Shown in pieces: positions 1 to 64,000 of a stretch of 64,000 nucleotides of DNA. The DNA is from a virus. A model generated the notes under the pieces. That model worked only from the letters and a program-made list of their open reading frames with translations, did no database searches and was not told the origin of the DNA. Where the stretch lies: IMG/VR virus record IMGVR_UViG_3300029258_003546, positions 1-64,000 of that record. One strand, 5' to 3'. The position numbers and the translations under genes are program-made. Numbering within the stretch: position 1 is the stretch's first letter; each line of letters begins with the position of its first letter.

Positions 1-58
1 GACAGGTCTGCTGCAGGCGCCGGGGTGGGGAATCCCGGCCGATTTTGTCAAGGAGGAG

Positions 59-694
59 ATGATGAACCAGGAAGAGCTGAAGAAGGTGCTGGACAAGCAC
101 AGAATCTGGATAGCTACACGTCAAGAGCAGGGCGAAAGGGCCAACCTGGTCGGGGCCAACCTGGCCGGGATCAACCTGGACGGGACTGATCTGATCGAGG
201 CCAATCTGCGCGGGGCTGATCTGCGCAGAGCCAACATGGACGGGGCTGATCTGCGCGGGGCCAATCTGCGCGGGGCCAATCTGATCGAGGCCAATCTGCG
301 CGGGGCCAATCTGATCGAGGCCAATTTGTGCGGGATCATCGTCTCTTATCTCACTGCCGGCATCCATCCGGCACCTGAAGGTGAGTTGATTGCCTGGAAG
401 AAACTGTTGGACGACAGGCTGTGCAAGTTGCGCATCCCGGCGGATGCCCGCCGTAGCTGCGCAACCACTCGCAAGTTTCGCAGCGACTACGTTGTTGTTT
501 TAGAAGGTGAGGGGTACACGCAGTATTGCGGGCTTCGTACCGAGTACCGTCCGGGTGAGCGTATAGACGCAGACAGCTGGGACCCCTGCCGCTGGCATGA
601 ATGCTCGAACGGTATTCACTGGTTCCTAACCAGAGAAGAGGCTGAATCTTGGCGGACTTACTGTGCAAGTCCAGCAATTCTTCCAGACCACTAA
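59..694 (+). CDS. Pentapeptide-repeat protein with phage C-terminal domain (DUF5758-like)
   Basis: Tandem A(N/D)LxG pentapeptides; C-terminal 'KLRIPADARRS..TRKFR...D.W.ECSNGIHWF' typical of phage DUF5758; AGGAGG RBS. Confidence 0.85.
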   Translation: MMNQEELKKVLDKHRIWIATRQEQGERANLVGANLAGINLDGTDLIEANLRGADLRRANMDGADLRGANLRGANLIEANLRGANLIEANLCGIIVSYLTAGIHPAPEGELIAWKKLLDDRLCKLRIPADARRSCATTRKFRSDYVVVLEGEGYTQYCGLRTEYRPGERIDADSWDPCRWHECSNGIHWFLTREEAESWRTYCASPAILPDH

Positions 695-729
695 GAGCAG
701 GCTTTAACGGCCGAAAGGAGTCGCAGAGC

Positions 730-1152
730 ATGGACAAGGACGATACTCGTTTACGCATTTGCGAGAATTGTAAGTTCTGGCAAATGCCAGATTTGGCCGG
801 GAACCTGAATCTGGCTGCAGGTGAGTGCCATCGCCGGTGCTCGGCGTTTCCGGCGAGGAAGGCAAACGAGTGGTGTGGCGAATGGGAAGCTAACATCAGC
901 AAATTTGCTGATGTTGGTCCGGGCTACTACTGGTTCTGGGACGAATCAAGGGCTGCACACGGCGCTACCATCGTCAGAGCAGGCGCATGGGTTCCTGTCA
1001 GAATTCAGAAAGACGAGTTTACTGATTGTCTTGTGGTTGTAGGCTTGGACGAGTTGTATCAGGAGGCATGTACGTTTCCTGCAACGTACTTCCGTCCGCT
1101 GGACGACCCGCCGGCAAATCCGCCGGCTTGTTCAAAAGGAGAAGAAACATGA
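730..1152 (+). CDS. Hypothetical protein with CxxC...GEC...WCGEW motif
   Basis: ORF with AAGGAG RBS before ATG 730. Confidence 0.6.
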   Translation: MDKDDTRLRICENCKFWQMPDLAGNLNLAAGECHRRCSAFPARKANEWCGEWEANISKFADVGPGYYWFWDESRAAHGATIVRAGAWVPVRIQKDEFTDCLVVVGLDELYQEACTFPATYFRPLDDPPANPPACSKGEET

Positions 1153-1352
1153 TAGCCAGATGTGGTTGCCGGCATCCGGCGCAGGACAAGCTGCACGGCG
1201 AAGGTTGCCGTGTTTTCAATCCGTGCAAAGTGTCGGTCGGTGGAAAGCCTGGCATGCGTTGCACAGTGTGCGGGCGTGTGGCGGCTAGGTCAGAGGCTAT
1301 ACGCGGCTATGCGCCACGCGAGCCGCAACAGAAAGGACAGAAGAAATGCTGA
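1149..1352 (+). CDS. Small Cys-rich (zinc-ribbon-like) hypothetical protein
   Basis: RBS AGGAG, CxC and CxxC motifs. Confidence 0.55.
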   Translation: MIARCGCRHPAQDKLHGEGCRVFNPCKVSVGGKPGMRCTVCGRVAARSEAIRGYAPREPQQKGQKKC

Positions 1353-1573
1353 TGCTGCACGAAGTAATGGAGCATTACGGAAATATCGTCCGGGCGGCGT
1401 GTGCATATCGCCAAGCATACGCGTGTATAGAAGGCAGCGAGTGCATACAGCTGCCTACTGGCATGAAGGAGAAAGTTGCTCAAGCACACGCACATCTGCT
1501 AGAAGTTATAGACGCAGCTAGGGCAGCTGGCGTGATGATATCATCTGGGGCCGGGGCAAGCGCCGTTGGGTAA
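1346..1573 (+). CDS. Hypothetical protein (IDAARxAG C-terminal module)
   Basis: ORF overlapping the previous stop; shares its C-terminal motif with 4146-4430 and 4698-4976. Confidence 0.5.
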   Translation: MLMLHEVMEHYGNIVRAACAYRQAYACIEGSECIQLPTGMKEKVAQAHAHLLEVIDAARAAGVMISSGAGASAVG

Positions 1574-1592
1574 AGATAGAAAGGATAGAGCA

Positions 1593-1779
1593 ATGAGCAA
1601 CCTGTACAAGGAATACCCGCTGCCGTGGCACACCTACTCGGGTGGCTGCGACAAGCTGTGGCAGATCGACGCGGCGAATGGTAACCGTGTCACGTCGTCG
1701 CTGGAGGAGGACCTGGCGGCGAGGCGGTGCGAATCGAACAGATGAAGGCCGCCCTGGCCAAACTGGAGGAAAGCAATGA
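1593..1779 (+). pseudogene. Internally deleted/frameshifted paralog of 1776-2072 and 2065-2349
   Basis: Starts MSNLYKEYPLPW like the paralogs and stops at 1745; the ALAKLE tail follows in another frame. Confidence 0.45.
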
Positions 1780-2072
1780 GTGACTTGTTCGACGAGCGCC
1801 CGCTACCGTGGCGGATATCAAGACCGCCGACCGGATCGCGAGTGGTAGATGCAAACGGGCGACTAGTCTACTGGCAAGGGGGAATCCCCGACGATGTGTT
1901 TGAGGCGGGTGTGACGTGCTTCAACGCCTGCGCGGGTATCGCCAACCCGGAGGCGATACCGGAACTGATTGAGGCAGTGCGACGCCTACGCCCTCGCCTG
2001 AAGTACATGAGCGAGGGCGCTGCGCGGGACACATTGGTCGCCCTGGCCAAGCTGGAGGGCAACGATGAGTGA
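1776..2072 (+). CDS. Hypothetical protein, paralog 1 (LPW...NACAGI.NPEAIPELI...ALAKLEG)
   Basis: GGAGG RBS; tandem paralog of the next gene. Confidence 0.7.
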   Translation: MSDLFDERPLPWRISRPPTGSRVVDANGRLVYWQGGIPDDVFEAGVTCFNACAGIANPEAIPELIEAVRRLRPRLKYMSEGAARDTLVALAKLEGNDE

Positions 2073-2349
2073 CGACGACCTACACCTGCCGTGGATTGCC
2101 GAGACCAACGGGCTAGGCCGGAGCTGCGTGCGCGACTCGCTGGGGCGTAGTCGCTTTCTCTGCAACTCCAGGCGCGACGCCGAGTATGCAGTCGCCTGTG
2201 CCAACGCCTGCGCGGGGATCAACCCGGAGGCGATTCCGGAGTTGATCCAGACGGTTCGACACGTTCTGGATTTTCACATGTGGGATGGGCGGGTTCGGGA
2301 GGATCAACTAATGGCCGCCCTGGCCAAGCTGGAGGGTGACGATGAGTAG
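2065..2349 (+). CDS. Hypothetical protein, paralog 2
   Basis: Shares NACAGINPEAIPELI and ALAKLEG with the previous gene. Confidence 0.7.
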   Translation: MSDDDLHLPWIAETNGLGRSCVRDSLGRSRFLCNSRRDAEYAVACANACAGINPEAIPELIQTVRHVLDFHMWDGRVREDQLMAALAKLEGDDE

Positions 2350-2611
2350 CTGGCATACCCGCTGCGCCCACTGCGGCAAGCCCGCCCTGCTACAACAGGT
2401 CCTCAAGTGCGCCGTCTGCGGGCGCGTGTTCTCGAAGAACTGGTGTGGGGTGGCTCGTCAATATGTAGACGACCTCGACGCTACGGATTGCAGCAGGATC
2501 GATGCTGTCGAGTTGCTTGCCCAAGACGCGGCAAGGCGTTCTGCCCGGATCATCGGGTAACGGAGTCGGAGGACGACCTGCTGGAACTTGGGATTGTTTT
2601 GGAGACCGACG

Positions 2612-2929
2612 ATGGCTGAACACATTGAATGTACAGAGACTTATCGCGGCTGGGCACTAAAGATTACCAATAGCGGTACAGAACGCAGCCTGTTTGCCAA
2701 CTATGCCTTCTGTCTTGGAGGCGGTGGAATCCCAGAACCAAAAGAGGTTGGTGTGATGGGCCGCGTAGATATCGACGTGCGTCTATATGGCAAGCGGATG
2801 ATGGCATCGCAACCATGCCCTCTCAACTTCAACGATTCTCAGGAGCAGGCGCTGGCTTTGTTGCGGCGTACTGTAGATGAGATCATCGCCACGCTGCAAG
2901 CACAGTGGAAGGAGGCCGACGATGGATAG
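2612..2929 (+). CDS. Hypothetical protein
   Basis: ORF in a translationally coupled run, GGAG RBS. Confidence 0.55.
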   Translation: MAEHIECTETYRGWALKITNSGTERSLFANYAFCLGGGGIPEPKEVGVMGRVDIDVRLYGKRMMASQPCPLNFNDSQEQALALLRRTVDEIIATLQAQWKEADDG

Positions 2930-3581
2930 GAACCGGGCGATTGAACTGCTCGATTACATGGCCCGTGGAAAGTCCGATTTCCTCGGCGGTCGGGGCTGGC
3001 TGATTCGTAAGAATCGCCGCGAGGCGCTTGTGATGGCCTGCGATGCGCTGCGGACACCCGACCTTGAGGTAGATATAGTAGCAGCTAAGGCCGATCTTCA
3101 TACGCAGAAATGCCGTGTTCGGGAACTGGAGGCCGAACTGGAGCGGCTGCGGGCCGAGGTGCCCAAACCCAGGTTCGAGGTGGGGGGATGGGTGCGACCA
3201 ACCCTCCAGGTGGACGGACAGTCCCAGGGCGGCCAGGTGAGATCACGTGAACTGATCTGGCTCTACCACTACGACCCGGAGCAGACAGCAGGCGAATCAT
3301 TCCTTGAACCCACCGACCCGCCGGGGCCGGAGTCTGACGCCGCTCTGTGCAGAACGAACGATTGGGAAGTAGGAACCTACCTAGCCGGCGACGAGGGTTA
3401 CGGGGAGACGGTGATACAGATTACTGCCATAGGTGAGTGCAAGATTCTGGCTCGGCAGATTAGCCATCGCGGGGCTCCCTGCCCGCAGCCAGAAGGACCG
3501 TGGACGCTGGAGTACCGCGACTGGCGCAAGGTCGAAGCGCCAAGCCGGGCGGCCAAGACGGAGGTTGACGATGGCGACTGA
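2922..3581 (+). CDS. Hypothetical protein (coiled coil plus C-terminal domain)
   Basis: AGGAGG RBS; coupled to its neighbours. Confidence 0.6.
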   Translation: MDRNRAIELLDYMARGKSDFLGGRGWLIRKNRREALVMACDALRTPDLEVDIVAAKADLHTQKCRVRELEAELERLRAEVPKPRFEVGGWVRPTLQVDGQSQGGQVRSRELIWLYHYDPEQTAGESFLEPTDPPGPESDAALCRTNDWEVGTYLAGDEGYGETVIQITAIGECKILARQISHRGAPCPQPEGPWTLEYRDWRKVEAPSRAAKTEVDDGD

Positions 3582-4131
3582 GCAGGAGACTCTGATCTGT
3601 GAAATCTGCGGCGGCGATGAGGATGTTATCAACGGGCTGTGCGAGAACTGCGACCATGAGCAACACGTCTATTGCCATATCTGCGAAGAGGTCGTGGAGG
3701 GCGGAGCGTGCCGGCACGTGTTTTGGGATGAGGTTGATTGCTGGGTGGGTCCTGGGCTGACCGGGACGTGCGACACCAGCGTGAAGCACGCCAAGGCATC
3801 TGTCTGGCGCGTGCTGGACTGGACAGGTCTCGCCCACGACTTCCTCAAGCGGCTGGAGAGCAACACGATCAACCTGTACTGCATGGGCTACCTGCTAGGC
3901 GGCCCGGAGGACTGGTATCTGAACGATCTGGAGATCCGGGCGTTTGGGTGCCTGCACAGCCGTAGATGGGTAAATGAGGACGCAATAGAGGAGATGCAGC
4001 TGGGCATGGGTTGGCTGGCATCGCTGGGCGAGGACACGCCGGAGGCGAATCAGCAGATTGCAGGGTGGGTTCGAGAGTACCTAGCCGCATACCCGCAGAG
4101 TCTGTGGCCACGTGGCCGTAGACTCGCATAG
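3571..4131 (+). CDS. Cys-rich (zinc-binding) hypothetical protein
   Basis: Three CxxC motifs; GGAGG RBS. Confidence 0.6.
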   Translation: MATEQETLICEICGGDEDVINGLCENCDHEQHVYCHICEEVVEGGACRHVFWDEVDCWVGPGLTGTCDTSVKHAKASVWRVLDWTGLAHDFLKRLESNTINLYCMGYLLGGPEDWYLNDLEIRAFGCLHSRRWVNEDAIEEMQLGMGWLASLGEDTPEANQQIAGWVREYLAAYPQSLWPRGRRLA

Positions 4132-4145
4132 AGAGGAGGGCGACG

Positions 4146-4430
4146 ATGAGACCGGATAGGTGCGAGACGTGCATACACTGGCACTCATTGGCGGGCCGTC
4201 TAGGGGCGTGCTGTCACTCGCCAAATACCACGCTCAAGTTCGCCGATAGCTTTTGCGGCCAATGGCAGCCCGTCGCCCCCCTGGCCGAGGTGCTGGAGGC
4301 GGCGCTTGAGATATATGATGCGTGGCGCTGCCATGAACCGCCCGCACCGGATGAGCTTGTACGACTATGCCAAGCCATCGACGCCGCGAGGGAGGCGGGG
4401 GCGCTGGGAGAAAAAGATGGCTCGGGTTAG
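4146..4430 (+). CDS. Hypothetical protein (LAEVLEAA...AIDAAR module)
   Basis: AGGAGG RBS; shares DNA tggccgaggtgctggaggcggcg with 4698-4976. Confidence 0.6.
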   Translation: MRPDRCETCIHWHSLAGRLGACCHSPNTTLKFADSFCGQWQPVAPLAEVLEAALEIYDAWRCHEPPAPDELVRLCQAIDAAREAGALGEKDGSG

Positions 4431-4697
4431 CTGCTGGCATTGCGGCGTCGCGGTTGGACGACGCACCGATGTCTGCCCCAATTGCTATCGGCGGCAGTCC
4501 TGTGATCGCTGTGGTCGCTCCCTGGTCTTGGAGGCTGGGAGATGCGTACAGTGCAATAGATTAGTTCCTCTCATTGCCGCCCGCGAGGCGGAGGCGCTGA
4601 AAGGAGCCAACGATGAGACCGGATAGGACGTGCAAGACGTTTGTTGACGCCATCGATGCAGCCAGGAAGGCGGGGGTTTTACCAATGGAGGGTAAGA

Positions 4698-4976
4698 ATG
4701 AAGACAAGTGAAGCAGAAGCAATTGCCTATCTTGATGCGATGCTTGAAGGCAGGCCCATCGAGGGAACATGGAGTATATACGCCGAACGTTGTGAGGCCA
4801 TCAAGCTCGGTCGTCACGCTTTGTGGCGTATGCTGAAGTTGGCCGAGGTGCTGGAGGCGGCGGCAGAGTGGCGGGATACTCATGCGTTGCGAACGCAGCA
4901 TGGCGTAGCGTGCCGCCGCTTGTTCAACGCCATTGACGCCGCCCGCAAGGCGGGAGTGCTGCCGGAGGACGAATGA
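4698..4976 (+). CDS. Hypothetical protein (LAEVLEAA...AIDAAR module)
   Basis: GGAGG RBS; module shared with 4146-4430. Confidence 0.6.
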   Translation: MKTSEAEAIAYLDAMLEGRPIEGTWSIYAERCEAIKLGRHALWRMLKLAEVLEAAAEWRDTHALRTQHGVACRRLFNAIDAARKAGVLPEDE

Positions 4977-5254
4977 GCCAGGAGCCAAGACCAATGATCA
5001 AACGCCCACAGATCAAGAAAGATGCTGAAGACGAGATCCTCTACCGAGTCCAACGCTGGCTGGAAATGCGCCTACGGCAGAAGGGCCGCAGACAGCTAGC
5101 AAGCCGCCATGAACTGCTCGGGATACTGGACGAGGAGATGGCGGAGTTGCGCGAGGCCGTGCATTCCGGGACCCGTGCGGCGATTGACTCGGAATGCCTT
5201 GATGTAGCGGTCGCCGCGATCATGGGGCTACTGAGTCCCGATTGGGGTTGGTAA
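4973..5254 (+). CDS. MazG-like NTP pyrophosphohydrolase
   Basis: EExxELxEA ... ECLDVAV acidic helix pattern. Confidence 0.55.
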   Translation: MSQEPRPMIKRPQIKKDAEDEILYRVQRWLEMRLRQKGRRQLASRHELLGILDEEMAELREAVHSGTRAAIDSECLDVAVAAIMGLLSPDWGW

Positions 5255-5352
5255 TGGCTGAGGAGCCAAACAGTACGGCGATGACTGAACCCGCCTGGAC
5301 ACACGGGACGGATGGGCGAAAACAAGTTGTGTGAGGACTGCGGCTATAATCA

Positions 5353-5544
5353 GCTCCGGCACTACCATTCCCGCCGATGACATGTTACTGCCCCTGAGCG
5401 TGCTGGAGCACAACTTGATTCCAGGCATATATATCACCCTCTATGAGCTGGCCACACGGGCAGAATATGTCTGGATTTCAGTTTGGTGGTTCCAGCGCGC
5501 CAGCAGAAGTGAGTCCGGCCATGATACGCGAGCGCGCTGGAACC
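5353..5544 (+). ncRNA. Orphan stem-loop TIGR-like guide array (3 clear units)
   Basis: Hairpins 5353-5409, 5420-5475 and 5488-5544 each enclose (C/T)CA-N8-GA(G/T)-loop-(CCA/TTA)-N8-GA(G/A); same grammar as the 14952-15381 array. Confidence 0.75.
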
Positions 5545-5851
5545 TCGGTTGAAGCTGTCCGGCAGAAGGCTGGCGTCAACGTCAGCCGGTAACAGAGGCC
5601 GCTGAGTACCTATGCACCAGCCTGGGTTAAATATCGGGCTCTCCCGAGGCGTACACGGTGCCCAGACTGCTGATCAGCCAGCGCAGGCTGTTCAGAGCAT
5701 CTGGCCAGGTCGGAATCTCAGCATCTGTCGGAACAGTCCATGAAAGGCTTTGGTCTCGGATTGTTTCTAGGTGAGACAATGCGAGCTGAGAGGCCTAGCT
5801 CTCAGGTGGCGGATCAAAATTGAATATCTGCCATTCCAAGGTCTTTCGTGT

Positions 5852-5972
5852 TGTAGAGCAGCTTGGGCGCAGAAGGGCTTGGCTTCCACTGCCCGCTGGG
5901 TATGGCGATATGTGGATCGCCATTAGCGGTACGGGTTGCAATTTAAGAGCCTGGAGCTCAAGCTGCTCTACA
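5852..5972 (+). ncRNA. Long-stem structured element upstream of the Ro60 operon
   Basis: tgtagagcagcttgggc pairs with gctcaagctgctctaca, followed by T6; internal hairpin ggcgat/atcgcc. Confidence 0.45.
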
Positions 5973-5993
5973 TTTTTTAGGAAGGAGGAGAAG

Positions 5994-6419
5994 ATGAAGT
6001 TCATCATGGAAGTGGAAGTGGAAGGCGATCTGATAGTACCAGGTCGTACTGATCAGGTAAATACCTGCGTGCTCCTCTCCTTGTTAAGCGAAGCCTGCGG
6101 CGAAATTGAGCGGCGCGCTGATTACCATCGTGGGTATGATTATCACGGCGGGGAGCCGGAGAAGGCCGCTCTCAAGCTCGGCGATAGCGGTGAGCTCGTT
6201 GGGTCTGAGAATCTGTTCCTTGGTGGTTTACAAGGAACCGTCAAGTGGGAAGTGGCCGAGTCTGCCGTTAAAAAAGGAAGGGAGGACGTGAAATGCCAGA
6301 CAAGAAGTTGTTTTCGTCTGCTCCTGGGAAGCATATTCCCAGGACTGATACAGTCAACGAAGCAGGCGGTACTGCGTATGCGTTCACGGTGCGTCACGCG
6401 CTTGCGCAGTTGGCTGTAA
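5994..6419 (+). CDS. Hypothetical protein
   Basis: AGGAGG RBS before ATG 5994; 3' end overlaps the TROVE gene. Confidence 0.5.
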   Translation: MKFIMEVEVEGDLIVPGRTDQVNTCVLLSLLSEACGEIERRADYHRGYDYHGGEPEKAALKLGDSGELVGSENLFLGGLQGTVKWEVAESAVKKGREDVKCQTRSCFRLLLGSIFPGLIQSTKQAVLRMRSRCVTRLRSWL

Positions 6420-7867
6420 CCGGCACTCTGCCGGGTGGTGGTTCGTACTACAAATCAGGTCAAGACGGCCTGAAAGAGGCGCTGAACACGGCCGCAAAGT
6501 GCGAAGCCGGCTGGATTGCCAAGTGCGCGATCTACGCGGCAGAGCATGGCATGAAGGACATGCCTGCTTTGCTACTAGCGTACCTCAGCACCTGTGATAT
6601 CGCACTGACGGAAACCGTGTTTCCAAGGATAGTACATAACAGCCGCATGTTGCGCGGCTTCTGTCAGATTCTCAGATCGGATGTCGTTGGTCGTAAGAGC
6701 TTTGGCCGCGTGCTCAAGCGATGTATCAGACAGTGGCTTGATAGCCGGTCTGAGTATCAGCTGTTTGGTGACGCTGTAGGTGGCAAGTCCGCCGGCGGCG
6801 TGAGCATAGCCGACATCATCAAGATGGTGCATCCCAAGCCGGCGAATGCCGAGCGAGAGGCGCTGTACGGCTATATCATCGGCAAAGAAGGCGTGCCAGA
6901 CGTTGTCAGAGCGTACGAGGCCTTCAAGGCCGGCGAGACAGAGGAGCTGCCAAACGTTCGCTGGGAGCTGTTGACAGCGCTGGATCTCAAGCCTGAGCAC
7001 TGGAAGCTCATAGCTCGTCGTGCCGGTTGGCGGCAAGCTGTCAAGCAGCTCAACACGTTTCATCGTCATCAGGTTCTGGATGATCCTGAAACGGTTGAGA
7101 TTCTTGCTCAAAAGATTGCCGACGAAGAGACGATCAGCAAGCTCAAGCCGTTTCCTCACGAGCTGGTGTCGGCGTACAAGTTCGGCATAACCGCTCCACA
7201 GCCGATTTTGGATGCGCTGCACGCCGCTATGGAATACGTAACTGCGTATGTGAAAGTTCCAGCTGGAAAGGTGTTGCTGGGTGTGGACGTGTCTGGCTCG
7301 ATGGGCTCCCCGGTTACAGGTTGGCGGGGTTCGGCAACCGGTAAGCTTTGTTGCACCGACGTGGCTTGCTTGCTGGCCGCTGTCGTGGCGAAGCGGAATC
7401 CTGACGCACAAGTGATTCCGTTCGACACGAAGCGGTACGATATACGGATCGACCGCATGAATCCGATTTTGACTACTGCTGAGCAGCTTAGTCAGCGGGG
7501 AGGCGGAGGAACGTCAGTTTCGATTCCCCTGGCTTGGGCGTTGGACACTGGTTTCGAGCCAGATCATGTTATTCTGCTCAGTGACAACGAGTCCTGGGCG
7601 GATTCGCGTGGCTCCTCAGCCGCTACCAAAACAATGCGGTGTTTCCGCCAGCTGCAGCAGAAGGTTCCACATCTGCGCATGGTGTGCTTGGATCTTCAGC
7701 CTGACACTAGTACCCAGGCAGCGGACGAAGCTGATGTCCTGAATCTGGGCGGCTGGAGCAATCAGCTCTGGTCTGTAATCGTTGATTTTCTGGAGCACGG
7801 TCAGAATCCGGATGATCCTAATCTCTGGCTTCAGGAGATTGATGCGATTACAATAGACGGACAGTAG
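6293..7867 (+). CDS. rsr: Ro60/Rsr (TROVE + vWA) RNA-binding protein
   Basis: N-terminal 'NEAGG.AY..LAQLAVTG', 'MKDMPALL', 'GRKSFG', 'DIIKMVHPKP'; vWA MIDAS DVSGSM, GGGT, SDNESW. Confidence 0.95.
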   Translation: MPDKKLFSSAPGKHIPRTDTVNEAGGTAYAFTVRHALAQLAVTGTLPGGGSYYKSGQDGLKEALNTAAKCEAGWIAKCAIYAAEHGMKDMPALLLAYLSTCDIALTETVFPRIVHNSRMLRGFCQILRSDVVGRKSFGRVLKRCIRQWLDSRSEYQLFGDAVGGKSAGGVSIADIIKMVHPKPANAEREALYGYIIGKEGVPDVVRAYEAFKAGETEELPNVRWELLTALDLKPEHWKLIARRAGWRQAVKQLNTFHRHQVLDDPETVEILAQKIADEETISKLKPFPHELVSAYKFGITAPQPILDALHAAMEYVTAYVKVPAGKVLLGVDVSGSMGSPVTGWRGSATGKLCCTDVACLLAAVVAKRNPDAQVIPFDTKRYDIRIDRMNPILTTAEQLSQRGGGGTSVSIPLAWALDTGFEPDHVILLSDNESWADSRGSSAATKTMRCFRQLQQKVPHLRMVCLDLQPDTSTQAADEADVLNLGGWSNQLWSVIVDFLEHGQNPDDPNLWLQEIDAITIDGQ

Positions 7868-7871
7868 GCAT

Positions 7872-8011
7872 TGAAGTGGAATGCAGTGTGGTCTACATGC
7901 TTTGTAAGCCCGCGGTTGCCGGTTCGAGTCCGGTCCGCCCTGCCACCAACTCGGGGCGGTAGTTCAATTGGTAGAATACGGAAAGTGACCACGCGCTTCT
8001 TGTCCACTTCA
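7872..8011 (+). ncRNA. YrlA-like Y RNA with a circularly permuted tRNA domain
   Basis: Terminal helix tgaagtgga/tccacttca with GAATGC and CTTGTCC; internal T arm GGTTCGAGTCC, acceptor helix ccgccc/gggcgg and D arm TAGTTCAATTGGTAGAA in permuted order; directly after rsr. Confidence 0.9.
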
Positions 8012-8059
8012 TCGTTTTCAGCCGTAACGAAATGACGCTTGTTCGTTGCGGTCTCATCT

Positions 8060-8129
8060 TGGCAGGAATGCGGCTCGGTTTACATGCTACTTGATACTGC
8101 AACTGACTGAGCAACCACTTGTCCTGCCA
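8060..8129 (+). ncRNA. Y-RNA-like unit 2
   Basis: tggcagga/tcctgcca stem, GAATGC, inner stem, TACAT, ACTTGTCC. Confidence 0.8.
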
Positions 8130-8152
8130 CACGTCATCTCCTCCACGATCGT

Positions 8153-8220
8153 ACTGGAATGCAGCCTGGCGTACATGGCACAACAACGGCCAATACCCAC
8201 CAGGCAACTACTCGTCCAGT
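8153..8220 (+). ncRNA. Y-RNA-like unit 3
   Basis: actgga/tccagt stem, GAATGC, gcctgg/ccaggc, TACAT, ACTCGTCC. Confidence 0.8.
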
Positions 8221-8236
8221 TTGATCGGAAGGCTCT

Positions 8237-8302
8237 GACGGGAATGCTGTGCAGTCTACATGCTGATACCATCGACATGACTGCGCAACCACTTGTCCCG
8301 TC
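8237..8302 (+). ncRNA. Y-RNA-like unit 4
   Basis: gacggga/tcccgtc stem, GAATGC, tgtgcagtc/gactgcgca, TACAT, ACTTGTCC. Confidence 0.8.
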
Positions 8303-8309
8303 TTCATAT

Positions 8310-8379
8310 TGCAACGGAATGCCGGATAGTCTACATGTTTTGAAAACACGAAAAGACTATCCATTACTTGTCCGTTGTA
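8310..8379 (+). ncRNA. Y-RNA-like unit 5
   Basis: tgcaacgga/tccgttgta stem, GAATGC, ggatagtc/gactatcc, TACAT, ACTTGTCC. Confidence 0.8.
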
Positions 8380-8406
8380 GTTGCGCATATTGGCAAAGCA
8401 GTCTGG

Positions 8407-8646
8407 GTGGGCAGCTGTGGCTGCGATTTGACTCATGCTGCGGGTGAAACTGGTGTTAGTAGCTACCCTAGGGATTCGGGAGGCCGCCAACGGCTACGGC
8501 GCGATACGACTTCTCCTAGCTCCTGGATAGTGAGGGCACTTTCAGATTCTATACCCTCCGTTTGGCTAGCAAGCGGAAGCCGGAAGACCGGCGCAGAGAG
8601 GACTCAGAGCCGGGCTAGGTCGCAAGCTCCGGCCAGCCGTCCATCA
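8407..8646 (+). ncRNA. tRNA-shaped RNA family member with long insert
   Basis: gtgggcagctgtggc ... gccgg..ccggc cagccgtcc atca; matches the ends of the 12258, 12547 and 12875 elements. Confidence 0.55.
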
Positions 8647-8651
8647 ACTTG

Positions 8652-8780
8652 CGGCGGGGAGTTCCAGACGACAATGTGGCGTTCACAGAAATACGATCGA
8701 CTCTGGCGATCTGCTGCCGACCATCCGGGCAACGCGTAGCTCTCGTCGTCAGTATGATTCGCGCATTGTCCTCCCCGCCG
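8652..8780 (+). ncRNA. Structured intergenic element
   Basis: cggcggggag/ctccccgccg outer stem plus gacaatgtg/cgcattgtc. Confidence 0.4.
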
Positions 8781-8930
8781 GCCTTTCTATCTTTACAGCT
8801 TGGGACAGGGCCGAGTCCGGATTGTATTTCCAGTTCAGCTCTGGCGTATTCATAGGATGAGATCCTACATGAAGTAAGAACACGCCAGAGCTTTCTTTTC
8901 TGATTCAGGCGTCATTCACAGGGAGAAGGC

Positions 8931-16838: not shown

Positions 16839-16877
16839 GAGCAAGGCGGTCGTAGAAGCGTGGCGGCCGCCTTGTTC
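16839..16877 (+). terminator. GC hairpin after the DUF6948-like gene
   Basis: gagcaaggcggtcg/cggccgccttgttc followed by attt. Confidence 0.45.
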
Positions 16878-17381
16878 ATTTCTACCGGGCCTGGTAAGTG
16901 CCCTTGTAACCAGGCTTGTTCACAGTCAAAAGGGAGTGGAGGAGTGAGCGATGGAAATCGTGCTCACGCCGGGATCCCGTTCGTCGTACGGGCCTTTCTG
17001 GTTCGACCTGCGCTCGAACGGCCGCCTGAAGACCAATGCGGCTGTACTAGAGCGCAACGACGAGGGTGGCAGGGTGCATGTGGTGTTCAAGCCACGCGCA
17101 CCAAGACGCCGTGTGCGGGGAAACTCTCATGTTGAGCAGGAACCCGTGGTTCAATAGGAGAGGAGTGGTGCTCGACGATGGCGGGCGGTACACCGCCTGC
17201 TGCGAGCACTGCTCCAAGCAGCTGGTCGGCAAGCATTTCGGCAAGACGACCTTGGAGGCGTTTTGCCAGTTTGCTGCCCGAGTAGGCTGGAAGCTGTCGC
17301 GTATAGCGGCTGCTAGCGGGCCGCCGTACGAAAAGGCGGTCTGCCCAGCGTGTTCTAGAGGCCCAAGACGAGGAGAGAAGC

Positions 17382-17816
17382 ATGAGATGGGTACGAGCAG
17401 TCGAAAAGATCGTGCTGGTGGTGGCTATTATAGCCATCGTGTGTACAGTCGTTTCGTACGCCGGTGATGTGTGCAGGTTGATAGGCCGTAAGGCCTGTCC
17501 CGGCGTAGTAGCCAACACGAGAGCGTTGCGCTACTATACAATGGAAGCCGCCAGGCTCGACCAGGCAGCCGAAAGCGGCACGGCTGTACACATGTCGTCG
17601 CTGGGTCGGTTGACGTACGCTATCGGCTCTGCGCGTTTCGAGCGGCAGCTGGTGAGCTGTGAGGGAGGCTGGACTGGCAGGGATTATCCTGCGGTCAGGC
17701 TGACCTATAGCACGTCTGGGGGTGGACGACTATCCAAGATCTACAAGGCTGACGTTGGCAGGGATTGGATGGTCAGCCTAGAAACAGACGAGGATGCCGA
17801 GCTCGCTAGTCAGTAG
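17382..17816 (+). CDS. Membrane-anchored hypothetical protein
   Basis: N-terminal TM helix; AGGAG RBS. Confidence 0.6.
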   Translation: MRWVRAVEKIVLVVAIIAIVCTVVSYAGDVCRLIGRKACPGVVANTRALRYYTMEAARLDQAAESGTAVHMSSLGRLTYAIGSARFERQLVSCEGGWTGRDYPAVRLTYSTSGGGRLSKIYKADVGRDWMVSLETDEDAELASQ

Positions 17817-17827
17817 CGACTCATCAG

Positions 17828-17861
17828 GTGCCGGCGTCCTGCGTATTCAGGACGCCGGCAC
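17828..17861. terminator. Perfect 14-bp hairpin
   Basis: gtgccggcgtcctg-cgtatt-caggacgccggcac. Confidence 0.55.
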
Positions 17862-18167
17862 TATATTATGGAGATTGATTTGATTATACCCGGTGAAATG
17901 TGGCATAGTAGCCTGTCTGGTTGTACATGCAGCCACGGCTGTGTCACTAGATCCAATACTCTATGTTCATCGTTTTATCCTGACTTGTCAGCAAGTACTC
18001 ATTTGTCGACAAGTCGCTGCCATATGATTGCTTACACCAACTCAGTAGTAGGTGCAGGATTTTATCCGCTCTCGCATAAACAAGCAAGGTCGTACGTATC
18101 ACTGGCAGAGGAAGATTCTGTTTCAGGTTCACACGCATCATCCTGGTCAAGATGAAGGAGGTAGATA

Positions 18168-19730
18168 ATGGCGGAACGCGGCGACATGCTGCCGTATTTC
18201 AATGCCGGAGCGCCGGCGTTGGCTGTGCAAACGATGGAAGAGGCGCCCCTTATTATGTGGCTGTTAGCCAATACGAACTATGAAACGTATTGGCGTAAGT
18301 CTGCGATGCCTGGCATTGAAATTCTGGCGGAACGCGCAGGAACAGCCAGCAGGAAATCCAAGCTAGGCCAGCACAAGATGCTGGATGCTAAGGCGGACGT
18401 GGTTACCACTCTGCAGAAGCTTCGAGGCCAGCGGCGGACTGCGCTTATCCTTGAAGATTTTGCTGATATGGCAACGATGGCGTTGCCGCGACGTGCATTG
18501 ATGGACGGACTGTACGAGTACTCGTCCACGGGAAGCGTTGTTATTATGGTGGCCCCGCGCTGGAGGCTGCCTGCCGAGTTGCAGCATCTTATTCCCGTAA
18601 TAGACTGGTTACTACCAAAGCGGGATGAAATGGAAGGGATTCTTGACAAGGTAGAGATGTATCTATCTGCTGCCAAGGATAAGAAAGCCAAGACCAAAAC
18701 AAGCTTCAGTGTTCCTGAAGAGCGAAGACCTAATATCATCGACAGCATGATGGGTCTCGGCACTATGGAAGCTGAAAACAGTTTGTGCATGGCTGCGCGT
18801 ATGACTGATCTTCAGACTATACACCCAGAGGATGTATTCAAGCTGAAAGCCAAAAGGCTGAAAGAGCAGGGCTTGTTGGATTATCAACCTCCAGTTTCGG
18901 TGAATAATATGGGCGGTTTGGGTAATCTTAAGGAGTACTTCAAAACAGAGGTTATTCCGCGTAAGCGCCACGCTAAATTGCGAGTACGCGGTCTTCTCTT
19001 GGTGGGTGTTCCTGGTACAGGTAAGTCTCTAGCTGCCAAGGTGGCAGGTTCCATATTGGAACGTCCTGTTTTTCATATGCAGATCGGCAGGCTGAAAGGT
19101 TCGTACGTGGGCCAGTCAGAGGCCAATATGGCTCGGGCGCTAGAAGTCGCTAACGCCATGCCGTGTGTGTTGTGGATGGATGAGATAGAGAAAGCTCTAG
19201 GAGGTGTTGCGTCCTCCAACATGACGGATGGCGGTACGCTGGACGCTATGTTCGGCATGTTGCTGACTTGGTTATCGGATCATAACGAGAACGCAATGGT
19301 TGTGGCAACATGCAATAACTTCTCCAAGCTGGAAATCGAGCTAACGCGTAAGGGCCGATTCGACGAGATATTCTTCGTCGACCTGCCCACGCTTATCGAG
19401 CGTGAGGAAATAGCAGCTGTGCACCTGGCCAGACTAGACTGTCCTGTCGAGCTGGCGCAGCAGATATCTGAGCTGACAGAAACGTTTACCGGTGCAGAGA
19501 TAGAGCATCTAGTAAAATCCCTGGCTACGGCCCAGCTACGCGGCGAGGAAGTAAAGCCTGGGACTAAGAAGACGGACAAGCTCCTCTTGGGGCTGAAAGA
19601 CGCGTGCAGGCCTTTGGCCGAAACGCGCGCGGAAGAGATTGGTCAGCTTCGTGCGTGGGCTAGTCGCACAGCGCAACCAGCCAATACGCCCGAAGCTCAC
19701 GTACAGTTGGAAAGGGAGTTGCTGGAATGA
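18168..19730 (+). CDS. AAA+ ATPase (Ycf46-like)
   Basis: Walker A GVPGTGKS, Walker B WMDEIEK, SRH RKGRFDEIFFVDLP, GAEIE, C-terminal LRAWA. Confidence 0.92.
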   Translation: MAERGDMLPYFNAGAPALAVQTMEEAPLIMWLLANTNYETYWRKSAMPGIEILAERAGTASRKSKLGQHKMLDAKADVVTTLQKLRGQRRTALILEDFADMATMALPRRALMDGLYEYSSTGSVVIMVAPRWRLPAELQHLIPVIDWLLPKRDEMEGILDKVEMYLSAAKDKKAKTKTSFSVPEERRPNIIDSMMGLGTMEAENSLCMAARMTDLQTIHPEDVFKLKAKRLKEQGLLDYQPPVSVNNMGGLGNLKEYFKTEVIPRKRHAKLRVRGLLLVGVPGTGKSLAAKVAGSILERPVFHMQIGRLKGSYVGQSEANMARALEVANAMPCVLWMDEIEKALGGVASSNMTDGGTLDAMFGMLLTWLSDHNENAMVVATCNNFSKLEIELTRKGRFDEIFFVDLPTLIEREEIAAVHLARLDCPVELAQQISELTETFTGAEIEHLVKSLATAQLRGEEVKPGTKKTDKLLLGLKDACRPLAETRAEEIGQLRAWASRTAQPANTPEAHVQLERELLE

Positions 19731-20245
19731 GCCAGACGACCAAGGTGAAAGTCAATTTCAGGGACCTTGACATGCTGAAGGTTGCCGCAGAAGAACTGGA
19801 CGGCGAGTGTGTTGTCAGAGGCGATCAAGCGGCAGTGAGACTGCCTGGCTGGCATATGGATGCTGTATTGGGAATCAAGGACGGCGTCCTGACAGGAGAT
19901 ATGCTCTATGATCGTGATGCCAGCTATTCGGGCATCACGCAGACGCATATGGACAAGCTGGCGATTGAATACGCAATGGCAGCGGCTAACGCCGAGGCGG
20001 TTGCGCATGGATGGCATTTCAACCGCCAAGGCGAAAAGGCCACGATCTCCACGCCGAAGGGGCGTATGGAGATCACGGCGGACGCAAAGGGGAGTATACA
20101 GGTGGACGGACAGGGCTATTCCGGCACCGCCTGCGCCGGTGAAATAGGCGAGATCGTGGGACAGGTGGGTACTCAGGAGCAAACGCAGTACAAGCAAGAG
20201 TATCATCAGTCCCATACTCGTGTGCGGCAGAGAGAGCAGGGCTAG
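19727..20245 (+). CDS. DUF1257/DUF2997-like protein (Ycf46 operon partner)
   Basis: N-terminal MS.TT.V...F.D...L..A; C-terminal 'G.I.VDGQGY.G.AC' and 'K.EY'; coupled to the AAA gene. Confidence 0.6.
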   Translation: MSQTTKVKVNFRDLDMLKVAAEELDGECVVRGDQAAVRLPGWHMDAVLGIKDGVLTGDMLYDRDASYSGITQTHMDKLAIEYAMAAANAEAVAHGWHFNRQGEKATISTPKGRMEITADAKGSIQVDGQGYSGTACAGEIGEIVGQVGTQEQTQYKQEYHQSHTRVRQREQG

Positions 20246-20250
20246 CATTC

Positions 20251-20264
20251 TGCTAGTCCTAGCA
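20251..20264. promoter_or_regulatory. TGCTAGGACTAGCA palindrome copy (reverse orientation)
   Basis: tgctagtcctagca. Confidence 0.5.
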
Positions 20265-20268
20265 TTTT

Positions 20269-20307
20269 GGGGCGGGTTGGTTGATGCCAGCCCGCCCCGT
20301 TTCTTTT
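20269..20307 (+). terminator. Rho-independent terminator
   Basis: ggggcgggttgg/ccagcccgcccc plus gtttctttt. Confidence 0.7.
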
Positions 20308-20560
20308 GAAGGAGGAGTGACAATGCCTCATAGGCGATGCGCGACCTGCAACGTGCTGTGCAACGTGCTGTGCAACGGTAAGTGCGCAGTGATGGCCGTG
20401 CCGTGCTTCCCGCGCAAAGCGCGCAAAGGAAGCAAGGACATCAGAGTCATGCCTACGGCGCTGTCGGTAGGCATGGGCTTTATCGGAGGAATTCACGAGT
20501 CTCCTGAGTTCATCACTCAGGACTCGCTGGAGTCCTTTCAACAGTAGTTGCCAGCGAAAC

Positions 20561-20593
20561 GGCAGGCCTGCCACATTGGCAGGTCTGCCATTT
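20561..20593 (+). terminator. Hairpin/terminator
   Basis: ggcaggcctgcca/tggcaggtctgcc plus attt. Confidence 0.5.
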
Positions 20594-20609
20594 GCACAGG
20601 AGGAGCAAC

Positions 20610-21269
20610 ATGACGACCACGTACCGTGTGTATGTGCCCGAGGCGAAAGAGCTGTTTCCAACGTGGATAGACGAACAAGGCGGCATTTTGGTATGGAACA
20701 ATTGCGACATGTCGGACCCTGGGCGTGAGAACGCTTTTACGCCGGCGCTGGACGAGGACGGAAACGACAATGCAGCAAATCCTCCACGGTGGAATTACAA
20801 GTTGGGAGAGCGTGTTGACAGCCTGGCGCGTTTTCAGATATGCACGCGCAAGCTTATAGTAGCGATATTGGATGTAGAGTTGTTGCGTCAGGGCTCGTCC
20901 AGACCTAGACTGGTATTGTCGAAAGAATCAGAATGTCGCATATACTCGGCTCGCAACATCGTTGCCGAGATCTATGGAACGGATGAAGTAAAGTGGTCGT
21001 CTGGTGATATCATATATCCTGCAGTTACATTATACGTTTTCGAATTCGAGGACAAGCCTTTGCGTGCCGTGTGGACGTCAGGGTCTGTCAAACGTATCAC
21101 AGATTACGCACTCGATGAATGTTGTGAGGCGGAATCGCTGGTACTAGAAAAAGACGGCAGATTCGTAATACAGCTGTTCGATCTAAAACCTGAGCAGCTT
21201 GGCGACATCACTGCTACGTTGAAGGAACGGCTGCTAGGGTGCGATTTCACAATGGAGAGCATGGAATGA
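20610..21269 (+). CDS. Hypothetical protein
   Basis: AGGAGG RBS. Confidence 0.65.
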   Translation: MTTTYRVYVPEAKELFPTWIDEQGGILVWNNCDMSDPGRENAFTPALDEDGNDNAANPPRWNYKLGERVDSLARFQICTRKLIVAILDVELLRQGSSRPRLVLSKESECRIYSARNIVAEIYGTDEVKWSSGDIIYPAVTLYVFEFEDKPLRAVWTSGSVKRITDYALDECCEAESLVLEKDGRFVIQLFDLKPEQLGDITATLKERLLGCDFTMESME

Positions 21270-21583
21270 GAAATGAGTACACGATTGAGTCTATGCAGGA
21301 GCGTCTGGCGGATGGTCCAACGGAAGCCGACATGTTGAGGCAGGCTTACGCTGCGCAGGATGCGTGTAATTTATCAGGAGTAGTGCATACATTTTCGTCG
21401 CTTGTGACGCAGCTGTGGAAAATAGCTAGAGCACGAGGTAAAGGCACAGACTGGGTAAACCGCCATCCCGTATGCATTATTTTAGCTGACAAGCTGAGAG
21501 ATTTGTCTCGCAGCACGTCGGATCGAGTGTTCTCTGTATTTGAGCAGGCGAGAATCTTGAAAGAGCGGAAATGCAGTACCTGA
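21266..21583 (+). CDS. Hypothetical protein (QDACNLSGVV..F...NRHP motif)
   Basis: ATGA-coupled ORF. Confidence 0.6.
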   Translation: MRNEYTIESMQERLADGPTEADMLRQAYAAQDACNLSGVVHTFSSLVTQLWKIARARGKGTDWVNRHPVCIILADKLRDLSRSTSDRVFSVFEQARILKERKCST

Positions 21584-22047
21584 ATCTGTCGTTGGATACG
21601 GTTGTTGGATCAAGTACTTGCGGACGTGCGTACTCTACGTCGACAATGTACCGCTCAGGTGTAGATTTCCGGGGCTTACTACCGTTGCCGGCTTCTAATT
21701 CGTACAGCTTACATCTCAGATCAGTCGTGTACATGGGTGCCAGTCGATATGGAAATGTGGTAATTCATAGACATACTTTTGGTTCCAAAACCGATCATGC
21801 TAGACGTAGCAAGTGAAAGACGAGGAGTATGAAAATATGGATAATCACGCTATTGAGTTCAAGGTTGGTAGCGGTGATTGGGAATTTTGGGCGTGGTTCG
21901 ACGGCGCGCGTCGCGAAGCTTGCGTAGCCGCTGCCCGACTGCACGAATCGTTACGTGTGGATGAAGGTCATACCCGCGTATCGGTACGCGTAAACGGTCG
22001 AAGACTGACATGCACAACAATCAATGATTGTCTGAAAGGAGATGCAC

Positions 22048-22770
22048 ATGAAGGACATGAAGGATCCCGCAGCTGAATTCGGTACCTTGCTAAAGCAGTG
22101 TGTGACGCCGGACGGTCTAGGATCTATAGTGCTGGCTGTAGATACTACGAGCGTGAAGCCTGACAGGCAGATATTAAAGGTGTCTGCTCTGTGGCTTGCC
22201 AGGCACTCGGCCACAGAGGCTAGATTTACAGTTGACGAGTTGCCGGAAGCTGTAACTACGTATACAGGAATTGCAAAGGAGCATTTGCCTGAACAGTCAG
22301 AAACTGACGAGGCCAAGAGCATTGTATATCAGCTGGTTACTGCGGAAAGAATCATAGGCCATGCGCTTGTTTTTACGCTTCAATCACTGGCAAGTATAGA
22401 AGGTGTCTGCGACGATTTTCCGGCATTCATGGAAGGCATCAAAGCCCTCACGGATAAAAAGGCTGCGATAGCAGATCTGACACACGGATTTCCCAAGCTA
22501 GTTGATATCGGCATGCTGGCTAAGCTTGCTACATGCACAGATGATCGGTTCAAAGCGTACGGAGACGCGCTTGATAGCTGGACTACGGTGCAGGCTCTTA
22601 ATCGGAAAAGTGGCGGAGGCGCCAAGTGGAACTTCGAGATCTGCTGCGAGATGGCTGGTCTGGCTACTCCTGTACGCCCGTACGACTGCTCGACAAAGGT
22701 GAAACTGATTTCTGACATCATAGCGCGCACAGGTTTGGGCAAGCCCAGCCTCAATCTTGTAGGAAGATAA
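22048..22770 (+). CDS. Degenerate DEDD 3'-5' exonuclease-like protein
   Basis: 'VLAVDTTS..PD.QIL' resembles ExoI, plus 'TYTGI' and 'IIGH..F'; catalytic acidic residues not conserved. Confidence 0.45.
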   Translation: MKDMKDPAAEFGTLLKQCVTPDGLGSIVLAVDTTSVKPDRQILKVSALWLARHSATEARFTVDELPEAVTTYTGIAKEHLPEQSETDEAKSIVYQLVTAERIIGHALVFTLQSLASIEGVCDDFPAFMEGIKALTDKKAAIADLTHGFPKLVDIGMLAKLATCTDDRFKAYGDALDSWTTVQALNRKSGGGAKWNFEICCEMAGLATPVRPYDCSTKVKLISDIIARTGLGKPSLNLVGR

Positions 22771-22771
22771 A

Positions 22772-24236
22772 ATGCAGATGCTGCCTTCTATTTCGGTGCT
22801 AAGCGTTTGCAGGCGCGTTATCCCTATGTACTACGTGTCAACGTGTCAAGTTGGCGACACGAACGTTCGTGTCGTAGGCTCTAGATGCAGTAGACGCATT
22901 AGCGGCAGTCACGGCGTAGTTATGACTGGTAACTATAACAAGCGGGTTAGATCCTGTGCAGGCTGGCTGGGTCGGCACTGGTACAACAGTGAAAGAGTAG
23001 AGCGCAGGTATCTAGTAAGTGCTGGGTCCACACAACGCCGAGGTCGATGATATGAATTCGGTTATGAAAAGGGCAGGTTTGGAAGTAGTTGTTATATCTA
23101 AAAATTCTGCATACGACAGTGTGTCGTTGAGCCAGGCAGGTAGGTACATGCTGCGTACCGGATATTCAGTGTCGTCGTACCTTATCGACGCTAGTCCTGA
23201 GTCCAGACTAATAAACGACTGCCAGTCGATTGATACCAAACAGACGCGCCGTCCTCGTATATGGCGTAATTATAGTGGACTAGGCCGTTGCACAACCAGA
23301 AGCCTGGACGGGCGTACGGTGTCTGTATATTTCTCGCGCGCGCGGAGTTGGATAGCGACAAGGATTCGGATGCATTGAATGCGGCGATTGGTAGAACAGG
23401 TCTAGAGGCGTCTGTAGGAGCTAAGAAGATTATACATGCAGCCAAGTCGTTATGTTGTTGTGGAAAGTTCAAGACGCCTTGTGCTACCTCAGCTTCGGCT
23501 TATATAGGTCGACGAGAGACTCTGTTCAGCGCATACAGAAGGTTAATAGCTGTTCATTCAGTAGATGACAATTACCGCTGTCGTCCGGCGCTGAGATACC
23601 GGAAACGTCAGGACTGTAGTGTATGTAGAGGCGCTATGCGTTTAGGCTTAGGTATTACGCGCTTTTCATTGATACAACACTAGTAATTGGGCACATCAGA
23701 GTGCGATGCTGAAGGAGAATGCAGATGCTGGCAGCTGCGCTACGAGGAGGAATGGAAGCAGCGTATGTGACCTGGATGTCGGAATATAAAACAAAATCGA
23801 GTTCTATAGGGAGTAACCTATACGTTGTGTCGTCTAGCTGCAAGTCTCGTCACAATCATCTAGTCATTTCGTGCACGAAACGTAGTAATAACAGAGTGTA
23901 TTCGACCGTTCGCACTGATTGGGAACGACCTAAGCCGGGTTGTGCCTGGACAGCGTCGGTAGCTAACTGGAGACGTTTTTCTCAGACGAGGTACTACGCA
24001 TGATAGCGACGCTGGTAGCTTTTCGCTGTGAGCCTGCTACCGGGCCGCAGTGTGTCTGCAGAAACGGGACGAGAACCATAGCATGCAGCTGGGCTTGTAC
24101 TGGGGAGCAAAAAGCGTTAGCGATTTCTTATAGAGGATCTATTACTGGTCGATTTGCTGATTATAAAGCGCCTACAGTTTCCAAATGCGCTAGACGGCGT
24201 AGTTCAAACAGCCGCATTAACGTGTCTTCACGCTAG
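22772..24236 (+). other. Cluster of five Ser/Arg/Cys-rich small ORFs
   Basis: 22772-23050, 23052-23378, 23375-23683, 23719-24003, 24000-24236; leaders such as MNSVMKRAGLE, (L)NAAIGRTGLE, MLAAALRGGME. Confidence 0.5.
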
Positions 24237-24870
24237 CGATGAAAGCGTCCAGCTGCTGCTGTTCGTCTTTAAGGGACAGCTTGGATAGTTGATCTGCCAG
24301 CCTGTGCATTCCTGCTGTTACTATGCCGTCTATGTCTTTTGACGTTTCAATTGACTTTTCACGTACGGCAACAGCTACTTCTGGAAAGTTAGCTGATATC
24401 TGATATCCACTCACATCTACTAGTTCAGGGTCAGCAAAGTTGAGTGTTTCAGGCGCGTCGTCAGCGCCGGACAGAGACAGGACAAGACCTGTATATCGTT
24501 GGATCTCGTCGCTGAAGCCGTTTTCTGGCGGCCCGTCATTGAGCGCTACTTCTGTTACAGCCCAAGCGCATTCGTAGGGTGTAGCCGGATTGAACACGTT
24601 GAAGTCAACCGGGGTCGTTGCACTCAATGCGTTGCAGATATGAATATACGTATTGAGTGAGGTGTAGAACAGATCAGTACGGATAGCCGAGATCAGTGCC
24701 TGCAACTTTGAAAGACCAGGTTCCTCTAGTGGCACGCCGTACATGTGGGCAGCCTGCAGCTGGAATGTTTCCGGCTCCCACTCAAAGATCTCGGTTCCGT
24801 ACTGGTCTAAGAACAGAAACAGCAGCGTTGTAGCGTACGTTTGCGGGTCTTCGATTAGTTGTCTGCTCAT
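24217..24870 (-). CDS. Hypothetical protein (possibly virion-associated)
   Basis: 217-aa acidic ORF coupled to the upstream minus-strand gene. Confidence 0.7.
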   Translation of the reverse strand: MSRQLIEDPQTYATTLLFLFLDQYGTEIFEWEPETFQLQAAHMYGVPLEEPGLSKLQALISAIRTDLFYTSLNTYIHICNALSATTPVDFNVFNPATPYECAWAVTEVALNDGPPENGFSDEIQRYTGLVLSLSGADDAPETLNFADPELVDVSGYQISANFPEVAVAVREKSIETSKDIDGIVTAGMHRLADQLSKLSLKDEQQQLDAFIASVKTR

Positions 24871-25898
24871 GCTATAGCGGTAACGTTTGAGTCGCGGAGC
24901 AGCATAGTCACAAAGTTGGAAACGTCGACTGGTGCGTCCTTCATGTGGTCAAAGGCCGCCTTCTTATCGACATGGGTGGCTAGTGTGTTTGCTATAGCCG
25001 GAACCTGCTTCCATAGGTTTGCAGGCACATTAACCAGATCGGCTATGTCGTATGTCTGGCCATTGCTAAAGGTAACGAATCTGTCCTGTGCTGACTTAGC
25101 TATGCTGTACGTTAGAGAATGCAGCTCGTCTTCAGGGAGCTTCTGCAGATAGCAGTCGTACTTGGAACAGACAGCATCTGCTATTTTCACTAGCCTGGAC
25201 ATAAGCTTGGCAGAGGGCTTGATATTCTCCAGCGCCTGTGCCAGCTTTTGAAGGCTGGTTCGCTCGTCATCACTGAGAACCGGCACCGTTGATAGCCTGG
25301 TTAAATAGCTGGCGGCCTTGTGCACATCGGAAATACCATAGCCCGCCGAGCGCTCCAGACACAGCTGCTCGTGCTCCTGCAAGCGCACGCTGGCAGCGTC
25401 AGCTTTCTTGAGAATAGCGGTCGCGGCTGCACGTCTGTACTGCAGCGGCAAGCGCTCTCGACTCGCTGCGAATTCGGCTGCGGCGGTCTTGATCTGATCG
25501 TCGCTTACCAGCGGCCACACCCGCAGTTTTCGATCTGCGCCCTGTGTAAGGATCAAGGCAAAATCGTCGTCATCTGGATCCGGCACTGTCTCATCCAGAG
25601 CTGCTTTTACGTCCTCACTACTGAAGCTCCAGTAATCAGCCCACTTAGTCAGATTAGATTCTGCAACTTGTTGTTCAGCTGGAGCCAGGCTGTCTTTCTG
25701 TCTATAATAGTAGACATGGCTAATCCAGCAGGCTGCTTTAGTATGGCACGGGAACAGGCCAACGCCCGGCAATGCGCAATAACGAGTGGGCTGTCTGATC
25801 TCATCAGTGCTGGACGCTTTGACAAAATCCGGCATCTTTATGCCAGAATTGATCAAAAGGCGCAGATTGTCATCTGTAAAGTCTACTACTCTGTCCAT
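24867..25898 (-). CDS. Hypothetical protein (possibly virion-associated)
   Basis: 343-aa ORF, GGAGG RBS; repeated FAL/CAL...(F/W)P..T/S...A motif. Confidence 0.7.
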   Translation of the reverse strand: MDRVVDFTDDNLRLLINSGIKMPDFVKASSTDEIRQPTRYCALPGVGLFPCHTKAACWISHVYYYRQKDSLAPAEQQVAESNLTKWADYWSFSSEDVKAALDETVPDPDDDDFALILTQGADRKLRVWPLVSDDQIKTAAAEFAASRERLPLQYRRAAATAILKKADAASVRLQEHEQLCLERSAGYGISDVHKAASYLTRLSTVPVLSDDERTSLQKLAQALENIKPSAKLMSRLVKIADAVCSKYDCYLQKLPEDELHSLTYSIAKSAQDRFVTFSNGQTYDIADLVNVPANLWKQVPAIANTLATHVDKKAAFDHMKDAPVDVSNFVTMLLRDSNVTAIA

Positions 25899-25910
25899 TG
25901 AGGGACCTCC

Positions 25911-28376
25911 GTGTTTGACTCACAAGTCTTGATGCTACTCGATATATCATACCAACCTTCCAGCGGATTTTCCATCTTATGTCCGCTTTGTCAAGGTACA
26001 GGTTGGGTAGGTGTATCAGAATATGGAACGTACTTCAGCTGCTATCAGTGCGGCTTCAGCGGCGACATGTGCCAGCTGTTCGCCAAGGTCAACCGCATGC
26101 CGGTCACCAGAGCGGCTGCGTTGATAGCTGAGAAGCTGGAATTGTCACAGCCTTCTGATGACGAACTAGACGAATACGTACGTAAGATGCTCAGCAGAAA
26201 CATAGTACGGCGCTGGTGGCGCGAAAGAGCAGAGCATCTGGAGCGCGGTAATTGGAAAGTGTTAGAGCATCTAGGCTTACAACAACCAAGCTACAGCGAT
26301 AGTTGGGCCGCCACAATGGGCAGATTTGCAGGCTTGATGCCTGCGAGTGTGCTGGAAACTTTAGGAGGAAAGCCCAGATCCGAGTGGTATGGTGTTGTGC
26401 CTTATTTTGGAGCTCCGGGACTTATAACCAGCTTGGATCTATGGAACGGAGACAGCTGGAGCAGTCTAAAGCTGGAATCGGGAGATCAAGGTCTGGCATT
26501 TGTGCCCAGGTCGTGTCTACATCAGAAGCTTCTGTGCCTGAGCTCTATAGAGCGCGCCTGCGTGCTGTACCAGGACAACTTTGCGGTATCTACAGCCTAT
26601 CTGCCTTTAGTCGTGATGGGGCCTAGAACAGGCTACTGGGGCTGGATGAACAGGCCTGTTGTTTTCGTGTATACAGGCTCGCTGGATACGTACAGACGCG
26701 CCAGAAAACTGAATACGCTGGTTACAGGAGCGGCGCCATCATCCGGCCTTGCCTCCGAAGTCGTAGTAAAACAGGCGCTGTGCAAGGCTAAGCACTGGCT
26801 TTGGGATTTGGGCGACCGCATGGCGAACTGGAGCACGCAACGCGCTGTTGGCGCCTTAAACGATTTGGATCTGACAGAGCTCGAAAAGGAGCAGATGCTA
26901 GGTTCAGTAAGCCCCGCAAAACGAACCCGGCTGAGCAGCGCTGTATACGCTAAAAGCGCGCTCCGCGGCATCGTCCTGGCGGGCCGCCGTGTGACCGAAG
27001 ATTTCGATGGTTGGCACGTAAAGGATGAGCTGATATCGAACGTCGCTTTCCGCATAAAGACGGTCCGGATCGACGATGAAGATTTTCGCTTGTCATGCGC
27101 CTGCAGAATGCGAAATTTCACATTCGATATCAGCCTTACACGTAAGGAGATGTCGTCGGCAGCTAGACTTCAGCGCAGGTTGCTAGAGCGTATTTGCGAG
27201 GAGGGTAAAAACTATCTGCCAGTCTTTTCATCTACCTGGGTACCAAAATTTTATGATATCGCTGTAAGATTCAAAGAGCCGATAGTCCAAACGCAAAGCC
27301 AGGTGTTAGGCTGGAATACTGCATTTACTCGGTATCATATGCCAGCGTACACGGTAGGCGGAGGGGAGGCGTGCGCCAACGAGACGCGTCATACGTCCAA
27401 GCGTATAGTGACTACCAAATTCTGCCCTCTGACTACGAAGCAACTTCATGTATTGAACGCCGATACGTATCTGGCTGCCGTAACGATGGCAGCTGTTGCT
27501 GTAGGCGCTGCTAATCCTGTAGCCAGAGCGTTGTCCAGGGAACCGGAGAATGTAGGCGTAGTGTGTAATTCGACCATATGGGAAACGATTCTGGGCACTT
27601 TGAAGTCCAATGCAGCCATCTTACGCAACTGTCCAACAGAAGCTTCTCAGCTGTTGACGTCTGGCGTTACGGTCGTAGCTGATCAGGATGACAGCATAGA
27701 GGAGTCAGGCTACATCTCATGCATCACGCCCATGAAAGCCGCCACCATTTTGCAGCCGAACTGGACGTTTGTTGTAATACCGTACAGGCAAATCTTGTCC
27801 AGCGTAAAAGGACAGGTTACGTGGGTATCGGACTACATACGCAGATTCACGCAGACTCGTCAAGTGCCCAATGCAGTATGTCTAGTAGCAGGTCTAATAA
27901 CGGACGTATCAGAACACTGGAATTCTATCTACCCTTCTGATTGGAATATTCCCGCCGCTCTAGCCCGCAGCTTTGTTGAGCAGCAAGTGTACAAGGCTCC
28001 GCTGTGTGACAAGTTTGTAGGCATGGTAGGCGCGCTAGTATCGTCTCTGTCTGATACTACATGTGCTCTGTCTCCTATACGACGCAGGGAGCAGTATGTG
28101 CATGTCGACTACAGGAAACTGCTAGCACTAGCAAAATCAATGAGTCTGAATCTGACGGCTAACTTGGAATCCGTAGCCACATCATTTCAGCTAGACAGAG
28201 GTGTAGAAGCATTTTTGCAGCTAGACAAGTCGCCTACGATAGTGGTACCGTTGGCCGCCTGGGACGAGTATTACAACAAATGGGATGCTTGGAATACAGC
28301 TAGGAAAGAGCAGCTTAACCGTGCGTTGGGGCGATTGCTTCGGCTTCGCCACGAAGATCAGGCCAGTATCCGGTAA
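25911..28376 (+). CDS. Large protein with N-terminal primase-type zinc finger
   Basis: CPLC...CYQCGFSGD N-terminus; remainder unrecognised. Confidence 0.6.
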   Translation: MFDSQVLMLLDISYQPSSGFSILCPLCQGTGWVGVSEYGTYFSCYQCGFSGDMCQLFAKVNRMPVTRAAALIAEKLELSQPSDDELDEYVRKMLSRNIVRRWWRERAEHLERGNWKVLEHLGLQQPSYSDSWAATMGRFAGLMPASVLETLGGKPRSEWYGVVPYFGAPGLITSLDLWNGDSWSSLKLESGDQGLAFVPRSCLHQKLLCLSSIERACVLYQDNFAVSTAYLPLVVMGPRTGYWGWMNRPVVFVYTGSLDTYRRARKLNTLVTGAAPSSGLASEVVVKQALCKAKHWLWDLGDRMANWSTQRAVGALNDLDLTELEKEQMLGSVSPAKRTRLSSAVYAKSALRGIVLAGRRVTEDFDGWHVKDELISNVAFRIKTVRIDDEDFRLSCACRMRNFTFDISLTRKEMSSAARLQRRLLERICEEGKNYLPVFSSTWVPKFYDIAVRFKEPIVQTQSQVLGWNTAFTRYHMPAYTVGGGEACANETRHTSKRIVTTKFCPLTTKQLHVLNADTYLAAVTMAAVAVGAANPVARALSREPENVGVVCNSTIWETILGTLKSNAAILRNCPTEASQLLTSGVTVVADQDDSIEESGYISCITPMKAATILQPNWTFVVIPYRQILSSVKGQVTWVSDYIRRFTQTRQVPNAVCLVAGLITDVSEHWNSIYPSDWNIPAALARSFVEQQVYKAPLCDKFVGMVGALVSSLSDTTCALSPIRRREQYVHVDYRKLLALAKSMSLNLTANLESVATSFQLDRGVEAFLQLDKSPTIVVPLAAWDEYYNKWDAWNTARKEQLNRALGRLLRLRHEDQASIR

Positions 28377-30030
28377 CTCGGCATAGAGCTAATACACCTG
28401 TTACCACAGCATGAACGAAATCGTCAGGCACTTTAGGATTCCGCGCCATAATATACGTATCGCCGCGGCTGGGTGTATAGTGAGACTCTTCTCGCAACGA
28501 CAGAAAGTCCTGCAATAAAGGCTCGATCTTGCTCCAGTCAGGAAAGAGAATATAGCCGTTTTTTATTAGCCGTAATATATAACTGACAGCCCTGGTTTTG
28601 TCTGCTGAGTAGTAGTATCCCGGCCTAGTATTCGTAGGTGGGTGGACTACCAACAAGGCCCGTCCCGGCTCGGCGCGGGTATATCTGAAACTAAACAGCT
28701 CGTTCGGTCCCATATCAGCCACCTGCTTCAGATAGTCTTCTCGCAATATGCCGGCCTCGGCAAAGTCATGGGCTAGCAGCTCACAGCCCATAGTACGTTT
28801 CAGCCAGGCTACACGTTTGGCTTCGTCCTCAATGGTAGCGTGCAGAGGTACACGTTCGCCGTATAGTACATGGAAACGTCCGTGTTCCAACACTATCAGC
28901 GCCTGTGCTGTAGTTGACGACGTAAGATCTCCACGTCCGCTCCAGTCTACACCCAAGATAGCGTGCTGAGACTTGAAACGCTCGGCTTTTACCGCATCCA
29001 GGTTAGTAGTATCTACCGACAATGTACAGGCACGCACGAGCTCGCTGCGGGTAATAGGCTTGGATCCTACGTCGAACGTGATGCCCATACGTTCCTGATA
29101 GAAACGTCTTGGCGCTTCTTCTTCATACGCCTCCATCAAACGCTTCCACTTGCGAGCACTGTTGCAGTGCAGCGGAACAACGGCTTGTGGTATATGCCAG
29201 CCAGCAAATTCATCGACTCTGTCAGGTCGCTGCGGCTGGAATTCGCCGCTGAATGTATCTAGCAGCTTGCCGCATTTTGCGCAGCTGAGGCCTCTTTTCT
29301 GCAGCATTCCTGTCAAATCTGCGTCCAGGGTGGGGATATTATAATGTCCGCAGCTGCAAGGTATGGCCCACTCGTATTGACAGCTCTTGTTCCATAGAAG
29401 GTCAATGAAGTTGTCTTCGGTAGACGCGGTGCCGGTGAACACTGCAATCTCGTATTTTGAAGCATCCATACAACGAGCTATAACGGGGAAGAAATCAGGA
29501 TCAAATAGCTGGCACTCGTCAACGAACGTAATATCGGCCGAGATCCCTCGGATGCGGTCTGGATCGTCTGATGCATAGGACAGATGCAGTAGTGATCCGT
29601 TCGTGAAGTTCTTCTGGAATACTCCAGAAGTGTTTTCAAGGTACGATCTAAGCTCTGACGAGCGATAGATGAACGGTCGTAAATGGTTATTGCTGAAACG
29701 TTTAGCCGCTCGTTCTGCGGGCTGTAGAAATAAGCTGTTAAAGAACGGAATGTAGATCGAGTAGCACAGTCCTCTAGCTGCTATAGAAGTAGTCTTGCTG
29801 ACTTGTCTGCCGCACATCCACACCTCATACGCAGGCGGAGTAAACGAATACATGGGTTTCATCATAGGATAGTCGTCTATGGATAACGGCAGATTTTTCA
29901 ACGTAAACAGACTGCTCAGCGCCGGCTCAAACGACTGCGCCTCTTTCATGCGTCTGAGAGCTGCTTTCTGAGCCGCGCCCAGCAGATCTGTATCTGCGTT
30001 TGTTGTGTCTGTACGCGCTGTTTCTGGCAC
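28315..30030 (-). CDS. terL: Terminase large subunit
   Basis: Walker A-like GRQVSKTT, RIRGISAD..FVDE.Q, coupling GT, CxxC zinc modules, RNase H nuclease GVDWSG and PDDFVHA. Confidence 0.9.
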   Translation of the reverse strand: MPETARTDTTNADTDLLGAAQKAALRRMKEAQSFEPALSSLFTLKNLPLSIDDYPMMKPMYSFTPPAYEVWMCGRQVSKTTSIAARGLCYSIYIPFFNSLFLQPAERAAKRFSNNHLRPFIYRSSELRSYLENTSGVFQKNFTNGSLLHLSYASDDPDRIRGISADITFVDECQLFDPDFFPVIARCMDASKYEIAVFTGTASTEDNFIDLLWNKSCQYEWAIPCSCGHYNIPTLDADLTGMLQKRGLSCAKCGKLLDTFSGEFQPQRPDRVDEFAGWHIPQAVVPLHCNSARKWKRLMEAYEEEAPRRFYQERMGITFDVGSKPITRSELVRACTLSVDTTNLDAVKAERFKSQHAILGVDWSGRGDLTSSTTAQALIVLEHGRFHVLYGERVPLHATIEDEAKRVAWLKRTMGCELLAHDFAEAGILREDYLKQVADMGPNELFSFRYTRAEPGRALLVVHPPTNTRPGYYYSADKTRAVSYILRLIKNGYILFPDWSKIEPLLQDFLSLREESHYTPSRGDTYIMARNPKVPDDFVHAVVTGVLALCRVTGYWPDLRGEAEAIAPTHG

Positions 30031-30473
30031 CTAAACCAGGATAAGCGACTATAGACGCTGTGTCAATCCACTCGATTGTGTCGAGCTGGAGACTCGTTTA
30101 CCTTTGTAGAGGTATACAATATGATTTTTATTCTAAGATGGCAAAGAAAGGTCCGTTTGGCGTACTGGAGAGTTACGTAGCAGTATATGTTGTAGGTGCT
30201 ATAATAGTGTTTTGGATCGTACAGCCGTACCTGGAAGGCCTGATAGCGCTAGCGCTGTTGATAGGTGTTCTAGTCCTAGTAAGAAAGATTCTGGAGGCGT
30301 CGAATGAGCGTAAGTAGAGATTCTAGACATTACGTACGAAATTCGGTAATCAGAGCTACCCGTACGGTAAGCAGATTTATGCGACGTAGACTGCGACTTC
30401 ATGACAAGCCTGTGACGCACGATCCGCACGATCTGACGCCGGATCGCGCGACGAAAATGGAGGACGAAGTAGA

Positions 30474-30773
30474 ATGAGCTGGGGAACGGTGCTCTGGTGG
30501 TCTATTATTCTGGCCGTTGCCAATGCGGCTATCGTCAAGACCCTTTACGAAGGATCGATATTCGAGCGCCCAAAAGACTGGTTAGCTTCTAAGTCAGAAC
30601 GGGGTGGATGGTTGGCTCATATGATTTTGGAGTGGTGGGGTTGCGCCTACTGTATAAGTCATTGGACAGCAGCAGTATTGTGTGCCTGGGTAGTATATTT
30701 CAAAGCTTTCCCCTGGTGGTCGTTTCCTGTCATGTTGCTGATAGTTATACGAATTAGTAATCTAGATCTGTAG
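30474..30773 (+). CDS. DUF1360-like membrane protein
   Basis: IF...R.WL ... CxYCxSxW motif between TM helices. Confidence 0.65.
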   Translation: MSWGTVLWWSIILAVANAAIVKTLYEGSIFERPKDWLASKSERGGWLAHMILEWWGCAYCISHWTAAVLCAWVVYFKAFPWWSFPVMLLIVIRISNLDL

Positions 30774-30842
30774 CAATCGCGTTGTACGCGATAATCCTTG
30801 GCTGTGTCCGCAGGCACAGCATCATCTGGAGGCGCAGAATCG

Positions 30843-33380
30843 ATGATTCAGGCGTATGCAATAGGCGGACGAGTTTCCATGCCGGCCTTCCGCTTTCAGA
30901 GTACCAGCAGAAGCGGCGGCGGCCGCTGTACAGAAAGCCTAGTATTTCTGTTTAGAGGCCGATCATATAGTACTAGTACGGGGCTTAGGATAGGTTCGAT
31001 GTCACAGGGGCGGCGCAGGTTTTACCATACTTCTGCTTCTAGAGATTCTGTTGGTCGCGTATACAAATCTCTGTAAGTGCAGAGAGGAGCTACGATGAGT
31101 GCGGTGTTTCTAGCTACGCCCTATACTTTTCACTGTAGAAGCGGTAGAAAAGTTCGCAGCACTTGCCTTGAAAGGGATAGAAGCTCATGCTTCTCAGGTG
31201 AGATACGCTTCACGCACGAGAGCGGTGAAATAAGATCGTTTACAGGGTACTATGACACTATATTCTCGAGCTACGAGGCGATATGCGCGTCGAGTCCTAC
31301 CGGTTCTTACATGCCCACGGTCAGAGACAGTAATCCCCGCCGATAGAACGGAGGTGCGTGATGTATTTGTATGTTTCTGATAGAGTAGACGCATTTGGCT
31401 GCAAATGTTCCAGACAGTACAGAAGCTGCGCGCGAACCAGGCGCAGAATTGCTGCAGTAAGCAACGTCGGAATAATTTATGGCAGCGTTTCTGGTATTTC
31501 CAGGCGCCTCGGAAACGTTGTTCGTCGGGTAGCATACGCTGCCTATGTTCGCAATAATGCCGGTCGGAAATACCCTTGTTACGTTGCTGTCAGCTACAGT
31601 CAAACAAGCAAGGAGGTACGATGAAGGTAAATAACGGAACACCTGTACGGATCCGGTGGCGCAGAAAGGCGAAGCCTAGATGGAACGGGCAGACTGGTGT
31701 TGTTAAAAAGGCGCACATAGGCCAGCCTGGTTCGAGAGTGCACCTGGTGCAGCTGAATAAACCGTTTCTTATGCCAACGGCAAAGAAGGGGATTAAAGAG
31801 CTGCTTATATCTGAGCGCGATTTGGAAATTCTGGAGGACGAATAGCTATGGCTATGTACGAGCCTGATAATGATCTTCACCTGTTCGTTGTGAAAGTACA
31901 AGCCAAGTGGGATTACCTGACTGCGGTGGTGCGCGCTTCTGATTGTATCGCAGCAGAGCGGCTAGCTATAGATCTAGCTAAACAACAATGGTATGAAATC
32001 GTATACAAGGACGGATTGGAAGTCACTGATTGTATAAAGCTGGATCCTGATGGTACAGCTGAAGTAGTACATGCTACGTGGTTCGCTGTGGGGTAGAGTC
32101 TGATTTAGGAGCCAGCCAGTAATGGTCCACGCATGGTTTATTGCGTACAGATGGTATCAAAAGTCTCGTAGTGGGTGCTTCATCAGCCCAGCACTCCGCA
32201 GCGTGGCTGCTTCGCATGCTATGTATGGTCACAAGACGTCAAGTGGATGCTCTTCTGCTAGGCACAAATATATGGTGGTATCACAGTCAAAAAGCCGCAC
32301 ACGCAGACGTGTGAGAAGCGAGAGCTAGATGAATTTCGAAAGGATTCAAGATGTTGTACGCGTGGACAGAGGTGCCTGTACGGCAGACGAGAACAAGCAG
32401 AACGCAAGGATTTCTCATAAGCAGCTCTCGTACACGAGTTTCTAGCTTATGCAGTTCCGGCACGAGGGGAAAGATTTCGGCATCCCTGTCAAGATATCAT
32501 TATGGGCCGGAATGGCTAAGCTATGTGGTTCGCAGTTCAACTGGCACGCTCTTATATAGCCAACGTACGCGATAGGTGCTGTTCGAATAGGAGGGTGTGC
32601 ATGTGTATCGGCGTGCATCTTTCCAGGGGTCGGGTATCCCGCTGCTGCGGCCGCAGCGTGAGATATCTGAGCGCGTGTTTAGTCGATCGTAACGGCGTGG
32701 GCGGCGAAGTTTATCATCTTCGCATCAATAACAGCTGTAGCAGCTGTCAAGCAGGGCGCAGATGCCGCTCGTTTTCAACCGTAAACAGCACAGTAGCTGC
32801 TGGCTTGATACCGTACAGAGTACAAAGCTGGAGTCGAAGATACAGCGGACTGTACTAGGCTGGGGAAGGAGGAGTATATGTTTGTGCCGGGCCACCATCC
32901 TGTCGAAGGTGACTGGTCTTATTGCCTATTTACTCGCAGAAGAAAAGCATGGTGCAGCGTAATAAACAGGCCGGGCAGATCCAGAACGGGTAGCAGTCGC
33001 AGTGCCGGTAAAAGAAGATCGAAGACGTTGTCGGCATCAGACAGCGGAGCCTTGCGTACATGTAAACGCAGCTGGATCAGGTGCAGAGGCGGAATTTACA
33101 GAGCTTGAGCTCGGGAGCAGCAGCAGCGATGTATATGCAGACAGCTATGTACGGACGCGCAGCCATGTCTTGTCGTAGCATATCAGGACGGAACAGCATT
33201 GTACGTAGCAAGGCAACAACAGGGAGCGGGAGTTTCAGATCAACTTGCTACGATCTATCTCGTACATACCCGGCCATATACAGCTCGGCTTGCCGCTCCC
33301 AGTACTGGCTCGGCTCGTTAGCAGATAAAAGAAACTGCAGCACAGTCGATCATACGTTGTCTCAACCAGCAAGGAGTTAA
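30843..33380 (+). other. Cluster of Ser/Arg/Cys-rich small ORFs interspersed with two ordinary small genes (31621-31845, 31848-32096)
   Basis: 30843-31076, 31095-31346, 31358-31624, 32122-32328, 32351-32575, 32601-32858, 32878-33108, 33129-33380. Confidence 0.45.
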
Positions 33381-33382
33381 AT

Positions 33383-34390
33383 ATGCGTGCGGTCGTAACA
33401 GGCGACACACACTTGAATGCCAAGCCGTATAAAGCAGTCGAGAGTTTTTACGGCTTATGGCAAGCATTCCAAATCGCTCAGGCGCGTAATCTGCCATTAG
33501 TGCATCTGGGCGACATGTTTGACAGTACCAGACCTTCATCTTCTACATGTAGCGTGCTCCAGCGCGTGGCCAGGAACTTTGACTCAACTAAAATATTCTA
33601 TATTCTGGGCAACCACGACAAGACTGACAATCCGTGGCAGGAGACCATACTGAAAAATGCCGAGCATCTGCCGTCGAATGTGGGTCTTGACTATACATCT
33701 GAGCCTGACGAAGTGATACGATTCATTAAGACATCTGCGTGTCCGGTAGTTTGCGTACACGCGTTTATAGGCGATATTCTACCATCCAGCACGATCCCCA
33801 TAGAGAGCATAAGTCCTAGTCCAACAGTATTGTCGGGGCATTTTCATGTGCCGTGCCAGATAGAGGCGCCAGGAGCCAAGGTTGTCTATGTTGGTAGTTC
33901 CCATCAGGTTGTCAAATTCAGGGAACCAGAAGCCTCTTTTATAGCTCATCCGACGAACAACAAGCGCGTACTGGTCGTTGATTTTGAGACTGGCGAAATG
34001 GAGGGGATAGAACTTCAAACACGTCAGTATGTGACGGTAATAGCGTTGGAAGATATAAAGGTACCGGATACTATAGGTGAGCCTGTTTCTCTACCGCCTG
34101 CGCTCAGTATATTGACCGGCGTCAAAGCTCTAAGACCGTTTGTACGGGTCGTCTACAGCGATAAGTATACGCCTGCTGATGTGCATGATCTATTTGATGA
34201 ACGTCTCACAATACTGGAAACGATGCCAGCGCCAGTATCAAAGAAAGCGGTTGATTCGGAATTCTGGTCGCTGGAAGACGTCTTGTGTGAGTATCTACCT
34301 GCTGGCGATGCTAGGTCCTTTGTGGAAAGCCTGGTGCAAAATCCGGAGGATGCGGTAAGTGATCTGCGTAAACAGTTTGAAGTTGACTAA
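33383..34390 (+). CDS. sbcD: Mre11/SbcD-like metallophosphoesterase nuclease
   Basis: GDTH, GDMFD, GNHD, H, SGHFH, YVGS motifs. Confidence 0.9.
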   Translation: MRAVVTGDTHLNAKPYKAVESFYGLWQAFQIAQARNLPLVHLGDMFDSTRPSSSTCSVLQRVARNFDSTKIFYILGNHDKTDNPWQETILKNAEHLPSNVGLDYTSEPDEVIRFIKTSACPVVCVHAFIGDILPSSTIPIESISPSPTVLSGHFHVPCQIEAPGAKVVYVGSSHQVVKFREPEASFIAHPTNNKRVLVVDFETGEMEGIELQTRQYVTVIALEDIKVPDTIGEPVSLPPALSILTGVKALRPFVRVVYSDKYTPADVHDLFDERLTILETMPAPVSKKAVDSEFWSLEDVLCEYLPAGDARSFVESLVQNPEDAVSDLRKQFEVD

Positions 34391-36494
34391 CTTTGGCTGC
34401 TATCGAGCGGCCGATTTGGTGTTTCCCGCTGTTGGTGTTATTGGCATTGTCGGACCTAACGGTTCTGGCAAATCGACTATTCTGGAAGCAATACGTTTTC
34501 TCATATCAGGACGGGTATCAGGCACTCTGTCTACTATGGTAACGACAGGAGAATCTGCCGGTAAGGTTTCAGGCGAGATCACTATTACGCTTCCCGGACA
34601 ACAGCCGTTCAATGTGGCGATAACGCGTCCCTTGCAGGGTCGGCATACTGCTAAACTCGCTGGAACGAAGGTAACTGGTGCTAAGGCTGTGACTGAGAAG
34701 CTTCAGGAGCTGCTGGGCGTCTCACCAGTCAGACTGGTCGAGACCAGCTTGCCAGTATTCAGCGCTCAGACTGCTCTGTTGACAGCTGCCCCGGTAGAAC
34801 GCGTAAGCTTGTGGGAGCGGCTGTTAGACTGCGAGAAGTTTCGCGCAGCCAGGGCTTGCGCAGTCAAGCACCTGAAAGCTGCCGCTGTTACAGACTTCTC
34901 AGATGCCATTTCTTCTCTGCGAGCCGGCATTGAGCGGAACGAACAGCAGCATCACGAGCTGGAGGACAAATTTCTGTCGATCAAGCTCGGCCTGGAGGCT
35001 ATGCGGCTGGTAGAAAACGATATGAGAGCGATGGTCACGGAAGCACATAAACGAGCATCCAGCAACCGTGAAGCCACTGCTAATGCCGAGGCGATAAGCC
35101 GTTTACAGCGGAAAATAGATGAGCTTGCTCAACGCAAGACGGAAAATCAGAGGAAGCTGGACGACGCTGTTGTTGAGCAGCTACGTTTACGCACCGAGTG
35201 CGAAAGGCTTGGTTTAGAACCGACTGCTACTGCGGCACAGATCCGCACGATCAGGAATTACGCGGCAGAAAAATCAACCTGTCAACGAGAAGTAGAGCGG
35301 CTACAGAAGTCACTAGACAAAACGGCTCAATCGATGGAGAAGCTTGCCGGCTGCAAGGAACAATTGGAGCAGGCGCAGCAGCAACAGCACGCAGCGATGG
35401 CAGAGAAAGAGCTGGCAGATGAAGTGCTGTCGCATATGAGTCAGGACGGAACCTGCTACGTTTGTAAGCAGGATATTTCAGAGCTGAATCTAGCGCAAAC
35501 ATACGAAGCTCAGCAGAAGCGAGCTGCGACAATTCTGGACAAGCTGTACGTTGAGCTGATACAGCTGCGGCAGCAGTCTGCTCACCTGGATTCACTGTCC
35601 GGTCGACGCGAGCAGATTGAGAAGGATTTGTCCAAGGCCAGTACCGCCCTTCGAGTTGCGAAGAAGCGTCTGCCTGCTAACGAAGCTACTACACCGCGAC
35701 AGATAGACGGCTTATTGGCCGACATGGATCGCATGCCTGATGCGCAGGCGTGCAGAGATGCTGTAGAAAACATCGAGCGCCAGCTGGCCGAGTTGTGCCT
35801 TGAATTGACAAAGCTGGAGGAGGCTGGTCTGTCTTTTATAACACCCACCAAAGCTCAACTAGAAGCTGAACAGGCGGCAGAAAAGGGTCTGGAAAGGATA
35901 AGCCAGCTGGAAGGGCAAATGATAGCTACACAGCCGCAGCTGAAGCGCTATGAGAAAGAAGCTTCTGAGCTGCACAGTGATTTAGAGAGGATGACTGCCA
36001 AACAGGAAGGTGTAGAAAGGCAGAAAGCGTTTTATGACCTGCTGCAGGTAGCTGTTGATCTTCTACACCCAAGCAAGCTGCCCAGAAAGTATATGTCTGC
36101 CCGGCTCCACGAGGTAGAAGCTGATATCAATGCTACGCTGCAGAATATGAGCAGCAGATTTTCCGTCTCTATTACCGACGAGTGTGAAATACTAGCTGTA
36201 TTTGAGGACGGGCTCACCAGGTCTACTACCATGATGTCGCCCGGCGAGCTTTTGAGGTTGGCGGTAGCTTTGCGCATAGCTTTACAGCGATGCGTAGTGC
36301 GTAGTGGCATCATGAGTTTCGATGAGCCTACCGCTCATCTAGACGAGAATTCTCGAGACGCTGTGGGCTTGGCTGCAGACGCGTTGAAGGACGGAGTGAG
36401 CCAGGTATTTCTGATCACGCACTATGCGCCGCTGTGCGCCAAGGTTGACCGCCTGATACGTGTTGCGCAGGATCATACGGTTACAGTCTGCTAG
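34359..36494 (+). CDS. sbcC: Rad50/SbcC-like ATPase
   Basis: GPNGSGKST, coiled coil with CYVC zinc hook, MSPGE signature, FDEPT, ITH. Confidence 0.92.
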   Translation: MICVNSLKLTNFGCYRAADLVFPAVGVIGIVGPNGSGKSTILEAIRFLISGRVSGTLSTMVTTGESAGKVSGEITITLPGQQPFNVAITRPLQGRHTAKLAGTKVTGAKAVTEKLQELLGVSPVRLVETSLPVFSAQTALLTAAPVERVSLWERLLDCEKFRAARACAVKHLKAAAVTDFSDAISSLRAGIERNEQQHHELEDKFLSIKLGLEAMRLVENDMRAMVTEAHKRASSNREATANAEAISRLQRKIDELAQRKTENQRKLDDAVVEQLRLRTECERLGLEPTATAAQIRTIRNYAAEKSTCQREVERLQKSLDKTAQSMEKLAGCKEQLEQAQQQQHAAMAEKELADEVLSHMSQDGTCYVCKQDISELNLAQTYEAQQKRAATILDKLYVELIQLRQQSAHLDSLSGRREQIEKDLSKASTALRVAKKRLPANEATTPRQIDGLLADMDRMPDAQACRDAVENIERQLAELCLELTKLEEAGLSFITPTKAQLEAEQAAEKGLERISQLEGQMIATQPQLKRYEKEASELHSDLERMTAKQEGVERQKAFYDLLQVAVDLLHPSKLPRKYMSARLHEVEADINATLQNMSSRFSVSITDECEILAVFEDGLTRSTTMMSPGELLRLAVALRIALQRCVVRSGIMSFDEPTAHLDENSRDAVGLAADALKDGVSQVFLITHYAPLCAKVDRLIRVAQDHTVTVC

Positions 36495-36791
36495 AATCGA
36501 CACCTTGCTGAAAGGATCTGTTATGCATGCTGCGCTGCTGCAGAGTAAAAGGCGATACGCGATGTACGGTTCGCAGTACGGAAGCTATTGCAGAAACAGC
36601 CACAGAGCGAGGGCATTCGACAGCTATTGCCGTGTTAAGAATGATCGGCTCATTTGTAAGCGATCGTACATTGCCTCGATGATTTATCGAGATCTGCGCA
36701 TTTCAGCCTCTCTAGCTGTCACTGGTCGTGGTAAATCACTTCGCGGCTCACGAGCAAGGGCGCACGAGATAACGTTTGTCAGCTGTTCGTC

Positions 36792-36819
36792 GCAAATCTG
36801 CTAGGACTAGCAAATTTGT
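36792..36819. promoter_or_regulatory. Extended TGCTAGGACTAGCA palindrome
   Basis: gcaaatctgctag-ga-ctagcaaatttgt, just upstream of an RBS. Confidence 0.55.
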
Positions 36820-37160
36820 GCTCAAGGAGAATGAAGCGTGGTAGCCGCTATTTTGACAGCTGCATCATGCGTGCACCATACCGAGCACCATACCTGTTTT
36901 GAGATTTACAGCGGTTGCACTTCGAAGTACAACTTCAGTGTACGTACCAGCCGCGTGTATGCGCGCCTCAACCGTTTCCCTGGAGGTTTGATGCCTTTCA
37001 ACAGATCTAGAGTCCATATGCCGCATCGAACCTCAAGTTACAGGACGAGTATACGATCTGTGGCAGGGTACGCATCAAACAAACGCGCTATACTTTCCCA
37101 CACCGCGCAGATGTTCGCGTCTATAAGCGAAAAAGGAAAGGAATAGGCAGATGAAAACGT

Positions 37161-38594
37161 ATGAAATCAGGACACCTCAAATTGCGAATAACACTGACGT
37201 TGCAGGAAAATTTGTTGCTCATCGAACCGGTGGTGGATACGCTGAAAAGCGAACTATCAGGCTGGCGACGTATTTATCCTGAAAGCTCGTTTTTCCGCGG
37301 CGGCAAACCCGTCAATTGCCGAGAAACGTTTTATCGTATTGTAGGCAATCGGATGTGCACATACGGCGGATTTGCGCATCGTGTGTATAAATGCCTGTCC
37401 AAGGAAGGTCACCAAGTACGCGTAGTAGATACCAGGAAGTCGCTAGGGACGCCCAATCTGAAAAAGCTGGGATCTCTCAGGGAGACCCAGGACAAAATCA
37501 TAGCAGCAGCCGTAGCTTTTGGAGGAGGAATCGTATCTGCTCCTACAGCCTACGGCAAGAGCCGGCTGATAGTGGAGATAGCATCTCTATGGAACGTGCC
37601 TATACTCGTCATTGCGCCATCGATACCGGTTGTCGAGACCATATACTCCAGATTGTTGGAACGCTTCGCTGACGTAGGCATAGTTACCGGCAGCCGCGCT
37701 ATCGAGCGGCGCATAACCGTAACGACGCCGATGTCTATGATGAAATGCTCGCTGGCAGACTATCGATTGGGCATATTTGACGAGGTGCATACATCGGCTG
37801 CTCCTGTAACGTGGAACAACCTGACCCATCTGACCAATGCCAGGCTTCTAGGCCTGAGTGCTTCCTGGAACGCACGCAGCGACGGCGCTACCCGCGCTAT
37901 CGAAGCGCTGTTCGGACCGTTGATCTACCGGATGACGTACAAGCAGGCAGTAAAGGCCGGGCTGATAGCGCCTATTTGTGTGGAATTCATAGAGGTCAGA
38001 GGTACAGTAGATACAGGCCGGTCGTTTACGATAGCCCAGAAAAAGCGGAAGCTTCTGTGGCGAAACGAAACGAGGAACAAAGCTATCGCCAGCCTGGTCA
38101 AGCGGCTGGAGAAAGAGCGCCCCAATCGTCAGATACTGATCATGGCCGCCACCCTGGAACACTGCCTAGAGTTGAGAAAATGGTTGCCTGATTACAAGCT
38201 CAGCTACGCGAATATCAACAACAAGCAGATCAAACGATTTACAAGGGCAGGCTTATGGGATCCCGAGAAAGATACACCACTTGACAGAACTGCGCGTACC
38301 GCACTGAGAAATGACTTTGAAACTAGAAAGCTAAGAAAAGCTATCTCAACACGCACTTGGGGCCAGGGCGTAGATTTTGTAGAATTAGATACACTGGTAC
38401 GCGTCGATGGCGGTCGATCGAAGATTGATGCCACGCAAATTCCCGGCAGAGTTTCGCGTCTCTGCAGCAGCAAGGAATACGGTGCCGTTTATGATTTCTG
38501 GGACAGCTTTGACGAGACTGCGCTCAACGCATCCATTGCGCGTATGAAGCAGTATCGCAAGCACGGCTGGAAGATCATATTGCCAGAAAGCTAG
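37161..38594 (+). CDS. Superfamily 2 DNA helicase (UvsW/XPB-like)
   Basis: APTAYGKS, FDEVH, GLSA, GVD, Q.PGR.SR. Confidence 0.9.
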   Translation: MKSGHLKLRITLTLQENLLLIEPVVDTLKSELSGWRRIYPESSFFRGGKPVNCRETFYRIVGNRMCTYGGFAHRVYKCLSKEGHQVRVVDTRKSLGTPNLKKLGSLRETQDKIIAAAVAFGGGIVSAPTAYGKSRLIVEIASLWNVPILVIAPSIPVVETIYSRLLERFADVGIVTGSRAIERRITVTTPMSMMKCSLADYRLGIFDEVHTSAAPVTWNNLTHLTNARLLGLSASWNARSDGATRAIEALFGPLIYRMTYKQAVKAGLIAPICVEFIEVRGTVDTGRSFTIAQKKRKLLWRNETRNKAIASLVKRLEKERPNRQILIMAATLEHCLELRKWLPDYKLSYANINNKQIKRFTRAGLWDPEKDTPLDRTARTALRNDFETRKLRKAISTRTWGQGVDFVELDTLVRVDGGRSKIDATQIPGRVSRLCSSKEYGAVYDFWDSFDETALNASIARMKQYRKHGWKIILPES

Positions 38595-38595
38595 C

Positions 38596-39132
38596 ATGCG
38601 TAGTCAGAATACCATAGGCAGCTCGCTCCGCAACACGTATGTCAGACTTCGTAGGCAGCAGAAGCCAGGGTACAACATACACCCGAAATTCCGCTACGTA
38701 TGGCCCAGGTTGGCGGATCAAATCAGGCAGAAAGGCGCCGATCCTGTATTGTTCGTAGAGGTTCAGTTCTCGCGGGCCGACGCAGCTCCGTTTCCTAACA
38801 TGCTGTTGTCGGAGCGCGCATGGGATAACTATGACGAGTACCTGTCGAATCGAACGACTGCGTTGTACATGGCTGACCGCTTGGCCTGGGAATTGAGAGA
38901 ATTTTCAGCCAGAACAAAGTTGGTTGGAAGCGCAGTCAAGGCCCTACAGGATGCGAATCTGAATATTACGCCTCTACTGAGATACACCTTGGCTGAGATG
39001 CTGAATCATTCGGAAATAGCTGATACATGGAAAGATAGCGCTGCTGCATTTGCTCAGAAGTACGTTTTGTACCGGGACGCAGTGGCAGCGTGGAAGGAGA
39101 CGTCTACATGCCGTCAGGGAATGAACTTCTAA
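38596..39132 (+). CDS. Hypothetical protein in the replication operon
   Basis: ORF between the two helicases. Confidence 0.65.
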   Translation: MRSQNTIGSSLRNTYVRLRRQQKPGYNIHPKFRYVWPRLADQIRQKGADPVLFVEVQFSRADAAPFPNMLLSERAWDNYDEYLSNRTTALYMADRLAWELREFSARTKLVGSAVKALQDANLNITPLLRYTLAEMLNHSEIADTWKDSAAAFAQKYVLYRDAVAAWKETSTCRQGMNF

Positions 39133-40454
39133 TAGCCGGTCTCATTTCTGATTTGCAAACGTATAGACGATTCAGGCCTGTGCTAAACGACCCGCGGCTT
39201 CGACTTGCTTTATTCGGGACGCACGACAGACACCTGCTGGCGGCGTTGGATGCGACAAACGAACACGTTGACAAATATGCCAGCTTGCCATCCAGAAACG
39301 TCTTGGAGTACGAGGCGGCATGGCGCCTACTTCGCACGTCTCCTACGGAGCAGCATGCCAAGCCGGCCATACAGGATTTGTTGCTCTTTACCGATATTCT
39401 GGGATCAACGCATCCAACGTACGCAGGTGACAAACTGATAGAGCGGCTGAAAACCAGGTTAAAAAAGGCTGTAGAATACCACGCAGGCAACGGCAAGAAT
39501 TTCGACCAGGTAGCAGAACTAGTACGAGAATTTCAAGCCAGCCTGTCGATTACAGCATCGGCCGAGCGTAATCCTTTGTCTGATATCACGCTTACAGCAA
39601 AAGCTACTAAACAACCTGTCGGCGTCAAGTACCTGGATGATCTTCTGGGCGGCGTAGCTCCAGGCGACTATATTGTGCTAACAGGTCCTACCGGCGGCGG
39701 CAAGACCCTCTGCAGCGTGGATATTTTCGGATCTGTTGTGCTGTGGCAACAGCATGCGATGTACTTCACATATGAGCAGCCGGTAGAAGGAGATATAGCT
39801 CGCCGCGTTACTGCAAGAATTCTGGAGATCAAGCAGAGCGCTGTTTCAAACGTGTCTAGACAAGGCACCGAGGAGAGCAGACGTTTACAGGAGCGTGCAG
39901 GTCTGCATCAGTATGTTCATATGTATGACATGCAGTTGCCGGAATCCGGGCGTGGCGGTACAAGTGATATTGATCAGTCAATTGAGCGGTTGCGGAAAGA
40001 CGGGATACAACCGCGGGTAGTAATTGTTGACTGGCTCATACCGCTGATGGAAAGGGCCAGTGACGGGCCTAAAACAGACGGCCAGCGTCGTGATTACGCG
40101 TACAGGGTATCCAAGGCGTTGAAGGACATAGCAGTCAGGCACTCGACCTTGGTAATTCTAGTGCATCAGCTAGCTACTCAGGAGTCTCGCAAGAGCCCCA
40201 AATACAAGCCTAGATGGACTGATTCTGCTGAGTTCAAGAACATCAACTGGGTAGCTGATTACTCGTTGGCATTAGGTGTTGTTGACGAGCAGACGGAATG
40301 TTGTTGGTTAGTATCTAGCAAAGGCAGAAGTTCCAAGCCGTCCTCACGCATTATCAGGCGGAACTGGGACTATGCAAAATTCGATCTGGCTGACGACATG
40401 CAGGTATCTCTATCCCGCCTGGCTGACACGGCGGCATTTCGTCGTAAACGCTAG
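39108..40454 (+). CDS. DnaB-like (SF4) replicative helicase
   Basis: GPTGGGKT, YFTYE, VIVDW, ILVHQL, ADY, K.R. Confidence 0.85.
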   Translation: MPSGNELLIAGLISDLQTYRRFRPVLNDPRLRLALFGTHDRHLLAALDATNEHVDKYASLPSRNVLEYEAAWRLLRTSPTEQHAKPAIQDLLLFTDILGSTHPTYAGDKLIERLKTRLKKAVEYHAGNGKNFDQVAELVREFQASLSITASAERNPLSDITLTAKATKQPVGVKYLDDLLGGVAPGDYIVLTGPTGGGKTLCSVDIFGSVVLWQQHAMYFTYEQPVEGDIARRVTARILEIKQSAVSNVSRQGTEESRRLQERAGLHQYVHMYDMQLPESGRGGTSDIDQSIERLRKDGIQPRVVIVDWLIPLMERASDGPKTDGQRRDYAYRVSKALKDIAVRHSTLVILVHQLATQESRKSPKYKPRWTDSAEFKNINWVADYSLALGVVDEQTECCWLVSSKGRSSKPSSRIIRRNWDYAKFDLADDMQVSLSRLADTAAFRRKR

Positions 40455-40496
40455 GCGTCATTCACAAATCCAAATTAACAGGAGAAGTACGTACAG

Positions 40497-40862
40497 ATGG
40501 CTGAAACCGAGCATCCGTCGTGCAAGGAACGTATACAAGAGCACATGAAGGCCCGTCTGGACGACCTGGCGACAGCTTTGGACGAGGAGCCTGGTGACGA
40601 AGATTATGATCGTGATGACAATGAAGTGGAACGGCTCAGAGAAAGCGTGCTGTCGATAGCGACAGCGATTCGCGTAGACATTTGTCTGAGCTGGGGCGGA
40701 CCTGAAGACGGCTTTGTGCTGTTCATAGACGATGAAGGTGACGCGATTGAAGGCTACTACTATTTCAAGGACTGGTTCGATGGAGCCCGCGAGTACATGA
40801 ACAGCTCTGAAATTGATATGGTAGAGCAGGTATACGGGCCGTTCGACTACTTAGTAGAATAA
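40497..40862 (+). CDS. Acidic hypothetical protein (LSWGGP...Y.DWFD motif)
   Basis: AGGAG RBS; very acidic composition. Confidence 0.65.
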   Translation: MAETEHPSCKERIQEHMKARLDDLATALDEEPGDEDYDRDDNEVERLRESVLSIATAIRVDICLSWGGPEDGFVLFIDDEGDAIEGYYYFKDWFDGAREYMNSSEIDMVEQVYGPFDYLVE

Positions 40863-40877
40863 CGGCGGAGATCGCGA

Positions 40878-42216
40878 ATGTTGTTCCGTCTACCATCTGA
40901 TGTAAATTCGAAGAGCCGTGTTTCAGGCTGTTGCAGCGGCTCACAATACAATACAGACCGCTCTATATCGCGTACGTGTGATATGTACGGCTCGATGGAA
41001 TTGTCATTTTCGTATTGCAAATCACAGCACTCGCGTTTCGGTCTATATGTGCGCTCGTATCCAGCTACAAGTTCGATCGGAGTCAGAAGAGAGGATCGAT
41101 AATGCTAGTAGTATCACACACGTTGGAAGGCAGTAGAACTGACGAGAGACGATATTCCATATGCTACACAATCGGCAGCAGATCAGTAAACGGATCAGCC
41201 TGTAACCTGTATGCAGATATCTCATGGTGTGTAATAAGCCGTACGCCGAAAAAATGCATTGCGCATTCTACTTGCAAATACGGTACTGACAGGCTGCCTG
41301 GAGTGATGAGAAGCTTAACACGCTGGAGAAATACATGATTTGTTTGAATCGATTTCATCTGCCTCCGTCTTTCTGGATAACAGGTCGTATAGGAAGAAGC
41401 AGAGACACGGTTAGCCCTGTCAAATCTACATATTCTTCTTTGTGTGAGGGAGAGGAAGGCCGGTACGATATGTCGTACTCCGTTTCAGGCTCTTGTCGGT
41501 ACAGTGTGTTATCCCGCAGCAATAAATCGGTGTGGCCTACTCATCCAGCCCCAGTAGGATCGTCAGTGCATAATAGCTACACCAACCTTTGTCGCAAATT
41601 CGATACAGAGCAGGAGTGATACCATGATACTACTGCCGGCGTGCAGTCGAACTTACGATCCGGATCGCGAAATCATACGTGCCAGCGCCGCTACCTGCGG
41701 CATATGGAACTTTACTGATGACCGTATTACAGCTTGTCTATCCTACTGCAGGCACAGAGGTAAATACCTTTACCGGTCTGTGCAACTGTCATCTTTACTG
41801 TTTACGCGAGAGGCCATATACGCTTCTCGCTGTGGGCGTGGCTCTAGAGGGATAGGCGTGCTGTACTCCATGACTCGCGATCAAAGCGGGAGAGTAGAAT
41901 ACAGCAGCGGAAGCAGATAGTCTTCCAGAAGGAAACGTAATGTGATTCTGACGTTCAACAGGAGTCATAAATGCTGATGACGTCTCTGACGTATCCGGAT
42001 ATTAGAGCTTCATCGAGAAGCAGGAGCGGACGATGCGTCCGCTCGTTGTCCAGATGCTGCAACGCAGTAGGCGCATCTGTAGTCATGTCGCGCTGTAGAT
42101 ACGTGATACTGCTAGAATTGTCACGTTGCGAAAGTAGCATCAGGCGTTTTAGCTCTGTCTGCGCTACCGCTCTCGCCTATGATAGACACTCGTATCAAGA
42201 AAGGAGAAAGATCTGA
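40878..42216 (+). other. Cluster of five Ser/Arg/Cys-rich small ORFs
   Basis: 40878-41102, 41102-41338, 41335-41619, 41624-41920, 41971-42216; most have GGAG/GAGG RBS. Confidence 0.5.
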
Positions 42217-42258
42217 TATAGTGTTAGCGGCGCACAGAATTTCCAGTAGGAGACTACG

Positions 42259-43263
42259 GTGCTCAATCCTGAACTTTACGCCGCACTGAAACAGACGTTT
42301 GGCGAGGTAAAAATATCCAACGCTAACGCGTCTGCCACATTTTTCCGCGATGTAGCCGGCAAACTGAGAATTACCAAGGGAGGAGAGTATTATACCGTTT
42401 GCTGCCCATACTGTGGTGACAAGCGCTTCAGACTGTGGATTTCGTATCTGTGGGGCTCCAAGCCTGCAGGAAAATTATGCAGGCACGTAGCCGTTTGTTA
42501 CAATCATCGCTGTGATTTGTCAGAGCTTCATCACTATATACGCGGAGCGGGCGCCGCCATTCGACATTTCGAGCCCGTGATCGAAGATACACTGCCTCCG
42601 CCCAGAACACAGGAAATCGATCCACCAGAACATGTACGCCTGGCGGATCTGCACCATGAGCATCCAGCTGTGAAATATATGACTGATAGAGGCTTCACGA
42701 TAGACGATCTTCGACGAGCCGATCTTGGGTACATCATAGACTGCAAGCCCGAATACTTTCCGTATACTAATCGCATTTACATACCTGTTAAGCTGAATAA
42801 CGAGCTGATAGGCTTTCAGGCTAGAGCTGCCAACGACAGTGAGGAGCCGCGGTACAGATCTACAACAGCGCTGACAACCACTCTGTATAATTACGACCGC
42901 GCCGTAGCCCAGGCAGGCGAAGTACTAGTGCTGGTCGAAGGCCCGTTCGATGCGATCAGATTGGGAGACATAGCGGTTGCCACTTTTGGTAAGCATCTGT
43001 CTCAATACCAGCATATGTTACTCGGACCCTGGCGCGAAAAGATGTGCGTTTTGGCGTGGGATCACGATTTCTGGGAAGATCAGAAAAGAGACGGACGCCC
43101 TGTATGGGTACAGGTAGTAGAAGACTTGCTCAGCTGTTTTCGAACGGTTGTGCAGATCGATTTAGGGCCGGAACGTGACCCCGCATCGATGTCGCCTCTG
43201 GATTTCTGGTGTTCAGTCCTAACAAAGGGAGTGGTACATGAGCATTCCGATCATCAGACATAG
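42259..43263 (+). CDS. DNA primase (DnaG-type, Zn finger + TOPRIM)
   Basis: CPYCGD...C...C zinc finger, GFQAR, LYNYD, VEGPFD, WDHD, DPA. Confidence 0.9.
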   Translation: MLNPELYAALKQTFGEVKISNANASATFFRDVAGKLRITKGGEYYTVCCPYCGDKRFRLWISYLWGSKPAGKLCRHVAVCYNHRCDLSELHHYIRGAGAAIRHFEPVIEDTLPPPRTQEIDPPEHVRLADLHHEHPAVKYMTDRGFTIDDLRRADLGYIIDCKPEYFPYTNRIYIPVKLNNELIGFQARAANDSEEPRYRSTTALTTTLYNYDRAVAQAGEVLVLVEGPFDAIRLGDIAVATFGKHLSQYQHMLLGPWREKMCVLAWDHDFWEDQKRDGRPVWVQVVEDLLSCFRTVVQIDLGPERDPASMSPLDFWCSVLTKGVVHEHSDHQT

Positions 43264-43518
43264 AACGGATTTGGCTGTGCAGTACAAAGATTTGAATTTC
43301 GTCAGGTGCCGCGGTAGAAACGGCAGCTTTACTCTGAAGAGCATAGAAGCCGAAGATCTAGGACGCGGTATCACGAAGCTATCCTTCTATTCTTCCGCAA
43401 AGGGAAAACAGCCTCCTATTAGATTTACAGCATCGACAAGCGACTTGCTGATAATGCTAGAACAGGCAAGAGCAGAGGTAATCAATGCGCAGCTCGAAGT
43501 GCAGAAGGAGAAACAATC

Positions 43519-46500
43519 GTGACCGATGTAGGTATATTCGGTGCGCCGGATATGGAAGATATGCCAAGTATCAAACTGACAGAATCTGATCTGGTGCCTG
43601 GTAAACTGGTAACCGCATTTGCTGAACAAACACAAAGCAGCCTGTCTGACGCGACAAAATATCTGCTGACGCACTCTGCAGTAGTAGATATAGATAATCG
43701 ATCTAGATTCTGCGTAGCCGGTCATATGCCTACTGCTCCAAGTGGCATATACCAAGCTGACGTGGTCGCAATAGGAAAAATGCCAGGCCGAGCAGAGCAG
43801 GAAAGCGGCAGATTGTTTGTAGGAGAATCGGGCAAGTGGTGGAGAGCGTTGCTGCAGGAAGCAGGATTGATTGATCGTACATTTTTTTCCAATGTGCTTC
43901 GATTCTCGGTGGCCTCGGCAACCAAGACTAAGAAGATGACAGAGCTTGTAGGCCTCTGTAGATATCTGCTGCTACACGAGATAAATCAATGTCACCCAAG
44001 GCTGATACTGGCGCTTGGCAAGGAAGCTACGCAGTGGTTTTTTGGGTCCGGGGCTTTCAAGAAGAAACTGGGCGCGGTGATGGACTGGACATCGCCTCTA
44101 GACGGGGCTACTATTCCAGTCGCCATAACTAACAATCCCGCAGCCGTTGTTCGCGGCATGAACGATGCGCCGCTGCGCGTTACGACCTTTAGAGCTGCGG
44201 ATATGATACTGAATAACCGTAGCGCATCAGAAGCGTTTATGGCTGATGATGGAGAATATGCTTATGTTAGAACAGAGCAGGATCTAGAACACGAGCTGCA
44301 GAAACTGCTGGATTGCTCCTCTACGTACCTGGCCATTGACTGCGAATGGGGAGGTAGAAATCCATTTGAGAAGAACGGCAAACTGCGCAGTATTACGCTG
44401 TCACAAGTACCTGGCACTGCCTTGGTTATAGAGCTGAGAGACGAACACAAAGAGATTCTATTTCAGCCAGGCGTCCAGGCAGCATACGATCAGTTACAGC
44501 GTTTGCTGGATGCAAGACAGTGGTGTTTGTGCGGCCACAACTTCACGGCAGACTGGCTGTGGCTGGAGAAGGAAGCGGGCTTAACAGGGCTGGACGAGGC
44601 AGTGAGCCGCGGCTTCGATACGATGGTAGCGTGGAATATTCTGCACGAAACCGACAGACTCAGTCTCGACCATTTGAGCATGTTGAATACTACGCTCGGT
44701 AGATATGACATACGCATAGATGATTACGTAGACAAGAAGTCTGATATGGACGGCTATTGGAAGGTTCCTCAAGATGTTCTCAGACTATACGCGGCTAAGG
44801 ACGCTGACAGTACTATTCGTAACGTTCTGTACATTGCAGAACAGATGCAAAAGGAACCTCGTGTAGCAGAGCTGTATCAGAGCGTATCAATGCCGTGTTT
44901 GGCGGCTATTCATGAAATAGAGCGTAACGGCCTGCTAGTCGATACAGAGCGCATGTACGAGATATATGACAAGGCAGTGAAACAACGAGACGAGTTGCTG
45001 AGCTTGTTATCTGATGCAGTAAAAAAGCACGCCGACAAGCTGACGATCAAATTTATTGCGCAGGCGGTCAAAGCAGCAATAGAGGCGGATGTCTGCGTAT
45101 GCGAGCGTGACGAGAACGGCTGTCCTGATTTGTGCAGCCTGATCCACACCATCCTCGATTTTGACGCTATCTGGAAGCAGACGACGAAAGAGTGGAAACG
45201 GCTAAATCGTCGTAAGCACAAGCCTGTTGACAGAATAAAAGAACTGGACGTTCAGATTACACAGCTGCGTCATCTGCAAACTGCTATAGGTCCAATACTC
45301 GAGCAGAAGAGTAGGATAGTAGATAAAGTAATGCCGTTTAACGCCAAAAGCTATATCAAGCTACAGATTATTCTGTATGACAGTAACTGGTTGGGTTTGG
45401 AGCCAGTCAAAACTACCAAAGCTCACAATTCTAGAGACTGGCACTCGTTCATGGAGGACGCTGCAGGAGTTTCGTACAGTTACGCTGACGAGTCGCAATA
45501 CAGAAAAGCGGCATCTACTGATCTGCAGAGTTTGCGGATACTGGCGCAGACTGCTACCGGCGTGGCAGCTAGATGGCTGGATGCTCTTATCAAGCTGAGC
45601 GGGCTGGAGAAGATGAAATCGTCGTTTCTAAGCCCCCCTCCAACAGAGGTAGAAGACCGAGGCTTGGTGCATACGACCGGGCTGTTAGAGCGATTGGACG
45701 ACGACAACCGGCTGCGTACACACATCAGCCCTACTACGGCGACAGGAAGATGGCGATCGTACAAGCCGAATATGCAGAATATCAGTAAGCTGAGATCGGA
45801 AGAGCTGTCGGCTCAGTTCCCTGATATCCCACCTTTACGCAGCGTGTTTGTTGCGGAACCCGGTCATATTCTGATAGAAAGCGATCTGAGCCAGGCCGAG
45901 CTTCGTGTAATGGCGCACCTGTCCAACGACGTCAATATGCTGGAGATCCTGTCCAACCCCGCGCGCGATTTGCATTCTGAGACGGCGGTCAAATTCAGGC
46001 ACTTGCCGGTATACGGAAGTCCGGAGGAAATTGCGGCGATTATCCGCAAGGATTACAAGCTGGAACGCACCGCTACAAAGCGGGTAAATTTTGGCATTGC
46101 GTATCAGATATCGGCGTTTGCGTTGGCCAGAGTGCTGCGCAGTTTTGGCGTGAACAGTCTGGTAGATCCTGATAAGCCAATCAGCGTAGAAGAAGTACAA
46201 GAGATGATCAACACCTTCTATAGCACGTTCGAAGGCGTTGAGAACTTCATGCGCCAGTGCAAGGATCAGGTGTATAAGCCGGGCTACATAGTCAGCCCGT
46301 TCGGTCGGAAACGAAGATTTATTATCACGAGAGACAAGGCTATGATGGCGTACCAGGAGCGACAAGCCTGCAACTTTCCTATTCAGTCTACTGTTGCGGA
46401 CGTGTTGAATTGCGCATGCATACGTTTGATGGAAGCGCGTGGAACAGATTATCCTCTTGAAGCCTATAAGCTGGTTCTGTGTATACATGACTCAGTACTA

Positions 46501-46647
46501 TTGTCGGTTCCAAACGAATATGTAGACCTGGTGACAAACGAAGTGCTGCCGAACTGTATGGGCAACGTACAGATACCGAACTATGGTTTCTCGATTCCAA
46601 TCGAAATCGAGAAGTACGGCCGGTATGGCGTGCCCTTAGAACACTGA
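43519..46647 (+). CDS. polA: Family A DNA polymerase with N-terminal uracil-DNA glycosylase-like domain
   Basis: UDG-like GKMPG..E..G.LFVG.SG, P.LILALG, NPAAVVR; exonuclease DCE, GHN, FDTM, YAAKD; polymerase TGR, DLSQAELR, K.VNFGIAY, NFPIQS, HDS. Confidence 0.93.
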   Translation: MTDVGIFGAPDMEDMPSIKLTESDLVPGKLVTAFAEQTQSSLSDATKYLLTHSAVVDIDNRSRFCVAGHMPTAPSGIYQADVVAIGKMPGRAEQESGRLFVGESGKWWRALLQEAGLIDRTFFSNVLRFSVASATKTKKMTELVGLCRYLLLHEINQCHPRLILALGKEATQWFFGSGAFKKKLGAVMDWTSPLDGATIPVAITNNPAAVVRGMNDAPLRVTTFRAADMILNNRSASEAFMADDGEYAYVRTEQDLEHELQKLLDCSSTYLAIDCEWGGRNPFEKNGKLRSITLSQVPGTALVIELRDEHKEILFQPGVQAAYDQLQRLLDARQWCLCGHNFTADWLWLEKEAGLTGLDEAVSRGFDTMVAWNILHETDRLSLDHLSMLNTTLGRYDIRIDDYVDKKSDMDGYWKVPQDVLRLYAAKDADSTIRNVLYIAEQMQKEPRVAELYQSVSMPCLAAIHEIERNGLLVDTERMYEIYDKAVKQRDELLSLLSDAVKKHADKLTIKFIAQAVKAAIEADVCVCERDENGCPDLCSLIHTILDFDAIWKQTTKEWKRLNRRKHKPVDRIKELDVQITQLRHLQTAIGPILEQKSRIVDKVMPFNAKSYIKLQIILYDSNWLGLEPVKTTKAHNSRDWHSFMEDAAGVSYSYADESQYRKAASTDLQSLRILAQTATGVAARWLDALIKLSGLEKMKSSFLSPPPTEVEDRGLVHTTGLLERLDDDNRLRTHISPTTATGRWRSYKPNMQNISKLRSEELSAQFPDIPPLRSVFVAEPGHILIESDLSQAELRVMAHLSNDVNMLEILSNPARDLHSETAVKFRHLPVYGSPEEIAAIIRKDYKLERTATKRVNFGIAYQISAFALARVLRSFGVNSLVDPDKPISVEEVQEMINTFYSTFEGVENFMRQCKDQVYKPGYIVSPFGRKRRFIITRDKAMMAYQERQACNFPIQSTVADVLNCACIRLMEARGTDYPLEAYKLVLCIHDSVLLSVPNEYVDLVTNEVLPNCMGNVQIPNYGFSIPIEIEKYGRYGVPLEH

Positions 46648-46662
46648 CTACAGGAGATTCTA

Positions 46663-48006
46663 ATGCGTGTCGGAGACGACAGAAACGATCCTCAAGCGCG
46701 TGGCAACAACTGGAATCTGGTTCTGGACGTGCCGGAAGGAATGTTTATACAGAGGCCAAAATTCAGCCTGGACGAGATCAGAGCGGTATATCCGTTTCCT
46801 GCTGTAATAGACGGTAAGCCGGTGTTGGAATGGAGGAATTCGGAGACCCAGTACGACTATACGCGTTGGATTCTGTTTCTCAATACCATGAGAGCTGGCT
46901 ACACACAAGACAGATGGTTTGTCCTGTGTCCGTCTGACTGGGACAGGGTTCGTGAGCGGTACGACGAAATATATCCGTATCGTCGTCTGTATGATGTAGC
47001 CAAGGCGGGCGCGAATGCGGATATGGCAGCCTGGAACAAGCTGTTTATCAAGGCAGAAAACGCCTATCATCCGCCGCTGCCTGACAAAGCCGCTGTTACG
47101 TACCTGGTGCAAGGATACAGCCGGCATCCGAAGCAGGGAGAATTCAGGCAGTGTGTTATGGTACTGCAGAAGAGTGCTGCAATCAGCCTGGAAGATCTTC
47201 TGGAACAGGAGCATCCCGGCTATAACGGCGATCCTGATAATTTTGCAGCAAGATACGTTGTCGGCAATATCTTTCCTATAGACCAGAACGACGGCAAGGT
47301 TCTGATGTCTGGTAAGGAAGGCTGGTATGCTCAGAATGCTAATAACGACAGCAACGATTTTGGTCAGCAGGCAGGAGCACGCAAGGAGTTCGAGGGCTAC
47401 GAGACCAAACTTGTGCCCTTGAAAGAGATGAGCAGGTTCAGGCTTCCTACTCGCGGTCCTACGGTAGAACAGATTATTAATGCGTGGTGCCCGTGGGAAC
47501 GAGTAGTAAGGCGAATGACGACAGAGGAGCAGATCGATATGCTCAAGGTTGCATTCTACAGTACGGGCAGTGTCCGCACTGATCTGCTGCTCAAGCGAGC
47601 ATTTGATAACTACGGTACTGGGCACCAGACAGCGGTAGTAGAATCAATAGCGGCTGGCACAGTGCCGTCAGCGGCGTCTCGAGCCCAGGCGGCCGAGCCT
47701 GTAGCTCGACAAGCGCCGGAGGAGAACCCTTTCGGCGGCGGTTCTGCTCCTGTTGCTGCGCCTGCTGCTCCTGCTACGTCTACACCATCAGCTGCAGAGC
47801 CAGCAAGTCCCTTTGGTGACGCCGATGCCGCTGTTATCAACTCGGCGCCTGTGGCTCCTACAGCTTCTTCTGCGCCTGCGTCTGCGCCGGCGGGCTCTTT
47901 AGAGATCCCGGCAGACGTGTCACAGATGGACGAGCAGACTAAACTCATCCTTGAGCAGATACGCGCATCTATGCAAGCTCGGGAAGAGAAAAAGGAAGGT
48001 AAATGA
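46663..48006 (+). CDS. Hypothetical protein with Ala/Pro-rich tail (possible SSB/recombination mediator)
   Basis: Position between polA and recA; low-complexity C-terminal region. Confidence 0.6.
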   Translation: MRVGDDRNDPQARGNNWNLVLDVPEGMFIQRPKFSLDEIRAVYPFPAVIDGKPVLEWRNSETQYDYTRWILFLNTMRAGYTQDRWFVLCPSDWDRVRERYDEIYPYRRLYDVAKAGANADMAAWNKLFIKAENAYHPPLPDKAAVTYLVQGYSRHPKQGEFRQCVMVLQKSAAISLEDLLEQEHPGYNGDPDNFAARYVVGNIFPIDQNDGKVLMSGKEGWYAQNANNDSNDFGQQAGARKEFEGYETKLVPLKEMSRFRLPTRGPTVEQIINAWCPWERVVRRMTTEEQIDMLKVAFYSTGSVRTDLLLKRAFDNYGTGHQTAVVESIAAGTVPSAASRAQAAEPVARQAPEENPFGGGSAPVAAPAAPATSTPSAAEPASPFGDADAAVINSAPVAPTASSAPASAPAGSLEIPADVSQMDEQTKLILEQIRASMQAREEKKEGK

Positions 48007-49106
48007 GCAAGTTCCTCGATAACCTGTCCGGAAAGGCCCTAGATCAGATGGCGGACAGGGTCACCAACTACGAAGCTATTAGAGAAGGAATGGGCGGTAT
48101 CGCCCTTCCTTCTCTCGCTCTTCAATGGTTATTCGATGCCAACGTCTTCTTGGTTCGCACCATATACTGCCTGGCCGGTCAGCCTAGATCTCTAAAATCT
48201 GCGTTTCTCTTTGAGCTGATGCGTTTACATCTGGCTAACCAGTTTCCAGCTGTGTTGCTGGAAACCGAGGGCAAGATCAGCCCCACATTGGTGGGCTCTC
48301 TGCTGGGAGACGCGGCAGGTCAGATCGAAATCATTAAATGCATGTCACTGGAGCAGGCTGAAGCCGCTATCACACTATGTGTTCAGCTGGCTGCCAAGAA
48401 ACCTGAAGTTAGCAAGGGACTGATTATCGGCCTGGACAGTTTGCAAGGACGCGTCTCAGACGAGACCAGCTCGAAGCTGCGTAAAGAAGGCCACATCGGA
48501 CGCAGCTTCTCGGTCGAGGCGTTGTCGCTGTCGAAATTTTGGCCTGCTGCCAGCGCTATGCTGGAGAAGACAGAAGCTAGCTTGGTATACACCTCGCATC
48601 TGTCCGTTGCCGGGCAGGATTATCGAGGCAATACGATTTACAATACGCCAGGAGGTATGAAGAAAGGGTATATGCAAGCTCAGGAGCTACGTTTCAAGCG
48701 TGTAGGCGGCGAGAAGTTTTCTTCACGCTCCGGCCGTGCTTCCATACACATAGAGATCAAGAACTACAAAAACTCGTATGGAGCTGACGGCAGATCAATG
48801 CTGGCATTCCTGGACTACACACCCGATTCTGATAGTCCCAATCAACAGCGGTCAAGTTTCAACTGGGCCAGATCGGACGGGCACTTGCTGTTGGATCTGT
48901 ACACCCGTTTCGGCATTGCTGATATTTTGCAGATGAAGCGCAGCAGTGATGAACGCAAGTTGAAATCAGAGCGGCTAGGCATTGCTACGTTCGTAGATCC
49001 GGAAGAGGTAGGCAGAAAGCTACAGGAAAATAAAGAAGTTGCCGAGGAGGTGCGACGGGCTTTGACAATCAAGGAGTATCAGGTCTTCAGTGGCGAGGAC
49101 GGCTAG
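48003..49106 (+). CDS. RecA/UvsX-like recombinase
   Basis: G.P.S.KS, LETEG, LDSL, TPGG, KN motifs. Confidence 0.75.
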   Translation: MSKFLDNLSGKALDQMADRVTNYEAIREGMGGIALPSLALQWLFDANVFLVRTIYCLAGQPRSLKSAFLFELMRLHLANQFPAVLLETEGKISPTLVGSLLGDAAGQIEIIKCMSLEQAEAAITLCVQLAAKKPEVSKGLIIGLDSLQGRVSDETSSKLRKEGHIGRSFSVEALSLSKFWPAASAMLEKTEASLVYTSHLSVAGQDYRGNTIYNTPGGMKKGYMQAQELRFKRVGGEKFSSRSGRASIHIEIKNYKNSYGADGRSMLAFLDYTPDSDSPNQQRSSFNWARSDGHLLLDLYTRFGIADILQMKRSSDERKLKSERLGIATFVDPEEVGRKLQENKEVAEEVRRALTIKEYQVFSGEDG

Positions 49107-49108
49107 AA

Positions 49109-49612
49109 ATGTCAAAATCTCTAGGTTTCTACGGTGAGACCACCAAGGCGCTTCGCGGCACCCGCAAGAATCGTTGGGAGCAGGCGTTGCTGAAGCTTGT
49201 TCCGCCTCAATGGAGAGACTTCGATACCATAGAGGAATGTACGGACTCATACACCAGCGTCGTGTTGATGCTCTTGGATTACGAGGTGAAACCTGCGTTT
49301 GTACGCAACCTGTTAAGCGGGACGCGTGCTAAGACTACCAAGCAATATGCAAAGCTGTGGAAGAAGATGCTCGACGTGATGAGCGCTTGGACCCGTCATC
49401 GTACTCTCGGGTTCATAGTGCACGTTTCGGGCAATGGGTTTCTGGCGCTGTTGCCAGACTACACCGCTCAAGGATGCATATACGCAGACATATGGAGAAT
49501 CGGCGGTAAGATGGTTTTTGCTAGTCCTAGCAATTTTCCAGATGACTGTCCTACGATGGAATTAGTAGACGCCAAAAATCTACTACAGGACCTTAACTGG
49601 AGATACCAGTAA
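49109..49612 (+). CDS. Hypothetical protein
   Basis: ORF in operon. Confidence 0.6.
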   Translation: MSKSLGFYGETTKALRGTRKNRWEQALLKLVPPQWRDFDTIEECTDSYTSVVLMLLDYEVKPAFVRNLLSGTRAKTTKQYAKLWKKMLDVMSAWTRHRTLGFIVHVSGNGFLALLPDYTAQGCIYADIWRIGGKMVFASPSNFPDDCPTMELVDAKNLLQDLNWRYQ

Positions 49613-50437
49613 ATGCCTGACGAACAAGAAGAACAGACGGAACAGGCTGCTCAGGAAGAGCAGCTGCCGCAGGAAACCGAGGCAAGATACTCGCTACCGG
49701 TAGAAGATTATGACGATCTGGTAGGACGCTTTGCCAAGCTGTACGCAGAAACCGACGAAATGGTAGCTGACAGCTTATTCGAGCTTGGCAAGTTGGTAGA
49801 TGAATTCCATGCTAATAATTTCAAGTACGGAAAAAGGACATTGCAGGATCTTGCTGCCAGGCTGACAGAGCTGCGCGGAACTGAGATCAAAGAGCGTCAG
49901 CTTCGCAGTGCCATGAGCGTATTCCGTCGTTATCGTTTTGACGACGGAAAGGAATGGATCATAGATCCCAGAGTTCGGGCAGTTCTACGAGGCAGGCTGG
50001 GCCGTACGGCCGTTATTCGCGGCCTGCCGTACGAATCGCGTATCGACGTGTTGGAACTGGCTGAAAAGCATGGTGTTAACTCGGACGATATTCCTGCGTT
50101 GGGGTTGTGTGCAGACAAATACGGCATAGTCTACGTGCGACAGCTGTTCGTCGACAACGATGTCGCTACCGCCGTAAGCATTTTGCGCTCCAAGTTCCAG
50201 GAAATGAAGAGCAAGGGCAAGTCGAAAGCTGGCTCCACGCGCAAGCACGCGCCTGTAGAGTACTTCTCTAGCGTTATCCAGATAACAATGAAGCTATACA
50301 GCAAGCTCGAATCGTTTAACAAGGTGCGTGAAGAGACGGTACACGCCAAAGATCAAGATCTGCTGCTCGATTGTGGTAAGCAGCTGCAGCGTCTTCGCGG
50401 CCGTTTAAGCACCATTATCGAGGAAACAGGAGTGTAA
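49613..50437 (+). CDS. Hypothetical protein
   Basis: ORF in operon, GGAG RBS. Confidence 0.65.
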   Translation: MPDEQEEQTEQAAQEEQLPQETEARYSLPVEDYDDLVGRFAKLYAETDEMVADSLFELGKLVDEFHANNFKYGKRTLQDLAARLTELRGTEIKERQLRSAMSVFRRYRFDDGKEWIIDPRVRAVLRGRLGRTAVIRGLPYESRIDVLELAEKHGVNSDDIPALGLCADKYGIVYVRQLFVDNDVATAVSILRSKFQEMKSKGKSKAGSTRKHAPVEYFSSVIQITMKLYSKLESFNKVREETVHAKDQDLLLDCGKQLQRLRGRLSTIIEETGV

Positions 50438-50438
50438 T

Positions 50439-51113
50439 GTGGCCCTTGTAGTCAGACAAGCATTCCAGCCCGCTCCGCGCTGCGATGCAGACCCGTTCCG
50501 CGATCTGCTGAACGTCTTTCCTCCGCTGGTGGTACCGGTGATGGACAAGGACGACAAGGTTGCGGCGTGGAAGCAGGTAATGCAGGGAAACCTTCCTGCT
50601 AACCAGGTAAGCACACACGTAGAAGTAGCTCGTAAATGCTGGCAGAGACTTTTGGATTGGGCGGATTATTGTCGCAATTCTGTACGGGATACAACTCTTA
50701 CATCAGTGCATAACTACTCCAGTGCGCGCGATTTTGCCCGCCACTACCTTGAATGGTTCCGCAACGCTATAAACGATGACGTAGATAAGACAGAGCGGTT
50801 CGCGCTTCTACTAGCACTCGACAATGCGGTGGAGCACGCCGGCGAAGAGAGTGTGGACTTGATTACTGGGCCGACATTGTCATTCCGAACCGAGTTCAAG
50901 CCTGGCTGGCCGAGGCTGCGAGAGCCTGCTCAAGCAGCTGGTATGCTAGCTTTTACAGCTCTGCTGAACAAGTTCTTGGTATTCTGGGAAGACGCAACCC
51001 TGTATTCCAGGCCGCATGGAGGTATAAAGGAGCAACCGTGTCCACAACTGGTAGCATGGCTGGGAAAGACAACACAGTTTGGCATATCAGGCCCGGCGAT
51101 CCTGGAGCCGTAG
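50439..51113 (+). CDS. Hypothetical protein
   Basis: AGGAG RBS, GTG start. Confidence 0.6.
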   Translation: MALVVRQAFQPAPRCDADPFRDLLNVFPPLVVPVMDKDDKVAAWKQVMQGNLPANQVSTHVEVARKCWQRLLDWADYCRNSVRDTTLTSVHNYSSARDFARHYLEWFRNAINDDVDKTERFALLLALDNAVEHAGEESVDLITGPTLSFRTEFKPGWPRLREPAQAAGMLAFTALLNKFLVFWEDATLYSRPHGGIKEQPCPQLVAWLGKTTQFGISGPAILEP

Positions 51114-51236
51114 AGGCAATAGAGCTGCTCTGCAGAGCCATGAATAGAGCTATAATCAGCCCGCTCACATCCAACAGCAAGCGTCGCCGACTTCAAAATC
51201 GGCTCGTAGCCGCAAGCTGTTTCAGGAGGCTGGCAA

Positions 51237-51953
51237 TTGAAGAGCGTACGTTGGCTCAGGAGCAGAGTCAGAAACAGCAGAGTAGCAAAATTGTGGGGCA
51301 CACCTCTCGATGATCACGGCATAGAAAAGATAGCCGACGCATTCGGCGGAGATCCAAAAGCGGTGCAATCTACTATCAGGTTGCACCGCTTTTATTTTGG
51401 TTCATCCTTTACCCCGCAGATGGCTCTTATGCTATTTGCAAACAGAGACCGGCTTATGAGCGGACAGATAGTGCCTGAAATTACGCCGTCACCAACAGAG
51501 ACCACCTTGATGGATATAGAGACGTCCACGCTCATGGACAGGTCGGTCGTACTACAGGGACATCTGATGTCCGGGCCGTCGGCGGCAAGACGCGGACGGA
51601 CAGTTATAAGCTCTATCAGCTCCAAGATAGGATGGACACTGTGGGTAGGTCGGACTATCCCGTATTACCATCCTCTGGAGCTGACAAACCTGGTAGTGGC
51701 AGTACTTTGGGACAGAATTGGCAGACCGGTGGAGCTGTTAGCTTCCGACAGGCAGAACAACAGAAGGTATATTTCCGAGCAGCGCAGATTGAGTGACGTC
51801 TGCGGCAAATCGGATCTGTGTATTTTTTGTGAGTATCTAGGAGACTGCGATAAATCTCCATACAAGCTGAAAGAGGGAGTATGCTTTGGTTGCGGCAGTC
51901 AGAAGGTGCACAGCTCCGGATACTGCCCCGTATGCGAAAGGGATAGGTTTTGA
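51237..51953 (+). CDS. Hypothetical protein with C-terminal Cys clusters
   Basis: AGGAGG RBS; several CxxC motifs. Confidence 0.6.
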   Translation: MKSVRWLRSRVRNSRVAKLWGTPLDDHGIEKIADAFGGDPKAVQSTIRLHRFYFGSSFTPQMALMLFANRDRLMSGQIVPEITPSPTETTLMDIETSTLMDRSVVLQGHLMSGPSAARRGRTVISSISSKIGWTLWVGRTIPYYHPLELTNLVVAVLWDRIGRPVELLASDRQNNRRYISEQRRLSDVCGKSDLCIFCEYLGDCDKSPYKLKEGVCFGCGSQKVHSSGYCPVCERDRF

Positions 51954-52173
51954 ATACAGCAGAAAAGCAGTGGAAGTGCAGGCGGTGTCGGAAAGTATTT
52001 TCCGACCACAAACAAGCGTTTGCTCATATCTGCCAGAACGGCAAGCGAGCGCATCCGAGCGCGGTTATCGCGTGCGCCAGACGTGCTAGGTCTAAATCCA
52101 GGCCTAGACCCAGGTCAACACGGCCGTAGCACTTGTGTCTGCATCAGGGCACGTTTCCATGAAAGGAGAACGC

Positions 52174-53076
52174 ATGAATTTAGACAGGAAAGTTCGTGTC
52201 GGACTGTACGTGGAGGGAGCTGCCTCAGAAGAGCTTCCGCTCATAGGCGCGCCGTCGGATGTACGCGTCATCACGTCAGAGGAGAACGCCAACGTCGAGG
52301 GCGTACGAATCCGGACGTTCTACTGTGACGTGTACGAGCAGCGCCGGGCCATGCAGCTGGGCGGCCACAATGTACAAGGCAGAAAGAAGGAGGATCTGCC
52401 GTACCTCTGCGGCGAAGACGTATCGTTCGACGGCTTGTCAGAGCTGGCGCGTACTCAGCCTGACCAGTACGCTCGCCTCTATGATGAGGCGAAGAAGCTG
52501 TTGGAAGTGGAAGAGCTGCCTCTGGAAAACATGGCAGAAGTGGTGATGCCTTTTGCTACATTCTTCGTACCGGGCGCATCTGCCGTTACGATGTCCATGC
52601 TGGACGATCAAACAGTGGCAGAATACATCACTTTCCACTACAGGCAGTGCTGGGACGATTTGATCAGCCCGATAATAGGACAGAGCGGCCTGCCGTTACC
52701 GGGTCGCAACATCGACCCGCGGCTGCTGATCAACCATGATTGCTGGAATACGGAGGATGAAACCAGCATCAAGGGCTGGGCCTTCGAACGCCTGATGCAG
52801 AACATTCCGGCCAGGCCGAAAGTGCTGTATGCGCCAATGGCGTTTGTCAGGCGTAACATCTCATTGGCCGAGAAATTCCTGCTGATCAAGTGTAACAGGT
52901 TCGAAACGTGGCACAGCGCAAGACTTGGCCGTGTCCTCAATTTCGGCCTGCAGTGGGATTTCCAGACCGTGCCTCGGAATGTGGGGCGTGATCAGGGCTA
53001 CTACGGTCGTCCAAATCGTTACCAACATCCCAGGCAACGGACGTACCGGCGGTGGGACTCTCATCCTCGCAGGTAG
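52174..53076 (+). CDS. Hypothetical protein
   Basis: AAGGAG RBS. Confidence 0.65.
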   Translation: MNLDRKVRVGLYVEGAASEELPLIGAPSDVRVITSEENANVEGVRIRTFYCDVYEQRRAMQLGGHNVQGRKKEDLPYLCGEDVSFDGLSELARTQPDQYARLYDEAKKLLEVEELPLENMAEVVMPFATFFVPGASAVTMSMLDDQTVAEYITFHYRQCWDDLISPIIGQSGLPLPGRNIDPRLLINHDCWNTEDETSIKGWAFERLMQNIPARPKVLYAPMAFVRRNISLAEKFLLIKCNRFETWHSARLGRVLNFGLQWDFQTVPRNVGRDQGYYGRPNRYQHPRQRTYRRWDSHPRR

Positions 53077-53112
53077 ACGCTCTCAGAGGCTGCTGACGGC
53101 ACGAAGTGAATG

Positions 53113-53183
53113 AAAGGTGCCAGGACACCTGCAGGACCGCCTTTGTCTCTCTGGCGCGTTCCTGCAGGTGCTCTGGCGACTTT
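53113..53183 (+). terminator. Long hairpin
   Basis: aaaggtgccagg.cacctgcagga / tcctgcaggtgctctggcgacttt. Confidence 0.5.
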
Positions 53184-54715
53184 GATAGGAGGTAACCAGG
53201 ATGGCCAACGTGATCCCAGGCCCGCATTTTGTATCTTTCAATAGCAGGTACTGCAAAGAAGCGAGCGTTATCGCTAGACGAGAAGGAGACAGGACTCACG
53301 CAAGTCATTCTAGCTCGCGGAGAAGGAGGAGCAGGTGTTCCAGCACTTGCGTCCAATACTCTAGCGGCGGCGCCTATTCAATACGCCTCTTTTCCCTGGC
53401 CGGTGCAGGCCGAGTCTGGTCTGTTGCTGCCTCTTCAGCCGCCGGACAGTGTACAAACTGGTATCATTCTTCTATTACAGCAGGCGTGATTCGCTCCGTA
53501 GAATAGCGGAATGGCTAATGGAACAGGAGAACAAGCGTGATCTCAGGAGCATTTTTAGTTCTCAGGGCCAGGTGTCGATTCGGCAAAGAAGCGAGCGCTA
53601 TCGTTAGCCGGCCTCTTTTCTCGAACTGACAGGTTACGCGTGAGCCAAGCTCACAGTCTACACGGCCGTCGTCGTGCCGGTTCGAACACCTGGTGGAGAT
53701 AATTCAATGTACGCATCAGCGATGTTGAGACGTTGTTGTTTTACCAGAGGCACCAGCTTCTGCAATGCCAAGCTTGGGCGCAGGCTTGGAAGCCATTGCG
53801 GATTGTACGATACCGATACGCACAAGATCGCATCGTATGTGCCGACGGGTCTAGGCAGATCTTATCAGTTATCCAGATTCTCTATTGCAGCATACAAAAT
53901 CACATCGCGGCCTAATCTGAGCCGCACCTCGACCGGCTATGCATCAAGGTCGTTCACCCAGAGCACGCCAATTTCCTTTTGCTGAAAAGCAAAAGATCGG
54001 CGAACCTACACGTGCAAAGGAGGTCGGAATGGTTGCTGCTGCGCTGGGAGCCTGCGTACATCGAAAGGCGACACGGAATACAAGTCTGCGACGCCGTTTT
54101 GGCTTATCGACGGGATGGGTGGTTTATAAGAGCTCCGTCAGTACCAGAGCAGGCAAGCGTCTAATCAGCTCGGCAGTACGGTACGATTTCGGCCACACAA
54201 CGGCTTTGCTTAGGCGGTCTGTTTCACAACACAGATCATGTACGGCCGGCCCCAGGGCCAGCCATTCAACGACCTGGTATCGGCCCTACTCAGCATGAAA
54301 TGTACGACCGAGCTCGTTCTGCATGGTGTCGAGACAGCGTTGATTTTGCCAGGACTAGCAAAGTTCGGGTCGGCAGAGAGGTGGGTGTCATGGTCGTAGC
54401 TGCAATGAGTACAGCTGCTCGAATCTTTGATTTCAATATCAGTCACTGCTCGGCTCTACAAAAGAGCATAGTGCCGAAGAGTGGATGCTCTGGCGGGCAG
54501 GGTTGGTCTGGTATTTCGGCATCGTCTTGTAAAGCTTCCAGTCGAGTAGTTTACCTCACCACTAGGTTTCACTCTGAAACCGCGTATGTGAGACTGGGAT
54601 TGGCCTCTAGGCTAGTGCGTTTCCAAATCAACTTTTCATCAACTCGGTCGAGTACGGGATATCGCACTGTTTCTATCTCGCCACATTATCATATCCTGTC
54701 TCAATCTCAAGATTC

Positions 54716-55092
54716 TTGCTAGGACTAGCAAATTCTCAATTCTTCGGGGGCAGAAGATGGATTTCTCCCTGATTCTCCCTGATTTGTACTATTTATTCTT
54801 ACGCATGCGCCTACGCGTACTATAAAATCACCGGCGTCGTACCGAAATTTATTGGCATAAAACTGGCCTGTTTTCAGGTGGGTCATATAATACCCCCTAT
54901 AGGGGGTATTATATGAGGTTTCCCTGCGTTACAAATACATACCGCTCGAAAACCCCCACCTCATAAACCCCCCTATAGGGGGGTTTATGAGGTGAAACTG
55001 TCCAAAATCAGGCATCTGACAATTTTTGTGTGGTTCGGCCATTCTGCTGCTTGATTTTGGCTCATTTGGGCCAGTTTGCTAGGACTAGCAAA
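54716..55092. other. Putative replication origin
   Basis: AT-rich gene-free gap bounded by two TTGCTAGGACTAGCAA copies; perfect palindromes at 54883-54916 and 54957-54994; ttctccctga tandem repeat. Confidence 0.55.
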
Positions 55093-55103
55093 ATAGGAGA
55101 GGA

Positions 55104-57390
55104 GTGGTTGTTGTGCAAATCTTAGGGTGCTCGAAGCCGCCCTCGCGTTCGACGTCCAAATCGCGCGGAAGCGATTTTAGATCGTACAACAGATCGTTGG
55201 CTCAGAGTCGCCTCGCGTTTCCAGTGCTCCGCGGTAACGGCTACTCTTTCGGCAAGGCAAGATCGTGGACGAACGTGGCGAAAGGTGCTGCTTACTATTT
55301 CAGGTCTTGCATATCTTGCACACAGAGCTGCTACGAGTCGTACGAAACTAGAAGGGAGTAACAGCATGCAGATTTTTGGAGTGCGGCATGGAGAGCGTCG
55401 GCCTCCATGCGCAAGCGGAATCAAGCGTGAGCGATCAGGTCGTTGTTTTAGCTATGCAAAGTATATTCACACTTCTAGTGGTGGTGGTGCGTTCCCACGC
55501 AGCGCCTGGTCGTCTGCTGTGCACGATGCTCGCGGACGTACATTGCATGAGTCGTCGTCCGGGTGCGCGGGTAGTGGTGGTGATCCACTACGTGCGGGTG
55601 TCAGCTCACGTATTCTTGGCGTATACTGTTCGTACACAAAGGATCCTCCTTCGTTTGGCCGCTACCGTGTAGCCAGAGTCTGATTTCAAATTCAGCCAGG
55701 TATGGAGTACGTCAGCATGATTTTGCTTGGACGTGTATCGGCAGCGTATATGAATTATGAAGGTCACACCTCGACATTTTGTAGCGGCTGGTCGAGCTGC
55801 CGTCTGAACACCTGCTCGTGGTGCGCCTGGAGCCGGCATTCGGCGGCTCAAAGTTCCAGCGGATACAGACGTGGAAGGCTTTTCTATACGTACAGGCGCG
55901 CTTCGGCCTCAGCTGCAGAGTCAGGACGCAGGATGTGTCAGGCTTCTGCGAATTCCTAGTAGGAAGAGTTCGGTAGGTGGAGACAGCGCATGAATGCGTG
56001 TGTTGCCGTTGTTGGGCGTTCGGATTGGCGTTATGTACGTTTGCATAGCTGGAGAAGGTATTTGTCGGGCGCGAACAAAGTAAGCCGGATCTATGAGTGG
56101 TACAAGGACACACACTGTAGGCGTTCGTCAGCGGATTGCGCATACGCGTCTAAGAGCGGCGGCTCTGCCTGGTCTTCTACGCAGGAGCTGCAGTGTTCAG
56201 GGTTACTAGGTGAGTAAAATGATCCCGATTGTTCCGAGGATGGTTTGTCAATTAGGATCTTTTGTTAACGGGTACAGAGTTGTTAGTTTTACCGGTGCCC
56301 GGAGCAAGAAATATCTTATCCAGTCTACCAGTGCGTGTGGTGCGTACAAATACGTGGATCACTCTACAGAATCAGCAGATTACAGGTGGTAGAGGGGGTT
56401 GCGATGTGTCGTCACCGGAGGAGCTTCAGATGATCGCATTGCTGGCGGGTTTTCACAGCAAGTCGATTTACGAGACGTCGTTACGCGTTTCCAGCACAGA
56501 CACGTTGTTCGGATCAACGTCTTGGTTTTATTACAGGTCTGGTTCTCGCATGGCTGCCGGGGAGCTAAGGCATTTATCACTGTCCGGCCTGCAATCCAGG
56601 CCGCCTATTTTCAAATCTCGGTCATACGGGCGTGCGTATTCAAACTGAGCAGGGTTTGGAGAGTGTTGTGTTTAATACAGCGATGTTGTTTAACAGGCGA
56701 CAGGTGGGTCGGTCAAGATCATACGGATGGTGTGATAGTGGGATACAAAGAGATATACGAACCTGGGGTTCCGGCGCCACGACTAGAACTGACAGCCACA
56801 AAATACGGTCCCGATCCTTTGGTCGAGTACGAGGACAGTTTTACGTCTATGCGATACCTACTTCTACATCTCGTTCTAACTATAGGGGCAAAAATAGGGC
56901 TGTGTACAGCAGCCGGGTGTCGCGGTGAGGTGCTAGGATGAATGCTGTTATGTTGAAGCATACTGGTCATGCGTTGTGGCGTGTCAGTACGTCAAGGCAC
57001 TGTGCTGTCAGCGCCAGGCGGTCGTACGTTTGTCTAGACTATGGTACGCATTACGGAGGACTTATAGCTCGGTTCTCAGTGTCGGTGACTTGTAGCGGAA
57101 CGTGGCCTTTTTTCAGATCGATAGGTGCTACGTACGGGTGCTCTTTTGCTGACATGTCCATGATGCAGCTGTGAGCTGACAAGGAGGCCCGCATGCTTTT
57201 GTTCAACAGGACGAATGTGATTACTACCAGGCTAGTCATAAGCCAGAACTTGAACTACGAGTCTACTAGCGGCGGTCAATCATGTTTGTGCGACTATAGT
57301 TGTTCTGAAGATGGCAGGCTTCATGGTGTTGTGTGCAGCAGAAGCTGTACAGGCGACGGCACTCGTCACTGGATATCGGTTGATGGCTGA
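55104..57390 (+). other. Cluster of nine Ser/Arg/Cys-rich small ORFs
   Basis: 55104-55361, 55366-55683, 55702-55959, 55990-56217, 56219-56392, 56429-56648, 56671-56928, 56938-57174, 57193-57390. Confidence 0.5.
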
Positions 57391-57451
57391 GTACATAGGA
57401 TGACGATGACTGGTGTTGCTAGGACTAGCAAATTTAGTGAGAGGATGTTCA

Positions 57452-58039
57452 ATGCGTTCAGACGATCTGGACCCAAACAAGACGTTTGAGGTGGTAGAAT
57501 TGCGCGAGAATGATCCTATTTTGGACGTAGACAGCGGAATAGGCAGGGATCCATTTGAGCGCGAGCGGTCTGAGCCGGATGTGTCAGGCAGGCCTGTCAG
57601 GTCTGTCAGGTCTGCTGGTGCTCCTGATAAGGAGCCTGAGCAGAAGCTGGAAAGTACACCGGAGCCAGAGGTTCCTCCGGCATCTAGGTCGGTGAGTGAG
57701 AAGGAACATATGCAGATAACATTTGTCAAACCGGTGCTGGGTGCGGTGACGGTCGAATGTGCTCAGATGATAGTACATGATCTGTTCGTGGTGGTTGTAT
57801 ACGATGCGAGCTGTCCTTCCAGGTGGATACCTGAAGCCGCCACTACTAGAGAGCAGGCCGAGTCGGCTGGTATGTCAGAAGCTGTGTTTGCGATTGTCAA
57901 TGCTCCTTATACGCTAAAGTTTACTCCTGCTGATGCGGATGAGCAGACGCTACAGGTTGTGCATGTGGGAATCTCATTTCGTCTAGAGGCCGGTGACGGC
58001 GAATTGGAGCTGTTGGTTTTACCGCGGGTGCTGACATGA
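57452..58039 (+). CDS. Hypothetical protein
   Basis: GAGG RBS; a palindrome copy lies upstream at 57416-57431. Confidence 0.6.
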   Translation: MRSDDLDPNKTFEVVELRENDPILDVDSGIGRDPFERERSEPDVSGRPVRSVRSAGAPDKEPEQKLESTPEPEVPPASRSVSEKEHMQITFVKPVLGAVTVECAQMIVHDLFVVVVYDASCPSRWIPEAATTREQAESAGMSEAVFAIVNAPYTLKFTPADADEQTLQVVHVGISFRLEAGDGELELLVLPRVLT

Positions 58040-58257
58040 ACATGGTGATCTTCTTGGAAGGCGGCGTGATTTCGTCGATTCTGGTGGATTCGGTGGAGCC
58101 GTTGGTTAACGTGTTGGTGTTAGATGCTGATATCATCGAGGATCCGGTGATAGTGGTTAACAGCCTGGAATACGGGTGTTACGAGATCGAATGCGCAGAC
58201 GAGGCTGTTGCCGTGAACGATGTATTCAACCTTTACTGGGAGGCTCGTGATGGCTAA
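58036..58257 (+). CDS. Small acidic protein (VI..EGG.I..I motif)
   Basis: ATGA-coupled ORF. Confidence 0.55.
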   Translation: MNMVIFLEGGVISSILVDSVEPLVNVLVLDADIIEDPVIVVNSLEYGCYEIECADEAVAVNDVFNLYWEARDG

Positions 58258-58527
58258 GGCAAGCAAGGCCACAGGGAAGGCTGCCAGGGCGGTGAGGCGC
58301 ATTAGCCGCTTAATAGAGTTTGATCGAGTGTTGACGGCTTATAAGGCCGATTCTAAATATCAGGTCTACTTGGAGTTGACGTATGCTCCGGAAACGACAG
58401 CTTGCGAGTACGATGTAGCTAAATATTCAATCTGGTTGTGTACGGCTGACAGTGATGATATGCTGTACGACATGGCAAAACGCATGGAATCTCGTTTGGT
58501 CATAAACGGGAAGGACGTGACCGGAAT

Positions 58528-59628
58528 GTGGCAGCTGCACTTGAGGCTTTGTGGTTGAAGGTCTTTATCAAGGTTCCCAATATCGTACTGTCGGGCGGCA
58601 TAAAGGTGGCGTTTCAGCTGGCCCGGCTTTTCCTCGACAAAGGGCACGAGGCGTTTGTTTGCACACCTGACGGCGCCAGGCGCAGGGCCAATTACTTTTT
58701 GCGGGCTAGATCTGTACCGATTATTCCTCTGCGGAAGGTGCCGGAGATGAGCGGACCTTCCGATCTCAGCATAGACAACTGGCCGAGCAGTCAGATGCGG
58801 AGCATATCTAATCGAACGAAAGGCTTCCGTGTCTTCTATTCACAGGGCTGCTCCAACTACAATTCATCTTTCCGTAAGGGTTTTGATGTCAGCTACTTAG
58901 ACAGGCCTAACGGGTGGGGCATTGATATGGGCTGGGCTGTCAGCCAGCCCTCGCTAGCTTGGTTGCGCAAGGCTCATCCTACGCAGGGCTGGTATTACGT
59001 GCCGCCTTACTTTGAGCACGCGTGTATGGCTGAGCTTTGCAAGGATGCGCCCGCGCCCAGCTCCAGTTCGGTATTAACATACGATCACAAAGGTCGGCCG
59101 TACTGGCACCGTATTTACGATACGTATCGTCAGCGCCAGTTCCCCGCAGGCACGGTTACGTTTGGCCGCATCAAGCGTCCTATGTCCGAGATGGACGTGT
59201 ACCGAATGTGTTGTCGCTACGGCATTTTCTTGGCTACTGCGGATGATCCCAGGTGCGGCTCGAATCAATATGACGGGCCTGGCGGCGTAAATGGTAGCGG
59301 GCATAATCGCATGGAAGGGTTTCCTTTGCCTCCAGCTGAAGCCGCGTTGCTAGGTTGTTGTGTTGCAGGCTGGGCGATGGGTGGTGGTCGTGAGTGGATG
59401 GATAGTACGTCCTGCTTCCTAGCGGCTGACCCGGATTACAGGGCTGGTCACAGGTTTGATCAGGTGGCATATGCTGGCCTGTGCAAGGTTCTTGAGGACG
59501 CGCTGAACGCTGACGGGTCTGTGCGTGCTGCAAAGGTTGCAGCGGCCAGGAAGAAGTTGAGTCGGTTCACAGCAGAGCATACATGGCATCACGTCGAGGT
59601 GGCGCTGAAATCGGCAGGTGTACTGTGA
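58528..59628 (+). CDS. GT-B glycosyltransferase (family 4-like)
   Basis: SGG.KV N-terminus; EGFPLPPAEA..GC motif. Confidence 0.8.
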   Translation: MAAALEALWLKVFIKVPNIVLSGGIKVAFQLARLFLDKGHEAFVCTPDGARRRANYFLRARSVPIIPLRKVPEMSGPSDLSIDNWPSSQMRSISNRTKGFRVFYSQGCSNYNSSFRKGFDVSYLDRPNGWGIDMGWAVSQPSLAWLRKAHPTQGWYYVPPYFEHACMAELCKDAPAPSSSSVLTYDHKGRPYWHRIYDTYRQRQFPAGTVTFGRIKRPMSEMDVYRMCCRYGIFLATADDPRCGSNQYDGPGGVNGSGHNRMEGFPLPPAEAALLGCCVAGWAMGGGREWMDSTSCFLAADPDYRAGHRFDQVAYAGLCKVLEDALNADGSVRAAKVAAARKKLSRFTAEHTWHHVEVALKSAGVL

Positions 59629-60401
59629 TCAAGCTATCTATTGCTACCTGTGTGAAGAATCGGTTTGAGCATTTCAAGCAGATGGTGCGGATCAGGGCGA
59701 TTTGGAGCTGGTGGTAACAGACTTCATATCGGATGACGGCGACTATGCAGCGGTCTTGCAAGAGGCCAGCGTGGAAACCGTATATTTGCGGGTGCCTATT
59801 CCCTTCCTGCAGTCCAGAGGTTTGAACACCTCGTTCCATGTGGCTTCTGGTCCGGTGGTGTTTTTCTGTGATTGTGATATTCTACTGTCACGCGAGTTTA
59901 TTGATCGGCTGTTAAGCGTGGTCAAGCCTGGTGTGGCTTATTTTCCTATCTGCTGGGCTTCGCCGTCTTCCGGGTCTACGAAGTGGTACTGGCGCACCGG
60001 AGCTTATGGCTTGTGCGCTTTTACGAAGCCTGATTTTCTGCGCTTCGGGCCGTGGAATGAAAAGGCTGCGACATGGGGTTATATAGACAATCAGTTGTTG
60101 GCTAAGTGTAAAGGTTCCATAAAAATAGTCAGGGAGAAGGTGCCGGATTTGGTGCACATGTGGCATCCGCACACGAAGACGGATGTGAACTGGTATTATG
60201 GAGGTCTAAGATGAAGTTTTTTATCATAACCGTGTGCAGGGATGGTGCCAAGTTTTTGCCACAATGCGTCGGCAGCGTGCTGAGTCAAGCTCGTGCCGAT
60301 TGGACCATGGACAAGGCTTTTTATCTGCTCGAGGTGGCGCTGAAATCGGCAGGTGTACTGTGATCAAGCTATCTATTGCTACCTGTGTGAAGAATCGGTT
60401 T
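59594..60401 (+). repeat. 73-bp exact direct repeat (59594-59666 and 60329-60401)
   Basis: tcgaggtggcgctgaaatcggcaggtgtactgtgatcaagctatctattgctacctgtgtgaagaatcggttt occurs twice. Confidence 0.85.
59625..60214 (+). pseudogene. GT-A (GT2/GT7-like) glycosyltransferase, frameshifted near the N-terminus
   Basis: LVVTDF.S.D, SRGLN, FCDCD, WG..D, H.WH; lacks 16 nt present in the duplicate at 60360 that would restore the frame. Confidence 0.6.
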
Positions 60402-60541
60402 TCCTACTTCCAGCAGATGGTGAGGTTCATCGACGAAGCGGATCAGCGGGTGATAAGGGAACGCAGCTCTGGACTCGTGCACATGTGGCATGATCCTGCT
60501 AGAGCGGCTAAAGACAAGTACTATCGTGGAGGGATTAGGTA

Positions 60542-62341
60542 GTGTTCTTCATTGTTACAGCGTGCAGGGATTGTGCTAAGTTTTTGCCGGAATGTGTGGG
60601 TAGTGTGTTGAAGCAGCGCCGTATTGACTGGCGGATGTGCATAGCGGTTGACGATGTTGGAAGTGATGTTGGCGCTGCTACTCTGCGCGTAGCGCGAAAA
60701 TTGGCGGAGCAATCACCACGGATATTAGTGATTTCTAACCAGGACAGGCTGCATGCGCTGCGGACACGCGTGGACGCGATCGACAGATTTTGCCCACACG
60801 ATGCTATAGTAGTAAAGCTGGATGGAGATGATTACCTCTATGACAGCGAAGTATTGTCGGTACTGGCCAAAGAGTATACTGATCCGGAGATGGATGCGGT
60901 ATGGACGCAGTTCGTAACCGTGGCTGGAAAGAAGGGGTTTTGTGGGCCTCTCCCGGAAAATGCTAATCCCGCTTCCCACAAATGGGTCTCGTCACACTTA
61001 CAGACGTTTCGTAAGCGTGCGTTGTGGGGGGTGAGGCGAGAATGCTTTGTCGATAATGCTGGCAAATGGTGGTCTCATGCTACTGATCAGGCGCTATACT
61101 TGCCTATCCTAGCGGTTGCGCGCAAGAGGAGGTTCGTCGATAAGGTTTGCTACGTGTACCGGGTTCGTGGGACTGACAATACTCGCGCTGCGCAGAATAA
61201 GACGGCTGCGGAGATACGCAGCAAGATTAAAACTTCATTGGTCTTTGCCAGAAAAAACGTATTATTTATGATAAGCGGACCAGGGAGGGCGAGGGACGCG
61301 CGCCTCTACTACAACGAGAAGCGGCCGTTTCTCGGCGTGTTGAACATGTCGTCGCATTTGCGCGCTAGAGGGCATCGTGTTCGGTTGGTTGACAGGCACC
61401 TGAAACCAGCTTGGTTCCCGTCTGACGAGATCTTGTTGGACTGGGCTGACATAGTCGGGATATACATCTCTACTCCTGCTAAAAATGACGGATGTGCGCT
61501 GATCAAGGATGTCAGGGATAAGGGTTTCGGCGGACCTGTGTATACTGGTGGGCCGCATAGTGTGCTGCATCCAGAAGCGGTCAGGTCTGCCGGTGCTGAT
61601 TTTGTGAGTACATTTGAGGCTGACTATGCAATATCTCGGCTAGTAGAAACAGGGAGTGCTGCTCCCTCCGGCAAGAGGGTGCTCGATCTAGACAGCTTGC
61701 CGTTTCCTGACTATGCGTTGGTGAAGGAGCAAGGGCTCTCTTATACAGCCAAGTGGCCGTATGACGGTACAGCCCCCGTGATGAGTCTCAACTCATCACG
61801 CAGCTGTCCATATAGCTGCGCATTTTGCGAGACGCGTAGGATATGGGGCAGGGAGTGGTACGCACAGAGTCCACAGAGGATGCTGCTGGATGCGGATTAT
61901 ATGTATCGGAAGTACCGGCCCAAGGGAATTTACTACAGGGAATCGAATTTTGGTTGTAATCGAACTAGGGTGACCATGTTCTGCGACTTACTCAAAAAGC
62001 ACGGGCCAGATGTGAGGTGGGCCTGTGAAATACGTGCCGACAGGGTGTGCGATGAGTCTTTGGTATCTAAGATGTCTGAGGCCGGTTGTAGGGGGTTTTA
62101 TATTGGGGCCGAGGCTGCGACTGATAGGTTGCTTAAGCAGATGAATAAAGGCATTACTGTGGCGCAGATTCGCAAGGCCTGTAAGAATGCGTCCAAGTAC
62201 GGGGTGAAGGTAGCCTTGAGTTTTGTGACGGACTTTCCTGGGGAGACGCAGGAGGATATCAAGGCCCGGGCTGTTCTGATCAAGGGTGTGCAGAAAGCGG
62301 TACACTGGTGCAATAAGTACCGTGCTACGTCTGATTTCTAG
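60542..62341 (+). CDS. GT2 glycosyltransferase fused to a B12-binding radical SAM domain
   Basis: N-terminal GT2 (VDD, LDGDD, SHL.TF); GGPH, DLD.LPFPD, SRSCPYSCAFC, GAE...R.L..M.KG, PGET. Confidence 0.88.
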   Translation: MFFIVTACRDCAKFLPECVGSVLKQRRIDWRMCIAVDDVGSDVGAATLRVARKLAEQSPRILVISNQDRLHALRTRVDAIDRFCPHDAIVVKLDGDDYLYDSEVLSVLAKEYTDPEMDAVWTQFVTVAGKKGFCGPLPENANPASHKWVSSHLQTFRKRALWGVRRECFVDNAGKWWSHATDQALYLPILAVARKRRFVDKVCYVYRVRGTDNTRAAQNKTAAEIRSKIKTSLVFARKNVLFMISGPGRARDARLYYNEKRPFLGVLNMSSHLRARGHRVRLVDRHLKPAWFPSDEILLDWADIVGIYISTPAKNDGCALIKDVRDKGFGGPVYTGGPHSVLHPEAVRSAGADFVSTFEADYAISRLVETGSAAPSGKRVLDLDSLPFPDYALVKEQGLSYTAKWPYDGTAPVMSLNSSRSCPYSCAFCETRRIWGREWYAQSPQRMLLDADYMYRKYRPKGIYYRESNFGCNRTRVTMFCDLLKKHGPDVRWACEIRADRVCDESLVSKMSEAGCRGFYIGAEAATDRLLKQMNKGITVAQIRKACKNASKYGVKVALSFVTDFPGETQEDIKARAVLIKGVQKAVHWCNKYRATSDF

Positions 62342-62358
62342 AGTAGGAGGTTGTTTTA

Positions 62359-62916
62359 ATGGGTGAGAAGCAGGTGGTAGGGCAGAGCCGCTTGTTGAAA
62401 GCGGACTTTCCGGCGCTGCTGGCAAACCTACCCTCGACCGGCAGGGTGGCTGAGATCGGAACTTGGCAGGGAAATTCTGTAGCTCGTTTAGCGAGATCGA
62501 GGCCCGATCTTGAATTCGTGTGTATTGATACGTTTGCGGTTCTGCCGGAGTATGACCAGCTGCAAGAGCGGAAGCCTGCACAGCGCATGGCGCTGTGGTT
62601 CGAAAATAAAAGGCCGAACATGACGTTGTTTGTGGGCGACACAAGTAAGTGGTCGGAGCTCAGATTGGGGGGCTGGTTTGGTTTAATCATTATAGACGGA
62701 GAGCACTCTCGTGCGGCGGTGAGGCAAGATATGTGTTGGGCTTCAGAGCATCTAACAAATGATGGGCGGATTCTGCTGCACGACTGGAAACGCGAAGTTA
62801 TTCGTGCGGGCTTTTCGGATTGTGGCGCTGCGGAGATTACAGGTACTCCTTCTGGGTGGGGCCTAGCCCAGTTGAAGTGCGAGTATAGGAGAGGCAGACA
62901 GCTGGAAGATCGATGA
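62359..62916 (+). CDS. Class I SAM methyltransferase (Methyltransf_24-like)
   Basis: EIGTWQG.S, CIDTF, IDGEH, HD. Confidence 0.85.
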   Translation: MGEKQVVGQSRLLKADFPALLANLPSTGRVAEIGTWQGNSVARLARSRPDLEFVCIDTFAVLPEYDQLQERKPAQRMALWFENKRPNMTLFVGDTSKWSELRLGGWFGLIIIDGEHSRAAVRQDMCWASEHLTNDGRILLHDWKREVIRAGFSDCGAAEITGTPSGWGLAQLKCEYRRGRQLEDR

Positions 62917-63767
62917 GTATTGCTGAGGGCCGTAAACTAGGGGTACCGGTACTGCTGGTGGCTTTTCGCCGGCCAGCCTGCACGCGTCAGGCACTTGCTG
63001 GTATTCGTGCTGCAGAGCCTGCTCATTTCAGGGCGGCGGCCGACTATGATGGTACCCAGGCCTGCTTGGCGACCAGAGAGATTATCAAGAAAGGGGTTGA
63101 CTGGCCTTGTGATTTCAAGGCGGATATGCCGCAGAGTCGTATGGGGCTTAAGTGTAGGGTGGTGAGTGCGATAGACTGGGTTTTAGGTGAGTTTGACCGG
63201 GTGATTGTAGTAGAGGATGACTGCGTGCTCCATCCCTCATTTTTCCGCTTCTGCGAGGAGCTGCTGCATCGTTACCAGAACGATAAGAGAGTGATGCATA
63301 TTTCAGCCTTGAATGTGCTATATGGGTCTGGCACTAATACGTCTGACAGCTACTACTTCTCTCAGCGCTTCCACTGTTGGGGCTGGGCTACGTGGCGCCG
63401 GGCTTGGCGGCACAACGATCCGGGCATGTCAGACTGGGATGCAGTGATCAAGTCAGATCTATTACGGCGTACGGCTAGCCACCCTAGGCTGGCAGCACAC
63501 AGGCATAAGAACCTGACTATGATCAAGGCTGGTAAGCTGGCTACCTGGGATTTCCAGTGGGGCTTGTCATGCCTGAAGCGCAACGGCCTGGCGGTCATTC
63601 CCAGGGTGAATGCGGTTCACAATATTGGTTTTGGTGTGGGTGCTACACATTCTCGCAGGCGCCCCCCGTTTGCCCGCAAAGCGCTTGCTACAGGCTTTCC
63701 CTTGAGACATCCGTCAGAGGTGGAGAAGAATATAGGATTAGAGCGGTCTAGCTGCAGATTTCTGTGA
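62913..63767 (+). CDS. GT-A glycosyltransferase (HlpA-like/nucleotide-diphospho-sugar transferase)
   Basis: F.RP..T, AIDW, VVEDDC, WGWATWRRAW, WDFQW, NIGFG. Confidence 0.85.
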   Translation: MSIAEGRKLGVPVLLVAFRRPACTRQALAGIRAAEPAHFRAAADYDGTQACLATREIIKKGVDWPCDFKADMPQSRMGLKCRVVSAIDWVLGEFDRVIVVEDDCVLHPSFFRFCEELLHRYQNDKRVMHISALNVLYGSGTNTSDSYYFSQRFHCWGWATWRRAWRHNDPGMSDWDAVIKSDLLRRTASHPRLAAHRHKNLTMIKAGKLATWDFQWGLSCLKRNGLAVIPRVNAVHNIGFGVGATHSRRRPPFARKALATGFPLRHPSEVEKNIGLERSSCRFL

Positions 63768-63776
63768 GGATGCGGT

Positions 63777-64000
63777 ATGGATGCCGTTGTGATGTTAGAC
63801 TCGGTAGGCTATAAGTTTTCGCACAAGGCGTTTGGTGGCTTCTTTCATGCAACCAATTGTGTAGCTACCAGCAACTGGACATTGCCGTCTGTGGTGTCTA
63901 TGCTCACAGGCAAGGAATCGGCCGAGCACGGCGTGCATATGAGGCCCAATGTGCGGAATCCGTGGGTGGGCAGAGTGGTTCGGACCGACAAGGTCAGGCT
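63777..64000 (+). CDS. Sulfatase/alkaline-phosphatase superfamily protein (partial, runs off the window)
   Basis: Translated by hand: MDAVVMLDSV...SNWTLPSVVSMLTGK...HGV. Confidence 0.7.
   Translation, partial: MDAVVMLDSVGYKFSHKAFGGFFHATNCVATSNWTLPSVVSMLTGKESAEHGVHMRPNVRNPWVGRVVRTDKVR

What the first reader, a model, noticed from the sequence alone, without database searches (positions are those of the whole stretch)
5353..5740. Second, orphan TIGR-like array about 9.5 kb from the Tas-like gene
Seen: three hairpins with the same grammar. 5353-5409: CCA ttcccgcc GAT gacatg TTA ctgcccct GAG. 5420-5475: TCA ccctctat GAG ctgg CCA cacgggca GAA. 5488-5544: perfect 12-bp stem ggttccagcgcg/cgcgctggaacc enclosing CCA gcagaagt GAG tccgg CCA tgatacgc GAG. 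Weaker possible units with 9-nt spacing follow to about 5740. No Nop gene is adjacent. Inference: guides are encoded in trans at a separate locus just upstream of the Ro60 operon, which independently supports the 8-nt grammar and expands the target repertoire.
Basis: partly seen in the sequence, partly recalled or inferred. Interest (0 to 1): 0.85.

Follow-up and report, generated by a model that had tools for sequence, protein, structure and literature searches.

The report
Distal TIGR guide-RNA mini-array in phage
Three neighbouring RNA hairpins just upstream of a phage's Ro60 gene are very probably a second small set of two-part guide RNAs for the phage's only TIGR-Tas protein, encoded 9.9 kb away. 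This is an extra example of a system described in 2025-2026, not a new kind of system.

Summary
Each loop holds two box C - spacer - box D modules, as in published stem-loop tigRNAs.

I trained a box weight matrix only on the six units beside the Tas gene (14952-15382). Among all 177 long-stem hairpins of the 80-kb phage record it ranks 5488-5544 first, above every training unit. 5420-5475 is third and 5353-5409 sixth among non-training hairpins. A perfect-box unit with a stem of 12 bp or more never appeared in 160 dinucleotide shuffles.

The protein at 15413-16252 matches solved TasR and TasH structures (E about 1e-11), has no nuclease domain, and is the only Tas in the record.

Not confirmed:
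- I found no further units between 5545 and 5740.
- The grammar reads at least as well as CC-N9-GAG, with 9-nt spacers as in relatives' arrays.

The closest relative also scatters arrays, one of them 6.7 kb from its tas gene. This scan has already noted distal TIGR arrays on other DNA, some of them beside Ro60/Y RNA. I found no general Ro60-TIGR link in 80 viral Ro60 loci. Use of these guides in trans is inferred, not shown. Verdict: a new member of a known kind, of moderate interest.

The parts
5345..5350 (+). TATAAT hexamer, a possible -10 element 2 nt before the first hairpin. There is no matching -35.
   Evidence: Read. It is one of only 9 TATAAT on the + strand of the 80-kb record. The consensus promoter scan did not call it. 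Weak.
5353..5409 (+). Unit C1, a degenerate tigRNA-like hairpin. Arms are 5353-5362 and 5400-5409. CCA 5365-5367, GAT 5376-5378, TTA 5385-5387, GAG 5396-5398.
   Evidence: 10-bp stem with 1 G-U. The fold keeps the stem, z -2.1. Weight-matrix score 9.3 bits, sixth among non-training hairpins. On box score alone it is at background level.
5420..5475 (+). Unit C2, a tigRNA-like hairpin. Arms are 5420-5430 and 5465-5475. TCA 5434-5436, GAG 5445-5447, CCA 5452-5454, GAA 5463-5465. The piece between the two spacers (GAG-ctgg-CC) is 9 nt.
   Evidence: 11-bp stem with 1 G-U. z -2.4. 13.6 bits, third among non-training hairpins. It passes the relaxed grammar.
5488..5544 (+). Unit C3, a perfect tigRNA-like hairpin. 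Arms are 5488-5500 and 5532-5544. CCA 5500-5502, GAG 5511-5513, CCA 5519-5521, GAG 5530-5532.
   Evidence: 13-bp perfect stem. z -5.6. 10/10 box positions. Top of 177 hairpins at 19.6 bits. No equivalent in 160 shuffles. It is the only unit in the genome with both halves perfect under TIGRFinder-like seeding.
5547..5568 (+). A 22-nt degenerate copy (73%) of the C3 5' arm and the start of its spacer A. Possibly the remnant of a fourth unit. It has no closing arm and no boxes.
   Evidence: Family D1. No unit was found here. Chance is not excluded.
5738..5851 (+). Cloverleaf-shaped structured RNA (15-bp closing stem and three hairpins) between the mini-array and Ro60. Of unknown kind; it may lie on the same transcript.
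   Evidence: MFE -58.9 kcal/mol, z -8.2. No Rfam match. No tRNA call.
5852..5980 (+). Long hairpin (17-bp outer stem) followed by a U tract. Likely the intrinsic terminator ending the non-coding stretch 5353-5980.
   Evidence: Inverted repeat I1. Terminator-like site 5952-5970 plus T run. z -5.9.
14952..15382 (+). Main stem-loop TIGR array of six units, directly upstream of tasA. It was the reference for the grammar.
   Evidence: Hairpins and boxes.
15413..16252 (+). tasA, a nuclease-less Tas (Nop-domain) protein of 279 aa. It is the presumed user of the guides.
   Evidence: phmmer against solved structures: 9mty_A E 8e-12; TasH 21kl_A E 6.7e-11, aligned from residue about 56, so there is no room for a nuclease domain. 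phrog_4285 E 1.8e-32. Single copy in the record.

Best explanation
Positions 5353-5544 are a small second stem-loop TIGR array: two well-formed units and one degenerate leading unit. It belongs to the same TIGR-TasA system as the six-unit array at 14952-15382.

Proposed mechanism:
- The stretch is transcribed on the + strand as part of a roughly 630-nt non-coding region that ends at the hairpin plus U tract at 5952-5978.
- Host or phage RNases trim it to single hairpins.
- A dimer of the only Tas protein (15413-16252, no nuclease domain) binds each hairpin through the CC(A) and GAG boxes. The two 9-nt loop segments stay free to pair with the two strands of a DNA site.
- Because the protein has no nuclease, the expected outcome is RNA-guided DNA binding and transcriptional repression, as published for TasA.

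Shown here: the hairpins, their boxes, their statistical distinctness, the identity and single-copy state of the Tas gene, and dispersed arrays in a relative. Inferred: transcription, processing, binding in trans, repression and the targets.
For: - Coordinates and folds.
- The strict grammar in a hairpin loop is found only at C3 and the first main-array unit in 80 kb.
- By box score, the top four of 177 hairpins are three main-array units plus C3.
- Perfect boxes with a stem of 12 bp or more: 3 real against 0 in 160 shuffles. Score 9 or more with such a stem: 5 real against 0.19 expected.
- The weight matrix from main-array half-sites alone ranks C3 first, C2 third and C1 sixth of about 172 non-training hairpins. 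The chance that three named hairpins all fall in the top six is about 2e-5.
- Geometry matches the main array: stems 10-13 against 7-15 bp, loops 31-37 against 30-46 nt, and units 10-12 nt apart.
- The piece between the two spacers is 9-11 nt, as in the published 9-nt loop (bioRxiv 10.64898/2026.09.09.750476, section 7).
- The first base of box C can pair with the last base of box D in 5 of 6 positions in C1-C3, as in the solved Tas complexes (PMC12045711, section 8).
- Tas identity comes from similarity to solved TasR and TasH chains.
- Relatives at up to 46% identity use GAG...CC repeats with 9-nt spacers.
- The closest viral relative has at least six arrays over 8.5 kb. One lies 6.7 kb from tas on the other strand.
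- The overlapping ORF 5331-5552 has no homologue among 5.8 billion proteins, a GTG start, no ribosome-binding site and no family hit.
Against: - Only one unit (C3) is significant alone. C2 depends on adjacency and C1 is at background on box score.
- I fixed the descriptor CC-N9-GAG after I had seen all units, although the weight matrix was trained on the main array only.
- No covariance model with aligned loops could be built.
- No related genome with the same locus was available, so conservation and spacer turnover are untested.
- No spacer-pair target was found in the 80 kb held, which is 41% of the genome.
- The CUU motif reported at stem bases of other stem-loop systems occurs at only one of three units.
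- If TATAAT at 5345-5350 is the promoter, transcription would start inside the C1 stem.
- The codon-usage score of ORF 5331-5552 is ambiguous: 0.063, about the 7th percentile of coding segments and about the 97th of spurious ORFs.
Confidence: 0.7

Rival explanations
1. Relic array. The hairpins derive from TIGR units, for example by duplication or rearrangement of part of the main array region, but are no longer expressed or used and are decaying.
For: C1 has two off-consensus boxes, and its inner box D/box C pair cannot form (GAT/TTA). A 22-nt degenerate half-copy of C3 follows at 5547-5568. The array is short. No recognisable promoter was called. No targets were found.
Against: C3 is the best-formed unit in the whole genome, better than any unit beside tas. 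C2 keeps an 11-bp stem. Degenerate end units are normal in live arrays (TIGRFinder text). Relatives keep several dispersed arrays.
Confidence: 0.12
2. Unrelated structured RNA or chance. The hairpins are part of a larger non-coding RNA or leader upstream of the Ro60-Y RNA module, or processing or stability hairpins. Their match to the box grammar is a coincidence.
For: The whole stretch 5545-5985 is unusually structured (z -6.6), with a cloverleaf-like element and a terminator. So this is an RNA-rich region where hairpins are expected. C1 and C2 are not significant alone. A hairpin at 8837-8892 fits a relaxed grammar yet folds its 'spacers' into an inner 6-bp helix, which shows that look-alikes occur.
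Against: C3 has all ten box positions plus a 13-bp stem, with a genome-wide expectation below about 0.01. It is in the same orientation as the main array. The loops of C1-C3 have almost no internal pairing. There is no Rfam family match.
Confidence: 0.1
3. Small protein gene. ORF 5331-5552 (73 aa; 56 aa in the public gene call) is real, and the hairpins are incidental or embedded in coding sequence.
For: A gene caller predicted a 56-aa product here. The codon-usage score is borderline rather than clearly non-coding. Stem-loop tigRNAs embedded in coding sequence have been published, but only within tas itself.
Against: No homologue in 5.8 billion proteins. No Pfam or PHROG hit. GTG start without a Shine-Dalgarno sequence. 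Three back-to-back 10-13-bp stems inside 190 nt of coding sequence would be odd. This reading would also not exclude guide function.
Confidence: 0.05

Closest known systems
Stem-loop TIGR arrays with nuclease-less TasA (PlTasA from a Peromyscus leucopus gut contig, BlTasA of Bifidobacterium longum; PMC12045711 section 9; bioRxiv 10.64898/2026.09.09.750476)
   Same: Hairpins with unrelated but palindromic stems. Each loop holds box C - spacer - box D twice, with a short piece between. Units lie in tandem, and sub-arrays can be separated from one another and from tas. The protein is a solo Nop-domain Tas.
   Different: - The boxes here are CC(A) and GAG, not CCA/CGA/CTA/CAA with TG/CG.
- The array has only 2-3 units.
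- It lies 9.4 kb from the main array and 9.9 kb from tas, with about ten genes (Ro60, Y RNAs, RNA ligase, RlaP, Thg1-like) in between.
- A CUU motif at the stem base is not regular.
Dual-repeat TIGR arrays of this protein's nearest relatives (e.g. L002 = IMGVR_UViG_3300010362_000046; L012, L017)
   Same: The same box letters (GAG ... CC), 9-nt spacers and a 9-nt loop repeat. In L002 several arrays are dispersed around tas, including one 6.7 kb away.
   Different: Relatives have regular 36-nt units with a conserved edge repeat (GAGCGAGCC). Here the edge repeat is replaced by variable 10-13-bp stems.
Orphan or distal CRISPR arrays
   Same: A guide array placed away from the effector gene and served in trans.
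   Different: Unrelated proteins and RNA architecture. Here there is no repeat conservation and there are dual short spacers.
Box C/D sRNA/snoRNA genes
   Same: [quoted passage not shown]
   Different: No K-turn/L7Ae or fibrillarin partner. The target is DNA, not RNA methylation sites. The box sequences differ.

Membership tests
Stem-loop TIGR array (tigRNA units) | Two short spacers per unit, each flanked by a box C and a box D motif | tested here: met
   C3 has both halves perfect. C2 has one variant base per half (TCA; GAA). C1 has variants in both halves (GAT; TTA)..
Stem-loop TIGR array (tigRNA units) | Palindromic flanks that close each spacer pair into a hairpin (published finder: at least 5 bp, or at least 8 bp when a box is variant) | tested here: met
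   Contiguous stems of 10, 11 and 13 bp with at most 1 G-U. The stems are kept in the minimum-energy folds.
Stem-loop TIGR array (tigRNA units) | The same box motifs and geometry as the array beside the cognate tas gene | tested here: met
   The weight matrix from main-array half-sites ranks C3 first, C2 third and C1 sixth of non-training hairpins. Loop and stem lengths fall within the main-array range.
Stem-loop TIGR array (tigRNA units) | Units repeated in tandem | tested here: met
   Three units lie 10 and 12 nt apart. The array is short, and no further units occur up to 5760.
Stem-loop TIGR array (tigRNA units) | A Tas (Nop-domain) protein encoded with the array | tested here: inconclusive
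   A true Tas is in the genome but 9.9 kb away, with none adjacent. Published surveys took up to 10 kb of flank, so this is at the edge of what is called 'associated'.
Stem-loop TIGR array (tigRNA units) | First base of box C pairs with the last base of box D (seen in solved Tas complexes) | tested here: met
   By reading the sequence, this holds in 5 of 6 positions in C1-C3 (C-G four times, U-A once). It fails at the inner pair of C1 (U/U).
Stem-loop TIGR array (tigRNA units) | CUU motif at the base of the stem (processing site in the systems tested) | tested here: not met
   CTT occurs only at 5414-5416, before C2. There is none before C1 or C3, and it is irregular in the main array too. It is a clade-dependent feature, not a universal one.
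Stem-loop TIGR array (tigRNA units) | Transcribed, processed to single hairpins and bound by Tas; guides DNA binding | not testable with these tools
   Needs small-RNA sequencing, pull-down and binding assays.
Y RNA (YrlA/YrlB) of the neighbouring Ro60 module | Match to the Rfam covariance models, with a Ro-binding helix | tested here: not met
   A permissive Rfam scan of 4500-8500 gives YrlA only at 7874-8012 and a weak YrlB at 8056-8134. It finds nothing at 5200-6000.
Intrinsic terminators | Short-loop GC-rich hairpin followed by a U tract | tested here: not met
   The loops are 31-37 nt, and no T run follows C1 or C3. The scan only calls a sub-hairpin inside C2 and the real candidate at 5952-5978.

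The most novel reading that the evidence does not exclude
The tigRNA hairpins are the 5' part of a composite non-coding transcript of about 630 nt: three guides, a cloverleaf-like RNA, a long hairpin and a terminator. It sits at the head of the Ro60-Y RNA-RNA-repair block. On this reading the Ro60/Y RNA particle, or the neighbouring RNA-end enzymes, take part in trimming or quality control of stem-loop tigRNAs, whose maturation route is still unknown. The block bracketed by the two arrays would then be one functional RNA module.
Probability: 0.06. Interest if true: 0.75.

Novelty: new member of a known kind. Interest (0 to 1): 0.35.

Why it matters
- **Annotation:** TIGR guides can lie well away from their effector gene, here behind ten unrelated genes. 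Surveys that look only next to tas will under-count guides and targets. Some Tas proteins that appear to lack an array may be served from a distance, which the 2026 TIGRFinder preprint lists as an open question.
- **This phage:** the mini-array adds four to six spacers to a repertoire of about twelve. Its best unit is the natural first choice for a binding test.
- **Architecture:** it adds a case in which a Tas clade that otherwise uses 36-nt dual-repeat arrays has hairpin-framed guides with the same boxes.
- **Ro60 neighbourhood:** placement next to Ro60/Y RNA recurs in this scan's notes on other phages. My sample of 80 viral Ro60 loci gives no statistical support for a functional link.

Tried and rejected
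**1.
- MAFFT cannot align units that share only about ten box letters.
- A single-sequence model skips the loops and scores stems only.
- I replaced it with a stem-plus-box descriptor, a weight matrix trained on the main array, and shuffles.

**2. Comparative evidence for this exact locus.**
- The Ro60 protein found no close relative in viral or metagenome contigs.
- A degenerate DNA pattern of C3 found nothing in viral contigs.
- A neighbouring gene found nothing.
- blastn against cultured phages found nothing in the array.
- The identical Ro60 protein is on record on 4 contigs, the longest 169 kb.

**3. Target search.** I scanned the 80 kb with all spacer pairs in both orders, gaps of 0-12 and up to 2 mismatches. 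Only trivial self hits came up, at the level of shuffled spacers. I did not search public genomes for 16-18-nt sites, because hundreds of chance hits are expected.

**4. Shared leader or promoter motifs between the two arrays.** None found.

**5. Further units.**
- 5545-5760: none.
- 8837-8892 fits a relaxed grammar, but its 'spacers' pair with each other.
- 13102-13160 has one good half only.

**6. General Ro60-TIGR association in 80 viral Ro60 loci.**
- No Tas lies within 10 kb of Ro60.
- One true dual-repeat array was found (L090).
- No stem-loop seeds were found.

**7. Ro60 in the contigs of Tas relatives.** None.

Full report
**Setting**
- The window is the first 64 kb of an 80-kb IMG/VR virus record that CheckV estimates to be 41% complete. 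It is a large phage.
- Genes near the finding run on the + strand. A 93-aa gene ends at 5254.
- Ro60 (vWA_Ro60, E 4.5e-19) lies at 6293-7867.
- A YrlA-like Y RNA lies at 7874-8012 (57 bits, below Rfam's cut-off of 69), with a weak YrlB-like match at 8056-8134.
- Next come an RNA ligase (8931-9797), an RlaP-type nucleotidyltransferase (9755-11059) and a Thg1-like gene (13349-14152).

**Is the partner protein a Tas?**
- Yes. It matches two sets of solved chains by sequence alone: 9mty_A (an IS110-C-terminal-domain protein, E 8e-12) and the TasH chains 21kl/9w04 (E 6.7e-11).
- The alignments start at about residue 56 of the 279-aa protein, so there is no room for an HNH or RuvC domain.
- Its Pfam match to Transposase_20 is below threshold. 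PHROGs files it under phrog_4285 'transposase' (E 1.8e-32).
- It is the only such gene in the 80 kb. It is therefore a TasA-type protein.

**What the literature says a stem-loop TIGR unit is**
- Faure et al. (PMC12045711, section 9) describe arrays of hairpins with variable but palindromic flanks. [quoted passage not shown]
- Xu et al. (bioRxiv 10.64898/2026.09.09.750476) add four points. The stems are not conserved. The piece between the spacers is mostly 9 nt. Arrays sit at flexible positions around or inside tas. TasA acts as an RNA-guided transcriptional repressor.
- Their finder seeds on box C + N9 + box D intervals paired within 15 nt and flanked by a stem.

**The observation**
- The three hairpins are exactly where stated.
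- C1 (5353-5409): 10-bp stem with one G-U. Loop: ta-CCA-N8-GAT-gacatg-TTA-N8-GAG-c.
- C2 (5420-5475): 11-bp stem with one G-U. Loop: ata-TCA-N8-GAG-ctgg-CCA-N8-GAA.
- C3 (5488-5544): perfect 13-bp stem whose last pair is the first C of box C with the last G of box D. Loop: CCA-N8-GAG-tccgg-CCA-N8-GAG.
- The minimum-energy fold of 5300-5860 keeps all three stems and leaves the loops almost unpaired.
- The six units beside tas show the same plan. They lie at 14952-15011, 15034-15099, 15112-15165, 15164-15225, 15230-15291 and 15315-15382.

**Which grammar?**
- Two main-array units have CCT or CCG where CCA is expected, yet fit CC-N9-GAG perfectly.
- The nearest relatives of the protein (up to 46% identity) carry regular 36-nt dual-repeat arrays. 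These read GAGCGAGCC-N9-GAG(N)GCACC-N9.
- So in this clade box D is GAG, box C is CC and the spacer is 9 nt. In this phage the spacer usually starts with A.
Nothing here favours 8 over 9.

**More than chance?**
- The strict pattern [CT]CA-N8-GAG-N2-8-[CT]CA-N8-GAG inside the loop of a hairpin of 8 bp or more occurs twice in the whole record on both strands: C3 and the first main-array unit.
- I scored ten box positions in all 177 hairpins with stems of 9 bp or more. The two perfect scores are a main-array unit and C3, and the two scores of nine are main-array units.
- Random genomic windows of the C3 loop size reach 10/10 with probability 4e-5. That gives about 0.007 expected among 177 hairpins.
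- In 160 dinucleotide shuffles of the genome, no locus combined 10/10 with a stem of 12 bp or more (3 real). For a score of 9 or more with such a stem, the shuffles gave 0.19 per genome against 5 real.
- The C2 level (8/10, stem of 11 bp or more) arises about 4 times per shuffled genome, and the C1 level is pure background. Those two units rest on being clean hairpins placed 10-12 nt apart, in phase with C3.
- As a stand-in for the covariance-model test, I trained a weight matrix on the 11 clear half-sites of the main array only. It ranks C3 first of all 177 hairpins at 19.6 bits, above every training unit.
- C2 scores 13.6 bits and is third among non-training hairpins. C1 scores 9.3 bits and is sixth.
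- Three named hairpins all falling in the top six of about 172 has a probability near 2e-5.

**What is not there**
- A core-first scan with relaxed stems finds no unit between 5545 and 5760.
- The only trace is a 22-nt, 73% copy of the C3 5' arm at 5547-5568. It has no boxes and no closing arm.
- A hairpin at 8837-8892 fits NCA-N8-GAN twice. However, its would-be spacer A pairs with the following bases in a 6-bp inner helix, so I do not count it.

**Coding or not?**
- ORF 5331-5552 overlaps all three hairpins. It starts with GTG and has no ribosome-binding site.
- It has no Pfam or PHROG match. Among 5.8 billion proteins its only match is the 56-aa gene call from this same contig.
- Its codon-usage score is borderline. 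I read the region as non-coding, with modest confidence.

**Surroundings**
- The stretch 5545-5985 is unusually structured (z -6.6).
- It holds a cloverleaf-shaped element at 5738-5851 (z -8.2) and a long hairpin at 5852-5972 followed by TTTTTT (z -5.9). A strong ribosome-binding site and an ATG at 5994 follow directly.
- A lone TATAAT sits at 5345-5350. It is one of nine on the + strand.
- A single non-coding transcript from about 5353 to 5978 is therefore plausible but unproven.

**Relatives and the distance question**
- No genome with this same locus could be obtained.
- The Tas relatives are still informative. In L002 the edge repeat marks arrays at 9378-9440, 11421-11560, 12020-12101, 12574-12620 and 12789-13049 on the tas strand.
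- L002 also has a nine-repeat array at 17559-17897 on the opposite strand, 6.7 kb from tas, with genes in between.
- Dispersed arrays served by one tas gene are thus a feature of this clade. That supports the reading and lowers its novelty.
- The TIGRFinder survey took up to 10 kb of flank, so an array 9.4-9.9 kb away is at the edge of what has been catalogued.

**Ro60 link?**
- This scan's earlier notes report TIGR arrays beside Ro60/Y RNA genes in other phages. I tested the idea on 80 viral Ro60 loci with 10-kb flanks.
- None has a Tas gene within 10 kb.
- One locus, L090, has a true dual-repeat array of about 2 kb lying 2.8-4.8 kb from Ro60. Its 165-kb record shows no phrog_4285 gene.
- None has stem-loop seeds (low sensitivity).
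- None of five contigs searched has Ro60: four carry Tas relatives and one carries an RlaP relative.
- One in 80 is not evidence of a functional tie. Clustering of small-RNA genes in RNA islands is the simpler reading.

**Targets**
No site in the 80 kb matches any spacer pair in either order, with gaps of 0-12 and up to one mismatch. Two-mismatch hits equal the number seen with shuffled spacers.

**Verdict**
- The finding is a genuine second, small stem-loop TIGR array of the phage's TIGR-TasA system. It has one exemplary unit, one good unit and one degenerate unit.
- Its use in trans follows from there being a single tas gene, but it is untested.
- It is a new member of a known kind. The distal placement is worth recording for annotation practice, but it is not a new mechanism.

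Noticed in passing
window 5738-5851 (+): Cloverleaf-shaped RNA with a 15-bp closing stem and three hairpins, z -8.2. It has no Rfam or tRNA match and lies between the mini-array and Ro60.
   Followed up: partly
window 5852-5980 (+): Long hairpin with a 17-bp outer stem followed by TTTTTT, z -5.9. It is a likely terminator of the non-coding stretch and sits directly before a strong ribosome-binding site and an ATG at 5994.
   Followed up: partly
window 5994-6419 (+): 141-aa ORF with a strong Shine-Dalgarno sequence. It overlaps the Ro60 start (6293) by 126 nt in another frame and has no family match. One of the two start calls may be wrong.
   Followed up: no
window 8837-8892 (+): Perfect 11-bp hairpin just upstream of the RNA ligase gene. 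Its loop fits TCA-N8-GAT-cct-ACA-N8-GAA but folds an inner 6-bp helix. It is a doubtful stray guide unit and more likely an ordinary hairpin.
   Followed up: partly
window 13102-13160 (+): Hairpin with a 10-bp stem (2 G-U) and one good half-site (CCA-N8-GAG) but a poor first half. It scores 10.5 bits with the main-array matrix.
   Followed up: no
L002 17559-17897 (- strand): The closest viral Tas relative has a nine-repeat dual-repeat TIGR array on the opposite strand, 6.7 kb from its tas gene. It also has five arrays around the gene.
   Followed up: yes
L090 14415-16430: A 165-kb viral contig carries a dual-repeat TIGR array of about 2 kb (repeats AGTGTATCA / AGTAAACCA, 36-nt units). The array lies 2.8-4.8 kb downstream of its Ro60 gene. 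No Tas-like gene is found within 10 kb, and no phrog_4285 match is found in the record.
   Followed up: partly
window 7874-8012 and 8056-8134 (+): A YrlA-like RNA (57 bits, below Rfam's cut-off of 69) and a weak YrlB-like match lie directly after Ro60.
   Followed up: no
window 5488-5544: Under strict TIGRFinder-like seeding (identical perfect boxes in both halves), this distal unit is the only seed in the whole 80-kb record. Every unit beside tas has at least one variant box.
   Followed up: yes
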